From the human T2T-CHM13v2.0 reference genome, Homo sapiens: a DNA stretch of 64,000 bases. Shown here one piece after another: positions 1 through 64,000 of this stretch. Position numbers and translations under genes: made by a program. The stretch lies in assembly GCF_009914755.1 (NCBI RefSeq), contig NC_060947.1; one strand, written 5' to 3'. Within the stretch, counting starts at the first letter, position 1, and each line of letters opens with the position of its first letter. The notes under the pieces are model-generated. The model was not told the DNA's origin and searched no databases. It saw nothing but the letters and a program-made list of their open reading frames with translations.

Positions 1-1409
1 TTTCCTTTTGTGAATTTACCTTTGGTTTTGTCAACTGACCCACATTTTAAGTTTTCAGATTTGATATATTTGAGATTTTAATAGCAAAATCAATTTTTTA
101 CACACATCCTACTTTCTCTATGTTCAGACCAGTTTCTATCTATAGTTCCAGGTCACTGGAGGTAGGGGCAGGTTTCTCTTTTCAGTATTCCTAATCTTAC
201 AGAAAACAGCTTTTCTCCCAAGCCCTTTTGTCACTCCTCCCTTGGACAAGGGAAGACTGATGTGATGGGTCAGAATCAGGAGCACTATCAGCAGTACCAC
301 CTTCCAATGTGACACCCATGCGTGTAGGACATGGCCATGCTCTTCCCTCTCACAATACCAAAGTGATAAGCTGAGCCAGTGCCTACTATGAAGGCTGGGC
401 TCTGCCACATTACTCCCTATTCCTTTCTTCTTACTGGAGATTTGGGACTCTGTTTTCCACACACTAGGGGTCAACTGGTTATAAGATGCAGAGTTAGAGA
501 GTTGGAGAGACCCTGCTTCCTTCTTGAGTCTGGGCCTGTGCTTCAACCCAGCTTGGCCTGAGATCTCTGCATTGAGGGTCATGGGAATTGGCCCCGTGAA
601 TTATATTCAGGGTCCTTGTGTGCGTGTCTCCTTCAGAGAAAACCCTGGGAAGAGACAGAGCAGCAGTGTAGGGTAAAAGTGGGGCATTTTTGTGTCCTCT
701 GGACAAATACTAGCCCCACACTGTCAGATTCTCACCAGTATATACATTTGGATGTCTCTCACTCCATTATAGATGGTATAGATGGTGACCCGAATGTCAC
801 AACTCACATTGAAGCATCACATGAAACCATTCCCTAATCATGCTACCATCTAGAGGTCAGTACTTGGTGTTTTCAGGCATGGTTGGTGGATTCCATGCAT
901 GAAGGGATAAGGTAAATATCTGTTGATGTGAAGATGGTCAAGGCCTCCTGAATTCCAGTGGTTCCCCCACCCTTGTCTCTTTCCTCAGGGGCTCATGCAT
1001 CAACCTCAGATAACAGGAAGCCAGTATTCTGGTTTTTAAATTGATCTCACAAAAACAGGTTGTCTTCATTTGGGCCTCATTTAAGCCCTCAGAACTTTGA
1101 ACTTGACATTTATATGATCCAAATTGCAAATACATCCCATGGCTGACTCACTCACTGGCTTCTGTTCGAATTGGCCACTTACGGTCCTCTTCAGTAATTA
1201 CTTCCCCATATCTAAATAATCATCATCTTTCCTTGCATACAATGTTATTTTATGTACTTCATTCACATTTTACAATTGTCTTCACATAGAAAACATATAT
1301 CACTCACTTTTAAGACATGCCTTCCAGCTATCACTAAGTCTTGTATTTCAAATTTTCTCCTTACTTAGAGGTAGCCCAGATGTCCTGCATTATCACTACC
1401 ACTTACCAA

Positions 1410-1487
1410 TATAGATAGATGATTAATTGATAGATAGATAGAGATAGGTATGTAAGTAGGTAGATAGATAGATTAGATAAATAGATA
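1410..1487. repeat. degenerate (TAGA)n simple repeat
   Basis: atagatagatgattaattgatagatagatagagataggtatgtaagtaggtagatatagatgattagataaatagata. Confidence 0.85.
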
Positions 1488-2471
1488 ATTTTTTCCTTGT
1501 CACAAAATCTCATGCAGGTCAATGTCAACTGTGAATAGAGTCAAAATAGGATGAGATAAGCTTCTCTTTGGTGATCAGTTTCCAAATATGCTTCCACATG
1601 AACAGGTGGTGTCTTCTCTACAGTCTCTATAATCCATCCTAAGCTGCCTGTTCTATAACAGTTTGTTCACTACTGGAAAATCAGTTCTCTGTTCCCATAG
1701 GCTCTGTTCATGCCCACATTCATCTGCCATCCCAAAATAAAATCACTACTGAGATCACACTCATATCACATGGTGCCATCACTCAAATTGAACCCTAGAG
1801 AAATGGTAATGCACTAAGTATTCCCTAAAACATGCTCAGAAAATGAGAATGAAAGACCTCACGACAAACTTAAGATAGATGTGGTAAAATGGTTTCTGGA
1901 TGGGATGCATTTTTCTATTTAAGTTCATCTGAGCACTACAAGAAAGACTTGGCTAAAAGACTCAGTATCGGACTGTGTTAACAATACTGACTCACGGTGA
2001 ATTATAACACAACATATAACTTGAGAAACATTCACAACATATTGCAGCTTATTTTATTAACACACACCTTGGTGTTTAATGGTTATAGTTGATAATATTT
2101 ACCTGTGCCAGGGGACTAATACATTCATGGCTCCTAAATGTAAGGTTACCTATTTAGTAGATTTTTTATCCAACAAATTAAAAATATGAGCATGAGTAAT
2201 TTTGCTAAAGAGAAAGGATCTGATAACATTCCAGTGTCCCAGATAAAGGCATGAATACTTCATCATGAAATATTCAAAAGATTCCCAAGATAAACATTTT
2301 AACAATGACAAATGAAGCAGGTTATGATATTCCCTACCTGAAAGAGGAGGTCTCCATAATTCTTGTCTGTTCCTTACAGAGTGATATTAGGGATTTTCTA
2401 AAAACATACTCCCATCAGAATTCTTTCAAACCTCACTTACATGATAAACTTAAAACTTATTGGTATGTGAC

Positions 2472-5400
2472 TTTTTTTAACCAGCTTTATTTTTTAGAAC
2501 AGTTTCAGGTACACAACGAAACTGAACAGGAAGAACTCTGTATACACACTCACAGCCTCCCTGACTATTAATATCCGCCCCCCCCCCAGAGTAGTACATT
2601 TGTTACAACCAATGAATCTACTTTGACACATTATCACCCAAAGTCCATAATTTACATTAGGTTTTACATATGGCGTTGTACATTCTATAGGTTTGGACAA
2701 ATGTATAAAGACATGTGTCCACCATTATAGTATCATACAGAATAATTTCACTGCTCTAAAAATATGTGTTCTGCCTATTTATCATCCCTTCCTTCTAACT
2801 TCTGGCAACCACTGACCTTTTTATAGTCTCCTTCGTTTTGTCTTTTCCAGACTATCAAATATTTAAACTAATACAGTATGTAGTCTTTTCAGATTGACTT
2901 CTTTCACTTAGTTATATGCATTTTAAGCTTCCTTCATCATGTCTTTTCATGGCCTGATAGCTCATTTTTGGTACTGAATAGTATTTCATTGTCTGGATGT
3001 ACCACAGTTTATCTATTCACGTACTGAAACACATCTTTGTTGATTCCAACTTTTGGCAATTATGAATAAAACTGCTATAAACATCCATGTGCAGGTTTTT
3101 GCGTGGGCATAAGTTTTCATCTTATTGAGTAAATACCAAGGAGTCTGACTGCTAGATCATACAGTAAGAATATGTTTAATTTTGTAAGAAACTGCCAAAC
3201 TGCCTTACAAGGCTATACCAACAACAATGAATGAGAGTTCCCATTACTCCACATCCTTGTCAGCATTTGGTGTTAATGTTCTGGATTTTGGTGGTTCTAA
3301 TAAGTATATAATGACGTCTCATTGTTGTTTTAAGTTTTATTTTCCTGATGACATACGATGTTGAGCAGTTTTTCATATGCTCATTTGCCATCTATGTATC
3401 TTCTTTGGTGAGGTGTCTGCCAAAGTCTTTCGCCCATTTTTTAATAGAGTTGTCTTTTTTCTGAATGTTTAGTTTTAAGAGTTATTCATTCTTAGCAAAC
3501 TATCGCAAGGACAAAAAACCAAACACCGCATGTTCTTACTCATAGGTGGGAATTGAACAATGAGAACACATGGACACAGGAAGGGGAACATCACACACCC
3601 CGGGCCTGTTGTGGGGTGGGAGCAGGGGGGAGGGATAGCATTAGGAGATATACCTAATGTTAAATGACAAGTTAATGGGTGCAGCATACCAACATGGCAC
3701 ATGTATACATATGTAACTAACCTGCACGTTGTGCACATGTACCCTAAAACTTAAAGTATAATTTAAAAAAAAGAAAAAAAAAGAACTACAAAAAAAGAGT
3801 TATTCATATATTTTGGATAACGTTACTTTATCAGATGTGTCTTTTGCTAATACTTTCTTCCAGTCTGTGGCTTATCTTTTCATTCTACTAAAAGTGTCTT
3901 TCACAGAGCAGAAATTTTAAATTTTAATGAAGTCCAGCTTACCCATACTTTTTAAATAGAATGTACCTTTGGCATTATATCTAAAAAGTCATCACCAAAC
4001 CCAAGGTTATCTAGATTTTCTTCGATGTTATTTTCTAGTAGTTTCATAATTTTGCATTTTACATTTAGGTTGGTGATTCACTTTGAGTTAATTTTTGTGG
4101 AGGGTGTAGGTTCTGTATATAGATTCATTTTTTACATGTGGATGTCCAGTTGTTTCAATATCGTTTGCTGAAAACACTACCTTACTCCATTGTATTGCCT
4201 TTGCTCCTTTGTCAAAGCTCAATTGAATATACTTGTATTGGAACTACTGCTGGGCTCTCTATTCTATTCCATCGACCTAAGTGTCTGTTCTCTTACCAAT
4301 ACCACACTGTCCTGATTACTGCAGCTTTATAGTAAGTCTTAAAGTTGGGCAGTCTTCCAACATTTTTTTTCTCAGCAGAAACTTCAGAATTAATTTGTAA
4401 ATTTCCATGGAAATCCAGCAAAATCGCCCTGTTGGGATTTTGATTGGAATTGCACTGAATCTATAGATTAAGGTGAAAAGAATTGGCATCTTGACAATAT
4501 TGTCTTCCTACCCATGAATATGGAATCTCTCTACATTTATTTAGTTCTTTGATTTCTTTCATCTGAGACTTGTACATTTCCTCATATAAATCTTTTACAT
4601 ATTTTGCTAGATCTATATGTAAGCATTTCATTTTTCTGGATACTAATGTAAATTATATTGTGCTCTTATTTTCAAATTCCACTTGTTCACTGCTGATATA
4701 TATGACAGTGATTGATTTTTCTTGTATCTTGCAACTTGCTATAATTGCTTAGCTGTCCCAGAAGTTTTTCTGTCAGTTCTTTTAAATTTTTTACAGAGAC
4801 AGTCACGTCATCTGTGAACAAAAAGTTTTTATTTTTCTCTCCTGTTATGCAAACCTTTTATTCCTTTTCCTTGTCATATTACATTAGCTAGGACTTCCAG
4901 TATGATGTTGAAAAGCAGTGATGAGGGGGAACTATTTGCCTTAATCCTGATCTAGTGGGAAAACTTGTAGTTTCTCACCACTCAGTATAATGTTAGCTGC
5001 AGGTTTTTGTGAATGTTCTTTACCAAGTTGAGTAAATTCCTCTCTATTCCTAGTTTACTGAGAGTTTTTTTTTTATCATAAATGGGTGTTGGACATTGTT
5101 AAATGCTTTTTCTTTGTCTATTGATATGATTATGTGGTTTTTCTTTTTTAGCCTGTTGATGTGATGAATTACATTAATTGATTTTTGAACGTTGAATCAG
5201 TCTCGCATACCTGGGATGAATCTCACTTGGTCATGATGTATAATGCTTTTGATACATTGTAGGATTTAATTTGAAAAATTTCAGAATTTTTGCATCTATG
5301 TTTATGAGACATATTGGTCTATAATTTTCTGTCATGTCTTTGTCTGGCTTTGGTATTAGGTTTATGATGGCCTCATAGAATGAATTATCAAGTATTCCCT

Positions 5401-7335
5401 GTGCTTTTATTTTCTAAAAGATACTCTAAATAATTGGTAAAATTTCTTCAATGTTTGGCAGAATTCACTGCTGAACTCAATTTGACCTAATGCTTTAGTT
5501 TTAGAAGGTTGTTATTGATTCAATTTCTAAAATAGATATGGGCCTATTCAGATTGTCTATTTCTTCTGTAAGTTTTGGCAAATTGTATCTTTCAAGGAAT
5601 TGGTCCATTTTCTCTAGATTATCAAATTTGTGGGCATGGAGTTGTTCATAGTATTTCTTTATTATTCTTCTAAGGTCCATGGCATCTATAGCAATGTCCC
5701 CTCTTTCATTTCTGATTTTAGTAATTTGTTTCCTCTCTTTTTTTTTCTTAGCCTAGCTGGAGTCTTGTCAGTTTTATTGATCTTTTCAAAGAACCAGCTT
5801 TTGGCTTCATGGATTTTCTCCACTGATTTTCTATTTTCACTTTCATTGATTTCTGCATTACTTTTTATTTTTTTAATGCTCACTTTGGATTTAATTTACT
5901 CTTCTTTTTCTAGTTTCCTACAGTGAAAGCCTATAGATTTTAGATCTTTCTTCTTTTCTAATACATGCATTCAATACTACAAATTTCCCCTGAGCACTGC
6001 TTTCACTGCATCCCACAAATTTTAATACACTGTATTTTCATTTAAAATATTTTTAAATTTCTTTGATGCTTCTTCATTGATACATGTGTTATTCGGAATT
6101 ATGTTATTTATTCTCCAAGTACTTGAAGATTTTCCAGCTTTTTTGTTACTAATTTCTAATTTAATTCCATTTGGTCTAAGAGCATACTTGTATGATTTCT
6201 ATTCTTTTATATTTGTTGAGGTATGTTTTATGGTCCATAATGGAGTCTAGCTTGGTGAATGTTTCATAAAAATTTGAGAAGGTATATTCTGCTAATGTTG
6301 CATTAAGTAGTCTATAGATATCCACCATACCAGGTGATTTATGGTGTTATCGACTTCAACTACATACTTATTGGTTTTCTGCCTGCTGAATGTGTCAGTT
6401 GTGATACAGAGATGTTGATGTCTGTTACTATAATGGTGGATTCATCCATTTTTCCTTGCAATTCTATCAGTTTTCACCTCACATATGTTGATGCTCTCTT
6501 GTTAGGCACATACATGTTAATGATTGTTACGTCCTCTGGAAAAATTGACCCTTCATCATTTGGAATACCCCTTTTATTCCTGATAACTTTTCTTGCACTG
6601 AAGTCTACTCTCTGAAATTAATACAGCTATTCTTTTCTTTTGATTGGTGTTAGCATGGCATATAATTCTCCATCTATTTAATCTGTATGTGTCATCATAT
6701 TCATTGTGCATTTCTTGAGACAATATATATTTGGGTCTTGTTTTTTGATCCACTTTGTCAATCTCTGTCTTTTAATTGGTGCATTTCGAAGGCTGATGTT
6801 CACAGGGATTATTTATATAGTTGAATTAACAGCTACCATATTTGCTACTGTTTTCTATTCATTGCCCTTGTTCTTTGTTCTGATTTTTGTCTTCCACTCT
6901 TTTTCTACCTTTCGTGGCTTTGAGCATTTTATATGATTTTATTTTCTCTCCTTTCCTAATATATCAGTTATACCTCTTTTTTGTAACTGTTTTTACTGGT
7001 TGCCAGAGAGTTTGCAATATGTACTTACAACTAATCTAAGTCCACTTTCAAATAACACTATACTGCTTCATGGGTAGTCTGAATACCTTGTAATAATAAA
7101 ATATTCTAATTATTTCCTCTGGTCCCTTCTATAATAGCTATCACTCATTTCAGTTATACATAAGCACACATAAGCATATGTGCTTACACATAAGCATACA
7201 TAACTGGATATACTGTTGCTATTATTATTTTGAACAAACTGTTATCTGTTCGACCAATTAATAAGGAAAATAAAGTTATTTTACCTTCACTATTTCTTCT
7301 CTGATGCTTTTCCCTTCTTTATATGTATCTTAGTT
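2472..7335 (-). mobile_element. old LINE-1 (L1MC-type) 3' end plus ORF2 remnant
   Basis: L1MC-like 3' UTR (cagagtagtacatttgttacaaccaatgaatctac...cccaaagtccataatttacattagg). Minus-strand ORF2 peptide KIHEAKSWFFEKINKTDKTPARL at 5686-5883. Confidence 0.85.
3490..3794 (+). mobile_element. young L1PA 3' fragment nested in the L1MC element
   Basis: L1PA 3' UTR (ggggggagggatagcattaggagatatacc...cttaaagtata) plus poly-A. TSD aagagttattcat at 3477-3489 and 3795-3807. Confidence 0.93.
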
Positions 7336-8544
7336 TGCAAACCTGAGAGAAATATGAGGGAACTTCAGTGATGCCTTGAAGCATCATAGTCCAAGCGTAT
7401 TGTTTATTCTATGTGAAAAAAAGACAGTGGGAGTAAGGAAAAGGGGATACTAAAAAAGGCTAAAGAGAGACCTACTACTATGTTCAATTTGGAGGCAGAA
7501 AAGCTAGGATAATATTTGTGTTGGGGACCAAGGGAAATGTGTACATTATGTAATTTATATCCCTTAAATCTTTATTCATAGAGTTATTCACATTCATTTG
7601 GACTTCTTATCTGGAGATGGGGTGCTGCAGAGACTAGTACAAGGAATGAGTAAGCCCTTAGCTATGAAATCTGCAACAATGGGCTGTATTCCCTCCAACA
7701 CTTACAGTTTTAGGAGATACTGGGACAATTTAGGCAGAAGCATTATGGTGTCAGTATTGACTTGTATGGCTTTAATATTACTTATTTACCCCATGTCTGC
7801 AGATGATGTGGACCAGAAAATATGGGGTACTGAAAAAAACAAATCAGAAAATTAAGGTTATTCTAGGGATAAGAGAGTTGGAAACAGTGCAGGATAGAAA
7901 AGGGAAGCCACCATAAGATGGTACATTGGGTCATCCCATTCAGGGAGATCAAGAAAAAATCTTTCAGATATGCACCTAATCATGACTCCTCATTGAGCCA
8001 AAACATCCTATCCTGATAGGTTGGACTGGGTGGAAAGACTGAGGAGAAAGGCAAGTTAAGATGTGAAGTTACCTAAAGAGGTGGGCAAAGGGGTAAAGAG
8101 AAAGAATATATTCAACTGGTAAGTCACACCACTGAAATCTCTTTATTACTTCAAGGTAAGTTGGAAAGAAATTGGGAGGAACTATTGGTGAAGACTGTGG
8201 CTCCAATGTCTATAAAAAAGTAGATGACCGTGATGGTTAATTTTATGTCAACTTAGCTAGGCCATAGAAACACTACTTTAGATGCTTCTATAATGATATT
8301 TTTAAAATGAGATTACAATAGACTGAATAAAGCAGATTACCTTGCATAATGTAGGTGGTGTGTTTCATCCAATCAGATGAAGATCTTAATAGAAAAAAGA
8401 CTGATGTTACCCAAGGAAGAGGGAATTCTGCCAGGAGATAGCTTTCAGACACAAGCTGCAAGGTCAACCCTTGGGTCTCCAGGCTGCTGGCCTACCTGCA
8501 ATTTTGGACTTGACAGCCTCACAATCATGTATCAGTTCCTTAAA

Positions 8545-8583
<39 letters not shown>

Positions 8584-9370
8584 TTCTGGTTCTCTGGAGA
8601 ACCGTGATTAATACAATGGCCATTTACTAACAGAGTTCTTTCTCTTTGCTAAATCAAAAGCAATTGGAGACACTAAGGACAGATTCCTTGGGAATCATAT
8701 TGTTTCCAATCGAGCAGCTTTTTGGGCTGCTTGTGTCCTGGTCAAAGCAATAAAATTGTAGGCATAGTAACATCCTCCTCCCAATATATGCAAGTATTCT
8801 TGCCTATCTGTTTTGTATTTGTGGAGGGTCTTTTGTTTCCCTCAAGTTAAGCTGTAGTGTTGCAAGTTTTTGCATGTAGTTTTATCTTTGTTTTTCAGGG
8901 TATCCTCAAAATGCTGGACTAATTGTTGTAACTCATGAATGGGTATTGTCTGCCAGCCTATTTTCTGCTTCTGAACAGCAGCTGATATTTCAGGCTTAGG
9001 GCTATTAACAAAAAAGGTGGTAATTTCAATGCTGATGTTAGCATTAATTCCCAACCCTGAGCATTCTTTAAAGTGATTTACAATAAAGATTCATTCCATC
9101 TCTGTCAATAGGGTTAGACTGTTCCCCAGTAACTGTGAGAGGGATAAACTTCAATATACCATTTAAAAGACCTTCTTGTATCTATAGGGCATCAAGGTTA
9201 GCCTAAATCCTCATTTATGGTAACCCATTTGGCCTTGTCACACCAGGTTCTAGCACCTCCAGGTTCTACTAAAAGGTGTGTTAACTAATGTAAATCTGGA
9301 AGCCATTTCAGTCAGCCTCTTAGTCAGTAGGAAATCCTCTCAGATTTTGCCAAGTAGTTGGCAGCCAACC
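7336..9370 (-). mobile_element. ERV1 (class I, MER4-group-like) internal remnant: gag and 5' RT
   Basis: Minus-strand translation through stops and frameshifts. Gag: PDLH*LTHLLVEPGGARTW and FFVNSPKPEISAAVQKQKIGWQ..ELQQLVQHFE. RT: SQYLLK..LEGIQPIVADFIAKGL..PCTS..STP, KDLRDIN, AFFSIP, QYAWTMMLQGITEVPSYFSQ. Truncated by L1MC and interrupted by MLT2. Confidence 0.75.
8229..8615 (+). mobile_element. MLT2-family solo LTR (ERVL) containing (CA)n
   Basis: Starts gtgatggttaattttatgtcaact, ends ctctggagaaccgtgattaataca. (CA)n at ~8547-8580. Degenerate 5-bp TSD atgac/atggc. Confidence 0.85.
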
Positions 9371-10084
9371 GTAACTTAGGAAACTGAAATCACAAAGAAT
9401 GGGGATAAAAATAAGTAACAGGACAGGTGGTTAGGGAGCCTTTTCAGCCTTCTATTAAGAATAGAGTGAAGTTACACAAAAAAAGATTGAGAAGACTACA
9501 TAAAAGTAAAATTATCTATGCCTCTGAAAACTACACATTTAGGAAGCAAAAACCAGGAAAAGTATTTGCAATGTATGTGACAGAATGGAAGATCAGTATC
9601 TTGACATATAACTTACAATCATTAAGATAATTATCTTTAAAACATTGATAAATACTGGTTAGGGTATAAAAAAAACAAGAATTCTCACATAATGTCAGTG
9701 GCAATATAAATGGGTATTGTGTTTCTTGCAATGCACCAAGAGAGTTAAAAGCGATCATGCCTTTCAAACCAGTAAATCTATTTTTGGAAATCTATTATAA
9801 ATAATCAGAGATGGTAAAAAATATATGTGTGCAAAAGTATTCTTTTCATTTAATGAAGGGATAAACTTTAAGAAATCTATCAATGTGCTTTCCTCCTACA
9901 CATTTCCTTGACTGAATGGCCCTAAAAACTAGTAGTATGAATTTTCTACTAGAAGGCAGAAATGGGAAATTGAAGGAAAGGTGTCAGCTCTATGTAAATC
10001 TGAAGAGTACATTTTATCAAACTCGGTCTCATGGATTGCAAATCCTAATACACACATTGTTGTGAATACTGGAGATAACAACAA

Positions 10085-10310
10085 CAATAATTATATGTCT
10101 ACAATTGCCAGGAACTAAGAACCTGTTGTGCTATTTATGGTGACCACCATCCTCCATGAAGCACGTGCTATTATAACCTTCATTTTGCTCACGTGGAAAC
10201 TGTGATACAGGAAGAAGCAGTAAATTGCCAAGGTTCTTGGGGTTCCTCAAAGAGGGCACTGGCGTTCAGATCACCGGTCTATCATACACAAGATTATACG
10301 CTGGTTTACA
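10085..10310. mobile_element. MIR fragment
   Basis: MIR-core-like ctattataaccttcattttgctcacgtggaaactgtgatacaggaagaagcagtaaattgccaagg. Confidence 0.55.
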
Positions 10311-11299
10311 GAACGTTTTCCTGCCTCCAGTGCAAGAATGAAATAAAAGACAAACTGGGTAGAGTGTAAAACAGCCAGCAAAACTTTTTTCAAAATGGTA
10401 ATAATTTAATGCTCACAATAAAGTGCTAAGTGGAAGGGTGAGGGGGAAGCCACGTTGTTTCATCCAGTATCATCCAAACATTATTTAAAAATACACCGTA
10501 TTTACAAAGATAAACATCTGGAAGAAATAAGGTACTTGTTCATGTATTCAAAACTGTATGTTAAGAACACTCCTCTACACTCTTGTCAGTTTGCCGAAAA
10601 GGCAATGGTGAGCAAAAACAAAGCAGAACAATCACAGTTTCTGTTCTTAGAAAGGTTACATGATCACATTTACCAATGAGATAGGGGGTCAGGGGTTATT
10701 TTTGCTTTCCATTTCAGTTATTAAGTATTTTTTCGACGCTTCTAGACTGTGTATTGTTTTAGAATGGGAAATGAATAAAAATTTTCAAGCATTTTTCAAA
10801 TGATTTTTAGGACACGGTAACTCACACTGAAAATCTGAGTTTAAAAAAGATGAACTAACGATGGAATATGAACTCGTGTTTAAAATGCACCTTTGGGAAT
10901 GAAAAACTCTAAGGAAACAACAAATATTATCAGTGGTCATTGCTGGGTGATGGGACTGAGGGTAAGACTGGCTTTCTTTATTACACTGTATTTGTCCTCC
11001 AAATTTTCTACAGTGAGGTTGAGTCACTTCCATAATAAAAGAGTGCGTGCATTTATCAATATAAAACCAGGTCCACAAAGCCCAGTACAACCTGGGGACA
11101 GTGAATGACAAGACCATTGAGAGAAGTCAAAATACAAGTTACTAAGGAACCTAGGCATCATCTCAAGAGGAATGCCAATTTCAAAAGCAAAAAGATTTTG
11201 TTCATCAGCTCTGAGTTTTCTTAAGAGACACTACCCGCTCCGCTTCACCCCCTAAAAAACAGGCAGCCCCAGCAGCAGGACTTGGCAGGTTTAAGAACC

Positions 11300-12100
11300 A
11301 ACCTCTTCTCTCAAAAAAGATTCCGCGGCATTTTTTTCAAGCAAGAAGGGCGGGGGGAGAGGCGAGTTGGGCGTATCCATGGAGCAATATTGCCACCTGC
11401 AGGCCACAAGAATGAAGCGCCACCAACCGCGGAAGAAAATTCATCCTTTCTACTGCTTCTCGGCAAAGAGCCGGTAGAGCTAACCTGAGGAAGCTACGCA
11501 GAATGAAGATGAGGACCAGAGAATAGACTAGTACCGGTCAGACAGGCCCCGACGAACCGGCCGTACAAGGCAGCCTCCCATAGTCCCGCCCTCGGAACCA
11601 TAGCAACCCAGCAGGAAGTTCCTGCGCCACCGGAAAAAGCAGCTCTCGGGGCGGGGCTGGCCTAGGATTGACGGGCTCTGGGCCTGCGCATCGGAGTCCG
11701 GGGAGGTAGGCGCTAGTCTCCTCAGGGTCAGCCGCAGGACTCCTTCCCTGCTATTGAGAGTTGATGGCTCAGGCTCGCGACCGCTGAAGGCCAGGCTCTA
11801 CTGCATGGCTGCACCAGCCGCCTCACGTTCGAGACCTGTGCCAATCCCATGGACACTCTCCCAGCCAGCCCCTGGACACGCTTCTCATGTGACGCACGCC
11901 CTGTCCTCCTCTCAGCCCTCACAGCACGGATCCTCCCCGGCGACCTCAGCGCCCCCGGGGCTGACCAGGCCGCGGCCGGCTCTCCTCCGTCTTGAGGGGG
12001 CCTCCTCCTCCCCACCTAAGTCTCCTCCGCGCGCGGTAATGCTCTGGGCCTCAGGAAAGACCGCGCCCCTTCACGATGTCTATTTCTTGCATCCCGCACT
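11300..12100. promoter_or_regulatory. CpG-island-like promoter with no recognisable linked coding exon
   Basis: Local GC and CpG enrichment. RFX-like CCATAGCAAC (~11598), ETS CAGGAAGT (~11612), GC box GGGGCGGGGC (11648-11657), NRF1-like TGCGCAT (~11685). Candidate donors on both strands (gag|gtaggc ~11706 plus; tag|gtggga ~12016 minus). Confidence 0.75.
11384..11406 (-). promoter_or_regulatory. CTCF motif
   Basis: gcaatattgccacctgcaggcca; the reverse complement TGGCCTGCAGGTGGCAA fits the CCASYAGRKGGCRS core. Confidence 0.6.
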
Positions 12101-12479
12101 CTCATCATGGGCAGCACCCCATCCAGTCCTAACAGCTCCCTCTCTCCAATGCCCCAGCATCCACAGCCTTCAGCCTCAAGGAGGCCTGTCCACTGACCCC
12201 AACCGCGTTCCTCACCATTCACCTTCCTTACCCAGCTTACTCAAAGCTATTAACTCTCGCTCCTCAAACGCATCTCTTCATTTTCCTTCCTCCCTACTCG
12301 CCTGGCAACCCCCTGCCTTCCCCCGCCCCCCTGTAACCAAGTAGACAAACAATGTGCACCCTCCACAAGTGTACCTTCTCTCTCCTCTCCCTACAATAGC
12401 CCCCACAAGGACTAGCACCAACTCTTCTCATGATATTCCTTGATATTCCCCTGAAAAAACAGGAGCGATTGGAGAGAAA

Positions 12480-13020
12480 CTCTCACCACTTCCCAACAGC
12501 AGTGGGCCTGCACTTGTAATCTCAGCTGCCCCACTGGAGGAAGTGACAGGATCCTACTTGAGGCCGGGCCTTCACCTGAATCCCATGCCCTCTACCTTCT
12601 CAAGGTAGAGACTTTTGTAGTGATTATCCCTTATTCCTGAATTGTCACATTCTTTCTTTATTCTGGATTCTTCTGTCATCTATAAACATGCTCTTGTTTC
12701 TGACATTTTATACAAAATGTAATAAAACAGAAATCAGTTCCTTATCCCATATTTCTCCAAGGTAATGACACATTTCCCTGATGCTCCAAGCAGCAAATCT
12801 GTCTTCCCTTGTTCTATAATCATTATCATTACAAACCTCTTCAATGCAGCTTCTACCTGCTCACCTCTCAACAGAAAAATGCTTTTGTTAAAGGCACCGA
12901 TGGCCTTCATATTGCCTAACACTATGATCACGTCCTCATCCTTTTACACTATATGTCCAGATGCCTTCAGTACATCTGACACCTCCCTCCTTCTCAAAGC
13001 TACTCTCCTCCCTCCTTCTT
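12480..13020 (+). mobile_element. L2 ORF2 remnant
   Basis: gcttttgttaaaggcaccgatggccttcatattgcctaac...tcctcatcctt...cacctccctccttctcaaa resembles the L2 RT-region consensus. Confidence 0.6.
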
Positions 13021-13400
13021 TATTTCCCTCCCTGTCTTCTCTCCTCTTTGCCCTGCCTTGTTTTTCTTCTTAATCATAAAATTATTTTATTGATATTTTA
13101 AGTGGCATAAATACAATAAATTTGAGGGAGAATGAGGAAGATGTTAGCTAATGAATAGGTCATGTAGGCCTCCACAAAGCTTCAGGACTAATACAGACAT
13201 GAACAGACACCTGAGCTTGCCCTTGTAACTCCGCGAACACACCACAAGCTTCAGGATAGTTTGTCTCTGATGCTCAAGTAGTCTCAGGAGTTACCAGACA
13301 ATGGTGGGGAGAGATAGCTTAGAAGTGACGCTCTCTGTACACACATATAAAAACCGCTGATGCAGCACCTTGTAGGCCCCTTTTAAAGCGTGATGATTCC

Positions 13401-13842
13401 TGTGATGGTTAATACTGAGTGTCAACTTGACTGCATTGAAGGATGCAAAGTATTGATCCTGGGTGTGTCTGTGAGGGTGTTGCCAAAGGAGATTAACATA
13501 TGAGTTAGTGGGCTGGGAAAGGCAAACCCACCCTTAATCTGGGTGGGCACCATCTAATCAGCAGCCAGTGCGGCCAGAATGTAAGGCAGGCAGAAAAACG
13601 TGAAGAGACTAGGCTGGCTCAGCCTCGCAGCCTACATCTTTCTCTCATACTGGATGCTTCCTGCCCTCGAACATCAGACTCCAAGATCTTCAGCTTTGGA
13701 CCCAGACTGGCTTCCTTGCTCCTCAGCTTACAGACGGCCTATTGTGGGACCTTGTGATCGTGTGAGTTAATACTACTTAATAAACTCCCATATAGATATA
13801 TATATATTACTTTTGTCCCTCTAGAGAACCCTGACTAATACA
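13401..13842 (+). mobile_element. MLT2A (HERV-L) solo LTR
   Basis: tgtgatggttaatactgagtgtcaacttga...ctagagaaccctgactaataca. TG...CA ends and 5-bp TSD attcc/actcc. Confidence 0.92.
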
Positions 13843-14249
13843 ACTCCCTTTGAACTCCAAGTTTATTTTTACAGAGAGCTTGTCCTGCTACTGACAGTGT
13901 ATTGACTTGTATTTGGTAATCCCTTCCATTTTGTGTTTCTTTATCTGTTAGTCAATCTCCTTCAAACATTCCAAATAAATTTGAATTCTACAAGAGAAAG
14001 TACAAATCCTAAAGCCTTCCCTTTATGATCTGGATTTAATATGGGAATCCTTATGTCAACATGAAAGATAAGGAAAACAAAAGAATGTTCTGTTCCAGTC
14101 ATGGGGGAGTAGAAGGCATGGAGACAGTGTCTCATCCCAGTCTCTCTTCTAAGGGCCTTATCTTACATGTGACAGGTGTGTCAGAGAAGTGGAAGGGAGT
14201 TCCAAATAAAGAGATTTTTGCCCAACTGAAATTTAGGACTCAGAAGTTT

Positions 14250-16780
14250 ACTTTTGCAGGATGAAATAGTGAGCTCCTTGGTTAGAATAATGGCTGGAGT
14301 TCAGGAATTTCTATTTTTGGAGCTGATCTTGGTTCCTGCAGGGAGCTAACATTCTCTGAGAGGGGGACTGTGGAAGTGGCTGATTCAAGAGCCAGGGGTG
14401 CTACCATGAAACAAGCATAAGCCAGATAGGGGCTAGGTGACCCTGCAGCTGAGGCTGTGGTGTGGACAGCCCTGCCCAGATGTGGGAGGGAGATGAGGCC
14501 CAGATTCAGAGGGGTCTGCTGATGCCAGCACGGGTGGGCCAAGGCCGAGTCAGCCTGGGAGCACCAGATTCCCTCACAAGCCACCGAGAACACTGCAATC
14601 AACATAAGATGTCACCGACCCCTTCCCATTATCACCATGAAGACTGGAAAGCCATACGCACCATTAATCATCTTGGAAAGGAGTAGGGAGGTGGGGCAGA
14701 AAACTGGGAGACTGATCATTTTCAGCAAAACAGGGTGAGCATTTATACAAATGGACCATTCACATGATAGCATCAGCTGACACCAGATTAAACATAACTC
14801 CAGTATTTTCTCACCTTCTTGTCCAGTACAGAGGTTATACATTCATAATGAAGATCAGATCAGTCTTAGCAAGTAAATGCATCAAAGCCCCCAATCAGGT
14901 CTGAGAAGCACGAATTAATTTGTGGTCTCTGCACACCATCTCTTCCAGCTCCCCCTCTGCCCACTGTCTTATCAGTCCGTGGAAGAGGGCATTGAGACAT
15001 CCTTGCCTCCTCTTCTCCTTTAACCGAGGACAATTTTAACCTGTTATAAATTGACCCTGACAACAGAGCACAGAAAGAGGAGAGGACCAGAAGAGAGACA
15101 CACAGAGTGGAGTAACAGATGAGAGTTATTGCTGAGGTGAGCAGGGCCTCCTCAAGGCTTACAGCTGCCCTCCACAAGTGATACCAGGCTCCACTGCCCT
15201 TTATGAACACAGAAATTCTTTCTCAGGGTCTATGCCCTGGAGCTTAGAGTCAGAAAATATTCGTAGCTCTGTGTACTGCTGGAGAAAATCACAGAACCAC
15301 ATGTTAGAACCACTGCATTTTCATAGTCATCATTGTCTCCTGGGATCTCAGTGCCCAGCAGCAGGCTTTCTTGGTGACTCTTGTCCCCCCTCCAGTCCCT
15401 TCTGAGGGGATCCCAAGATTTCTCCTCTCTCCTGGAACCCTCTACCACACATCTATCCCCTCGCTTTTAGCCATAGCAAATTCCCATTCTCACCTGAGAT
15501 CCAAGCAGGTAGTGAGAGGGAGGAAGGCCTCAGTGCTGGAAAGGGGTATGGATTCCGTTGTCTTGGCAACATTCTTCTTCACATCGGCACTGGGTCACTC
15601 AGCTCAGATCCATGGTTGGTTACCTGGGAAACTGAAGCTTTATCCATCTGACTCCAGAGAATAGCAAACAAAAGAGTGGAAACTAAGAGGATTATCATGG
15701 GAGGCCACCCACAGACATGGAATCGTGACTCTCAATAGATGTGTTTGTCACAAGGGTCCTTGCACATGCAGAGACAATGTACATGTGTTTACTCAGTAGC
15801 ACTCATTGCTCCCTAGAGGAGCACAGTGACTATGGCAAAAGGTACACATTGGGGAGGCAGAGGATGAGGTGGGAATGTAGGCACGTGACAGATCATGAAA
15901 AGCATGGAACATATAATATCAACGACAACCTCTTCACTGAACGTAACCAAGATGCTGTCTCACAGTCCCTTGCAGCCATGAGTGAGCACCTCACTGTGAG
16001 GGTATGGGCAACTGCTTCTCCATAATGTACAAGGCCCCTCTTCAACGGTTGAATTTGGGGGCTACATTTAGAACTCATAAAGGCAAACTATTCCCAATAT
16101 GGTAGAAAAACAAGTCCCCAGAGCTCCAACCTTCCAAATCTATTAAGGAAGCCCAACATGTGGTAGGAAACTTTGGATTCTGGCACCATGACATTCCTCA
16201 CATCCAATATTTGCTGGATGCTATCTATGGAGTCTCCCTTAAGTCTTCTGCTTTCCAGTGGGGACCTGAGCAACAGACACTAGAGAAACTAAAGGAAGCT
16301 ATTACTTCTCTTCTCTCATCTGCTCCAAAGGCATGACTTACAATGAGAATTTTCTGCCATGCCAAATTTGCTTCCAGGCGCCTCTGGACCAAATGGATAG
16401 GCAAACACCTACCCATCAGCTTTTGCTGTAAGTGGCTCCCAGCCTAAGCCCAAAGATATTCACCATGAGCGAGGCACCACCTGGCAGTGTACTGGGCACT
16501 TCTTAAAACTAAAGCCCTTACTGGGGTAGAGCCAATTACCCTGTTATGCCCTGCACAGTGGAAGAAGCTCTCCTTAAAACTGAATCTGCAACAGAGACTC
16601 CCTTATAAAATGGTCTTCCCAGAATCCAGCTAAAATCAACCCTACTGGAGTGTCACATCCCATGAGCAAATAGCCACATGCCCTGCCCATAAGGCTAACT
16701 TGCCAAACCTCAGAAATGGCTTCATCCCTTGCTCAAGGGGAGCCAGAGGGAGGAAGGCCAGCACCCTAAAAACAAGAGAA
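14250..16780 (+). mobile_element. ancient class III (ERVL-like) internal remnant, pro-pol and probably gag
   Basis: Degenerate protease ALGHSAQI..LPG (~15590). RT YNINDNLFT..HLTVRVW..NVQGPSSTVEFGG, compare ERV-L YIDDI..KIQGPSTSVKFLG. KEAQHVVGNFGFWHHDIPHI..FQWGPEQQ, compare KEAQRLVGLFGFWRQHIPHL..FEWGPEQ. Boundaries approximate. Confidence 0.7.
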
Positions 16781-17302
16781 GCAATGCTTTTTTTCCTCTC
16801 CCAAGTATATTACCTAGACAATGGAGATATAATTAGCAAATCCCTGTAGTTATTTTTTATATAATAACCTACGACAGGATATAAACTTAAAACCACATTT
16901 ATCCTGAGTAGGATCCACTATAGTTACAGGTTTGGTGATTATAGGAAATGTCAAGACATTAGGGAAATTGAATTTTCCTTGCAGGATCCATGAACATCTT
17001 CAACCAAAGCAGAAATAGCCTAATCAGAAGAGAGGTGAGGGTTCAGGTCACCAAGTAAGGTTCAGTTGATTTGGGGTTGGAGGAGCTTCAAATCTTCTAA
17101 ATCTTCGCATAATATAGCCCTGATAATTTAAATGAGGCAGTGCTTCATAAACTTGGTTGAAATAAGAATTTCAATGGAGTCATAGTTTATTTAAAAAGAA
17201 AAATTTACCTCCAAGGGGCAGATGAAAGAGTCAGTGTTCCTCTTCTGACTGAAGGAGAAAACTCACAAATGTGAGTTTAATGTACATCTTAAAAGAAAAC
17301 AG

Positions 17303-17389
17303 AAGCTGTGATCGGTGGTTCACATGTATAATCTCAACACTTTGGAAAGCAGAGGCAGGAGGATCGCTTTAACTCAGGAGTTCGAGACA
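17303..17389 (+). mobile_element. Alu left-arm/FLAM fragment
   Basis: ggtggttcacatgtataatctcaacactttggaaagcagaggcaggaggatcgctttaactcaggagttcgagac. Confidence 0.75.
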
Positions 17390-17755
17390 TGTTGTCTGTC
17401 ATATGTGGGAGCTAAAAATTTTGATCTAATGGAGTAGAATTTTGGTGACCAGAGGCTGGGAACAGGGGGTGGGTGGGATGAAGCGAAGTTGGTTAATGGG
17501 TACATACAATTAAGTAAAAGGAATAACTTCTATTTGATAGCACAGTAGGGTGACTAATGGTAACAATAAATTATCATATATTTCAAAATGGCTAGAAGGG
17601 AAGATTTGAAATGTTCCCAGCACAAATAAATGATAAATGTTTGAGGTGATGGATATCCTAAATACCCTGATTTAGTCATTGTCCTTTGTATACATATATC
17701 AAAGTGTCACATGTACCCCATAAATATGTACAACAATGTATCAATAAAAAAGAAA
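17388..17755 (+). mobile_element. L1MA 3' end
   Basis: L1MA 3' UTR (atgtttgaggtgatggatatcctaaataccctgattt...cataaatatgtaca) with an A-rich tail. Confidence 0.8.
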
Positions 17756-17784
17756 TAAGTAAACAAAATACAATCTAATTTACA

Positions 17785-18305
17785 TTGGTGTATGTATACA
17801 CAATGGAATACTATTCAGTCATATAAAAGAATGAAATCCCATCATTTGAGGCAACATGTATGGGCTTCAGATGTGTGAGCCTGGAGGACATTAAGTGAAA
17901 TAATCCAGACACAGAAAGATAAATACCGAATGTTCTCATTGATATGTGGAAGCTTAAAGCTTTTATTTCATAGAAGTAGAGAGTGGAATCGAGATTAGTA
18001 GAGTCTGGGAAGGGTGGGGGATGAACAGGTAGAGTTTAGCTAATGGATACAAAATTAAGACTAAATAAGAGGAATAATCTCTAGTCGTCTATTTAGCACT
18101 GTAGGGTGACTATAGTTAACAATAATCTATTGTATATTTTCAAATAGCTATAAAAGAGGATTTTGAACGTTTCCAACACAAAGAAATGCTAAATGTTTGA
18201 GGTGGTGGATATGCTGATTATCCTGATTTGATCATTACAAGTTGTGTATGTGTATCAAAATATCACACTGTACCCTGTAAATATGTACAATTATTATGTA
18301 TGAAT
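17785..18305 (+). mobile_element. second, tandem L1MA 3' end
   Basis: caatggaatactattcagtcatataaaagaatgaaatcc...atgtttgaggtggtggatatgctgattatcctgatttgatc; followed by (CA)n at ~18317-18349. Confidence 0.8.
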
Positions 18306-18314
18306 AGGATATAT

Positions 18315-18352
<38 letters not shown>

Positions 18353-18399
18353 GTCCTAATTTACTAACAGAAAGCTACTAGCTCATCAAGGCCCCCTTC

Positions 18400-18950
18400 C
18401 TCTCCTTCCCTTTCCTATATGACCTACCACACTCATAAGTTATCTAAAAGTAAGTAATGAGAACTGAAACCATGCACACAGCTTACTGCCTATATGAACA
18501 AGAGTTTACTATTCCACTGGCTTCATTAACATAACATTATTACTACAATAATCTCTTGCCTGCGAAGATAAAAGTTGAACATAACTTTATTATTGATTCT
18601 AGGAACTGCATAAAAGGCCTATCCACTGTTCAGTAAAAAGTGCCAAATGGCATTTTACAACCTCAAGACTCTTTGAACCACTTGCCTTAAAATCCTTGAC
18701 TTGCTGTGTCCACCAAACCTAAAACCAGCATATCACTATTCCCACCCAATCACATCCTTCCCCTACATTGAAAGACCTGCTTTATGCCAGATTTCAAAAT
18801 ATGAATAAGTGTCCCCCAAATCCTTCTACCTCTGAGACTCTGCTAAGACCCTGTTCAGGAAGTACTCTTCCTTACAGCCTTATGCAATAAAGTTAGCTTT
18901 GCTTATCAACAAGTTATTTGGCTGATATTTGGGGAGTACAGCATATGATG
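18400..18950 (+). mobile_element. old ERV LTR-like sequence, family not assigned
   Basis: LTR-like 3' region gcaataaagttagctttgcttatcaacaagttatttggctgatatttggggag. Confidence 0.45.
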
Positions 18951-19166
18951 AGTATAGTCACCACTGCTGTACTTCATGTCAGAGTAGACTGAGCCTAAAT
19001 CCTAGGTCCAGTATCTATGGATATTTCTGAACCATGCACTGTGACCACAGGCATATTCAGGGAAATCAGTTACCAGTCAGGAGATTTAAATGTAAAAGAA
19101 CGTAACCAAAAAAAGGAAACAGGTCTTAATGTATTTATTCTACGATGCCGCTATGGTCTTGCTGTT

Positions 19167-19184
19167 GTGGCGCCCCCTGGACAG
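19167..19184 (-). promoter_or_regulatory. CTCF/BORIS-like motif upstream of the PAGE-like exon 1
   Basis: Reverse complement reads TGTCCAGGGGGCGCCAC (AGGGGGCGC core). A GC box lies at 19355-19364. Confidence 0.5.
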
Positions 19185-19449
19185 GGTAGGAAGGTGGGCC
19201 ATAGAGGGGAGGTGGATCAGCTCAGAAAAGGGTGAGTTGTGAAAGGAGACACTATCTGAAGTATTTGAGTCCTGGAGGCATATGAAACTGCCCACAGATA
19301 ACTGATTCTGGAGTTTTTAGTGGGGACCTGGGAAGGGGCAGGGTGGAGTAGGATGGGGCGGGGCACTGCAGTCTAAGAGGCAAGAGCCGGCCTCAGTGCA
19401 CATGTTTGCTGGGTGTCTTCCCGTCTGCCCCTTCGCACTGCGTGGTGAA

Positions 19450-19522
19450 TGCCGCCAAGCTGCGCGGGTGCTGGTTACATTCCTACCGTCTGGACTCTTT
19501 CTGGATGACTGAGACACAGCTG
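19450..19522 (+). pseudogene. PAGE/XAGE-like non-coding exon 1
   Basis: ttcctaccgtctggactctttctggatgactgagacacagctg|ataggtcc resembles GAGE/XAGE exon 1 (cctgccgtccggactctttt..ctactgaga..g|gtaggtcc). Donor GT>AT. XAGE-like intron 1 follows. Confidence 0.75.
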
Positions 19523-19879
19523 ATAGGTCCATAGGTCAGTCCTCCCAGGAGTTTAAGTGTCAGTGAAGTGTCAGGTGGAGTTAGCAGGCTTTGGGCAGGT
19601 CAGGCAGTGTGGTAGGTGGCTTCACAGCGGGAAGGGCCTGGAGGTCATTGTTCTTTTAAGAGGTGGCTATTCTGCCGCCAGCCTTGTCGTTGTGGGACAG
19701 GGGAGGAAAGTGGGTCATGGAGGGGAGGAAGGTCAGCAGAAGATGAGGTGAGTTTTGGAGGAGGACATTATTTGAGGCATCTGAGCCTTTGAGGCTATGA
19801 AACCGCACACAGAGGATGGATTCCGGAGTCTTTAGTGGGGAACTGGGAGAGAGGGTGGGACAGACTGGTGCACCACAGC

Positions 19880-20604
19880 TGCCATGAATGGTGACAAGTT
19901 GGACATAACCAGGTCCACATGTGCTTGTGCCTTTCCACAATATCAGGCTTTTATTGATGCTAATTCAGTCGTAAAAGCCACAAGCTACACGGAGTTCCTA
20001 AGGAGGCAGTTCTCCTTAGCACTTATCGTTCACCTGGTAGTTAGAGCAGCAGGCACACAAACTCAAGCCACTCCACAAGTCAGTCAGTATTGCAAACCAT
20101 ACATAACAGTATGCTAAATCAATTTATAAGTGTTATAAGTTAAACATTCCACAACAAAGTAACACTTTTCATCAAAGTAAAACTTTTTCATTGAGAGGAA
20201 AAAGAGGACAAAGGGTTAAGGAACCAGTCCAGGGGGGGTGAAGAAGACAAAAAGAGTCCTGGTCTGGGCTGAGTGGTCCATGGGTCTTGCAAGGAAGTCT
20301 TTGACGTGGCAGAGCCTTTGGCAGCAAATGCCAAGTTCTTGTCATGATTGATTGCAAGAAGGTGTCAGTTAAGACAGATGTTTGAAACTGCTGAAGGCCT
20401 AATCTTTTATAGTCACAGGGTCCTCTGGTAAGAGCTGATCGTGGAAGAGTGCTTGTTTGTGTCCTTATCTGGTTGGATGCAGTCTTCATGTTTTATTTGT
20501 TTATTAAACAAAACATGCTATTATTGTTGGCAAAGTGCCCTATGAAATATAAAATGGAGTATTTTTCTAAGATGGTGTTAGTTATGTCAAGGGTGCTCTA
20601 TACA
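19880..20604 (-). mobile_element. 3' LTR, LTR47-like, ~725 bp
   Basis: Minus strand begins TGTATAGAGCACCCTTGACATAACTAACACCATCTTAG (LTR47-like) and ends TCATGGCA. AATAAA at ~19950. Preceded by PPT-like aaaatcttggagtagat (20605-20621). Confidence 0.85.
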
Positions 20605-21084
20605 ATCTACTCCAAGATTTTAGTAATCATAATGCAAACAATGTTTGAGGAAGGGGTTACAAAAATAAAAAATGACAAGTCACCATGGGAATTAATTTCC
20701 TCTTGGTAACTTGTTTACAATTTTGTGTTACAAAGGCTGAAAACGCAGATCTTAAGTATATGGTAAGCAAAGAGGATGTTTACAATGAAGATGACAACGT
20801 TCTGTAAATGTTCACAGATATATTTAGACCAATTCCAGAGTCCAGTTTTTAATATATTGATTGGGTTCCAGTCTGACCATGAGCCTTCATAAGGGGTATG
20901 GCTAAAAGTCTTCTTAATCATTTGGAAGAAGATGCATCTTCTGTGTAAGCCATCTAGTTTGAATGCTATTTTATTTGTGTTTAGTATTGCTAGTCCATGT
21001 GTTACTACCTCAGTGGTGTGTTTTAATTGTGCTAATTCTGTTTGGAATGTGTCATGAACTTGTTGAAGTTCCTTAGAGCTTCCT

Positions 21085-21465
21085 TGTGAAAGAGGAAAAG
21101 TTCCCTTATCCCCTCACAGGGCATGTGATGTGGGTGTGGCTTGCTTCTTCAGTGCCTGCTGCTCAAACCTCTAGGGGGAGCATGCAGACAGGCATGTTGT
21201 GGGGCTCTGACCCCAAGGCAGTGTCTAGGGGTGAATGCTTACAGCTCCTGAAGCCCCAGTGGGAGTGTGTTACAAGGTGCTCTTTTAGTTTAGCCATCTG
21301 TAGGCAGCTTGTGTTAGCTCAATTAGACTCCCTACCTTATCGCGAGGACAGAGGGCTTTCTGTATGCCAGGATTTCTTGCCTTGGTGTACTGGAAGAATC
21401 AGATCACATGTGGGTTTGGAGAATGAATGCAATGTTTTATTGAGTGGAAGTTCTCAGCAGATGGA
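21085..21465 (-). mobile_element. LTR1/LTR27/LTR28-type ERV1 LTR 3' fragment
   Basis: gaaaagttcccttatcccctcacagggc...aaacctctagggggagcatgcagacagg...gttttattgagtgg, recalled as the antisense end of HUERS-associated LTRs. Confidence 0.65.
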
Positions 21466-21983
21466 TGTTGCAGGAAGTCAGGGACCCCAAACGGAGGGAC
21501 TGGCTGAAGCCACGGCAGAAGAACGTAAATTGTGAAGATTTCATGGATATTTATTGGTTCCCCAAATTAATACTTTTATAATTTCTTATGCCTGTCTTTA
21601 CTGCAATCTCTGAACATAAATTGTGAAGATTTCATGGACATTTATTACTTCTCCAATCAATAATCTTATAATTTCCTATGCCTGTCTTTACTTTAATCTC
21701 TTAATCCTGTCATCTTTGTAAGCTGAAGATGTATGTCACCTCAGGACCCTGTGATGATTGCGTTATCTGCACACATTGTTTGAAAAGCACGTGTGTTTGA
21801 ACAATATGAAATCTGGGCACCTTGAAAAGAACAGGATAACAGCGATTTTCAGGGAACAAGGAAGATAACCATAAAGTCTGACTGCCTGTGAGGCCGGGCA
21901 GAACAGAGTCATATTTCTCTTCTTTCAGAAAGTGAATAGGAGAAATATCGCTGAATTATTTTCTCAGCAAGGAATAACCCTGG
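21466..21983 (+). mobile_element. MER11 (HERV-K11/HML-8) LTR 5' portion
   Basis: tgttgcaggaagtcagggaccccaaacggagggactggctgaagcc and the internal repeat aaattgtgaagatttcatgga. Confidence 0.88.
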
Positions 21984-22336
21984 TAAATGCATATCTGATT
22001 GCCTTCTTTAGAGAGGCTCATCAGAAACTCAAAAGAATGCAACCATTTATTTGTCTCTTATCTACCTATGACCTGGAAGTCTCCTCCCTGCTTCGAGTTG
22101 TCCAGCCTTTGCTTCGAGTTGTCCCGCCTTTTCCAGACTGAACCAATGTTCATCTTACATATGTTGATTGATGTTGCATGTCCCCCTAAAATATATAAAA
22201 CCAAACTGTGCTCTGACCACCTTGGGGACATGTCATCAGGACCTCCTGAGGCTGTGTCACAGGCATGTGTGCTCAGCCTTGGCAAAATAAACTTTCTAAA
22301 TTAACTGAGACCTGTCTCAGATATTCAGGGTTCACA
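21984..22336 (+). mobile_element. MER4A-type LTR 3' portion
   Basis: taaatgcatatctgattgcc...aaaataaactttctaaattaactgagacctgtctcagatattcagggttcaca. Confidence 0.82.
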
Positions 22337-25300
22337 GTTATAATAGGTCAGTGTGTTGTTCCTCTCTAAGCTTATTATCTAATTGAAGTTTCATAAGTCT
22401 AGAGTCATTGTGGGGATTTTCGTGATGCTGATAGTTGAGTAATCTAGTTTAGGAACTTTGTCCTGACAGGTAGAGTATATAGTGTTTGATCATTGGAATA
22501 TTAATTCTTTTTGTATAAAATAACCATCAATAAATAGTGGTCTTTCTAAGGCAGTTATATGTAGATTATGTCTTATCTTTCTGTGTAATTGCCATTGTGT
22601 CTTATGCCATTGAGTCTCCTCCTCTTAATTCAAGTAGATTTAATATACATTGCCCTGAATCCTGATGCTTTGGATGTATCCAATTTAACTATAGACATTT
22701 TGTCCCAATTTTCTGTGAATAATTTTCCTGATGTGTATAATGTTCCTTATGTCATTCCAAGTCTGAGTTAGTAAAATACTTAGCCTAATACACTGTGTTT
22801 GCAGCAAGTTTTTCACCATAAAGTTTCTTAATGTAAATAGGTTAGTTTTTAGGTGTTTAACTTGTGATCAATATTGTAATTGAATTCCTTTTGGGATTCT
22901 GGGAGGTCGTGTGTATGAGTCATCATTGACTATATCTCGTTAATTGCCTATGAGATAGATGAAAGTATAGATGTGGTAGTTGTTTGCAGGAGTTACGTTT
23001 ATGTTCATAGGTCTGTATTAACTTCCTAAATTTTTGCTTCTTGTATTCCTGAAATGACTGAGTTTGAAATAATTCCAATTGCTGCAAATAGTTGTGGTGG
23101 TTTTCTTAGATGATATTTATCTAGTGAAGGTAAATTTGGTAAAATGAACTGCTTGTCATATCCTTGTCCCTCAAATTACATAACTTGTGGTTTGATGTAT
23201 GTGACTTTAAGTTCTTTTTTGAAAAATATTTTGACTCTCCTAGGTGCTGGTTTGTAAATTAATCTTAATGGGTTAATTAGGATAGGTTCAACTAAATTTG
23301 GTTTTCATAATTTAGATAGAGGGTTTGTTATTCCTTTGGTACACTGTGGTGTCCAGTGGTGTGTTCCTAAGCAATGTGTCAGTCCAGCATCCTCTGCGAA
23401 TTATGCATGGCCCAAGGTTCTGGGGTTTAACATAGCATTTTGCAAAAGAGATATCTCTAGCTACAAATACAGGTAAGTGGGAGTCTAGTTTGGCTATATT
23501 TTGATAAATAGGATGTTGGACTGACCATATAACTTTATTCTATGATCCATCAAATGGCTGAATCATGAAGAAAAAGTAATTTGACATACCTGAGTCTATT
23601 TTTGTGACTTTATCCATATTTATTTTGGTTCCTAGTGTTTCCCACCAGTTAATTGACTTAAATTGTGTATTGTTTCTATCTACATCTTCAAAATTAAAGT
23701 TTACATCATCCTGAATTACCAGTGGATACATTGTAAAAATAACTTGATTTTGTATATACTTAGTTTTCCTGGTAAATTTGTCTAATATAGTTATGTCTCT
23801 TGGTTCATTTCCTGTAAAGAATGTGCCAATAACCTCTGCTGTTTTGTAGGTCAGTGTGAATGGTCCAAGTACTAAGAGTGAGTTAGATAATAGCAGATTG
23901 TATATATCTGGTCTGTGAGTAGATGTGAATATTAATTGTTCCCATTTTGTTTGTTGTAATTTATCAAAAATAACTGTTTCTAATGTCCAGTTTCTAATGT
24001 CCATGGGTTTCTAGAAGATGTCGACATCCAGCAATCAGTAAATTTAGTAGGGATTTTCTATGTCATTGTATCTATTGTGATGACTGGGAACTAGTGTGGT
24101 TTTTGTGGTTGTGTCCAACATAAGCCTGCTTTGGTTTCTGTCACATTCCACCATAGAGTGGACTTTCCAGTTATGATAACATATCTGTCTACATTCTCTA
24201 TAAACTCTTTGCTTATTGTGTAAAGGTAGTTTTGATATATTGTAGCCAAGTTTGCCATTTAATGTTGTAAATTTAGCATGTGTTTTATTATGCCAAAGTC
24301 TGAATTGTGCTGTGTCTGTTGGTTTGTTTTGTTTTGTAAAGCCTGTTGATCTTGGAACGTGTAACCATGTTAGTAAGCAACTTATAGTGTAGAATGGGCA
24401 AGGATAAGGTTTTCATCCGTGGGATAATGAAATGTAGCTTTAATATATGTAAAGTTAAGGTTAAAGCATATTAATGTTGGTTGTCCCTCAAAATGTATAT
24501 CTTGTTGGGTAGTGTTGATTCTATTTTTTATCTTTATAAGTTCCTTATTTGTGGAGGGCAAGTATAAGTATACTTGTATTCAAGACAAGCTTTATCTACA
24601 TACATTGTTTTAGTGTGTGTTTCAAAGGTAGTGTGTGTAAAGTGATAGTCAGCATTAGTTAAGATTACTGGGTGTCATCTATGTTTTCAATATAATTCTG
24701 CCAGTGAGAATTTTTTAGCCTTATTAAAGAATTGTTACTCCAGCTCTCTTTTGTCTAATAAAAAGAAAAAAGAAGAATTGTGAGACTGTCAAATAATTTT
24801 GGCTTTTTGCGTAATAATCATAAGATGAACAGGGTGGGTGAAGGCAAAATTTCCAAAAAACAGCAAGTTAGGAAAGTTAATTAGATGATAGTTATAGTAT
24901 GTCTTATCCTCTTCTGTTGTTATTATATCATAATCTAATGGATATCCTAGTGGCATTGACACTTTTTCCTGTGGGGGTCTGATATATGGGTGTAAGATGA
25001 AGTGGTTGGTTTTGTAGCTATATTTAGTCTTGTGTCATCCCTTGAATCTACTTCATAATCATAATGTTCATTTCCTTCAAGTCCAGATTGGTACCAGAAT
25101 TCATACCAACTATTAACAAATGACTTGTAGGAGTGTCGTATCATATCCAAGCATGTCATGTGAGATCTTCCAACATATGGTTCTATCTGTGGTACTATGA
25201 TTGGGGATTGGTATGATATAGCGCTTCTTATGTAATGAACTGTTTTGATTGGCATGTCTGTTTCTATTAGCATTTCTCTACCTATTATGTGAGCCATCCA

Positions 25301-25698
25301 TGGTTTGAGATGTTATTGAATGCTTCATTGTAGCTGCATAAGTTGGGGTGTCACATTTAGTCATGTCATTTATGCATTCTTCTAAAGTATGTTTAGGAAT
25401 ATGCGCAAAGATTCTATAAAGATACAATGATTGGAAGTGTGTGTAAAAGCTAAAAGCTCTTCAGGCATTGCTTTGGGTCAAATGAATATGAACAAAATAG
25501 TCTAATTGAAGCTCTAAGTATTCTTTTATCAGTCCCTTGACTTTCTAACAATTGTTCAAAAATGATATATTTTCATGAAGTATATATTGCGGAATTTGTT
25601 CTGGTAATCGTGTGATTTTAGGTGCTGTATGAGTTGGCACTGTTGGATATGTATGTGTTTGAGGCTCAGAAATTTTAATGGTTACTTTAGGAATAAAC

Positions 25699-25707
25699 AG
25701 TAGTAGC

Positions 25708-25747
<40 letters not shown>
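25699..25747. repeat. (TAG/ACT)n microsatellite inside the env-like region
   Basis: agtagtagcagtagtagt... run; reads as 13 Thr then ATT in the env frame. Confidence 0.9.
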
Positions 25748-26649
25748 TCTGTTATTTCCCTTCTATATCTCCTAACATATTTTAAGCTATTTGCATCAAT
25801 CTTATGTTTGCTATTAATTATCAGATGTATAGGCATTAAATATAGCACTGAAAACAAACTAAGATATAATAATCTATGTCATCCTAATATTTCTCTAAGT
25901 AGTATAGTCAAAGATTGCTTCCAGTAGTAGTATTGCTGCTGGGTTAGGTTGGGGTAGAACAAAGTAAGGTAGTTCTATGGGGTCTGTCCTCTCTTATTAA
26001 GCAGTTTAGCAATGCAACTTATATAATAGGTTAGTAGCCAAGCAAGACTTATGCAGTCATTGGGGTGTACACTTTCAACTAAACCTTCAATAGCTCCTAA
26101 TGCTGCAGTTAGTTCATAAACGTAAGGAGCAGAAAGGTGGCAGTGGCGCCTAGATTCTACAAAGTCTGGTCTGAAATTCCAGTCCATGCCTGCCTGTATG
26201 GGCCAGTCTGCTTGAGCTAATTCCTGAAGGAAATCTGGTGAAGGGGCTCTGAAAGCTATAGGTGGCGAACATGAGGCTGAAGCTTAAAAGGAAGGAGGGC
26301 AAGGCGGGATATACATGGATGATGGAGATCCTGGAGAGGCTAAGTCCATATGCTGGGGATGCATTATAGCTGTCAGTCTGCAAATTATTAATCAAATAAT
26401 ATACTTAACAAGCAGATAGTGAAATTTGTAAATTTTCTGCTGTGAGGGGTGTGTGTGCTTGTGTTAGTTTGATTTATCTGGTTACAGTCTCCCTGGTGGC
26501 AATATAAGTAATAACAAGGCAGTAAAGTTACTATGATGGCTAATATGAGGTGAATGAGAAAGTTGATAAGACCAGTTGAGAAGCTACACAAATTTGTAGC
26601 CATCTTGATGTCCTAAGTGAGTAAAGTATTTAATTATTCCAGTGATAGC

Positions 26650-30239
<3,590 letters not shown>

Positions 30240-30240
<1 letters not shown>

Positions 30241-32100
30241 TTCATACCCAGGGGGTTTCTCATTTGTTGAGAAACATTTTCTTGCAACATTTTTCTGTTG
30301 TTGTTGCTGTTTTTGACATTGTGAGTTTGGCCCTGGACCTCGGGAGGTCCATTATTTTGGACCTTATTTTGGTATCTGGCTGGTGGCCTTAGATGGCCCT
30401 GTTGCCAGTGTTGGAAATAAGAACTTGGAGTCACAAAGAAAACGAGCACTCGAACAAAGGATTTCTCAGCAAGGTAAATTTACTTCTGCAGAAGGGTGCT
30501 GCTTGCACCTCTGGCCACTACGAGAGCACACTGAACAAAGGAGGGAAGGGGTTTTTATCCCTAACACACTCCCTACCTCTGTGTCACTCCCCCATGGGCT
30601 GGGGTCAGACCGCACAATCTAAGCTGACTTGATTGGCTATTTGTGAATATTTTCCCAAATAAGGGAAGGGAAGGGGGATGTGAGTTACAGGCTGGGACTG
30701 GTGGTTTTGGCGGGAAGAATAGTTGCAGTTGCAGAGTGGGTAACCAAGGGAACAGGTGTGAATTATTGATTAGAACTGGCTGGAAGGTTGTTTACTGTAA
30801 CTAGGGGCAAGGAGGCACAAAGAATGAGGAAGTTAGGCTTTGAAAATAGAGAACAAAGAACAAAGAAGTTGACCAAGCTGACTTTTTGAAGAGGAACTTA
30901 CTGTACCTAACACCAGTTTGGTCCTTGTGGCCTTAGTTGCCAGTTATTTTGCCTGGGTTGCCAACTTGTCTGCCTTGGTTTATTTTTCCAAGGTCCTCCA
31001 GGTCTGTTTTGAATAAACATTCAGACTTATGTATTAAATGTAAAGAATTTTGGTGCCTTCCTGAGATTATCTCTTGGTGTTTTTTTAAATCAGGTTTGCC
31101 ATAAATGTTACCTTGTGAGTTCCTGATAATTCGGCAGAAAGTTGAAAATTTTCTAGTATACTTTCTATGGTTCTTCATGCTGAGAGAGAATTAATGTAGG
31201 AGACTTTTAGGTTAGGTGGTGCTCCTATAAGTGCTCTTTCAATTTCATTTGTAGCTGGAATTTCAGATGGAATGGTATATTGATTATATCCATCATTTAT
31301 AATTCCTAAGATAGATAATTTTCTTGTATCCTTTTGTGCCTGTGTTAGATCAGTCCATTTAAGTCCATCACCAAATTTTGTTGGGTTTAAATATTGGGTA
31401 GATAGATATCAGGCTAATGTAATCCAGTCCCAGATGGATAGGACACATGTTGGATAATTTGTTGTTAGTTCTAATAATTTCTGATTTAGTGATGGGTTTT
31501 CTGCTAATGTTTTGATCTGATGCATTTCTGTGCCTGATAGTGCTGTGGTGTTTGCTTCATTATTGCATAATGGAAGGAGTCAGTCTGCATCTGTGGTCTG
31601 TCTTTGGCAAAAATTTATTCTTAGTTTTTGTAATTCTGCTGTGGTGTATTCTCTGTCCTCACTGATGTCCTGAGGTCTGCCATTTCCACTGTTATAATCT
31701 ATAACTCTTTTTGTAGTTATTATAGGTCTTGCTGCATATATCCCACCCACCTCTGGGATCATTATATTCTCCTAGGTCCACTAGTTGGGGGTCCTTAGGA
31801 CCCAGGGGTTCCTCCTTAAAAGTTACATCTGAAAGGGATTTACTTTTCCTTAAAATTCTGTGAGCTAGCTCTTTGGCTTTCTGAGGACCCCTGTATATCT
31901 GTGAGCTACTTTGCATTAAAAGTGCAGGAATTTCTTCAAAAGCCTAGCTCTTGGGAGCATTGAAATGTAAGCTCAGAGTTACATTTTCGAATCTTGGGAA
32001 GAGGCTTGTCAGACACATTGTTTGCTTTCTGCTGAGATAAGGAATGTATCACTCTGCCAGAGTATGACTTTTTACAGATTATTAAATAAAGTTGTGTATG
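30240..32100 (-). pseudogene. gag: gag remnant, HERV-S/ERV-L-like
   Basis: REYTTAELQKLRINFCQRQ..LLPLCNNEANTTALSGTEMHQIKTLAENPSL matches the class III Gag pattern RxYTxxEL..RQ..WLLRLWDxGA..EM..L..PSL. Boundaries approximate. Confidence 0.7.
30409..30912 (-). mobile_element. LTR10-family (HERV-I group) solo LTR inserted in gag
   Basis: Minus strand TGTTAGGTACAGTAAGTTCCTCTTCAAA...CTTATTTCCAACA. 4-bp TSD CCAG at 30405-30408 and 30913-30916. Confidence 0.85.
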
Positions 32101-32768
32101 TCTCAAAAAAAGTGCAGGGATTTCTTCTCTGGGGGCTCTGGTAATTAAAGGCTTAACATTTTGTCAGGTCCCTCAAGTCTGACCATACATCCTTGGGGGA
32201 TCCTACAGGGACTCTTTCTGACTTCCAACTCTGTTGGGTACCAAGGACTCTCAACACTAAGTACTGTATTTGGGCGATGAGCCCTCTGGCATGCCTGCTT
32301 AATTTTCTTAACTAGAACCCACATTATGCCATATTAGTAGCTACTTTATATAGTTTCTTAATAATATTTCAATTTCCCACCTTAACCGACTGTCTGAGTG
32401 GAGGTTATGTAATAATTGACTTTCTTTTGGCCAAATTAAAAATTTGTTTTGCCAGTCAGCATCCCATAAATTGAGACCTGCTTGATGTGAGCATTCCTGG
32501 CTCCCCCAGCTTCCTAGCTTGGCATCAACCAAGACCTTGTCAGCCGTTGGATCTTCACAACTTGAGCAAGTTGTCTTATCACCCAAGGTTTTCCTCAAGT
32601 AGCCAGGCTTTCAAGGTGAGGCGAGATTATGTCTGCTGTCAGAGAGCATGGCAGTTTGTTTTGTCAAATGGCGTGATTTCCAATGGAAGTTTTAGTGGGG
32701 GCTTTGGCCTTAAAATTGAGTACACCAATTATGCCAAGTAAGCCAACTGTGCCAGTTGTGCCCAGTAA

Positions 32769-32781
32769 GCTGACTATGCCA
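32769..32781 (-). other. primer binding site, tRNA-Ser-like
   Basis: TGGCATAGTCAGC, 3 nt after the 5' LTR; equals TGGCGTAGTCGGC (complement of the tRNA-Ser 3' end) after two CpG-type transitions. Confidence 0.75.
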
Positions 32782-32784
32782 GCT

Positions 32785-33334
32785 TATCATGAGAAGTACT
32801 GGATTAGAAATAACCAGGTCCATGCATGCTTGTGTCTTTCAACAATATCAGGTTTTTATTGATGCTATCCAATCACAAAAGCCATGAACTACATGGAGTT
32901 CCCAAGGAGACGCTTCCCCTTAGTTCTTCCTGTTCACTTAGTAGTCAGAGCCACAGGCACACAAGCTTAAGCCACTCCACAAGTCAGTCAGTATTGCAAA
33001 CCATACATAACAGTATGCCAAATCAATATGCAAGTGTTATAGGTTAAACACTCCACAACAAACAAAGTAAAATTTACCATCAAGAAGAAAAAGAGATAAG
33101 ATAAAGGATTAAGGAATCTGTCTAGGTGGAATGAAGAAGACAAAAGGAATCCTGGTCTGGGCCAGCCAGTCAATTGGTCTTGCAAGGAAGAGTGTTTGTG
33201 GTGGCAGAGCCTTTGGCAGCAGATGCCAAGTTCTTATCATAAATGACTGCAAGAAGGTATCAGTGAAGATGGCTGTTTTGAGCTGCTGAAGGTGTAAACT
33301 TTTATAGTCACAGAGTCCTCTGGTGAGAACTGAT
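32785..33334 (-). mobile_element. 5' LTR, LTR47-like, U3 start deleted
   Basis: Colinear with 19880-20438, e.g. shared aagccactccacaagtcagtcagtattgcaaaccatacataacagtatgc. Homology stops at 33334, about 165 bp short of the full LTR. Confidence 0.88.
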
Positions 33335-33339
33335 TTGAG

Positions 33340-33431
33340 TGTGAAATGTGAGTGGGTGAGGAAGATTAGCATACAGGCCTTAACCAAGAAGAAATGGACA
33401 AGAATCTTCTCAGCCTGATAGGCCTGTGGTT
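33340..33431 (+). pseudogene. PAGE/XAGE-like exon 2 (first coding exon)
   Basis: ag|tgtgaaatGTG, ATG>GTG at 33348. Reads (V)SG*GRLAYRP*PRRNGQESSQ, then frameshift, IGPVV. Donor gtgcgt. Compare GAGE MSWRGRSTYRPRPRR and PAGE2 GNDQESSQPVGSVI. Confidence 0.85.
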
Positions 33432-33780
33432 GTGCGTACTTTAACATTTGATATTTTCTATTAGCTGAAATTTCTTTTTGTAATAGTGTTGTTGAACTAG
33501 TATAGATACACTGATAAAGATCTTCCATGCTGATAAAAAATGATCATGGCATCTCATGAAGGAAAGACTAATCTAAGAGGATTATGTTCTGGCTTTGCCT
33601 AGATGAATGATCTTGTGTTTCCCAGATTTTGCCCATGACTCCCTCCTCATGCTTATTGATAACAGATTGCACACATCTATCCCAACAGAGGTTAAAATGA
33701 CTTCTAAAACCCTTGAGGGTGTCTCTGTCTTAGAGTAACCTCTCCATGGGAAGAGTAACTTTATGAAGAATAAGTATATG

Positions 33781-35163
33781 TTTTGTGGGATCTATGGGGT
33801 GTTGCTTTTCTGGCCAGAAACCTCTGCGGCTGGTGGCATCTTTGCCCAAGTTCTTGTCTTGTGTCCAGGAAGAAGGAGGTAGGCAGACAAGTGGAGAGTG
33901 AGCAAGATGAAAAAGAGCTTTATTGAGTGTTAGAACAGCTCAGAGGAGACCTGCAGTGTGTAGCTCCTCTCTGTACGTAGTTCCTCCTATCATACAGTGT
34001 TCAGCTCTCAGCAAAGAGGAGGCCTGGAGTGAGTGGCTCCTCTCTGCAGACAGGTCGTCCTGATGAGTGTTCACCTCTCAGCATAGAGGGTGGCTCCTTT
34101 CTGCAGCTTGTCATCCTGTTGTCTGCAGCTCTCAGCAGAGAGAAGGCTCTGAAGAGGGTAGCTCCCCTCTGCAACTGGTCGTCCTGAAGTCTGCTGCTCT
34201 GGCAGAATCTGGGGTTTGTATGGGCTTCAGGGAGAAAGTGCATGCTGATTGGTCCATGGGCAGCCGTGGGCAGGCCTGGTAAAAAGCACCATGAGTTCCC
34301 CCTCCAGTCCGCAGGAATGGCAGCCTGGATCCCAGGCTTCAGGCCTTTCCGGGCCTAAAGGTGGCGTTTCACCAGGGACCCCCCTTCTGCCCAGAAGCCT
34401 GTCGGACTCCTACCACCATTCATGGCTCCCAGACTGTTTGTGCCAAGGGCTGCCTGCAGGCCAGTGCTGAACTTCCTTCCGCCCCCCGACTCCATTTCCC
34501 TCCTGTGTTCATTGGTGCCCAAAGCCTGGGGGACTCAGGCAAAAGGTGTCTGGCAGGTCAGCACTACCCTGAGCGTGCATCCACCCAGCCGGGCTGTGAC
34601 AGTGCCCAGGCGGCCCCAACCTTGCTCCACAATCAGAGCGGGCACTGGGAGTAGGGAGAGGCCAGGCAGTGGGAACAGGCACTTCTGAGCGGGGGAACAG
34701 GGGCCGTCCAGGGCTCCCAAGAGCACAGATATGCCTAGGTCCAAAGCCGAGCTCGGCAGGCTGCAGCTGCACCTGGGCAGCTCCCGTCCCACCAACTTGG
34801 AAGAGGCGAGGCTCCTGCTTGTCCCTGGCTCCCACTTGTCCTTGGCTCCCACCAGTTTCATGCAGTGTGCAGCCCCGGCCATGCCTCTGAGATCGGAGTG
34901 GACGCTGACAGTGCGGAGAAACCAGGCAGTAGGAGCAGGCACTTCCAAACCTGCCGGGGAGGCACTTCCAAACCTGCCGGGGGGCGCCTTTCCTTGGCCC
35001 CCTAGAGCCCAGAGACACCCAGATCTGGAGCCACAGTAGAGCAGCTGCAGCCATACAGGGGGCAGGGCTCCTGCCTGCTCTGTGGAACAGGAGGCCGGGC
35101 CGTGCTGCAGCCAGTATGATGGCAGCTGCTGCTCCAGATGGGCCACCCCTGCCCCTGCCATCA
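33781..35163 (-). mobile_element. MER52-family solo LTR in pseudogene intron 2
   Basis: Minus strand starts TGATGGCAGGGGCAGGGGTGGCCCATCTGGAGCAGCAGCTGCC; GC-rich; TSD tatg at 33777-33780 and 35164-35167. Confidence 0.85.
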
Positions 35164-35312
35164 TATGGAATCATGTTGGAGAAATGTCTTTAGACTTACT
35201 TAGGATTAGAAATATCTATATATTCTGTATACTTATATTATTGACATGTATTAATAACAAAACTTTTTATTTGCGCACACACGCGTGCGGGCACACATAC
35301 ATACAACGCTAG

Positions 35313-35361
35313 TCCCAGGAGCCAAGTGAGAGAGAAGATCAGGGTGCAGCTGAGATTTAAG
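35313..35361 (+). pseudogene. PAGE/XAGE-like exon 3, internally deleted
   Basis: ag|SQEPS-EREDQGAAEI*|gtgctgggaagg; compare XAGE2/3 ..REDDQGAAEIQ with the same donor context; preceded by a CA-rich acceptor region. Confidence 0.85.
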
Positions 35362-36479
35362 GTGCTGGGAAGGAAAAGAAGGAATGTCTGTGGTGGAGAG
35401 AGAGGAGGCCTATATGTTCATCATGCATTATGCCATAACTAGTAACAGGAGGAAAGAAAACATTAAGAAAGGATCTCAAACATTTCCTGAAAGTTGGCTG
35501 GAAAAGTGAAGAGTATAGTATGCAGTTTTGTGCAGTCCCTCACTATAAAGAATTTCCCTTTTTCCTTGAGACTTATTTTCTGTGTTTGAAAATACCTTTC
35601 TCATCAGTGTTCTATATTAGCAAATCCAAGAAAACAATGTTTAATATTAGTCATAAAATTGTGCACTATCTCTTAGTTATTGCATCAAAAACATAAGCAT
35701 CTTTTAATAAAACGTATAGCGTGCCAAGTCAACACACTTATAACACCTAGGATAAGGCCTGTTTACATGGCGTTTTTAACTCCTTTCTAAATGAGACAAC
35801 TCAGACTCTGAGATCGTGTCTTACTAAAGAGCACTTGACTGGTTGGGATAGATTGGTACTTCATTCCCTAAATAGTATTTTTCCCCTCTCTGTTTTTGTA
35901 AGTAAAAAGTGAATGGTTTTGCTTAAAATGCTTAATGATCAAATGTGTCTGCACTGTAAGGTAGCTCAGTACTGGCTCAGGAAAAGACACAGTTCAATGA
36001 AGAGACTCCAGAAAAGAGCTCAGTGAATGATGGCCATTGTCCTTTGGTTGATATTTTTTGCAGTAAATTTGGTAAAAGCTGGACAATTCAAGGTACTGAC
36101 CTATAAGTAGTTATATCACTATGACTTTAAGAGGCTTTTTAAAAGTTGTTTAAATACTTTCATAATTAGAAAAATCAAAAGTATCATAAGATTATCATGA
36201 AACAGAGATTATTTCCTCAAAATATAGTATTTCCAAACTAAACATTTACATAATTTGGTCCATGGATTATTTTAGCAATTCACTGTTAAGGAGTTTCCAA
36301 AACATGACTGACAACAATGCCCATTAATTTCTTCCCACCCTACTTCCTTATTCTCACTTCAAGACAGTAAATTCACTGTTAGTCACAATTAATTTTGCTA
36401 TTATTTCTGGTACTTTGTTTCACATAGGATTCATTTATGAAATGTTACTTATAGGGCTTTTGGACCTAAATATGACTTT

Positions 36480-39400
36480 TTAAAATTTTTAATTTTTGTG
36501 GGTACATAGTAGGTGCATATATTTGGGGGGTATATAGAATATTTTGATACAGGCATACAATATGTAATAATCACATCAGGATAAATGGGGTATCCATCAC
36601 CTTAAGCATTTATCCTTTGTGTTACAAACAATCTGGTTATACTCTTTTAGTTATTTTTAAAATGCCATTACATTATTATTGACTATAGTCACCCTGTTGT
36701 AATGTCAAATACTAGATCCTTTTTATTCTTTCTAACTTATTTTATTTAACATAATGACCTCCAGCTCCATCTATGTTACTGCAAATGACAGGATTTCATT
36801 TATTTTTATGGCTGAATAGTATTCCATTGTGTATATATACCATATTTTCTTTATCCATTTGTCCATTGATGGACACTTAGTTTGACTCCATATCTTGGCC
36901 ATTGTGAATACTGCTGCAATAAACATCGACATGCAGGTATCTCTTCTATATACTGATTTCCTTCCTTTTGGATATATACCCAGTATTCAGAATGCTGGAT
37001 CATATGGTAGATCTATTTTTTCTATTTTGAGTAACCTCCATACTGTTTTCCGTAGTGGAAATTTGCATGCCCACCAGCAGTGTACCAGCATTCCCCTTAG
37101 TCTGTATCCTCTCTAACATCTGCTATTTTGTGTCTTTTTGATAATAGCCATTTTAACTGGGATGAGATGATATCTCACTGTGGTTTTAATATGCATTTCT
37201 CTGAAGATTGTGATGGCAGTGGCAGCCCATCTGGAGTGGCTGCTGTGAAAACACTGGCTGCAACAGGGAAGGCTCAGCAATGGCTGTGCACTCCCTGGAG
37301 CTGGTTGGTGCTGGGAATGGGCAGGAGCCTTGCTCCCTCAGGCCCCTCTGGACTTTGGGCACTGATGAGAGTGGGAGGGAGGCCAGGGGTGCTGAGGGTG
37401 GCTTGGTGCAGGCCTGCAGCACCAAACAGTCCCCTCTGCACAAACAGCCTGGGAAGCATTGATGGCATGTTGATGGCAGTAGGAGGCAGACAGGTTCCTG
37501 GGCAGAAAGGGGCAGGTCTGTTGTGAAGTCCCACTTTCAAGCCATGGGTGGCCTGAATGAAGCCTGCGGGCCAAGCTGCCTGTTCTGGGTGGAGTCTGTG
37601 GCCTGGAATGAAAACTTATGGAGCTTTTTCTGGGCCTGCCCATGACTGCCCATGAACCAGTCTGCACATGCTTCCTCCCTTCTAAGCCCATAAAAACCCC
37701 AGACTCAGCCAGACTCATACAGACATCAGGACTACCTGCCTGCGGAAAGGAGCTACCCACTATAGAACTCCTCTCCACTGAGAGCTGGACACTCATTGGG
37801 ACAACCTGTGTGCAGATAGGAGCTACCACTCCAGATCTTCTCTCTGGTGAGGGCTGCACTTGTCAGGTCTACCTACCTGCAGAAAGGAGCTACCCACTAT
37901 GGGTCTCCTCTCTTCTGACAGCTGGACACTTGTTGGGATGACCTGCCTGTAGAAAGGAGCTGCCCACCCTGGGTCTCCTTGCTGCTAGCTAGACACTTGT
38001 TGGACTTGTTGGGACAACCTGCCTGCGGATAGGAGCTACCCACTCCAGGTCTCCTCTCTGCTGAGGGCTGCACTCATCAGGACTACCTGCCTGTGGAAAG
38101 AAGCTACCCACTATGGGTCTCCCCTCCACTGAAAGCTGGAAACTCGTTGGGATGACCTGCCTGTAGAAAGGAGCTGCCCACCCTGGGTCTCCTTGCTGCT
38201 AGCTAGACTAGACACTTGTTGGGACAACCTGCCTGCGGATAAGAGCTACCCACTCCAGGTCTCCTCTCTGCTGAGGGTTGCACTCATCAGGACTACCTGC
38301 CTGTGGAAAGAAGCTACCCACTATGGGTCTCCTCTCCACTGAAAGCTGGAAACTCGTCAGGATGACCTGCTTGCAGAAAGGAGCTACCTACTTTGGGTCT
38401 CCTGAAAGCTGCTCTGTGGCTCAATAAAACTCCTCTCTGCCTTGCTCACCCTCTAGTTGTCTGTGTACCTTGTTATTCCTGGACATGGGACAAGAACTCA
38501 GGATCCACCCACTGAATGGCAGGACTGAAAAAGTTGTAACACAAACAGGGCTAAAACACGCCCTTCCACTTGCCACATTGTGGGTGACAAGAATGAGGGA
38601 AGAGTTGTGGCTCTTCGGGGAGCCCAGACCTAGGTGCTTTCCAAGCCAGGGCTATGACACCCTCTTTGGGGCTTGCAGTTTCTGGTATCTCCAAACTTCC
38701 AGGTGGCACTGTGTTCCCCTCATGCAGACACAGGTGCCTGCAGCAGAAGCCACTTCTGGTGCATCTGATCCAGTTGCAGGCTTGCATGGAGCTAGCACCT
38801 GTGCCAGTGACTGGCACTGCCTCCCCTGCTGCAGCAGCTGGCATGCCTGGCTGTGAACAGTGGCCGGACCCTGTGTTCACTTGCTCATGCACCCCTCACT
38901 GCTCTATGCCTGTCTTGCCCTTGGCAGGCCTGGAATCTGGACTGGTAGTGTGAGCTGAACACAGCCTCCCAGGCCGAATGGGCAGAGTGAGCCCCAGCAG
39001 ACCCAAGCAAAACTCGGACAAAAGCGCCATTGGCCACAGAGGTTTCCATCTGGAAATGTGACACCTGATGATCCTGTGACATTTTGTAATATTGAGCATT
39101 TTTTCATATTCCTGTTGGCTGTTGGTGTGTCTTTTTTTTGAGAAATTTCTATTCAGATCTTTGCCATTTTTAATTGGATTACTTGGTTTTGTTGCTATTG
39201 AGTTGTTTGAGTTTCTTATATATTCTGGTTATTAATTATTTGTCAGGTGGATAGTTTGCAAATATTTTCTCCAATTCTGTAGGTTGCCTTTTCACTCTGT
39301 TGACTGTTTCCTTTGCTGTGCAGAAGGTTTTTAGCTTGATATAATCCCATTTGTCTATTTGTGCTTTGGTTTTGCTTTTAAGGTCTTAAGCAAAAAATGT

Positions 39401-39935
39401 TTGCCCAGACCAATGTCTTGAAGCATTTTCCCAGTGTTTTCTTCTAGTATTTTCTTAGTTTCAAGTCTTATATTAAATTCTTTAATCCAACTTGAGTTGG
39501 CTTTTTTATATGGTAAGAGATAGGGGTCTAGTTTCATTTTTCTGCACTGGAATATCTAGTGTTCCCTGCACCACTTATTGAAGAAACTTTCCTTTCCCCA
39601 CCGAATGTTTTTGCTGCTTTCATGAAAAATCACTTGGCTTTAAATATGTGGATGTAAATCCAGATTCTCTATTCTGTTCCACTGGTCTGTGTGTGGCATG
39701 GTGTTATGCAAGCACCATGATGTTTTGGTTACTCTGGCTTTGTGGAATATTTTGAAGTCAGGTAGTGTGATGTTTCCAGCTTTTTTCTTTTTGCCCAGGA
39801 TGGCTTTGGCTATTTGGGGTCTTCTTTGGTTCCATATGAATTTTAGGATGTTTTTTTCATTTCTGTGAAGAATGTAATTGACATTTCAATAAAAATTGCC
39901 TTGAACTGTAGATCACTTTTGGTAGTTTGGTCACT
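36480..39935 (-). mobile_element. L1MA1/2-type element interrupted by MER52, in pseudogene intron 3
   Basis: L1MA 3' end (tttgtgggtacatagtagg...aataatcacatcaggataaatggggtatcc); ORF2 peptide [12 protein letters not shown] at 39355-39537. Confidence 0.85.
37211..39081 (+). mobile_element. MER52-family solo LTR with internal tandem repeats
   Basis: tgatggcagtggcagcccatctggagtggctgctg start; ~70-bp acctgcctg..gaaaggagctacccact units at 37730-38400; AATAAA ~38423; ends gatcctgtgaca. Confidence 0.87.
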
Positions 39936-39956
39936 GATAATCTTTTCATTTTTAAG

Positions 39957-40082
39957 GAACTGACCTGGAAGCCAATCTTGAGGAACTGTCTCAAATGATG
40001 AATGGAGGTAAACATGGATATGGTACTGATATAAAGGGGGAGTTTGTGTCAAATATAGAGCCTGCTTGAGTGCCAGGAGCAG
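39957..40082 (+). pseudogene. PAGE/XAGE-like exon 4
   Basis: 126-bp phase 1-1 exon reading GTDLEANLEELSQMMNGGKHGYGTDIKGEFVSNIEPA*VPGAG; compare XAGE PDLEADLQELSQ..GTDVKG..MPEAG. Donor GT>GC, then PAGE-type intron ttcattaagatgcaaaatt. Confidence 0.85.
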
Positions 40083-42576
40083 GCACATTGTTCATTAAGA
40101 TGCAAAATTATGTGAATTTGTTTTCTACAAGATTATATATAATAATATACTGATAATGACACTGCTACTTCGATAACAGAGTTCAATTACAAATGGTCTT
40201 TGAAAGGTAATTCTGATCCCAAATGCCTGGTTACCTGACTAATACACTGTCATATACAGAAACAAATTGGATCAAAGCCATATTGAGTCATAAAATATGC
40301 AACCATTTTCTTACCTTTGAGTATAACAGTTAACAATTTTCAGATTCTTTTCTTATTTCTACTTTTAACAAACACAGAATGCATTTGTAATACCAGTTTG
40401 TGTGAAATATGCTGAGCCCTGAAGGAGATTGTAGTACTAGCTCTGCTATAATTTGTGAGATTCTGGATGAATCCCATAAATTATACACCTATCTTTGTGC
40501 TTTTTGAAAATAATGAATTCAAACCAGATGTTTTAAAATCAGTTTCGATACTGATTTCTGTATTCTCTGGTTCTTTTGGATAGAATACAAAGATATTCTG
40601 TTTTCCATGGTTGGTTTATCATAAAATATCAGCTTGAGTCAAGGTATACTATCTGAATTGAGATTTGATTGCTCCTAAGAAAATGAGTGTGCACTCTGCT
40701 TAATGTTTGTTTTTGTTTATGGAGACCTGAATGACTGTTCTTGGATCTTATCAACTTTTGAATTCTCTGGCTCTTAAAGAATAATTGCTCTTTAAGTTCT
40801 TCCCCCAGTGAAGCTTCAAATGACCAAATAATCAAATGGCAAGAGATAGTCTAGTTTCTAGTTTCTGTCACTGATGAGTTAGGGAGAGTGCATGGAGGTC
40901 AGTAAGGCCCAAGGTAGGTGTAAGATATCTGTACTAAGCACTCTCCCTACTCTACTCTCTGTCTTTATGAGCTACTATTTCTAATTAGACTATAGACGTG
41001 TATATGATATAATCACCTCTATATATCATATGTTACATATTACAAGTTTCTGCCTTGAGACATCCATTGATAGGATCTGAGATTCAAAGACCATAACATA
41101 GTAATTCACGAGTAGTCAACATAAGTATGTGTTGCATGTTTTCCAAATTGCTGACTGTTCATTACAGAAGATTCTGCATTTAAAGGAAGCATTTGATGTT
41201 TAGGGAAAAAATTACCTTGCATTAGTCTTCTAAATGTTTTTGCTCTACACTGCTGAACCATTCCATCAGATGACTTAAATTAAAAGATAGTTTTCAGACC
41301 ACTTCAAGCAGCCATCTGAATATGGCTAAAATGCACTCTTAGGAAGATCATAGCCTTTAAATGTGTATGTTATTAAAACAGATAAATTACATGAACATCC
41401 AATATAAAAATAATGATACAGTAGCAACAGAACAAACCTAAGGGGAAAGGAAAGAGGTACTTAATAAAAGACATGTATGAATTATTAGTAAAAAGAAAAG
41501 TAATCCAACTAGTAAATTTTAAAAAGATTACTCTTTTTAGAAATAGCTATGAGGTGGAGGCAAGATGGCCAAATAGGAACAGCTCCAGTCTAGAGCTCCC
41601 AGCGTGAGTGATGCAGAAGACAGGGATTTCTGCATTTCCAACTGAGGTACCGGGATCATCTCACTGGGGATTGTCAGACAGTGGGTGCAGGACAGCGGGT
41701 GCAGTGCACCCAGCTTGAGCCAAAGCAGGGTGAGGCATCGCCTCAACTGGGAAGCGCAAGGGGCCAGGGAATTCCCTTTCCTAGTCAAAGAAAGGGGTGA
41801 CAGACGGCACCTGGAAAATCGGGTCACTCCCACCCTAATACTGCGCTTTTCCAATGGTTGTAGCAAACGGCACACCAGGAGATTATATCCTGCACATGGC
41901 TCGGAGGGTCCTATGCCCACGGAGCCTCACTCATTGCCAGCACAGCAGTCTGAGATCAAACCACAAGGCAGCAGTGAGGCTGGGGGAGGGGCACCAACCA
42001 TTTCCGAAGCTTGAGTAGGTAAACAAAGCGGCCAGGAAGGTCAAACTGGGTGGAGCCCACCACAGCTCAAGGAGGCCTGCCTGCCTCTGTAGACTCCACC
42101 TCTGGGGGCAGGGCATAGCCAAACAAAAGGCAGCAGAATCCTCTGCAAACTTAAATGTCCCTATCTGACAGCTTTGAAGAGAGTAGTGGTTCTCCCAACA
42201 TGCACTAGGAGATCTGAGAACGGACAGACTGCCTCCTCAAGTGGATCCCTGACCCCCGAGTAGCCCTACTGGGAGGCACCCCCCAGTAGGGGCAGACTGA
42301 CACCTCACACGGCCGGGTACTCTTCTGAGACAAAGCTCCCACAGGAACAATCAGGCAGCTACATTTGCTGCTCACCGGTATTCACTGTTCTGCAGCCTCT
42401 GCTGCTGATACCCAGGCAAACGGGGCCTGGAGTGGACCTCCAGCAAACTCCAACAGACCTGCAGCTGAGGGTCCTGACTGTTAGAAGGAAAACTAACAAA
42501 CAGAAAGGACATCCACACCAAAACCCCATCTGTACGTCACCATCATCAAAGACCAAAGGTAGATAAAACCACAAAG

Positions 42577-43594
42577 ATGGCGAAAAAAACAGAGCAGAAA
42601 AACTGGAAACTCTAAAAATCTGAGTGCCTCTCCTCCTCCAAAGGAACGCAGCTCCTCACCAGCAACAGAACAAAGCTGGACGGAGAATGACTTTGATGAG
42701 TTGAGAGAAGAAGGCTTCAGATGATCAAACTACTCTGAGCTAAAGGAGGAAGTTCGAACCCATGGCAAAGAAGTTAAAAACCTTGAAAAAAAATTAGACG
42801 AATGGCTAACTAGAATAACCAATGCAGAGAAGTCCGTAAAGCAGCTGATGGAGCTGAAAACCAAGGCTCAAGAACTACGTGACGAATGCACAAACCTCAG
42901 TAGACGATTCGATCAACTGGAAGAAAGGGTATCAGTGATGGAAGATCAAATGAATGAAATGAAGCAAGAAGAGAAGTTTAGAGAAAAAAGAATAAAAAGA
43001 AACGACAAAGCCTCCAAGAAATATGGGACTATGTGAAAAGACCAAATCTATGTCTGATTGGTGTACCTGAAAGTGATGGGGAGAAAGGAACCAAGATGGA
43101 AAACACTCTGCAGGATATTATCCAGGAGAACTTCCGCAATCTAGCAAGGCAGGCCAACATTCAAATTCAGGAAATACAGAGAACGCCACAAAGATACTCC
43201 TTGAGAAGAGCAACTCCAAGACACATAATTGTCAGATTCACCAAAGTTGAAATGCAGGAAAAAAATGTTAAGGGCAGCCAGAGAGAAAGGTCGGGTTACA
43301 CACAAAGGGAAGCCCATCAGACTAACAGCTGCTCTCTCGGCAGAAACTCTACAAGCCAGAAGAGAGTGGGGGCCAATATACAACATTCTTAAAGAAAAGA
43401 ATTTTCAACCCAGAATTTCATATCCAGCCAAACTAAGCTTCATAAGTGAAGGAGAAATAAAATCCTTTACAGACAAGCGAATGCTGAGAGATTTTATCAC
43501 CACCAGGCCTGCCCTAAAAGAGCTCCTAAAGGAAGCATTAAACATGGAAAGGAACAACCAGTACCAGCCACTGCAAAAACATGCCAAATTATAA
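42577..43594 (+). pseudogene. L1 ORF1, frameshifted
   Basis: Fragments MELKTKAQELRDEC.., KRPNLCLIGVPE.., RAAREKGRVTHKGKPIRLT..YQPLQKHAKL in different frames. Confidence 0.92.
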
Positions 43595-43657
43595 AAACCA
43601 TCGAGGCTAGGAAGAAACTGCATCAACTAAAGAGCAAAATAACCAGCTAATATCATA

Positions 43658-47480
<3,823 letters not shown>

Positions 47481-48494
47481 ACAATTGGAACACATGGACC
47501 CAGGTAGGGGTCCATCACACACCAGGGCCTTTTGTGGGGTGGGGGCAGGGGGGAGGGATAGCATTAGGAGATATACCTAATGCTAAATGACGAGTTAATG
47601 GGTGCAGCACACTGACATGGCACATGTATACATATGTAACTAACCTGCACGTTGTGCACATGTACCCTAAAACTTAAAGTATAATAATAATAAAAAACAA
47701 ATAAATAGATAAATAAAAATAAAAAATAAAAGACCTATTACAATTTCTGGCAAAAAAAAATAGCTATGAGTAGAGTATTAAGTCATTTACATAATCTTGA
47801 AAAAAGTGGAAAAAACTCAACATGGAATATGAACAAGATGCTGACAGATATTGAATATATGGTATAATCCAAAGTGAATACATTCTTGAACTCTAATATT
47901 TTCAAAATATGGATGAAATGGTTGATATGCTAGGAAAGCATATAGTCTTTAACATATCCCAGTAATACCTGAATATCTAAGCATCACAAGTACCATGGAA
48001 GAACTTCTGAAATTTGTCAGTTGTTCTTCAAAAATACTGACTTTTAGAAACAAATACTTGGCTTTTGCAGGTATCGTACTCTCTCTATCCATTTCCCTCT
48101 CCCTCTCTCCATTCATTCATTCATTTAATTTGTTTATTTTTCTTTTTTTTTCTTTTTCTTTTCGTTTTTTTTTTGGCCGTACTGTGAGATATGGTATATA
48201 TCTCCACATTTTTTTTATGTTGAAAATGATGGTAGTAACCATATGATGTATTATATTAACTGGAATGCTTTCAAGTGTGAAAAGAAGCACTCCTCGTAAT
48301 TGCAACAGGACTATAGGTGAAAACTCGGGACAAATGGTTATCCTACTTTAACAACTCCAAAAGGGTTATACTAGCCCAGAGAAATATTTTTGCACTTCTG
48401 CAAAATAGAGAAAAGAAGAAATGCAGTGCTGACCTTTCTGTGTTTTTTCACTTATATAATTCCAAATGTAACATTAACCAGTTTTGGTTTTCTG

Positions 48495-49750
48495 TTCCAA
48501 AATGGCCAAATAGGAACAGCTCCAGTTTGCAGCTCCCAGCGAGATTGAACCAGAAGATGGGTGATTTCTGCATTTCCAACTGAGGTACCTGGTTCATCTC
48601 ATTGGGACTGGTTGAACAGTGGGTGCAGCTCATGGAGGGCCAGCTGAAGTAGGGCGGGGTGTCGCCTCACCCAGGAAACACAAGGGGTCGGGGGATTTCC
48701 CTTTCATAGCCAAGGAAAGCCATGACATACTGTACCTGGAAAAACGGGATACTCCTGCCCAGATACTGCACTTTTCCCATGGTCTTAGCAACCGGCAGAC
48801 CAGGAGATTCTCTCCTGTGCCTGGCTCAGTGAGTCCCACGCCCATGGAGCCTTGCTCACTGCTAGTGCAGCAGTCTGAGGTGAAACTGTGAGGCTGCAGC
48901 CTGGCTGGGGGAGGGACGTCTGCCATTGCTGAGGCTTGAGTAGGTAAACAAAGTGGCCAGGAAGCTCAAACTGGGCAGAGCCGACCGCAGCTCAGCAAGG
49001 CCTACTGCCTCTATAGACTCCACCTCTGTGGGCAGGGCATAGCTGAACAAAAGGCAGTAGAAACTTCTGCAGAGTTAAATGTCCCTGACAGCTCTGAAGA
49101 GAGCAGTGGTTCTCCCAGCATGGCATTTGAGCTCTGAGAACACACAGACTGCCTCCTCAAGTGGGCCCCTGACCTCTGTGTAGCCTAACTGGGAGACACC
49201 TCCCAGTAGGGACTGACAGACACCTCATGCAGTTGGGTGCCCCTCTGGGATGAAGCTTCCAGAGGAAGGATCAGGCAGCAATATTTGCTGTTCTTCAGCC
49301 TCTGCTGGTGATACCCAGACAAACAGCATCTGTAGCGGACCTCCAGCAAACTCCAACAGACCTGTAGCTGAGGGACCTGTCTGTTGGAAGGAAAACTAAC
49401 AAACAGAAAGGAATAGCATCAACATCAACAAAAAGGACATCTACACCAAAACCCCATCTGTAGGTCACCAACATCAAAGACCAAAGGTAGATAAAACCAC
49501 AAAGACGGGGAGAAACCAGAGCAGAAAAGCTGAATGTTCTAAAAACCAGAGTGCCTCTTCTCCTCCAAAGGATCGCAGCTCCTTGCTAGCAATGGAACAA
49601 AGCTGGACGGAGAATAACTTTGATGAGTTGACAGAAGTAGGCTTCAGAAGGTCGGTACTAACAAACTTCTCCGAGCTAAAGGAGCATGTTCTAACCCATT
49701 GCAAGGAAGCTAAAAACCTTGAAAAAAGGTTAGACGAATGGCTAGCTAGA
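48495..49750 (+). mobile_element. older L1PA (about L1PA6-7) 5' UTR plus start of ORF1, 3'-truncated
   Basis: ccaaaatggccaaataggaacagctcc..; ORF1 peptide MEQSWTENNFDELTEVGFRRSV..LEKRLDEWL; homology then ends abruptly. Confidence 0.88.
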
Positions 49751-50604
49751 CATCTTCTACTGTGCTACAGAAAAATATAACTAGAATACACTAAAGCCAT
49801 TTGGAACAGTTTGTGAGGACTCGGAAAAAACAACTGATATCAGAATCTTCACATGGAAAAATGACACATCTGCAAATATGTCTGACCTTTCTTTAAAAAT
49901 TATGAGGTGGAGAAGGAGAAGCACCAAACCTCTTTTTCCATCTACGTAATTCCATCAGCCTGAAAGTCACCACATCTCATTCAGAAGCTCCTGCAGCTGC
50001 CTGATTGCAGCCTGATATCCCTCTTACTAGAGATAATATATGAGTTACAACTCTGAGCTCTGTTCATATCATCACCCTCCAAAAGATAATTCTGCTGCAA
50101 AGGGCCCTACTCAGAATCTGCACTGCTTAGGGAGGGGAAGGGGATTATAATCAGCAATTATTTCTCCCTTTTACAGAAATTTTAAAATGTTTTCTGATCC
50201 AAAAGGACTGAAAAGCTAGGGTTCAAATAAAAAGTAAGACTAAATGTAGGGGATCCTATTTGCCACAAAATATGTGAGAAGTCCCTAGGCTATGGAGCTG
50301 GATGAAAGAATTAGGGCCTAGGTAGAAGAAAGGGGAAAGCAACCAGGGCAACTTGCTAAAGCGAAATGACTTGGGTCCTACCTACACTGTCTCCTTATAG
50401 GCTATGGCATGAAATACCCATGGGATTCCATCCTGCCTCTTACACACTGACCTTGAGATGGTGGGAAAGTTACACTCATTTGGTCTGTTTCCCTAATTTT
50501 AAAGTAGAAATTAGAATATTTACACTAAATGATTACTATGAAGAATAAATGAGATAACATTTGAAGTAGGAACTACTTTGCAGATGGATTTGGTTTATTC
50601 CATT

Positions 50605-51000
50605 TTTCTTTTTTTAAAAGTTTTAATTGACATATAATTGTACATATTTATGGGGTACACCAAGCTTGTTTAACTTGTGGCCTGAGGGCCACATGCACCC
50701 CAGGACAGCTCTGAATGCAGCCCAACACAAATTCGTAAACTTTCTTAAAACATTATGAGATTTTTTTTGTGATTTTTTTTTAGCTCATCAGCTATTGTTA
50801 GTGTTCATATATTTTATGTGTGGCCCAAGACAATTCTCCTTCCTCCTTCTAGCTATTTGAAACTATATGTTATTGTTAACTATAGTTATCCTACAGTGGT
50901 ATAGGACACTAGAACTTATTCCTCTTATCTAGCTGTTATTTTATATCCTTTAACAAATCTCTCCTATCTTTCCCTTCCCTCTACCCTTCACATCCTTTAG
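50605..51000 (-). mobile_element. L1MA 3' fragment carrying a MER30 insertion
   Basis: ttttaattgacatataattgtacatatttatggggtaca..ctagctatttgaaactatat..actagaacttattcctc. Confidence 0.7.
50661..50845 (-). mobile_element. MER30 (hAT-Charlie DNA transposon), one end missing
   Basis: caagcttgtttaac..gcagcccaacacaaattcgtaaactttcttaaaacattatgagattt..gctcatcagctatt..tggcccaagacaattct. Confidence 0.88.
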
Positions 51001-51563
51001 TTTTCTTTATTTTTTTCATTTAAATTTTCAGATGAGATCAGTAAGGTGGTAAGACCGTAGACTTCATTTACATTTTGAAAAATTTTTATGTCATTTACTT
51101 TCACAGTTAGATCTCTAATAGGTCATACTGCTTTTGAATTTTGAGTAGGAATATGAGGTTACCTTTTTTAAATGAATTTGAGTTCATAAACTTTAAATAA
51201 ATCATTTAATAGCAATGTAGCTGGTGTAGGACATGGCATCTATTCTAATAACCGAAGTCTGGCAAAGTCTGCCCTAAGTCATGATATGTGCTGAGAACTT
51301 CTTGTTCTGTGTGATGTCAAGGGAAATAAAATATTCTGGCTGCCAAGTGATCAGTCAGTTTCTAAGCAGCATTGCAGTGGCTAACAGGGCCACAAGGATC
51401 ACTACTGCAATTGTCAGGTTGGCTTGTCACACTTCCATAGATTCGGCCAGTAAGAAAATAATTGAGCCCAGATGGATCCAAACAGTATATTACAGACACA
51501 GCAAAAGCAAGATCAGCATTGTGTCAGCTCCCTGGTTCCCTGGTTCCACAGTTTGACACTGAA

Positions 51564-51657
51564 TCAAAGGTGCTCGGTGACAGCATAGATAGTAGGTTGC
51601 TCTTCCAGTGTCAAAGGTGCTCGGTGACAGCATAGATAGTAGGTTGCTCTTCCAGTG
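51564..51657. repeat. perfect 47-bp tandem duplication
   Basis: tcaaaggtgctcggtgacagcatagatagtaggttgctcttccagtg at 51564-51610 and 51611-51657. Confidence 0.95.
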
Positions 51658-53251
51658 AGGAGCCCACAGCTATACCGTAAGGTGGTAAGCAGTTTTATAT
51701 CTCACAGCTGTACCTTAAAATGGGGCAAGGAGGAATGTCCTGTGCTTATGATTAATGACTTTGTGTCAGCTTCTAGCAAAATAGGGAGGCAGGTGGAAAA
51801 GTTCCTTGTGGCAGCTCCTCACTAGGTTGCTTATTCCCCCTTGCCCCAAGAGGAACCACTGCATGTTTGACAAGATTCTAGTCAGAGTACAGTTAATCCT
51901 TGCTGATGTGGCCTGTGTGACATGCAAGGTCACCAGGGCACCAAGGCAAAGCCACTCTTCTACATCTGGCACAAAGTGAAAAGCTGTATGTATGGTACCT
52001 GCAAACATAATATCTACAATAATGACTCCTAAATGGAGGAGATGCTTTTACTGCCAAGATCATTACAACAGCATGTTCAGGAAATATCTGGGATACTAGA
52101 AATGAAAAGACCAAAGATGTACAGTGTTTGCCATGGGGGTCATATCACACTATGGTGGAGCAGACAGACATATAAACAGAAAAGGAATTTAAGTACAAAG
52201 TAGAAAAAAATGGATGAGACTCAGCAGGAAAATTAAAACTCCGTGAGCAGGGTATCCAAGAATCTGGATATAGAATAGTTATATAAGATATAGAATAGTT
52301 ATATCACTCCCCCAAATTTCCTCCTTCCTTTTTTATTCAACCACTCCACCAAGCTCCAGTCCCTGGAGACCACCAATCTGTTCTCTATCCCTTTAGCTTT
52401 GCCTTTTGCAGAATGTTATATAAATCAAGTTATAAAATGCATAACCTTTTGGGTCTTTTTTCTCTTTGCATAATACATTTCAGATTCACCTATGCTATTG
52501 CACATATCAGTATTTCATTCCTTTTATTGCTGAGTCGTATTTCCTTGTATGGATATAATACAGTATGTTTATCCATTCATCAGTTGAAATATTTGAAACT
52601 GTTTTCAGTTTTGGGCTACTATGAATAAGGCCATCATAAATGTCCATCTGCAGGTCCTGTGTGAACATAACTTTTCATTTGTCTTGCATGAATATCTAGG
52701 AGTGGAATTGCTGGTTCATATAGTAAGTATATGTTTAACTTCATAAGAAATTGCCAAACTGTTTTCCAAAGTGGGTGTATCATTTTGCATCCCTACCAGC
52801 AATGTGAGAGTTCCAGTTGCACTGTATCCTAACTAGCAATTAATATTGTCAGAGTTCTTTTTAAATTTTTCTTCTCATTTTAGCTTTTAGAATAGGTAAT
52901 TGTGATTTTGATTTGCATTTCCTTCATGATTTATGATATCAATATCTTTTCCTGTGCTTACTTGCCATCCATATATCTTCTTTGGTGAAGTGTTCAAATC
53001 TTTGGTTCATTTCAATTGGGTTGTTTATTATTATTGATATTTGAGTATTCTTTATATACTCTGAAAGCAAGTAGTTTATCAGATATGTGTTTTGCACATA
53101 TTTTCTTCTTCTATGTGGCTTGTCTTGTTTTTCTCTTAATTTTGTCTTTTTAATGTTGAACTCCAAAGATTTTAATGTTGAAGTTCAATGTATCAGTATT
53201 TTTCATATAGATGGTGTTTTTGGTGTCTTATGTAACAAATCTTTGCCTAAC

Positions 53252-53645
53252 TTTATTAATTTTCTAGGGTTGTCATAACAAATTACCATAAAATTGGTGG
53301 CTTAAAGCAACAGAAATGTATTCTCTATACTTCCAGACACCAAAGGTCCAAAATCAAGGTGTTAGCAAGGTTGGTTCCTTTTGGAGGCTCTGAGGGAGAA
53401 TATGTTCCATTTCTCTCTCCTAGCTTCTGGTGGAAATTCTTGCTCCAATTTCTGCCTCCATTTTCAGATAGTGTTTTGTGTTTCTCTGTGTTCTATTCTT
53501 TTATTATAAGAGCACCACTCATTGGATTTAGGGCCCATCTTAATCTAGCGTGACCTCATCTTAACATAACTAATTACTTCTACAAAGATCCTATTTCCAA
53601 ATAAGGTCACATTCTGAGGATTCAGGTGAACACGAATTTATACTA
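53252..53645 (-). mobile_element. MLT1B/C-type MaLR LTR
   Basis: ataacaaattaccataaaattggtggcttaaagcaacagaaatgtattctc..cctatttccaaataaggtcacattctgagg. Confidence 0.8.
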
Positions 53646-53885
53646 ACTAAAGGCCACAAGTATCTTATATATTTTGTTCTAGAAGTTTTGTTACTTTTGG
53701 TGACAACTTTCACTCCATGTTCCAAATTAGGTTCACTGTTGTATGTGGTATGGATTATAAGTAAAGGTTCATTTCTTGTTCTTGTGAAATCCAATACCCC
53801 AAAAGTATATGTTGAAAAGATTGTCTTTCCCCATTGCCTTTACACCTTTGTTGAAAATCATTTGATTAAATGAGTCTATTGCTAG

Positions 53886-54107
<222 letters not shown>

Positions 54108-54269
54108 TGATTACTGTAGGATTATAGTTGAGTCTTAAAATCAGGTAGAGTGAATTCTTCATCATTGGCCTTCTTCAGAATTGTTTTTGGTATTTTAGTT
54201 CCTTTGCCTTTCAATACAATTTTGAGAATCAGCTTTATTGAAGTAGGTTGAAGACAGAATGGTCTAAGC

Positions 54270-54700
54270 ACAGTGAAGCAGTTTTTGCTTTGAAGGGAAA
54301 CAAATAAATGTGTTAGTAGCTGCAGGAGGACATGTGAGAAGGGGATGAGGTTTTTCCTCCTTAGCTTGGGGAATGATCCAATATAGAGGGGGCCATTGAT
54401 GGTTCAGGAGCCGGAGTGATCACTGCAGGAGCAAAGCTCCTGTGAAGGTGGGAGGCATGGGATCCTGAGCTGAGGTGAGGGCACTGGCTTCAGTTAGGAG
54501 CATTGTATGCAGAAGGGCGGCAGAGAATGCCAGATCAGGCATGGGTAGACTAGGTTTGGGAAGCTCTGAGAATTCCCAGCAGATTTCTTCTGTCCTCTCA
54601 ATGAATTATTAGAGGAAGCCATTCAAATGGAGAAGAGATTCTAGCATTATCGGGGAGTATTGTAGTGGTGGAGGTAGGATGAGAGTGAAAGTGAAAAGCT
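54270..54700 (-). mobile_element. L2 remnant
   Basis: ttttgctttgaagggaaac..ggggaatgatccaatatagagggg..ggagcaaag..gtgggaggcatgggatcc resembles antisense L2. Confidence 0.5.
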
Positions 54701-54747
54701 ATGCTCTTATGGTCATGGATTTAAGGTAAAATAATTTAGAAGGTTTT

Positions 54748-55592
54748 CTATTTTATTATTATTATACTTTAAGTTTTAGGGTACATGTGCACAATGTGCA
54801 GGTTTGTTACATATGTATACGTGTGCCATGTTGGTGTGCTGCACCCATTAACTCGTCATTTAGCATTAGGTGTATCTCCTAATGCTATCCCTCCCCCCTC
54901 CCCCCACCCCACAACAGTCCCCGGAGTGTGATGTTCCCCTTCCTGTGTCCTTGTGTTCTCGTTGTTTAATTCCCACCTGTGAGTGAGAACATGCGGTGTT
55001 TGGTTTTTTGTCCTTGTGACAGTTTGCTGAGAATGATGGTTTCCAGCTTCATCCATGTCCCTACAAAGGACATGAACTCATCATTTTTTATGGCTGCATA
55101 GTATTCCATGGTGTATATATGCCACATTTTCTTAATCCAGTCTATCATTGTTGGACATTTGGGTTGGTTCCAAGTCTTTGCTATTGTGAATAGTGCCGCA
55201 ATAAACATGCGTGTGCATGTGTCTTTATAGCAGTATGATTTATAGTCCTTTGGGTGTATACCCAGTAATGGGATGGCTGGGTCAAATGGTATTTCTAGTT
55301 CTAGATCTTTGAGGAATTGCCACACTGACTTCCACAATGGTTGAGCTAGTTTCCAGTCCCATCAACAGTGTGAAAGTGTTCCTATTTCTCCACATCCTCT
55401 CCAGCACCTGTTGTTTCCTGACTTTTTAATGATTGCCATTCTAAATGGTGTGAGATGGTATCTCATTGTGGTTTTGATTTGCATTTCTCTGATGGCCAGT
55501 GATGAAGAGCATTTTTTCATGTGTGTTTTGGCTGCATAAATGTCTTCTTTTGAGAAGTGTCTGTTCATATCCTTCGCCCACTTTTTTATGGG
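54748..55592 (-). mobile_element. 5'-truncated L1PA
   Basis: ORF2 C-terminal peptides at 54966-55568. TSD aatttagaaggtttt at 54733-54747 and 55593-55607. Confidence 0.95.
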
Positions 55593-55740
55593 AATTTAGA
55601 AGGTTTTAAGGTTTTCTCATCACTGCTCAGTTGCTCAGATACAGGCATCATTATATGGTCATTATATTAGTAGGAGGAAGAGGAGTGCTAGCACACAAAA
55701 TAGATATGATAATACCTCCTGAAGACCACTAAAAGCATTT

Positions 55741-56111
55741 CTATTTGTTTGTTAAGGCTGCCATCAAAAACTACCACCGACTGGGTGGCTTAAACAACAG
55801 AAATGTATTTTCTCACAATTCTAGAGGCGAAAAGTCTGAGATCAAGGTGTTGACAGAGTTCGTTTCTTCTAAGGCCTCTCTCCTTGCCTTGTAGATGGCT
55901 GTCTTCTCCCTGTGTCTTAATCATAGTTTTCCCCACATACATGTCTGTGTCCCAATTTCTTCTTGTACGGACACCAGGCATATTGCATTATGACCCACTC
56001 TAATTACCCCATTTGACTTAATTACCTCTTCAAAGACAGTCACATTCTGAGGTACTAGGGGTTAAGACTTCAAATGTGAATTTTGAGCATACACAACTCA
56101 TCCAAACAACA
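55741..56111 (-). mobile_element. MLT1A-type MaLR LTR
   Basis: ggctgccatcaaaaactaccaccgactgggtggcttaaacaacagaaatgtatt..cacattctgaggtactaggggttaagacttcaa. Confidence 0.85.
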
Positions 56112-57861
56112 GTATTATTTTATTATTAGTTTTACTCCTATTGTTACTATAATTTATTTCATTTTTAAAATTACCCTGCAAGGTAGGAGGTAGTCACTAA
56201 AGCTCAGGAGCTATATCTCTTGCTGAACCTCACCAGGAATGAAAGTACTAGTCAAACAGACAAAACTCATGTGTTTTGTAGTATATGTAGCTGAGATAGA
56301 AAGTCAACCTAGTTGTTATCATGAATTCATTTGTTATCATTAAATTATAAATATTCAGCATCGGTAAAGAAAATAATGAAAAATAATCAGTCTCATCAAA
56401 TCTACAAGTATAATGGAAGTCATACTGAATTTAGAGTCCAATGAGATGCGCTTGGTCAGGCAACTGCAGGAAAATGCTGCCAAGTGTCCTCACCCCTGCA
56501 TCCTCGAGGCAGGTGATTAATAGGGGAATCCTGAGACCACTGCAAACATTCTCACATTCACACCTGTTCAAACCTACACATCTGTAACGATTTATGAAGG
56601 GAACAAAAAAATGGCTCTACTTCCCAAGTTTTAGGAGTGGGGATATCATTAGCAACACCTGAGAAATTGTGGCACACCACTGCTTGTACAGGGTCCTTGG
56701 ACATTTAGGTGTCAAGATTTGGTCACCAGAAACACTAGAGAATGTATCAGAATTTGATCTATGTCCTTTGTGACAGAAGCTTTCTAAATGATGAGGTTCA
56801 CGTGTATTTGCTGTTCTATGGATCCCCTTGAATAAGTATATTGCACTGGACATTTTTAAGAGGCACATATTATTTTCAAGTTTTTTGACTTGGGGAATAA
56901 ACCATCTGTAAAATTTACACAGAAATTCAATGGACTACAAACAGCCAAGCTGAAGAAGAACACAGGTGAAGAACTTACAGTACGAAAATCAACACTCATT
57001 ATAAAATACGAGTAATTAATACAGTGATGTATTGACACTAGGATAGTAAAAATAAACCAGTGGAACAGAATAGACTCAAGAAATAGTTCCAGTCATAGAA
57101 AATCACCTGACTTACTACAAAGGAGCCATTGCAACTAAGGGAAGAAAGAATGATTCTTGATCACTGGATACCACATGGAAATTAAATCTTGGGCCTTTGG
57201 TCATATCGGCCACAAAAATCAATTCCTGATGGATCTTTTGACCAAAATTGGTCAAAATATGAAAGTTAAAACAAGCTAGAAGTAGCATAGGAAAATATTC
57301 TTATGACTTCAGAATAGGCATAGTTTAAAAAAAAACAGGACATGATGAGCACTAAGAATAAAAGATCGACAATATATAATTGATTAAAATTAAGATCATC
57401 TGTTCATCTCCAAGGCACCACTGAGAAGATGAAAAAACTAGCCATTGAATGGGAATATGTTAGTTCTAATACATATATCCAAAAAAGGACTCATGGAGAA
57501 TATCTAAGGAACTTCCACAAATGACCAAGAAAAAGGCAGACAATCTAGTAAGAATAGGCAAAAGGCTTGGAAAGCCATTTCACAAAAAAACAATAACCAA
57601 GTAGAAAATAAATATGAATATGTGCTCAATAAGTGTTCAAAATCTTTAGTCATCAGGGAAATACAATTAAAACCACAATAAGATACTACTACATGCTCAC
57701 TATAAAGGTTAAATTGAGAGAGAGGGAGAGGGAGAAAAATCCACTGTTGACAGGGATCTGAAGCAACTGCAGCTGGAGGGCACTCCCACACTGCTTCTGG
57801 AACATAGTTTGTTTCAACCACTTTTGCCATCTGTTTTCTTGTAACACTTAAAGCTAAGCAT

Positions 57862-59254
<1,393 letters not shown>

Positions 59255-59311
59255 AAAGCTAAGCATTTAAAGCTGCATCCCCTATTACAGCAATGCCACT
59301 CCTTAGCTTAT

Positions 59312-59517
59312 ACAGCCCAAGTCTTCACTTAATGTAGTTGGATAGGTTCTTGGAAATTTCGACTTTATGCAAAAATGTACAGTAGGTCCCCAAATAACGT
59401 CATTTCCTTCAACATCATTTTGTTATAGCATTTATAAGAAAAAAATGGTTTTGTTATATGTTGCTTCACTTACAGTCACAGTTTCCAAGAACCTGTTCAT
59501 GACATTAAGTTACTGTA
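59312..59517. mobile_element. MER82-like Tigger/TcMar DNA transposon remnant
   Basis: Inverted termini cttcacttaatgtagttggataggttcttggaaa and tttccaagaacctgttcatgacattaagt, with flanking TA. Confidence 0.7.
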
Positions 59518-61499
59518 CCTAACGGGTATGTGCCCATAGGTTTACATGAAACATGTACAGGAATATTAATAGCATTGATTAATAACATCAAAAATGGGAA
59601 ATAATCCAAATGTCCATCAACTTTAGAATGAGTAATAAAATTGTTGAGTATTCAAGCAATGAATTATTAGACAGAAATGAAAAATCTTAAACTACTTCTA
59701 TGTGTAACAGGATAGATGAATTTCACAAACATAAGAAAGAATGAAAGAAGCCAGGCATGAAAAGCTTACATATAGTGCTATTCCATTCACAGAATGTTAC
59801 AAAAAAACAAGCAAAACTATTCTTTTAAGTTGGATTAATGATTGGGAAAGGATTGCTATGGAGGCTTCTTTGGTGATGTAAATGGAGCACAGGGGATATT
59901 TAAGATTGTGAAACTCCTCTGTATGATACTGTAATGGTAGATACATTATGCATTTATTAAAACTCATAGAACTGTACAACACAAATAGTGAACTCTAATG
60001 TAAATTATGGACCTTGGTCAATAATAATGTCAATGTTGGTTTATTAATTGTAGTAAATGTACTAAATTAATAATAGGGGAAATTGAGGGGAAGGGCTTAA
60101 GGGAACTATCTGTGCTTCCTATGCAATTTTTCTGTAAACCTAAAACTTCTCTAAAAATACAGTCTATTAATTTTTAAAAAGTCAAAATAGTGATAATTTT
60201 TGCTGGATTAATGATTGGGAAAGGATTATGATGGGAGCTTCGGTGGTGCTGGTAATGCTGTATATTATGTTGTGAATATTGGTGATGTGCATGGTTCATT
60301 GTGTAAAATTCATCCAGTTGTATTACTAAAATTTAGGGGTGTATGTAATGAAAAAAAACATACCCTCCAAAAAAAGAAGTCCCAGAAAAACCAAACTGAA
60401 CTTTAGAAGCTAAAGGCCTTGTTAGAACACTCCTGTAGTTTGAGAAATCTATAAACACAACAGCTGATTGCTAAAATTAGTTCTGAGATAAATAGCCTGA
60501 AATAAATTGTAAAAAGAAGCCATTTTTCTTCCAAACTTGATTCTTCAGAATATGATACCCATTTCTGAGTCCATGGTTGTAATGACTCTACTATATTGCT
60601 TAGTAAGGGTGTATCTGTCCAAAACATGTTCATTGTACAGATGTTACTTGAGGCTTTTACTGTGGGACAGGAAATACAGGCACTTTCCTGACCCCAGACT
60701 TTGAAGGCAAAATATACAGTCGTATGTGATTTGTCATCTTCATCTCAGAAACCTGTGAACTTTGTGGAGCTTCTTGCTGACCATGGAAAGCCTATCACCT
60801 GTCTTTGGGGATTGCCCTGTGGTGCCAGGTCTTTAAAGCACACCATCAGCTACCAAGTAAATTATTTTCTCCCCCAGACTGATGATGTGTTTGGAAGAAG
60901 GGAAGGATATCCTACCATCCTCTGTCACTTTGGGGAAAGCTGCAAGGTTGATTAAGTGAACTAGTGGCCATATTATATGGAGCTCCAACTATGTAGCAGG
61001 CACTTCCCTTTGTGCCCCCACATCCTGTTCCCATTATCTTCTCAACCTTGCAGTGTAACTCTTATGATGCCTTTTGAAAATAGTTATGAAAGTTAAGACA
61101 CAGATTAGATTTTTACCAAGTTAAAGAACACTATTCACACTCTTCCATGTCATGTGTTACATTGCAATGTTAAACATTAATTTTTCATTTGTTTCTCAGA
61201 ATCAATATTCACACCATGATATAGAACATTACCAGCACCACAGAAGCTCCCATCATAATCCTTTCCCAACCATTAACCCAGCACAATTTTCCACTATTTT
61301 TACTTTTAAAAAATTAATGGAGCTAGGTCCACATTGCAATATTTTGATGAATAACAATATGAAAATAGCTGTCATTGCTCTTAGATGGTAAGTGCAATTT
61401 GGCTGTTCATTGATGGAATCAGCTATCATCTTGAGCTTGTGTTTCATACTAGATGCTGGGTACCTAGAAACCTTAATCCTCATTATTGTTGTTAATCTA

Positions 61500-61885
61500 A
61501 ACCTTAATTGAGCACATGTGTTCCAGGCACTGAGTTATGTGCTACCCCAGTAAAAGTCCAGACCATTTCAGGCACATAGATAATATTTTTCTCACTTTAC
61601 ATAGAAGAAGCTGAGGGAATGAGACATTGACTTGCCACAAATTGAATGCAAATTCTAGGTTTTCCAGGTTCTGTCTATATGATGTTGTGTTGGTGGCTTA
61701 CCCTTTTATGAACTTCAATTTCCTCATCTATAAATTGGGATTAGTTACAATATGCACTGCCTCTGTTTTTGGTGGGTTCAATAGAATACACTGCCTCAGT
61801 GTCTGGGTGGAGTAGATGAAATCGCATATGAGGTACTTAGCCCAGTTGTTTGCAAAGAGTAAATGCTCAACACATCATAATAATT
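61500..61885. mobile_element. MIR fragments
   Basis: aattgagcacatgtgttccaggcactg..; ttcaatttcctcatctataaattggg..gagtaaatgctcaa. Confidence 0.65.
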
Positions 61886-62439
61886 TTGGTCAATACTATT
61901 ACTACTATTACTACTATAGAAAATTCCAGACTGTGATCTATCACTGGAGAAAGACATAGTGCAATCTGTGGAAGATGTTTATAAGGACTAATTTGCCAAC
62001 TCTTGTCACAACGATTTTCTTTAAGAAGGATCTTGAAAGTATACCACTAGTCAATCCCCCTTTTCTTGGGGTATGTCATTAAAAGCTAAATAAGATAATA
62101 AAAAATTGCAAGTTTAAAGCAGGCTGAAGGCCTTCTTACAGAAGTGGTGGAGATGCTAGGCAATGATGGCTTCTTGTCTTATCCCTTATTTTCCATAGCT
62201 GCTGCCAAAAATCATGTTCTCTGGACAAGATCTTTATATTTCATATTATATATATTTTTTAAGACACTGAGATGATGCCCAAGATGAGCATTACTTGTTT
62301 TTTTGGTGTTGTGTAAGTTTTTTTGAATGCAGATACATGCAGTTATTTACAAGATAACACTGGAATAAAGAAAGTAAAGTTCCTGAAGTTGAAAACACTT
62401 GGTTTACCATTATCTCCATTCCCCCACAATAACCCTGGC

Positions 62440-62560
62440 AGTACATAAAAGAATCCATGTTTTATAGGACTGAGGCTCAGAGATGTTAAGTGACTTGTCC
62501 TCAATCACAGTGTGGTCTCCCTGAATCCAAAAGCATCCCTGGCTGCTCTGACACATGGTC
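62440..62560. mobile_element. MIR fragment
   Basis: actgaggctcagagatgttaagtgacttgtcc (MIR core). Confidence 0.65.
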
Positions 62561-62929
62561 ATGACCCAAGCCAGCCTTTTCTCGTATCTGCAGCTTATCA
62601 GAAGATTTTAGGACAGAAGATAATTCTATAAAGTGACCATATACTGATCTTAGCTGCCATCTCACTCTTTGTAGGGACACAGCTTCTTCCTGTGGGCCAC
62701 TCATTTACATAGTTTGCTTCAGATTCTATGATTTGGGGAGCTATGGCCTGGAACATGATTATGTGAGGTTTAAGAACTCTGTATATGTACTGGGTCAGTC
62801 CTGTGGTTGCTCTAGGGTCTTATTCTAGGGAACCACACTGCTCTGCCATTGTAAAATTTCTACTCTAGAATCCAGGAATTCCTCAAAACTTTTTCTTTGG
62901 GGCACAAACAACCAGAGGTAACATCCTAA

Positions 62930-63075
62930 TCTCTGCCATTTTCAGTGTGTGTGACCTGTGGCAAGACATTTACTCACTCTGAAACAATTTTCTTATCTGT
63001 CATGTGAGGTAACTGCCTTTCAGATTGGCTCTGAAGATTTCATGGAATAACACATGTAAATTATCTGACACAGTA
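62930..63075. mobile_element. MIR fragment
   Basis: gtgtgacctgtggcaagacatttactcactctgaaacaattttcttatctgt. Confidence 0.55.
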
Positions 63076-63864
63076 GAGGGAGAGTGCCAGAGACCACTAG
63101 TTCTCTTACTTCATCCTCTTACTGCCCATTCTATTCCTTGGCTTCAGTTACCAGCCCATTATACTTTAGACCAAATATCTGCTTAAATCACCCCTGCCTC
63201 AAGTTTCCTTCATCTAGCTACTCAGCTTCTGAAAACAGAGGAAAGATTTCTGTGAACCCAGAGGGAAATTTCTTGGTCACAGTTTCAGTCGGGAAGGAAA
63301 TTTCCTTATTATATGGATTCCCACAATTTACCATATCTTTTGGTTAGATCCTAAGAACATTTCATGGTTGCCCACCATAAGCCTGGCCCTGTAACCTCTC
63401 TTTTTTTCCCATGTTTCCTGCTGATCAACAGGTCAGTCTCAGCTCCTTCCCTCCACAGCAACCTCTAGGTCCTCCATGCTTCAGCCCCTCCTCTGCCCTT
63501 TGCACGAGGAGGACAATTTCCATTTCTCCCTAAGGTTCCTGTCCGAATTCTTACTTCCAAAAAACAGCTCTGTAACTAAGAGCCCTCTTCAGGATGCTCA
63601 CTCCTTCATAGTCCTTAGGAAAGTGTACACAATTGTTTTATGCTCTCAAAATATTTAAAAATTATCTTCCCTCCATTCTAGTAGGCCTCAGCATCAGATG
63701 TATAGGCAACGGGCCAGAGGATCTGCAGAATGTTCTCTAGGATGAGAAGTTGCTGAAAGTGTTAAGAGCAGATGGTCTGAGAACCAAGGAGAGCTAGATC
63801 AGTGAGAAAAGGAGGAAGGAACCAGGGGAATCAACTGGGAATAATAAAGTTGGGGACTGCCTGC

Positions 63865-64000
63865 AGTGCACTCTACGTGGGCTTTAGTATCAGATAGACT
63901 TGGGTTAGAGTCCTGGTCCTCCCATACTAGCTGTCTGACCCTGAGAAAGTTAACTAACTTCTCTGGGTCTCTGTATTCTAGTCTGTGATGATAGACCATA
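63865..64000. mobile_element. MIR fragment
   Basis: cagatagacttgggttagagtcctggtcctcccatactagctgtctgaccctgagaaagttaactaacttctctgggtctc. Confidence 0.65.

What the first reader, a model, noticed from the sequence alone, without database searches (positions are those of the whole stretch)
19880..33334. Near-complete ~11.5 kb class III provirus with a mosaic of HERV-S, ERV-L and spuma-like traits
Seen: two LTRs, Ser-type PBS, gag, PR, RT, RNaseH, IN and ~4.8 kb of additional 3' sequence. Removing the three secondary inserts and restoring the missing U3 gives about 11.5 kb. The sense strand is strongly A-rich. Gag and PBS look HERV-S-like, and RT/RH/IN motifs look ERV-L-like. I saw no dUTPase after IN. 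Established: canonical HERV-L is much shorter, Leu-primed, dUTPase-positive and env-less. Inference: an under-studied, once-infectious complex class III lineage, for which this locus is a useful reconstruction template.
Basis: partly seen in the sequence, partly recalled or inferred. Interest (0 to 1): 0.72.

Follow-up and report, generated by a model that had tools for sequence, protein, structure and literature searches.

The report
Unclassified human retrovirus fossil, unusual envelope
This is a broken, old retrovirus insertion on the human X chromosome whose polymerase falls in neither HERV-L nor HERV-S, and whose long 3' end, shared with five sister copies, likely once encoded an envelope (fusion) protein predicted to be unlike the type reported for other human class III retroviruses.

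Summary
The provirus is real (minus strand, 19880-33334): two LTRs, Ser-like PBS, RT, RNase H, IN, no dUTPase, 38% A, about 11.4 kb without inserts. There are four secondary inserts, not three. It is not a mosaic. Its RT is only 28-37% identical to HERV-L and HERV-S and 27-33% to foamy viruses, and forms its own clade, weakly beside HERV-L/S. Eight sister loci were found; five carry the long 3' region, so it is not filler. The LTR is probably Repbase LTR62, listed in 2018 without an internal sequence; RetroTector left the chr3 sister 'unclassifiable'. The 3' region is a coding remnant with envelope anatomy: Met plus hydrophobic leader, basic site, fusion-peptide-like stretch, long helices, membrane anchor. 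The post-cleavage part is about 450 codons (gamma-type about 190, foamy about 416, paramyxovirus F1 about 437) and shows no ISD or CX6CC. Kinship to F-type or foamy fusogens rests on length and one language-model lead; profile and fold searches did not confirm it. Gag is not detectably HERV-S-like; accessory genes are not shown.

The parts
19880..20604 (-). 3' LTR, about 725 nt, TG...CA; probably Repbase LTR62
   Evidence: name from Vargiu 2016 Table S1 row 3160 by approximate coordinate transfer
20605..20620 (-). purine-rich tract before the 3' LTR (PPT-like)
   Evidence: sequence
20715..21087 (-). C-terminal end of the envelope-like gene: helical stretch, Trp-rich stretch, hydrophobic anchor near 20810-20750, short tail
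   Evidence: open frame, hydropathy, same stretch in C4 copy
21088..22336 (+). secondary nested LTR-derived insert (family names LTR1/27-like, MER11-like, MER4-like are recalled only); about 200 nt of the host gene is missing beside it
   Evidence: absent from C4 and C19 copies
22337..23115 (-). post-cleavage part of the envelope-like gene: basic site near 23110, hydrophobic peptide, long predicted helices; broken by stops and frameshifts
23312..24412 (-). pre-cleavage coding remnant, one frame with 5 stops in 367 codons, 5 sequons, 8 Cys
   Evidence: other frames 22 and 30 stops; shuffles median 26, minimum 12 of 2000
24413..26603 (-). upstream part of the 3' region: Met at 26603 followed by a hydrophobic stretch, further short open frames, a trinucleotide repeat at 25708-25746; part of the same envelope gene or a separate gene
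   Evidence: colinear in C7, C19, C15a
27129..27341 (-). integrase core
   Evidence: Pfam rve E 1.3e-5
27602..27909 (-). secondary Alu insert with target duplication
28090..28350 (-). RNase H
   Evidence: Pfam RNase_H E 2.3e-5
28802..29044 (-). tether (degenerate RNase H)
   Evidence: Pfam RT_RNaseH_2 E 0.03
29321..29917 (-). reverse transcriptase, 198-codon open stretch
29920..30408 (-). region where a protease is expected; not detected by Pfam
   Evidence: position
30409..30912 (.). secondary solo LTR with 4-bp target duplication (MER61-like, recalled)
   Evidence: absent from sister copies; junctions
30913..31936 (-). gag-like coding remnant, matches only its own family
31937..32111 (+). 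fourth insert: retrocopy of the 3' end of a chr20 transcript, with poly(A) signal, A-tail and long target duplication
   Evidence: 90% over 171 nt to C20:38376114-38376284
32719..32781 (-). three tandem PBS-like 18-mers, the first Ser-like over 12-13 nt
32785..33334 (-). 5' LTR, U3 start and its target duplication missing

Best explanation
This is a broken provirus of a small human retroviral family, probably the one behind Repbase LTR62, whose reverse transcriptase lies outside HERV-L, HERV-S and foamy viruses and whose 4.6-4.8 kb 3' region likely encoded a large class I fusion envelope that lacks the gamma-type motifs. Shown: LTR-PBS-gag-like-pol-3' region-PPT-LTR order, eight sister loci, 5-bp target duplications at solo LTRs, no dUTPase. 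Inferred mechanism: an enveloped retrovirus primed by a Ser-type tRNA entered germ cells by means of this envelope (leader, cleavage at a basic site, N-terminal fusion peptide, long coiled coil, C-terminal anchor), integrated roughly 40 or more million years ago, left a few proviruses and many solo LTRs, and has decayed neutrally since. Predicted, not shown: the fusion subunit is of the long F-protein/foamy/lokiretrovirus kind.
For: RT: 150 best-scored of 3214 genome candidates split into own family (46-69% identity) and all others (26-35%); 28-37% to 18 HERV-L-type and 6 HERV-S RTs while L versus S is 36-49%; own clade 99-100 support, beside L+S at SH-aLRT 92 or 66/81. IN 30-39% to other ERVs. 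5-bp TSD exact in 4 and near in at least 1 of 9 solo-LTR loci read. 3' region colinear in C7, C4, C1, C19, C15a. Stop-poor frame. Met plus hydrophobic stretch after IN seen in window, C7 and C1, hydrophobic stretch also in C19 and C15a. Eight database proteins match the cleavage-site region; P0005 (23% identity, open 155 aa) keeps basic site, hydrophobic peptide and helices and is not encoded in this genome. Atlas features of P0005 point to clusters with PF00523 Fusion_gly (0.92; 10% and 23% of members), haemagglutinin and Baculo_F. Model of P0005: short helix then two helices of about 55 residues, pLDDT 66. Post-cleavage length about 449 codons in C4 against gamma 178-197, foamy 412-423, paramyxovirus F1 427-456. 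No ISD-like match in 170 frames and proteins, no CX6CC in the TM-bearing loci; gamma Env profile finds nothing.
Against: No Pfam envelope family is hit. HMM and hhalign tests against 36 paramyxovirus F, 17 foamy Env and 10 gamma Env sequences are all insignificant; the best of them is the gamma alignment (E 0.015, probability 3%). PDB sequence searches are blank. The pre-cleavage model failed (pLDDT 33) and the P0005 model matches generic coiled coils only. The Atlas lead is one source, 4-10 of 100 shuffled proteins reach 0.9, and its first cluster has no family. Some of the eight proteins are copies of this same family (P0008 equals a C4 stretch). Decay could have erased ISD and CX6CC. RT placement beside L+S is weak and family+foamy is not rejected (p-AU 0.138). 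The LTR62 name rests on an approximate coordinate transfer.
Confidence: 0.7

Rival explanations
1. The 3' region holds two or more genes, an accessory or attachment gene after IN and a shorter envelope, so that the virus was complex.
For: 26603 to 20715 without the insert is about 1,600 codons, far above foamy Env (about 990). The C4 and C1 copies lack most of 26500-24250 but keep the downstream part. Several hydrophobic stretches lie in the upstream part.
Against: Only one Met-plus-hydrophobic leader was seen across copies and it lies directly after IN; the two deletions have different ends; no Tas or Bet similarity. Frame continuity cannot be read from single decayed copies.
Confidence: 0.4
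2. The element is a mammalian lokiretrovirus or a sister of foamy viruses and not a member of the ERV-L/S clade.
For: Lokiretrovirus Env has signal peptide, basic site, fusion peptide, coiled coil and PF00523 similarity (PMC7947760). Best PDB hits of RT and IN are foamy virus. Family+foamy not rejected.
Against: Best trees put it with HERV-L/S; 5-bp TSD, Ser-like PBS and YIDD-type motif in sister copies fit ERV-L/S; IN scores HERV-L at least as high as foamy (58 against best 55 bits). No lokiretrovirus sequence was in the trees.
Confidence: 0.15
3. It is an already catalogued ERV3 family (such as MER76-int, LTR57-int, HERVL32/66/70/74) with an eroded gamma-type envelope.
For: Those families exist and several carry class I envelopes. 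Their RTs were not in my trees, and Dfam could not be queried.
Against: Vargiu's row for the chr3 sister shows LTR62 and no RepBase match over the six segments where the internal part lies, and is 'Unclassifiable'. The LTR does not match a 9-kb stretch holding the HERV-H that the same table pairs with MER76. TM length and motifs do not fit the gamma type.
Confidence: 0.15
4. It is a recombinant mosaic of HERV-S gag, ERV-L pol and foamy-like 3' genes.
For: Ser-like PBS and no dUTPase as in HERV-S; RT/IN motifs as in ERV-L.
Against: No segment is close to any of the three; all segments are colinear across sister copies at similar divergence.
Confidence: 0.05

Closest known systems
HERV-S / HERVL18, HERVL32, HERVL66 (env-bearing class III; PMC4724089 passages and supplement rows)
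   Same: Class III-like RT, no dUTPase, envelope present, Ser-type PBS start
   Different: RT about 30-35% identical; 11.4 kb against about 5.4-7 kb chains; 38% A against 24-26%; their Env is class I with ISD, this one shows none and has a TM over twice as long
HERV-L / ERV-L (MLT2 LTRs)
   Same: YIDD-type RT motif in sister copies, similar IN motif, 5-bp TSD (ERV-L value recalled)
   Different: RT about 30% identical, no dUTPase, non-Leu PBS, long envelope-like gene
Foamy viruses (Spumaretrovirinae)
   Same: 11-13 kb, A-rich, long TM subunit (412-423 aa), best PDB hits for RT and IN
   Different: RT outside the foamy clade; no detectable Gag, Env, Tas, Bet similarity; the anchor-bearing gene ends at the PPT with no room for tas/bet
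Lokiretroviruses (PMC7947760, first half of text read)
   Same: Envelope anatomy and an F-type lead; dual RNase H
   Different: Reported from lampreys to reptiles, not mammals; RT sister to all retroviruses, whereas this RT leans to ERV-L/S
Repbase LTR62
   Same: Probable identity of the LTR
   Different: Listed among LTRs without characterised internal portion (PMC5753468 Table 4)

Membership tests
HERV-L | RT nests in the HERV-L clade | tested here: not met
   HERV-L label from abundance and the dUTPase control locus
HERV-L | dUTPase after IN | tested here: not met
   0 of 5 copies; control positive
HERV-L | Leu PBS and no env | tested here: not met
HERV-S | RT nests in the HERV-S clade | tested here: not met
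   labels from Vargiu coordinates, approximate transfer
HERV-S | Ser PBS | tested here: inconclusive
   first 12-13 nt agree with HERV-S rows, the rest does not; no tRNA library was searched
HERV-S | class I (gamma-type) TM with ISD and CX6CC | tested here: not met
   decay could hide motifs but not the length
HERV-S | Gag similarity | tested here: inconclusive
   no significant match; decayed copies limit sensitivity, HERV-S versus HERV-L reaches only E 8e-6
Class III / ERV3 (ERV-L plus ERV-S clade) | RT groups with ERV-L and ERV-S | tested here: inconclusive
   SH-aLRT 92, 66/81
Class III / ERV3 (ERV-L plus ERV-S clade) | 5-bp target duplication (rule recalled) | tested here: met
Foamy viruses | RT inside the foamy clade | tested here: not met
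   a sister position is not rejected
Foamy viruses | tas/bet between env and 3' LTR; foamy Env and Gag | tested here: not met
   profiles of 16-17 foamy genomes find Pol only; anchor ends about 110 nt before the LTR
Lokiretroviruses | RT sister to all retroviruses; IN close to CGIN1 | not testable with these tools
   no lokiretrovirus sequence obtained; only 150 of 1853 IN candidates were scored
F-type (subclass Ib) fusion proteins | sequence or fold kinship to paramyxovirus F or foamy Env | tested here: inconclusive
   Atlas lead and length for; profiles and folds silent
Repbase LTR62 | match to the LTR62 model | tested here: inconclusive
   indirect, by position in Vargiu Table S1; model itself not available

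The most novel reading that the evidence does not exclude
The human genome holds an undescribed third deep class III lineage whose envelope is a very large F-type (foamy/lokiretrovirus/paramyxovirus-like) fusion protein: a candidate for the native envelope of the ERV-L/S clade before it was lost or replaced by gamma-type env, with relatives of the same envelope in other hosts.
Probability: 0.4. Interest if true: 0.82.

Novelty: new variant of a known kind. Interest (0 to 1): 0.63.

Why it matters
Vargiu 2016 states that every class III envelope they studied was class I and that the original HERV-L env, if any, is unidentified. A class III-like family in humans with a long non-gamma fusion subunit would be an exception, would link mammalian ERVs to the foamy/F/lokiretrovirus fusogen group (PMC11468914, PMC7947760), and would give an orphan LTR family its internal sequence. 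It has no evident function in the host today.

Tried and rejected
Codon-periodicity and indel test between copies: flat everywhere, including the Pol control, so uninformative. The search for homologous proteins: nothing for the pre-cleavage frame or RT at E 1e-15 (threshold too strict); three gypsy-like Pols with the RT alignment, used as outgroup. No relative of the RT in viral contigs. AlphaFold of the pre-cleavage part failed; fold searches of the P0005 model gave generic coiled coils, with HIV gp41, BIV Env and a spike HR1 mimic among them at no better rank than unrelated helices. RNase H comparison did not separate foamy from gamma. My first recalled name, MER76, was not supported. Genomic coordinates printed for the minus-strand loci (C1, C11) are wrong; window coordinates and identities there are sound. 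L041 was dropped from the tree as too short, and 22 of 44 rows were used. PMC3441713's 'LTR62' is an HERV-H label and irrelevant.

Full report
Observation. The element lies on the minus strand. The LTR pair aligns at 80.4% over 547 columns. Against other copies the LTR is about 725 nt (19880-20604); the 5' copy (32785-33334) has lost the start of U3. Pfam finds RT, tether, RNase H and IN, no protease and no dUTPase (HERV-L control positive). Without them the interior is 9,954 nt, 37.8% A, and the element 11.4 kb. All genes are broken by stops and frameshifts.

Family. Genome searches found eight sister loci with internal sequence: C7:135.79-135.80 Mb, C4:181.37, C1:248.31-248.32, C15:21.75, C15:22.35, C3:15.11, C19:19.86, C11:130.21, about 66-84% identical to the window; the two C15 loci are 76% identical to each other, so not a recent duplication. 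The LTR gave 198 candidates, of which 40 were scored and all 40 matched. Counts are lower bounds. The 3' region is colinear in 5 of 8 sisters; C4 and C1 lack most of its upstream half, with different ends. Solo LTRs show 5-bp target duplications. LTR divergence is K2P 0.187 over 525 columns, about 37-47 Myr at a recalled rate of 2-2.5e-9 per site per year; the C4 pair is more diverged (77.5%).

Name. Vargiu 2016 Table S1 row 3160 (hg19 chr3:15,145,398-15,161,502) is 'Unclassifiable', shows LTR62 in sense in segments 6-7 and no RepBase match in segments 8-13. With an offset of about 39 kb, taken from recalled assembly shifts and agreeing with the table's pol start, the C3 sister's LTR falls in segment 7 and its interior in segments 8-13. 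Kojima 2018 lists LTR62 among LTRs with no characterised interior. My first recalled guess, MER76, failed a direct check. I put LTR62 at about 75%.

Polymerase. The RT is 26-35% identical to every non-family hit among 150 scored of 3214 candidates, 28-37% (window and C1 copies) to HERV-L and HERV-S, which are 36-49% to each other, and 27-33% to nine foamy viruses. Trees give the family its own clade, beside HERV-L+S at SH-aLRT 92 (44 rows) or 66/81 (22 rows); forcing it with foamy viruses is not rejected (p-AU 0.138). IN is 30-39% to other ERVs. Gag matches only its own family. This is one deep lineage, not a mosaic.

The 3' region. One frame at 23312-24412 has 5 stops in 367 codons against 22 and 30 in the other two and at least 12 in 2000 shuffles; the frame was chosen after looking. 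A Met and hydrophobic stretch follow IN in several copies and a hydrophobic anchor with short tail ends just before the PPT. Near 23110 a basic site precedes a hydrophobic peptide and helical repeats; a search of 1.84 billion proteins returned 8 matches, among them P0005, 23% identical, open, and not encoded in this genome. Others are probably copies of this family and are not independent. Atlas features of P0005 lean to PF00523 Fusion_gly, haemagglutinin and Baculo_F clusters at 0.91-0.92, and its model is a short helix and two long helices. From the basic site to the end is about 449 codons in C4, whose extra 200 nt is confirmed by C19: F1-like (427-456) or foamy-like (412-423), not gamma-like (178-197). 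No ISD-like motif occurs in 170 frames and proteins, and no CX6CC in the TM-bearing loci. Against this: profile tests with 36 F, 17 foamy Env and 10 gamma Env sequences are insignificant, Pfam and PDB are silent, one fold failed and the other is generic. So an envelope gene is likely (about 80%), a non-gamma type likely, an F-type fold only predicted (about 50%), and one gene versus several is open.

Mechanism. Shown: proviral anatomy, multiple independent insertions, decay. Inferred: an enveloped retrovirus, primed by a Ser-type tRNA, entered the germ line through a cleaved class I fusion protein, integrated with 5-bp duplications, and was mostly reduced to solo LTRs.

Literature. Seen: PMC4724089 passages, Table S1 rows and one part, file S2 passages; PMC5753468 passages with Table 4; PMC7947760 parts 1-2 of 4; passages of PMC8278194, PMC13524379, PMC11089739, PMC12287698, PMC3758190, PMC13709493, PMC11468914, PMC3441713. 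Ten searches listed no paper describing this family or a class III mammalian ERV with a non-gamma, non-foamy envelope; LTR62 occurs in 8 papers, 7 listed, 2 opened. Subscription papers, Dfam, current Repbase and unread supplements (ERV catalogues, lokiretrovirus data sets) may describe it. PMC13524379 says a vertebrate survey will be reported elsewhere.

Verdict. Real feature, new variant of a known kind: a probably class III lineage with a known LTR, an apparently undescribed interior and an atypical envelope-like gene. Interest 0.63.

Noticed in passing
window 31937-32111; G000:C20:38376114-38376284: Short retrocopy of an mRNA 3' end from chr20 (90% identity) inside the provirus; the source gene may be NDRG3 (recalled position, not tested). 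It gives an independent minimum age.
   Followed up: partly
window 32719-32781; L028:2050-2120: PBS-like 18-mer in three tandem copies in the chrX and C7 proviruses, single in C3 and C4: two subfamilies.
   Followed up: partly
window 25708-25746: 13-unit trinucleotide repeat expanded from a shorter Thr/Ser-rich stretch in C7; could be a mucin-like segment of the 3' gene.
   Followed up: no
window 17538-18267 and 19179-19848: Two local duplications with 556 and about 516 nt spacing, 73-83% identical, just outside the provirus.
   Followed up: no
window 33780-35200: GC-rich LTR-like repeat (MER52-like, recalled) beyond the truncated 5' LTR, overlapping the RefSeq enhancer 34809-35472.
   Followed up: no
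window 42377-47738 and 57855-59261: L1 elements with ORF2 fragments of 266-330 codons.
   Followed up: no
P0001, P0004, P0005, P0007: Diverged database proteins (23-49% identity) matching the envelope-like region, pointing to related elements outside this family of copies.
   Followed up: partly

What the first reader, a model, noticed from the sequence alone, without database searches (positions are those of the whole stretch)
20715..26187. Very large env-like gene with foamy-virus-like two-cleavage layout in a class III ERV
Seen, reading the minus strand through stops. ORF 26187-25975 continues past one TAG in the same frame (NYLTLFYPNLTQQQYYYWKQ..) into a hydrophobic segment LLYLSLFSVLYLMPIHLII. 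It then reaches a furin site RRYRR|EITD (25759-25773) and a Thr/Pro-rich stretch. SU-like blocks follow (ORFs 24947-25297 and 23540-24004). Next come RKPP|QLFAAIGIISNSVISG (23106-23047; one base from RKPR, followed by a fusion-peptide-like run) and a long heptad-like stretch IQEAKI*EVNTDL..ILSSIS*AINEI. Beyond the LTR stack are a second heptad ELQQVHDTFQTELAQLKHTTEVVTHGLAIL, a Trp-rich segment and a TM segment. Without the insert this is ~4.2 kb (~1400 codons). I saw no CX6CC/immunosuppressive motif. Established: HERV-L lacks env, gamma-type Envs are roughly half this length and carry CX6CC, and spumavirus Env has a long leader with furin cleavage at LP/SU and SU/TM. Inference: this is a distant spuma-type or paramyxo-F-like class I fusogen. 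From memory, IRHSYKSFVNSWY and frameshift-corrected QCPLGY (~24950) echo foamy SU motifs HRKCYQEFANCY and QCPLPGY, but this match is tentative.
Basis: partly seen in the sequence, partly recalled or inferred. Interest (0 to 1): 0.88.

Follow-up and report, generated by a model that had tools for sequence, protein, structure and literature searches.

The report
Decayed giant envelope gene, old ERV
This is the broken remnant of an unusually long envelope-type gene in an ancient foamy-like endogenous retrovirus; it looks like a membrane-fusion protein, matches no known envelope family, and only half of the proposed foamy-virus layout holds up.

Summary
The quoted peptides are all at the stated coordinates on the minus strand. 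They lie between integrase and the 3' LTR of an old provirus (window ~19.9-33.5 kb; LTR K2P 0.21) whose RT is closest to foamy-virus RT among solved structures.

Residual coding is real:
- Window 23095-26400 holds 12 ORFs of 60 aa or more, against 3.0 in shuffles (0 of 300 reach 12).
- The terminal 132-aa ORF is reached by 0 of 300 shuffles.

Supported:
- A ~197-residue leader with a hydrophobic segment and a polybasic RRYRR site, kept in 3 of 3 aligned copies.
- A hydrophobic run followed by a significant heptad repeat.
- A Trp-rich segment, membrane anchor and 5-residue tail just before the LTR.
- A domain shared with non-human ORFs at 26-50% identity.

Not supported:
- The second "furin" site. 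None of 5 sequences has the motif, and 3 of 5 carry a stop codon just before the fusion-peptide-like run.
- The foamy SU motif echo.
- Any sequence or fold link to foamy, gamma-type or paramyxovirus proteins.

Verdict: an env-like, class-I-type fusogen remnant of about 1,530 codons. Foamy homology is unproven. All seven human loci are broken or truncated.

The parts
19899..20604 (-). 3' LTR of the provirus
   Evidence: Pairs with 32804-33334. More than 200 solo-LTR candidates start at about 20604. The well-aligned 534 nt are 82.4% identical, K2P 0.207.
32778..33510 (-). 5' LTR (outer ~170 nt aligns poorly with the 3' LTR)
26717..29917 (-). pol remnant: RT, RNase H and integrase, with an Alu inside at 27602-27909
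   Evidence: RVT_1 2.6e-11 and rve 1e-6. RNase_H 2e-5, no dUTPase. RT is nearest to foamy PR-RT chains at 9e-19, next best 6e-9.
26391..26603 (-). Small 71-codon ORF with a strongly hydrophobic N-terminal segment, between pol and the leader
   Evidence: Open in the X and chr7 copies, and no stop in the aligned parts of chr15, chr19 and chr1. It ends in a shared double stop.
25774..26349 (-). Leader-like N-terminal part (~192 codons, 2 stops in this copy) with a hydrophobic segment at 25813-25875
   Evidence: The Met at 26349 is kept in 3 of 4 copies. Kyte-Doolittle 2.11 over 19 aa. The chr7 copy has a 181-aa ORF here.
25759..25773 (-). Polybasic RRYRR site (furin-type R-x-K/R-R)
   Evidence: RRYRR in X and chr7, R-YKR in chr19: 3 of 3 aligned copies
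25699..25747 (-). Thr run, an expanded (AGT)n microsatellite inside a conserved Thr/Pro-rich linker
23095..25698 (-). SU-like part (~870 codons), broken by stops and frame changes
   Evidence: ORF excess. Of the 11 frame junctions tested on the whole path, 9 are read straight through by at least one other copy.
23235..23710 (-). Conserved domain (WW.TLG .. DPGM..YFF .. QHPIY.NIT.xDS.LPIF.AK..F..C .. HWK..W..GITN) shared with non-human ORFs
23092..23094 (-). Codon just before the fusion-peptide-like run: CAA here and in a duplicated chr7 piece, a stop codon in chr7, chr4 and chr1
22870..23091 (-). Fusion-peptide-like hydrophobic run followed by heptad repeat 1 (cut by private indels in this copy)
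22364..22869 (-). Heavily decayed middle of the fusion-subunit-like part
   Evidence: No ORF excess in X. Weak excess in chr4: 3 ORFs of 60 aa or more against 0.86, reached by 4.7% of shuffles.
21088..22363 (.). Foreign repeats replacing about 222 nt of the element
20715..21113 (-). Terminal 132-codon ORF: second helical stretch, Trp-rich segment, membrane anchor (20730-20810), 5-residue tail and stop, about 110 nt before the LTR
   Evidence: The only other copy is chr4.

Best explanation
Window ~26.35-20.7 kb (minus strand) is the dead remnant of one very long envelope gene, about 1,530 codons once the foreign insert is discounted. It belongs to an old, low-copy endogenous retrovirus with a foamy-like pol.

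Inferred working of the ancestral protein: a precursor enters the membrane through the hydrophobic segment of a ~197-residue leader and is cut by a furin-type protease at RRYRR. A large (~890-residue) surface part binds the cell. A ~440-residue fusion part drives fusion in the class I manner. That part has an N-terminal hydrophobic run, a long heptad repeat, a large central region, a second helical stretch, a Trp-rich membrane-proximal segment, a membrane anchor and a 5-residue tail.

Shown: the position, the ORF excess, the hydrophobic segments, conservation of the polybasic site, the heptad signal, and relatives of one domain outside the human genome. Inferred: cleavage, topology, trimer and six-helix bundle, and receptor binding.

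The gene is not gamma-type. It cannot be tied by sequence or fold to foamy Env. All human copies are broken or truncated.
For: Position: between the integrase end (~26717) and the 3' LTR (20604), with the stop 110 nt before the LTR.

Pol: the RT ORF hits foamy PR-RT chains at 9e-19 to 1e-16, and the next best hit is 6e-9.

Coding signal: 12 ORFs of 60 aa or more against 3.04 in shuffles (0 of 300 reach 12). The terminal 132-aa ORF is reached by 0 of 300 shuffles.

Frame continuity: 9 of 11 frame junctions are read straight through by at least one other copy.

Hydrophobic segments of 19 aa or more occur only near the N-terminal end (three: the small upstream ORF, a marginal one inside the leader, and the leader segment at 25813-25875) and at the extreme C-terminus.

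RRYRR is kept in 3 of 3 copies.

Heptad repeat: the score in the chr4 ORF is reached by 1 of 300 shuffles.

One domain has 7 non-human relatives at 26-50% identity by BLASTP, including a conserved N-x-S/T sequon. The best human match of two of them (P0014, P0008) is this same family at 48% and 40%.

Spacing resembles the large fusion subunit of foamy Env. Here HR1 to HR2 is about 260 aa, HR2 to anchor about 47 aa, and the tail 5 aa. In PFV, HR1 is 664-691, HR2 880-908 and the anchor 961-980 of 988 (PMC4939959, passages).
Against: No protein family, solved-structure sequence or fold match for any part.

Three of 5 sequences have a stop codon between the SU-like part and the fusion-peptide-like run. 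No copy has a cleavage motif there.

Window 22364-23094 shows no ORF excess in this copy.

Heptad 2 is not above chance (15% of shuffles reach it).

N-x-S/T density (0.88 per 100 aa) is no higher than in the other frames.

dN/dS and codon-position tests give no signal for env. They are weak even for pol.

Two frame junctions (~24990, ~24080) are shifted in 2 of 2 other copies.

Only two copies hold the 3' end.
Confidence: 0.7

Rival explanations
1. It is a true, very distant homologue of spumavirus Env, with leader, surface and transmembrane subunits and the foamy budding and fusion mechanism.
For: Pol is nearest to foamy RT. The leader has a hydrophobic segment followed by a conserved polybasic site. 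The fusion-subunit-like part is about 440 residues with a long HR1-HR2 distance and a tail of a few residues, as in PFV.
Against: The Pfam-A library gave no match from 3 frames of this copy or 18 frame translations of five other copies. That this library contains a foamy Env model is my recollection. No foamy chain appears in 7 PDB sequence searches (and 88 for IN only), although the bank holds a foamy fusion glycoprotein (8rm1, listed). There is no second furin motif in any of 5 sequences. The leader and the surface part are 1.5 and 2 times as long as in PFV. Kojima 2018 (PMC5753468, passages) treats ERV3 and spumaviruses as separate lineages.
Confidence: 0.2
2. Two or more genes rather than one: a ~1,100-codon secreted or leader-anchored glycoprotein ending at the stop near 23094, plus a separate 3' accessory gene encoding a small tail-anchored coiled-coil protein. 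This would be comparable in position to the accessory genes that foamy viruses carry after env.
For: Three of 5 sequences have a stop codon at 23092-23094. This copy shows no ORF excess at 22364-23094. In chr4 the terminal ORF extends about 67 codons upstream and contains a Met.
Against: The hydrophobic run and the significant heptad begin directly after that stop. Two of 5 sequences are open there. The large ORF would have no C-terminal anchor. The chr4 ORFs overlap in a way that fits one frameshifted gene. chr4 shows a weak ORF excess across the middle.
Confidence: 0.15
3. Not an envelope gene: a captured host gene or unrelated ORF remnants that only look like a membrane protein.
For: No family match anywhere. 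Sequon density is not raised. The terminal ORF has an odd weak match to LRP4 YWTD repeats, with full-sequence E 9e-5 but per-repeat E 1.8-5. Gene capture in ERVs is documented (PMC4299795, passages).
Against: The position, strand, leader, anchor at the very end, heptad repeat, and presence in at least 4 independent insertions joined to the same pol all fit env. Pfam gives no Ldl_recept_b match. P0014 and P0008 find no host gene in the human genome, only this ERV family.
Confidence: 0.07

Closest known systems
Spumavirus (foamy virus) Env, gp18LP-gp80SU-gp48TM
   Same: It follows a foamy-like pol. It has a long leader with an internal hydrophobic segment and a polybasic cleavage motif after it. 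It has a large fusion subunit with widely spaced heptads, a C-terminal anchor and a tail of a few residues.
   Different: No sequence or fold similarity was detectable. There is no furin motif before the fusion subunit. The total is about 1,530 codons against 988 residues. The leader cytoplasmic part is about 158 residues against 67. No di-lysine end is present (that foamy Env ends this way is recalled, not tested).
Paramyxovirus/pneumovirus F and other large class I fusogens
   Same: A hydrophobic Gly/Ala/Ile-rich run is followed directly by a long heptad repeat. A large region separates it from the second helical stretch. A Trp-rich segment and an anchor follow.
   Different: No Pfam match. 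About 1,090 residues lie upstream of the hydrophobic run. No basic cleavage motif sits next to it.
Gamma-type retroviral Env (as carried by HERV-S/HERV18, HERVL32 and HERVL66 by recombination)
   Same: An envelope gene in a class III human ERV (PMC5753468 and PMC4724089, passages).
   Different: No Pfam match of any kind. No CX6CC in the TM-like part of any of 6 copies. About twice the length, with a far longer HR1-HR2 distance.
ERV3 elements with env in reptiles, birds and other taxa (Repbase; Chong et al. 2014, PMC4299795)
   Same: These are class III ERVs that keep an env. The non-human relatives found here may belong to such lineages.
   Different: I saw only passages of that paper. The type of those envs and any link to this one are unknown to me.

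Membership tests
Spumavirus Env | Sequence match to the family profile (a foamy Env model in Pfam-A; its presence there is recalled) | tested here: not met
   No hit at E<=10 in 3 frames of 20441-27140, at E<=1 in 12 ORF pieces, or at E<=5 in 18 frame translations of five other copies. HMMER's filters drop most hits above about 0.1.
Spumavirus Env | Leader peptide with an internal membrane-spanning segment, cut off at a furin site | tested here: met
   Hydrophobic segment at 25813-25875, then RRYRR 18 residues later, kept in 3 of 3 copies. Cleavage itself is inferred.
Spumavirus Env | Furin site between the surface and transmembrane subunits | tested here: not met
   RKPP, RKPL, RKAL, (R)NLL and RKFL in the 5 sequences. 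Three of 5 have a stop codon just after, before the fusion-peptide-like run.
Spumavirus Env | Fold of the receptor-binding domain or fusion subunit | tested here: inconclusive
   AlphaFold2 models had mean pLDDT 28 and 46.5. Foldseek against the PDB gave best E 1.6 and TM 0.15.
Gamma-type Env | TLV_coat profile match and CX6CC after heptad 1 | tested here: not met
   No Pfam hit. No CX6CC in the TM-like part of any of 6 copies. One private CX6CC in the SU-like part of chr7.
Paramyxovirus/pneumovirus F | Fusion_gly profile match; basic cleavage site directly before the fusion peptide | tested here: not met
   No Pfam hit. No basic motif adjoining the hydrophobic run.
Class I viral fusion glycoprotein (architecture) | Hydrophobic fusion peptide followed by heptad repeat 1 | tested here: met
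   The run is conserved in 4 copies. The heptad score of 0.72 is reached by 1 of 300 shuffles.
Class I viral fusion glycoprotein (architecture) | Heptad repeat 2, membrane-proximal segment and C-terminal anchor | tested here: inconclusive
   The anchor is clear (Kyte-Doolittle 2.36) and the Trp-rich segment is present. The heptad 2 score is reached by 15% of shuffles.
Class I viral fusion glycoprotein (architecture) | Trimeric six-helix bundle of HR1 and HR2 | not testable with these tools
   The complex predictor was not available.
Class III (spuma-like, ERV-L/ERV-S type) ERV | Pol nearest to the spumavirus / class III clade | tested here: met
   RT hits foamy PR-RT at 9e-19, lentiviral RT at 6e-9 or weaker. 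Integrase does not discriminate. No tree was built.
ERV-L lineage | dUTPase after integrase | tested here: not met
   No dUTPase hit in pol or downstream in any frame. Kojima 2018 says the ERVS lineage lacks it.
ERVL47 / LTR47 (Repbase, Dfam) | Match to the family consensus | not testable with these tools
No repeat library is available.

The most novel reading that the evidence does not exclude
This is the remnant of the native envelope gene of a mammalian class III (ERV-L/S-like) retrovirus lineage. It would be a ~1,500-residue class I fusogen with a foamy-style leader. It would form its own protein family, with relatives in other animal genomes, and would be unrelated in sequence to foamy, gamma-type or beta-type Env. 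That would fill the gap stated in print that human class III ERVs have no known envelope of their own.
Probability: 0.3. Interest if true: 0.85.

Novelty: new variant of a known kind. Interest (0 to 1): 0.6.

Why it matters
Vargiu et al. [quoted passage not shown] They add that every credible class III Env they saw was of class I type. Kojima 2018 (PMC5753468, passages) says most mammalian ERV3 families lack env.

An envelope remnant of a different type, tied to a foamy-like pol in at least four independent human insertions, would show what the infectious ancestors of these elements used to enter cells. The same would follow from its relatives at 26-50% identity in other genomes. It would also add a new family to the class I fusogens.

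My searches for "ERVL47", "LTR47"+env, class III+env terms and "HSERVIII" found no description of it. Repbase and Dfam entries, and the supplements of these papers, were not seen and may already note it.

Tried and rejected
- Codon-position periodicity of substitutions between copies and pooled dN/dS in true against shifted frames. Both are weak even for RT (0.49 against 0.73-0.88) and give no consistent signal for env. The copies differ mainly by decay after insertion, so these tests have little power.
- Sequon and Cys density: not above the other frames.
- Large protein searches. The word-indexed library with the 233-aa and 132-aa pieces returned only a 99% identical 154-aa fragment and nothing, respectively. 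The A4 alignment against longer proteins returned none. P0010 and P0012 are bacterial repeat proteins and were dropped as spurious.
- AlphaFold2 on window 23378-23989 with 8 rows (pLDDT 28) and on the chr7 domain with 14 rows (pLDDT 46.5). Foldseek on the second model gave nothing meaningful.
- Neutral-decay simulation on synthetic ORFs. Only 0.5-1.8% of 133-codon ORFs stay open at 45-60% identity. This suggests the non-human relatives evolved under constraint. I do not count it as proof, because an ORF database preferentially records the ones that stayed open.
- My first reading of "shared stops" in this copy's frames as proof of a dead master copy was wrong. Many of them reflect private indels in this copy.
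Full report
**Setting**

The finding lies on the minus strand inside a provirus.
- Direct repeats at 19899-20439 and 32804-33334, spaced about 12.9 kb apart and 80-86% identical, are its LTRs.
- More than 200 solo-LTR candidates elsewhere in the genome begin at about window 20604. Of 224 candidates, 40 were scored and all 40 matched; 39 of these, including this locus and the 5' LTR of the chr7 copy, cover the LTR part.
- The well-aligned 534 nt of the two LTRs are 82.4% identical. K2P is 0.207, roughly 47 My at 2.2e-9 per site per year. The outer ~170 nt align poorly.

Between the LTRs lie an RT (RVT_1 2.6e-11), an RNase H (2e-5) and an integrase core (1e-6). There is no dUTPase and no recognisable gag family. 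An Alu sits in pol at 27602-27909. The RT ORF matches foamy-virus PR-RT chains at 9e-19 to 1e-16, and the next best hits are lentiviral at 6e-9 or weaker. Integrase does not discriminate. So the pol is spuma-like (class III).

**Copies**

The same internal sequence occurs at six other human loci: chr7, chr19, two on chr15, chr4 and chr1. Identity to this copy is 67-83%.
- Four of the seven loci (X, chr7, chr19, one chr15) hold the part corresponding to window ~26.5-24.2 kb.
- chr4 and chr1 lack most of it, through different deletions.
- The second chr15 copy ends near 26772.
- The terminal ORF is found only here and on chr4.
- Window 21088-22363 is foreign. chr4 and chr19 have about 222 nt there instead, and no trace of those is left here. 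Window 21466-21987 is a repeat with 7,855 candidates, of which 40 were scored: this locus itself plus 39 others at 90-93% identity.

**Is it coding?**

In window 23095-26400 the minus strand has 12 stop-free stretches of 60 aa or more and 4 of 100 aa or more. Dinucleotide shuffles give means of 3.04 and 0.18, and 0 of 300 reach 12. The plus strand has 3 and 0. The 132-aa terminal ORF is reached by 0 of 300 shuffles. Window 22364-23094 shows no excess in this copy. On chr4 the corresponding stretch plus the 222 nt has 3 ORFs of 60 aa or more against 0.86 expected, reached by 4.7% of shuffles.

The open stretches change frame in this copy. Of the 11 junctions tested, 9 are read straight through by at least one other copy, so those breaks are not ancestral. 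Examples private to this copy are an exact 14-nt tandem duplication at 23976-24003 and a shift near 23378. Two junctions (~24990 and ~24080) are shifted in 2 of 2 aligned copies.

Tests for purifying selection between copies had no power.

**Anatomy, from 5' to 3'**

1. A 71-codon ORF (26603-26391) with a very hydrophobic N-terminal segment. It has no stop in any of the five copies that cover it and ends in a shared double stop.
2. A leader-like part from a Met at 26349 (kept in 3 of 4 copies). It has a hydrophobic segment at 25875-25813 and, 18 residues later, RRYRR at 25773-25759. chr7 has RRYRR and chr19 has R-YKR, so the site is kept in 3 of 3 aligned copies.
3. A Thr run that is an (AGT)16.3 microsatellite in this copy. 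It sits within a Thr/Pro-rich linker that other copies share.
4. About 870 further codons of SU-like sequence without any hydrophobic segment.
5. A codon at 23094-23092 that is CAA here and in a duplicated piece inside the chr7 copy, but a stop in chr7, chr4 and chr1. The residues before it are RKPP, RKPL, RKAL, (R)NLL and RKFL, never a furin motif.
6. Directly after it, a conserved hydrophobic Gly/Ala/Ile-rich run and a heptad repeat. On chr4 this is one 61-aa ORF whose heptad score (0.72 over 42 residues) is reached by 1 of 300 shuffles. chr19 continues the pattern.
7. A badly decayed middle, and the insert.
8. The terminal ORF, with a second helical stretch (heptad score not above chance, reached by 15% of shuffles), a Trp-rich segment, a membrane anchor (20810-20730), five more residues and a stop 110 nt before the LTR. 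On chr4 this ORF reaches about 67 codons further upstream.

Counted from 26349, and replacing the insert by 222 nt, the whole is about 1,530 codons: 197 + 888 + about 443.

**Relatives**

No Pfam family matches any frame of this copy, any of 18 frame translations of five other copies, or the relatives found later.

PDB sequence searches with six pieces or profiles of the env region found nothing convincing. The bank does hold a foamy fusion glycoprotein (8rm1, listed). The one low E-value was LRP4 YWTD repeats against the terminal ORF (9e-5). It comes from summing several per-repeat matches of E 1.8-5, and I regard it as chance.

A full HMMER scan of 1.84 billion representatives with window 23378-23989 gave 14 hits.
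- Two are bacterial repeat proteins and were dropped.
- Five are close fragments (62-98% identity).
- Seven are short ORFs (73-133 aa) at 26-50% identity to this family by BLASTP. They share blocks such as WW.TLG, DPGM..YFF, QHPIY.NIT.xDS.LPIF.AK and HWK..W..GITN.
- The best human match of two of them (P0014, P0008) is this same family at 48% and 40%, so those two are not human.
- One of them (P0014) runs in a single frame across the place where this copy shifts frame.

These relatives show a real protein domain, with a conserved N-x-S/T sequon, in other lineages. A neutral-decay null makes chance survival of such ORFs unlikely (0.5-1.8%). I give this limited weight, because ORF libraries preferentially record the survivors. 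No longer relative was found, and nothing was found in viral contigs.

Structure prediction failed (pLDDT 28 and 46.5) and the fold search was empty.

**Reading**

The position, the strand, the hydrophobic segments confined to the two ends, the conserved polybasic site after the leader segment, the hydrophobic run with heptad repeat, and the Trp-rich segment, anchor and very short tail at the end together fit one envelope gene of class I fusogen type.

The spacing of its fusion part is like foamy Env, and like paramyxovirus F by recollection. It is unlike orthoretroviral TM. Here HR1 to HR2 is about 260 residues, HR2 to anchor about 47, and the tail 5. In PFV, HR1 is 664-691, HR2 880-908 and the anchor 961-980 of 988, and the leader anchor is at 68-89 (PMC4939959, passages).

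Homology with foamy Env remains open. It is not gamma-type: there is no Pfam hit and no CX6CC in the TM-like part of any of 6 copies. The stop codon in 3 of 5 sequences keeps a two-gene reading alive.

**What is in print**

- Kojima 2018 (PMC5753468, passages) lists ERVL47 with LTR47B variants under ERV3. It says most mammalian ERV3 families lack env, and that HERV18, HERVL32 and HERVL66 carry ERV1-like env by recombination.
- Vargiu 2016 (PMC4724089, passages) says the class III supergroup has no known envelope of its own.
- Chong 2014 (PMC4299795, passages) reports recognisable env in crocodilian and other Repbase ERV3 groups.
- PMC8278194 (passages) calls class III ERVs "largely env-less".

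My seven searches found no description of this gene. I did not see Repbase or Dfam records, or any supplement.

Noticed in passing
window 26391-26603 (-): A 71-codon ORF with a strongly hydrophobic N-terminal segment lies between the end of pol and the env leader. It is free of stops in all five copies that cover it and ends in a shared double stop. It could be the true signal peptide separated by an old frameshift, or a small membrane protein encoded just upstream of env.
   Followed up: partly
window 20850-20970 (-), inside the terminal ORF: Weak match to LRP4 YWTD (LDL-receptor class B) repeats: full-sequence E 9e-5 but per-repeat E 1.8-5. Pfam shows no Ldl_recept_b hit. Probably chance.
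   Followed up: partly
window 32720-32777 (-): Just inside the 5' LTR, a unit beginning TGGCA.AGT..GCTTACT occurs twice in tandem, and is also seen in the chr7 and chr4 copies. Its first 13 bases look, from recollection only, like a CpG-decayed tRNA-Ser-type primer binding site. Not tested.
   Followed up: partly
L060:9194-9297 (chr7 copy): The chr7 copy carries a second, displaced copy of the stretch matching window 23167-23064, at 89% identity. It is open at the codon where the chr7 copy proper has a stop. This hints at two subfamilies or at template switching.
   Followed up: partly
window 21466-21987, with 21521-21701: The foreign insert contains a ~522-bp high-copy repeat (7,855 candidates; the 39 scored matches elsewhere in the genome are 90-93% identical). 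Inside it is a 90-nt unit repeated twice in tandem. The flanking parts of the insert were not identified.
   Followed up: partly
window 19281-19333 and 19796-19848: A 53-nt direct repeat (83% identical, 515 nt apart) sits in a G+C-richer stretch just outside the 3' LTR.
   Followed up: no
window 27602-27909: An Alu is inserted in the pol gene. The other copies carry many independent Alu insertions.
   Followed up: no
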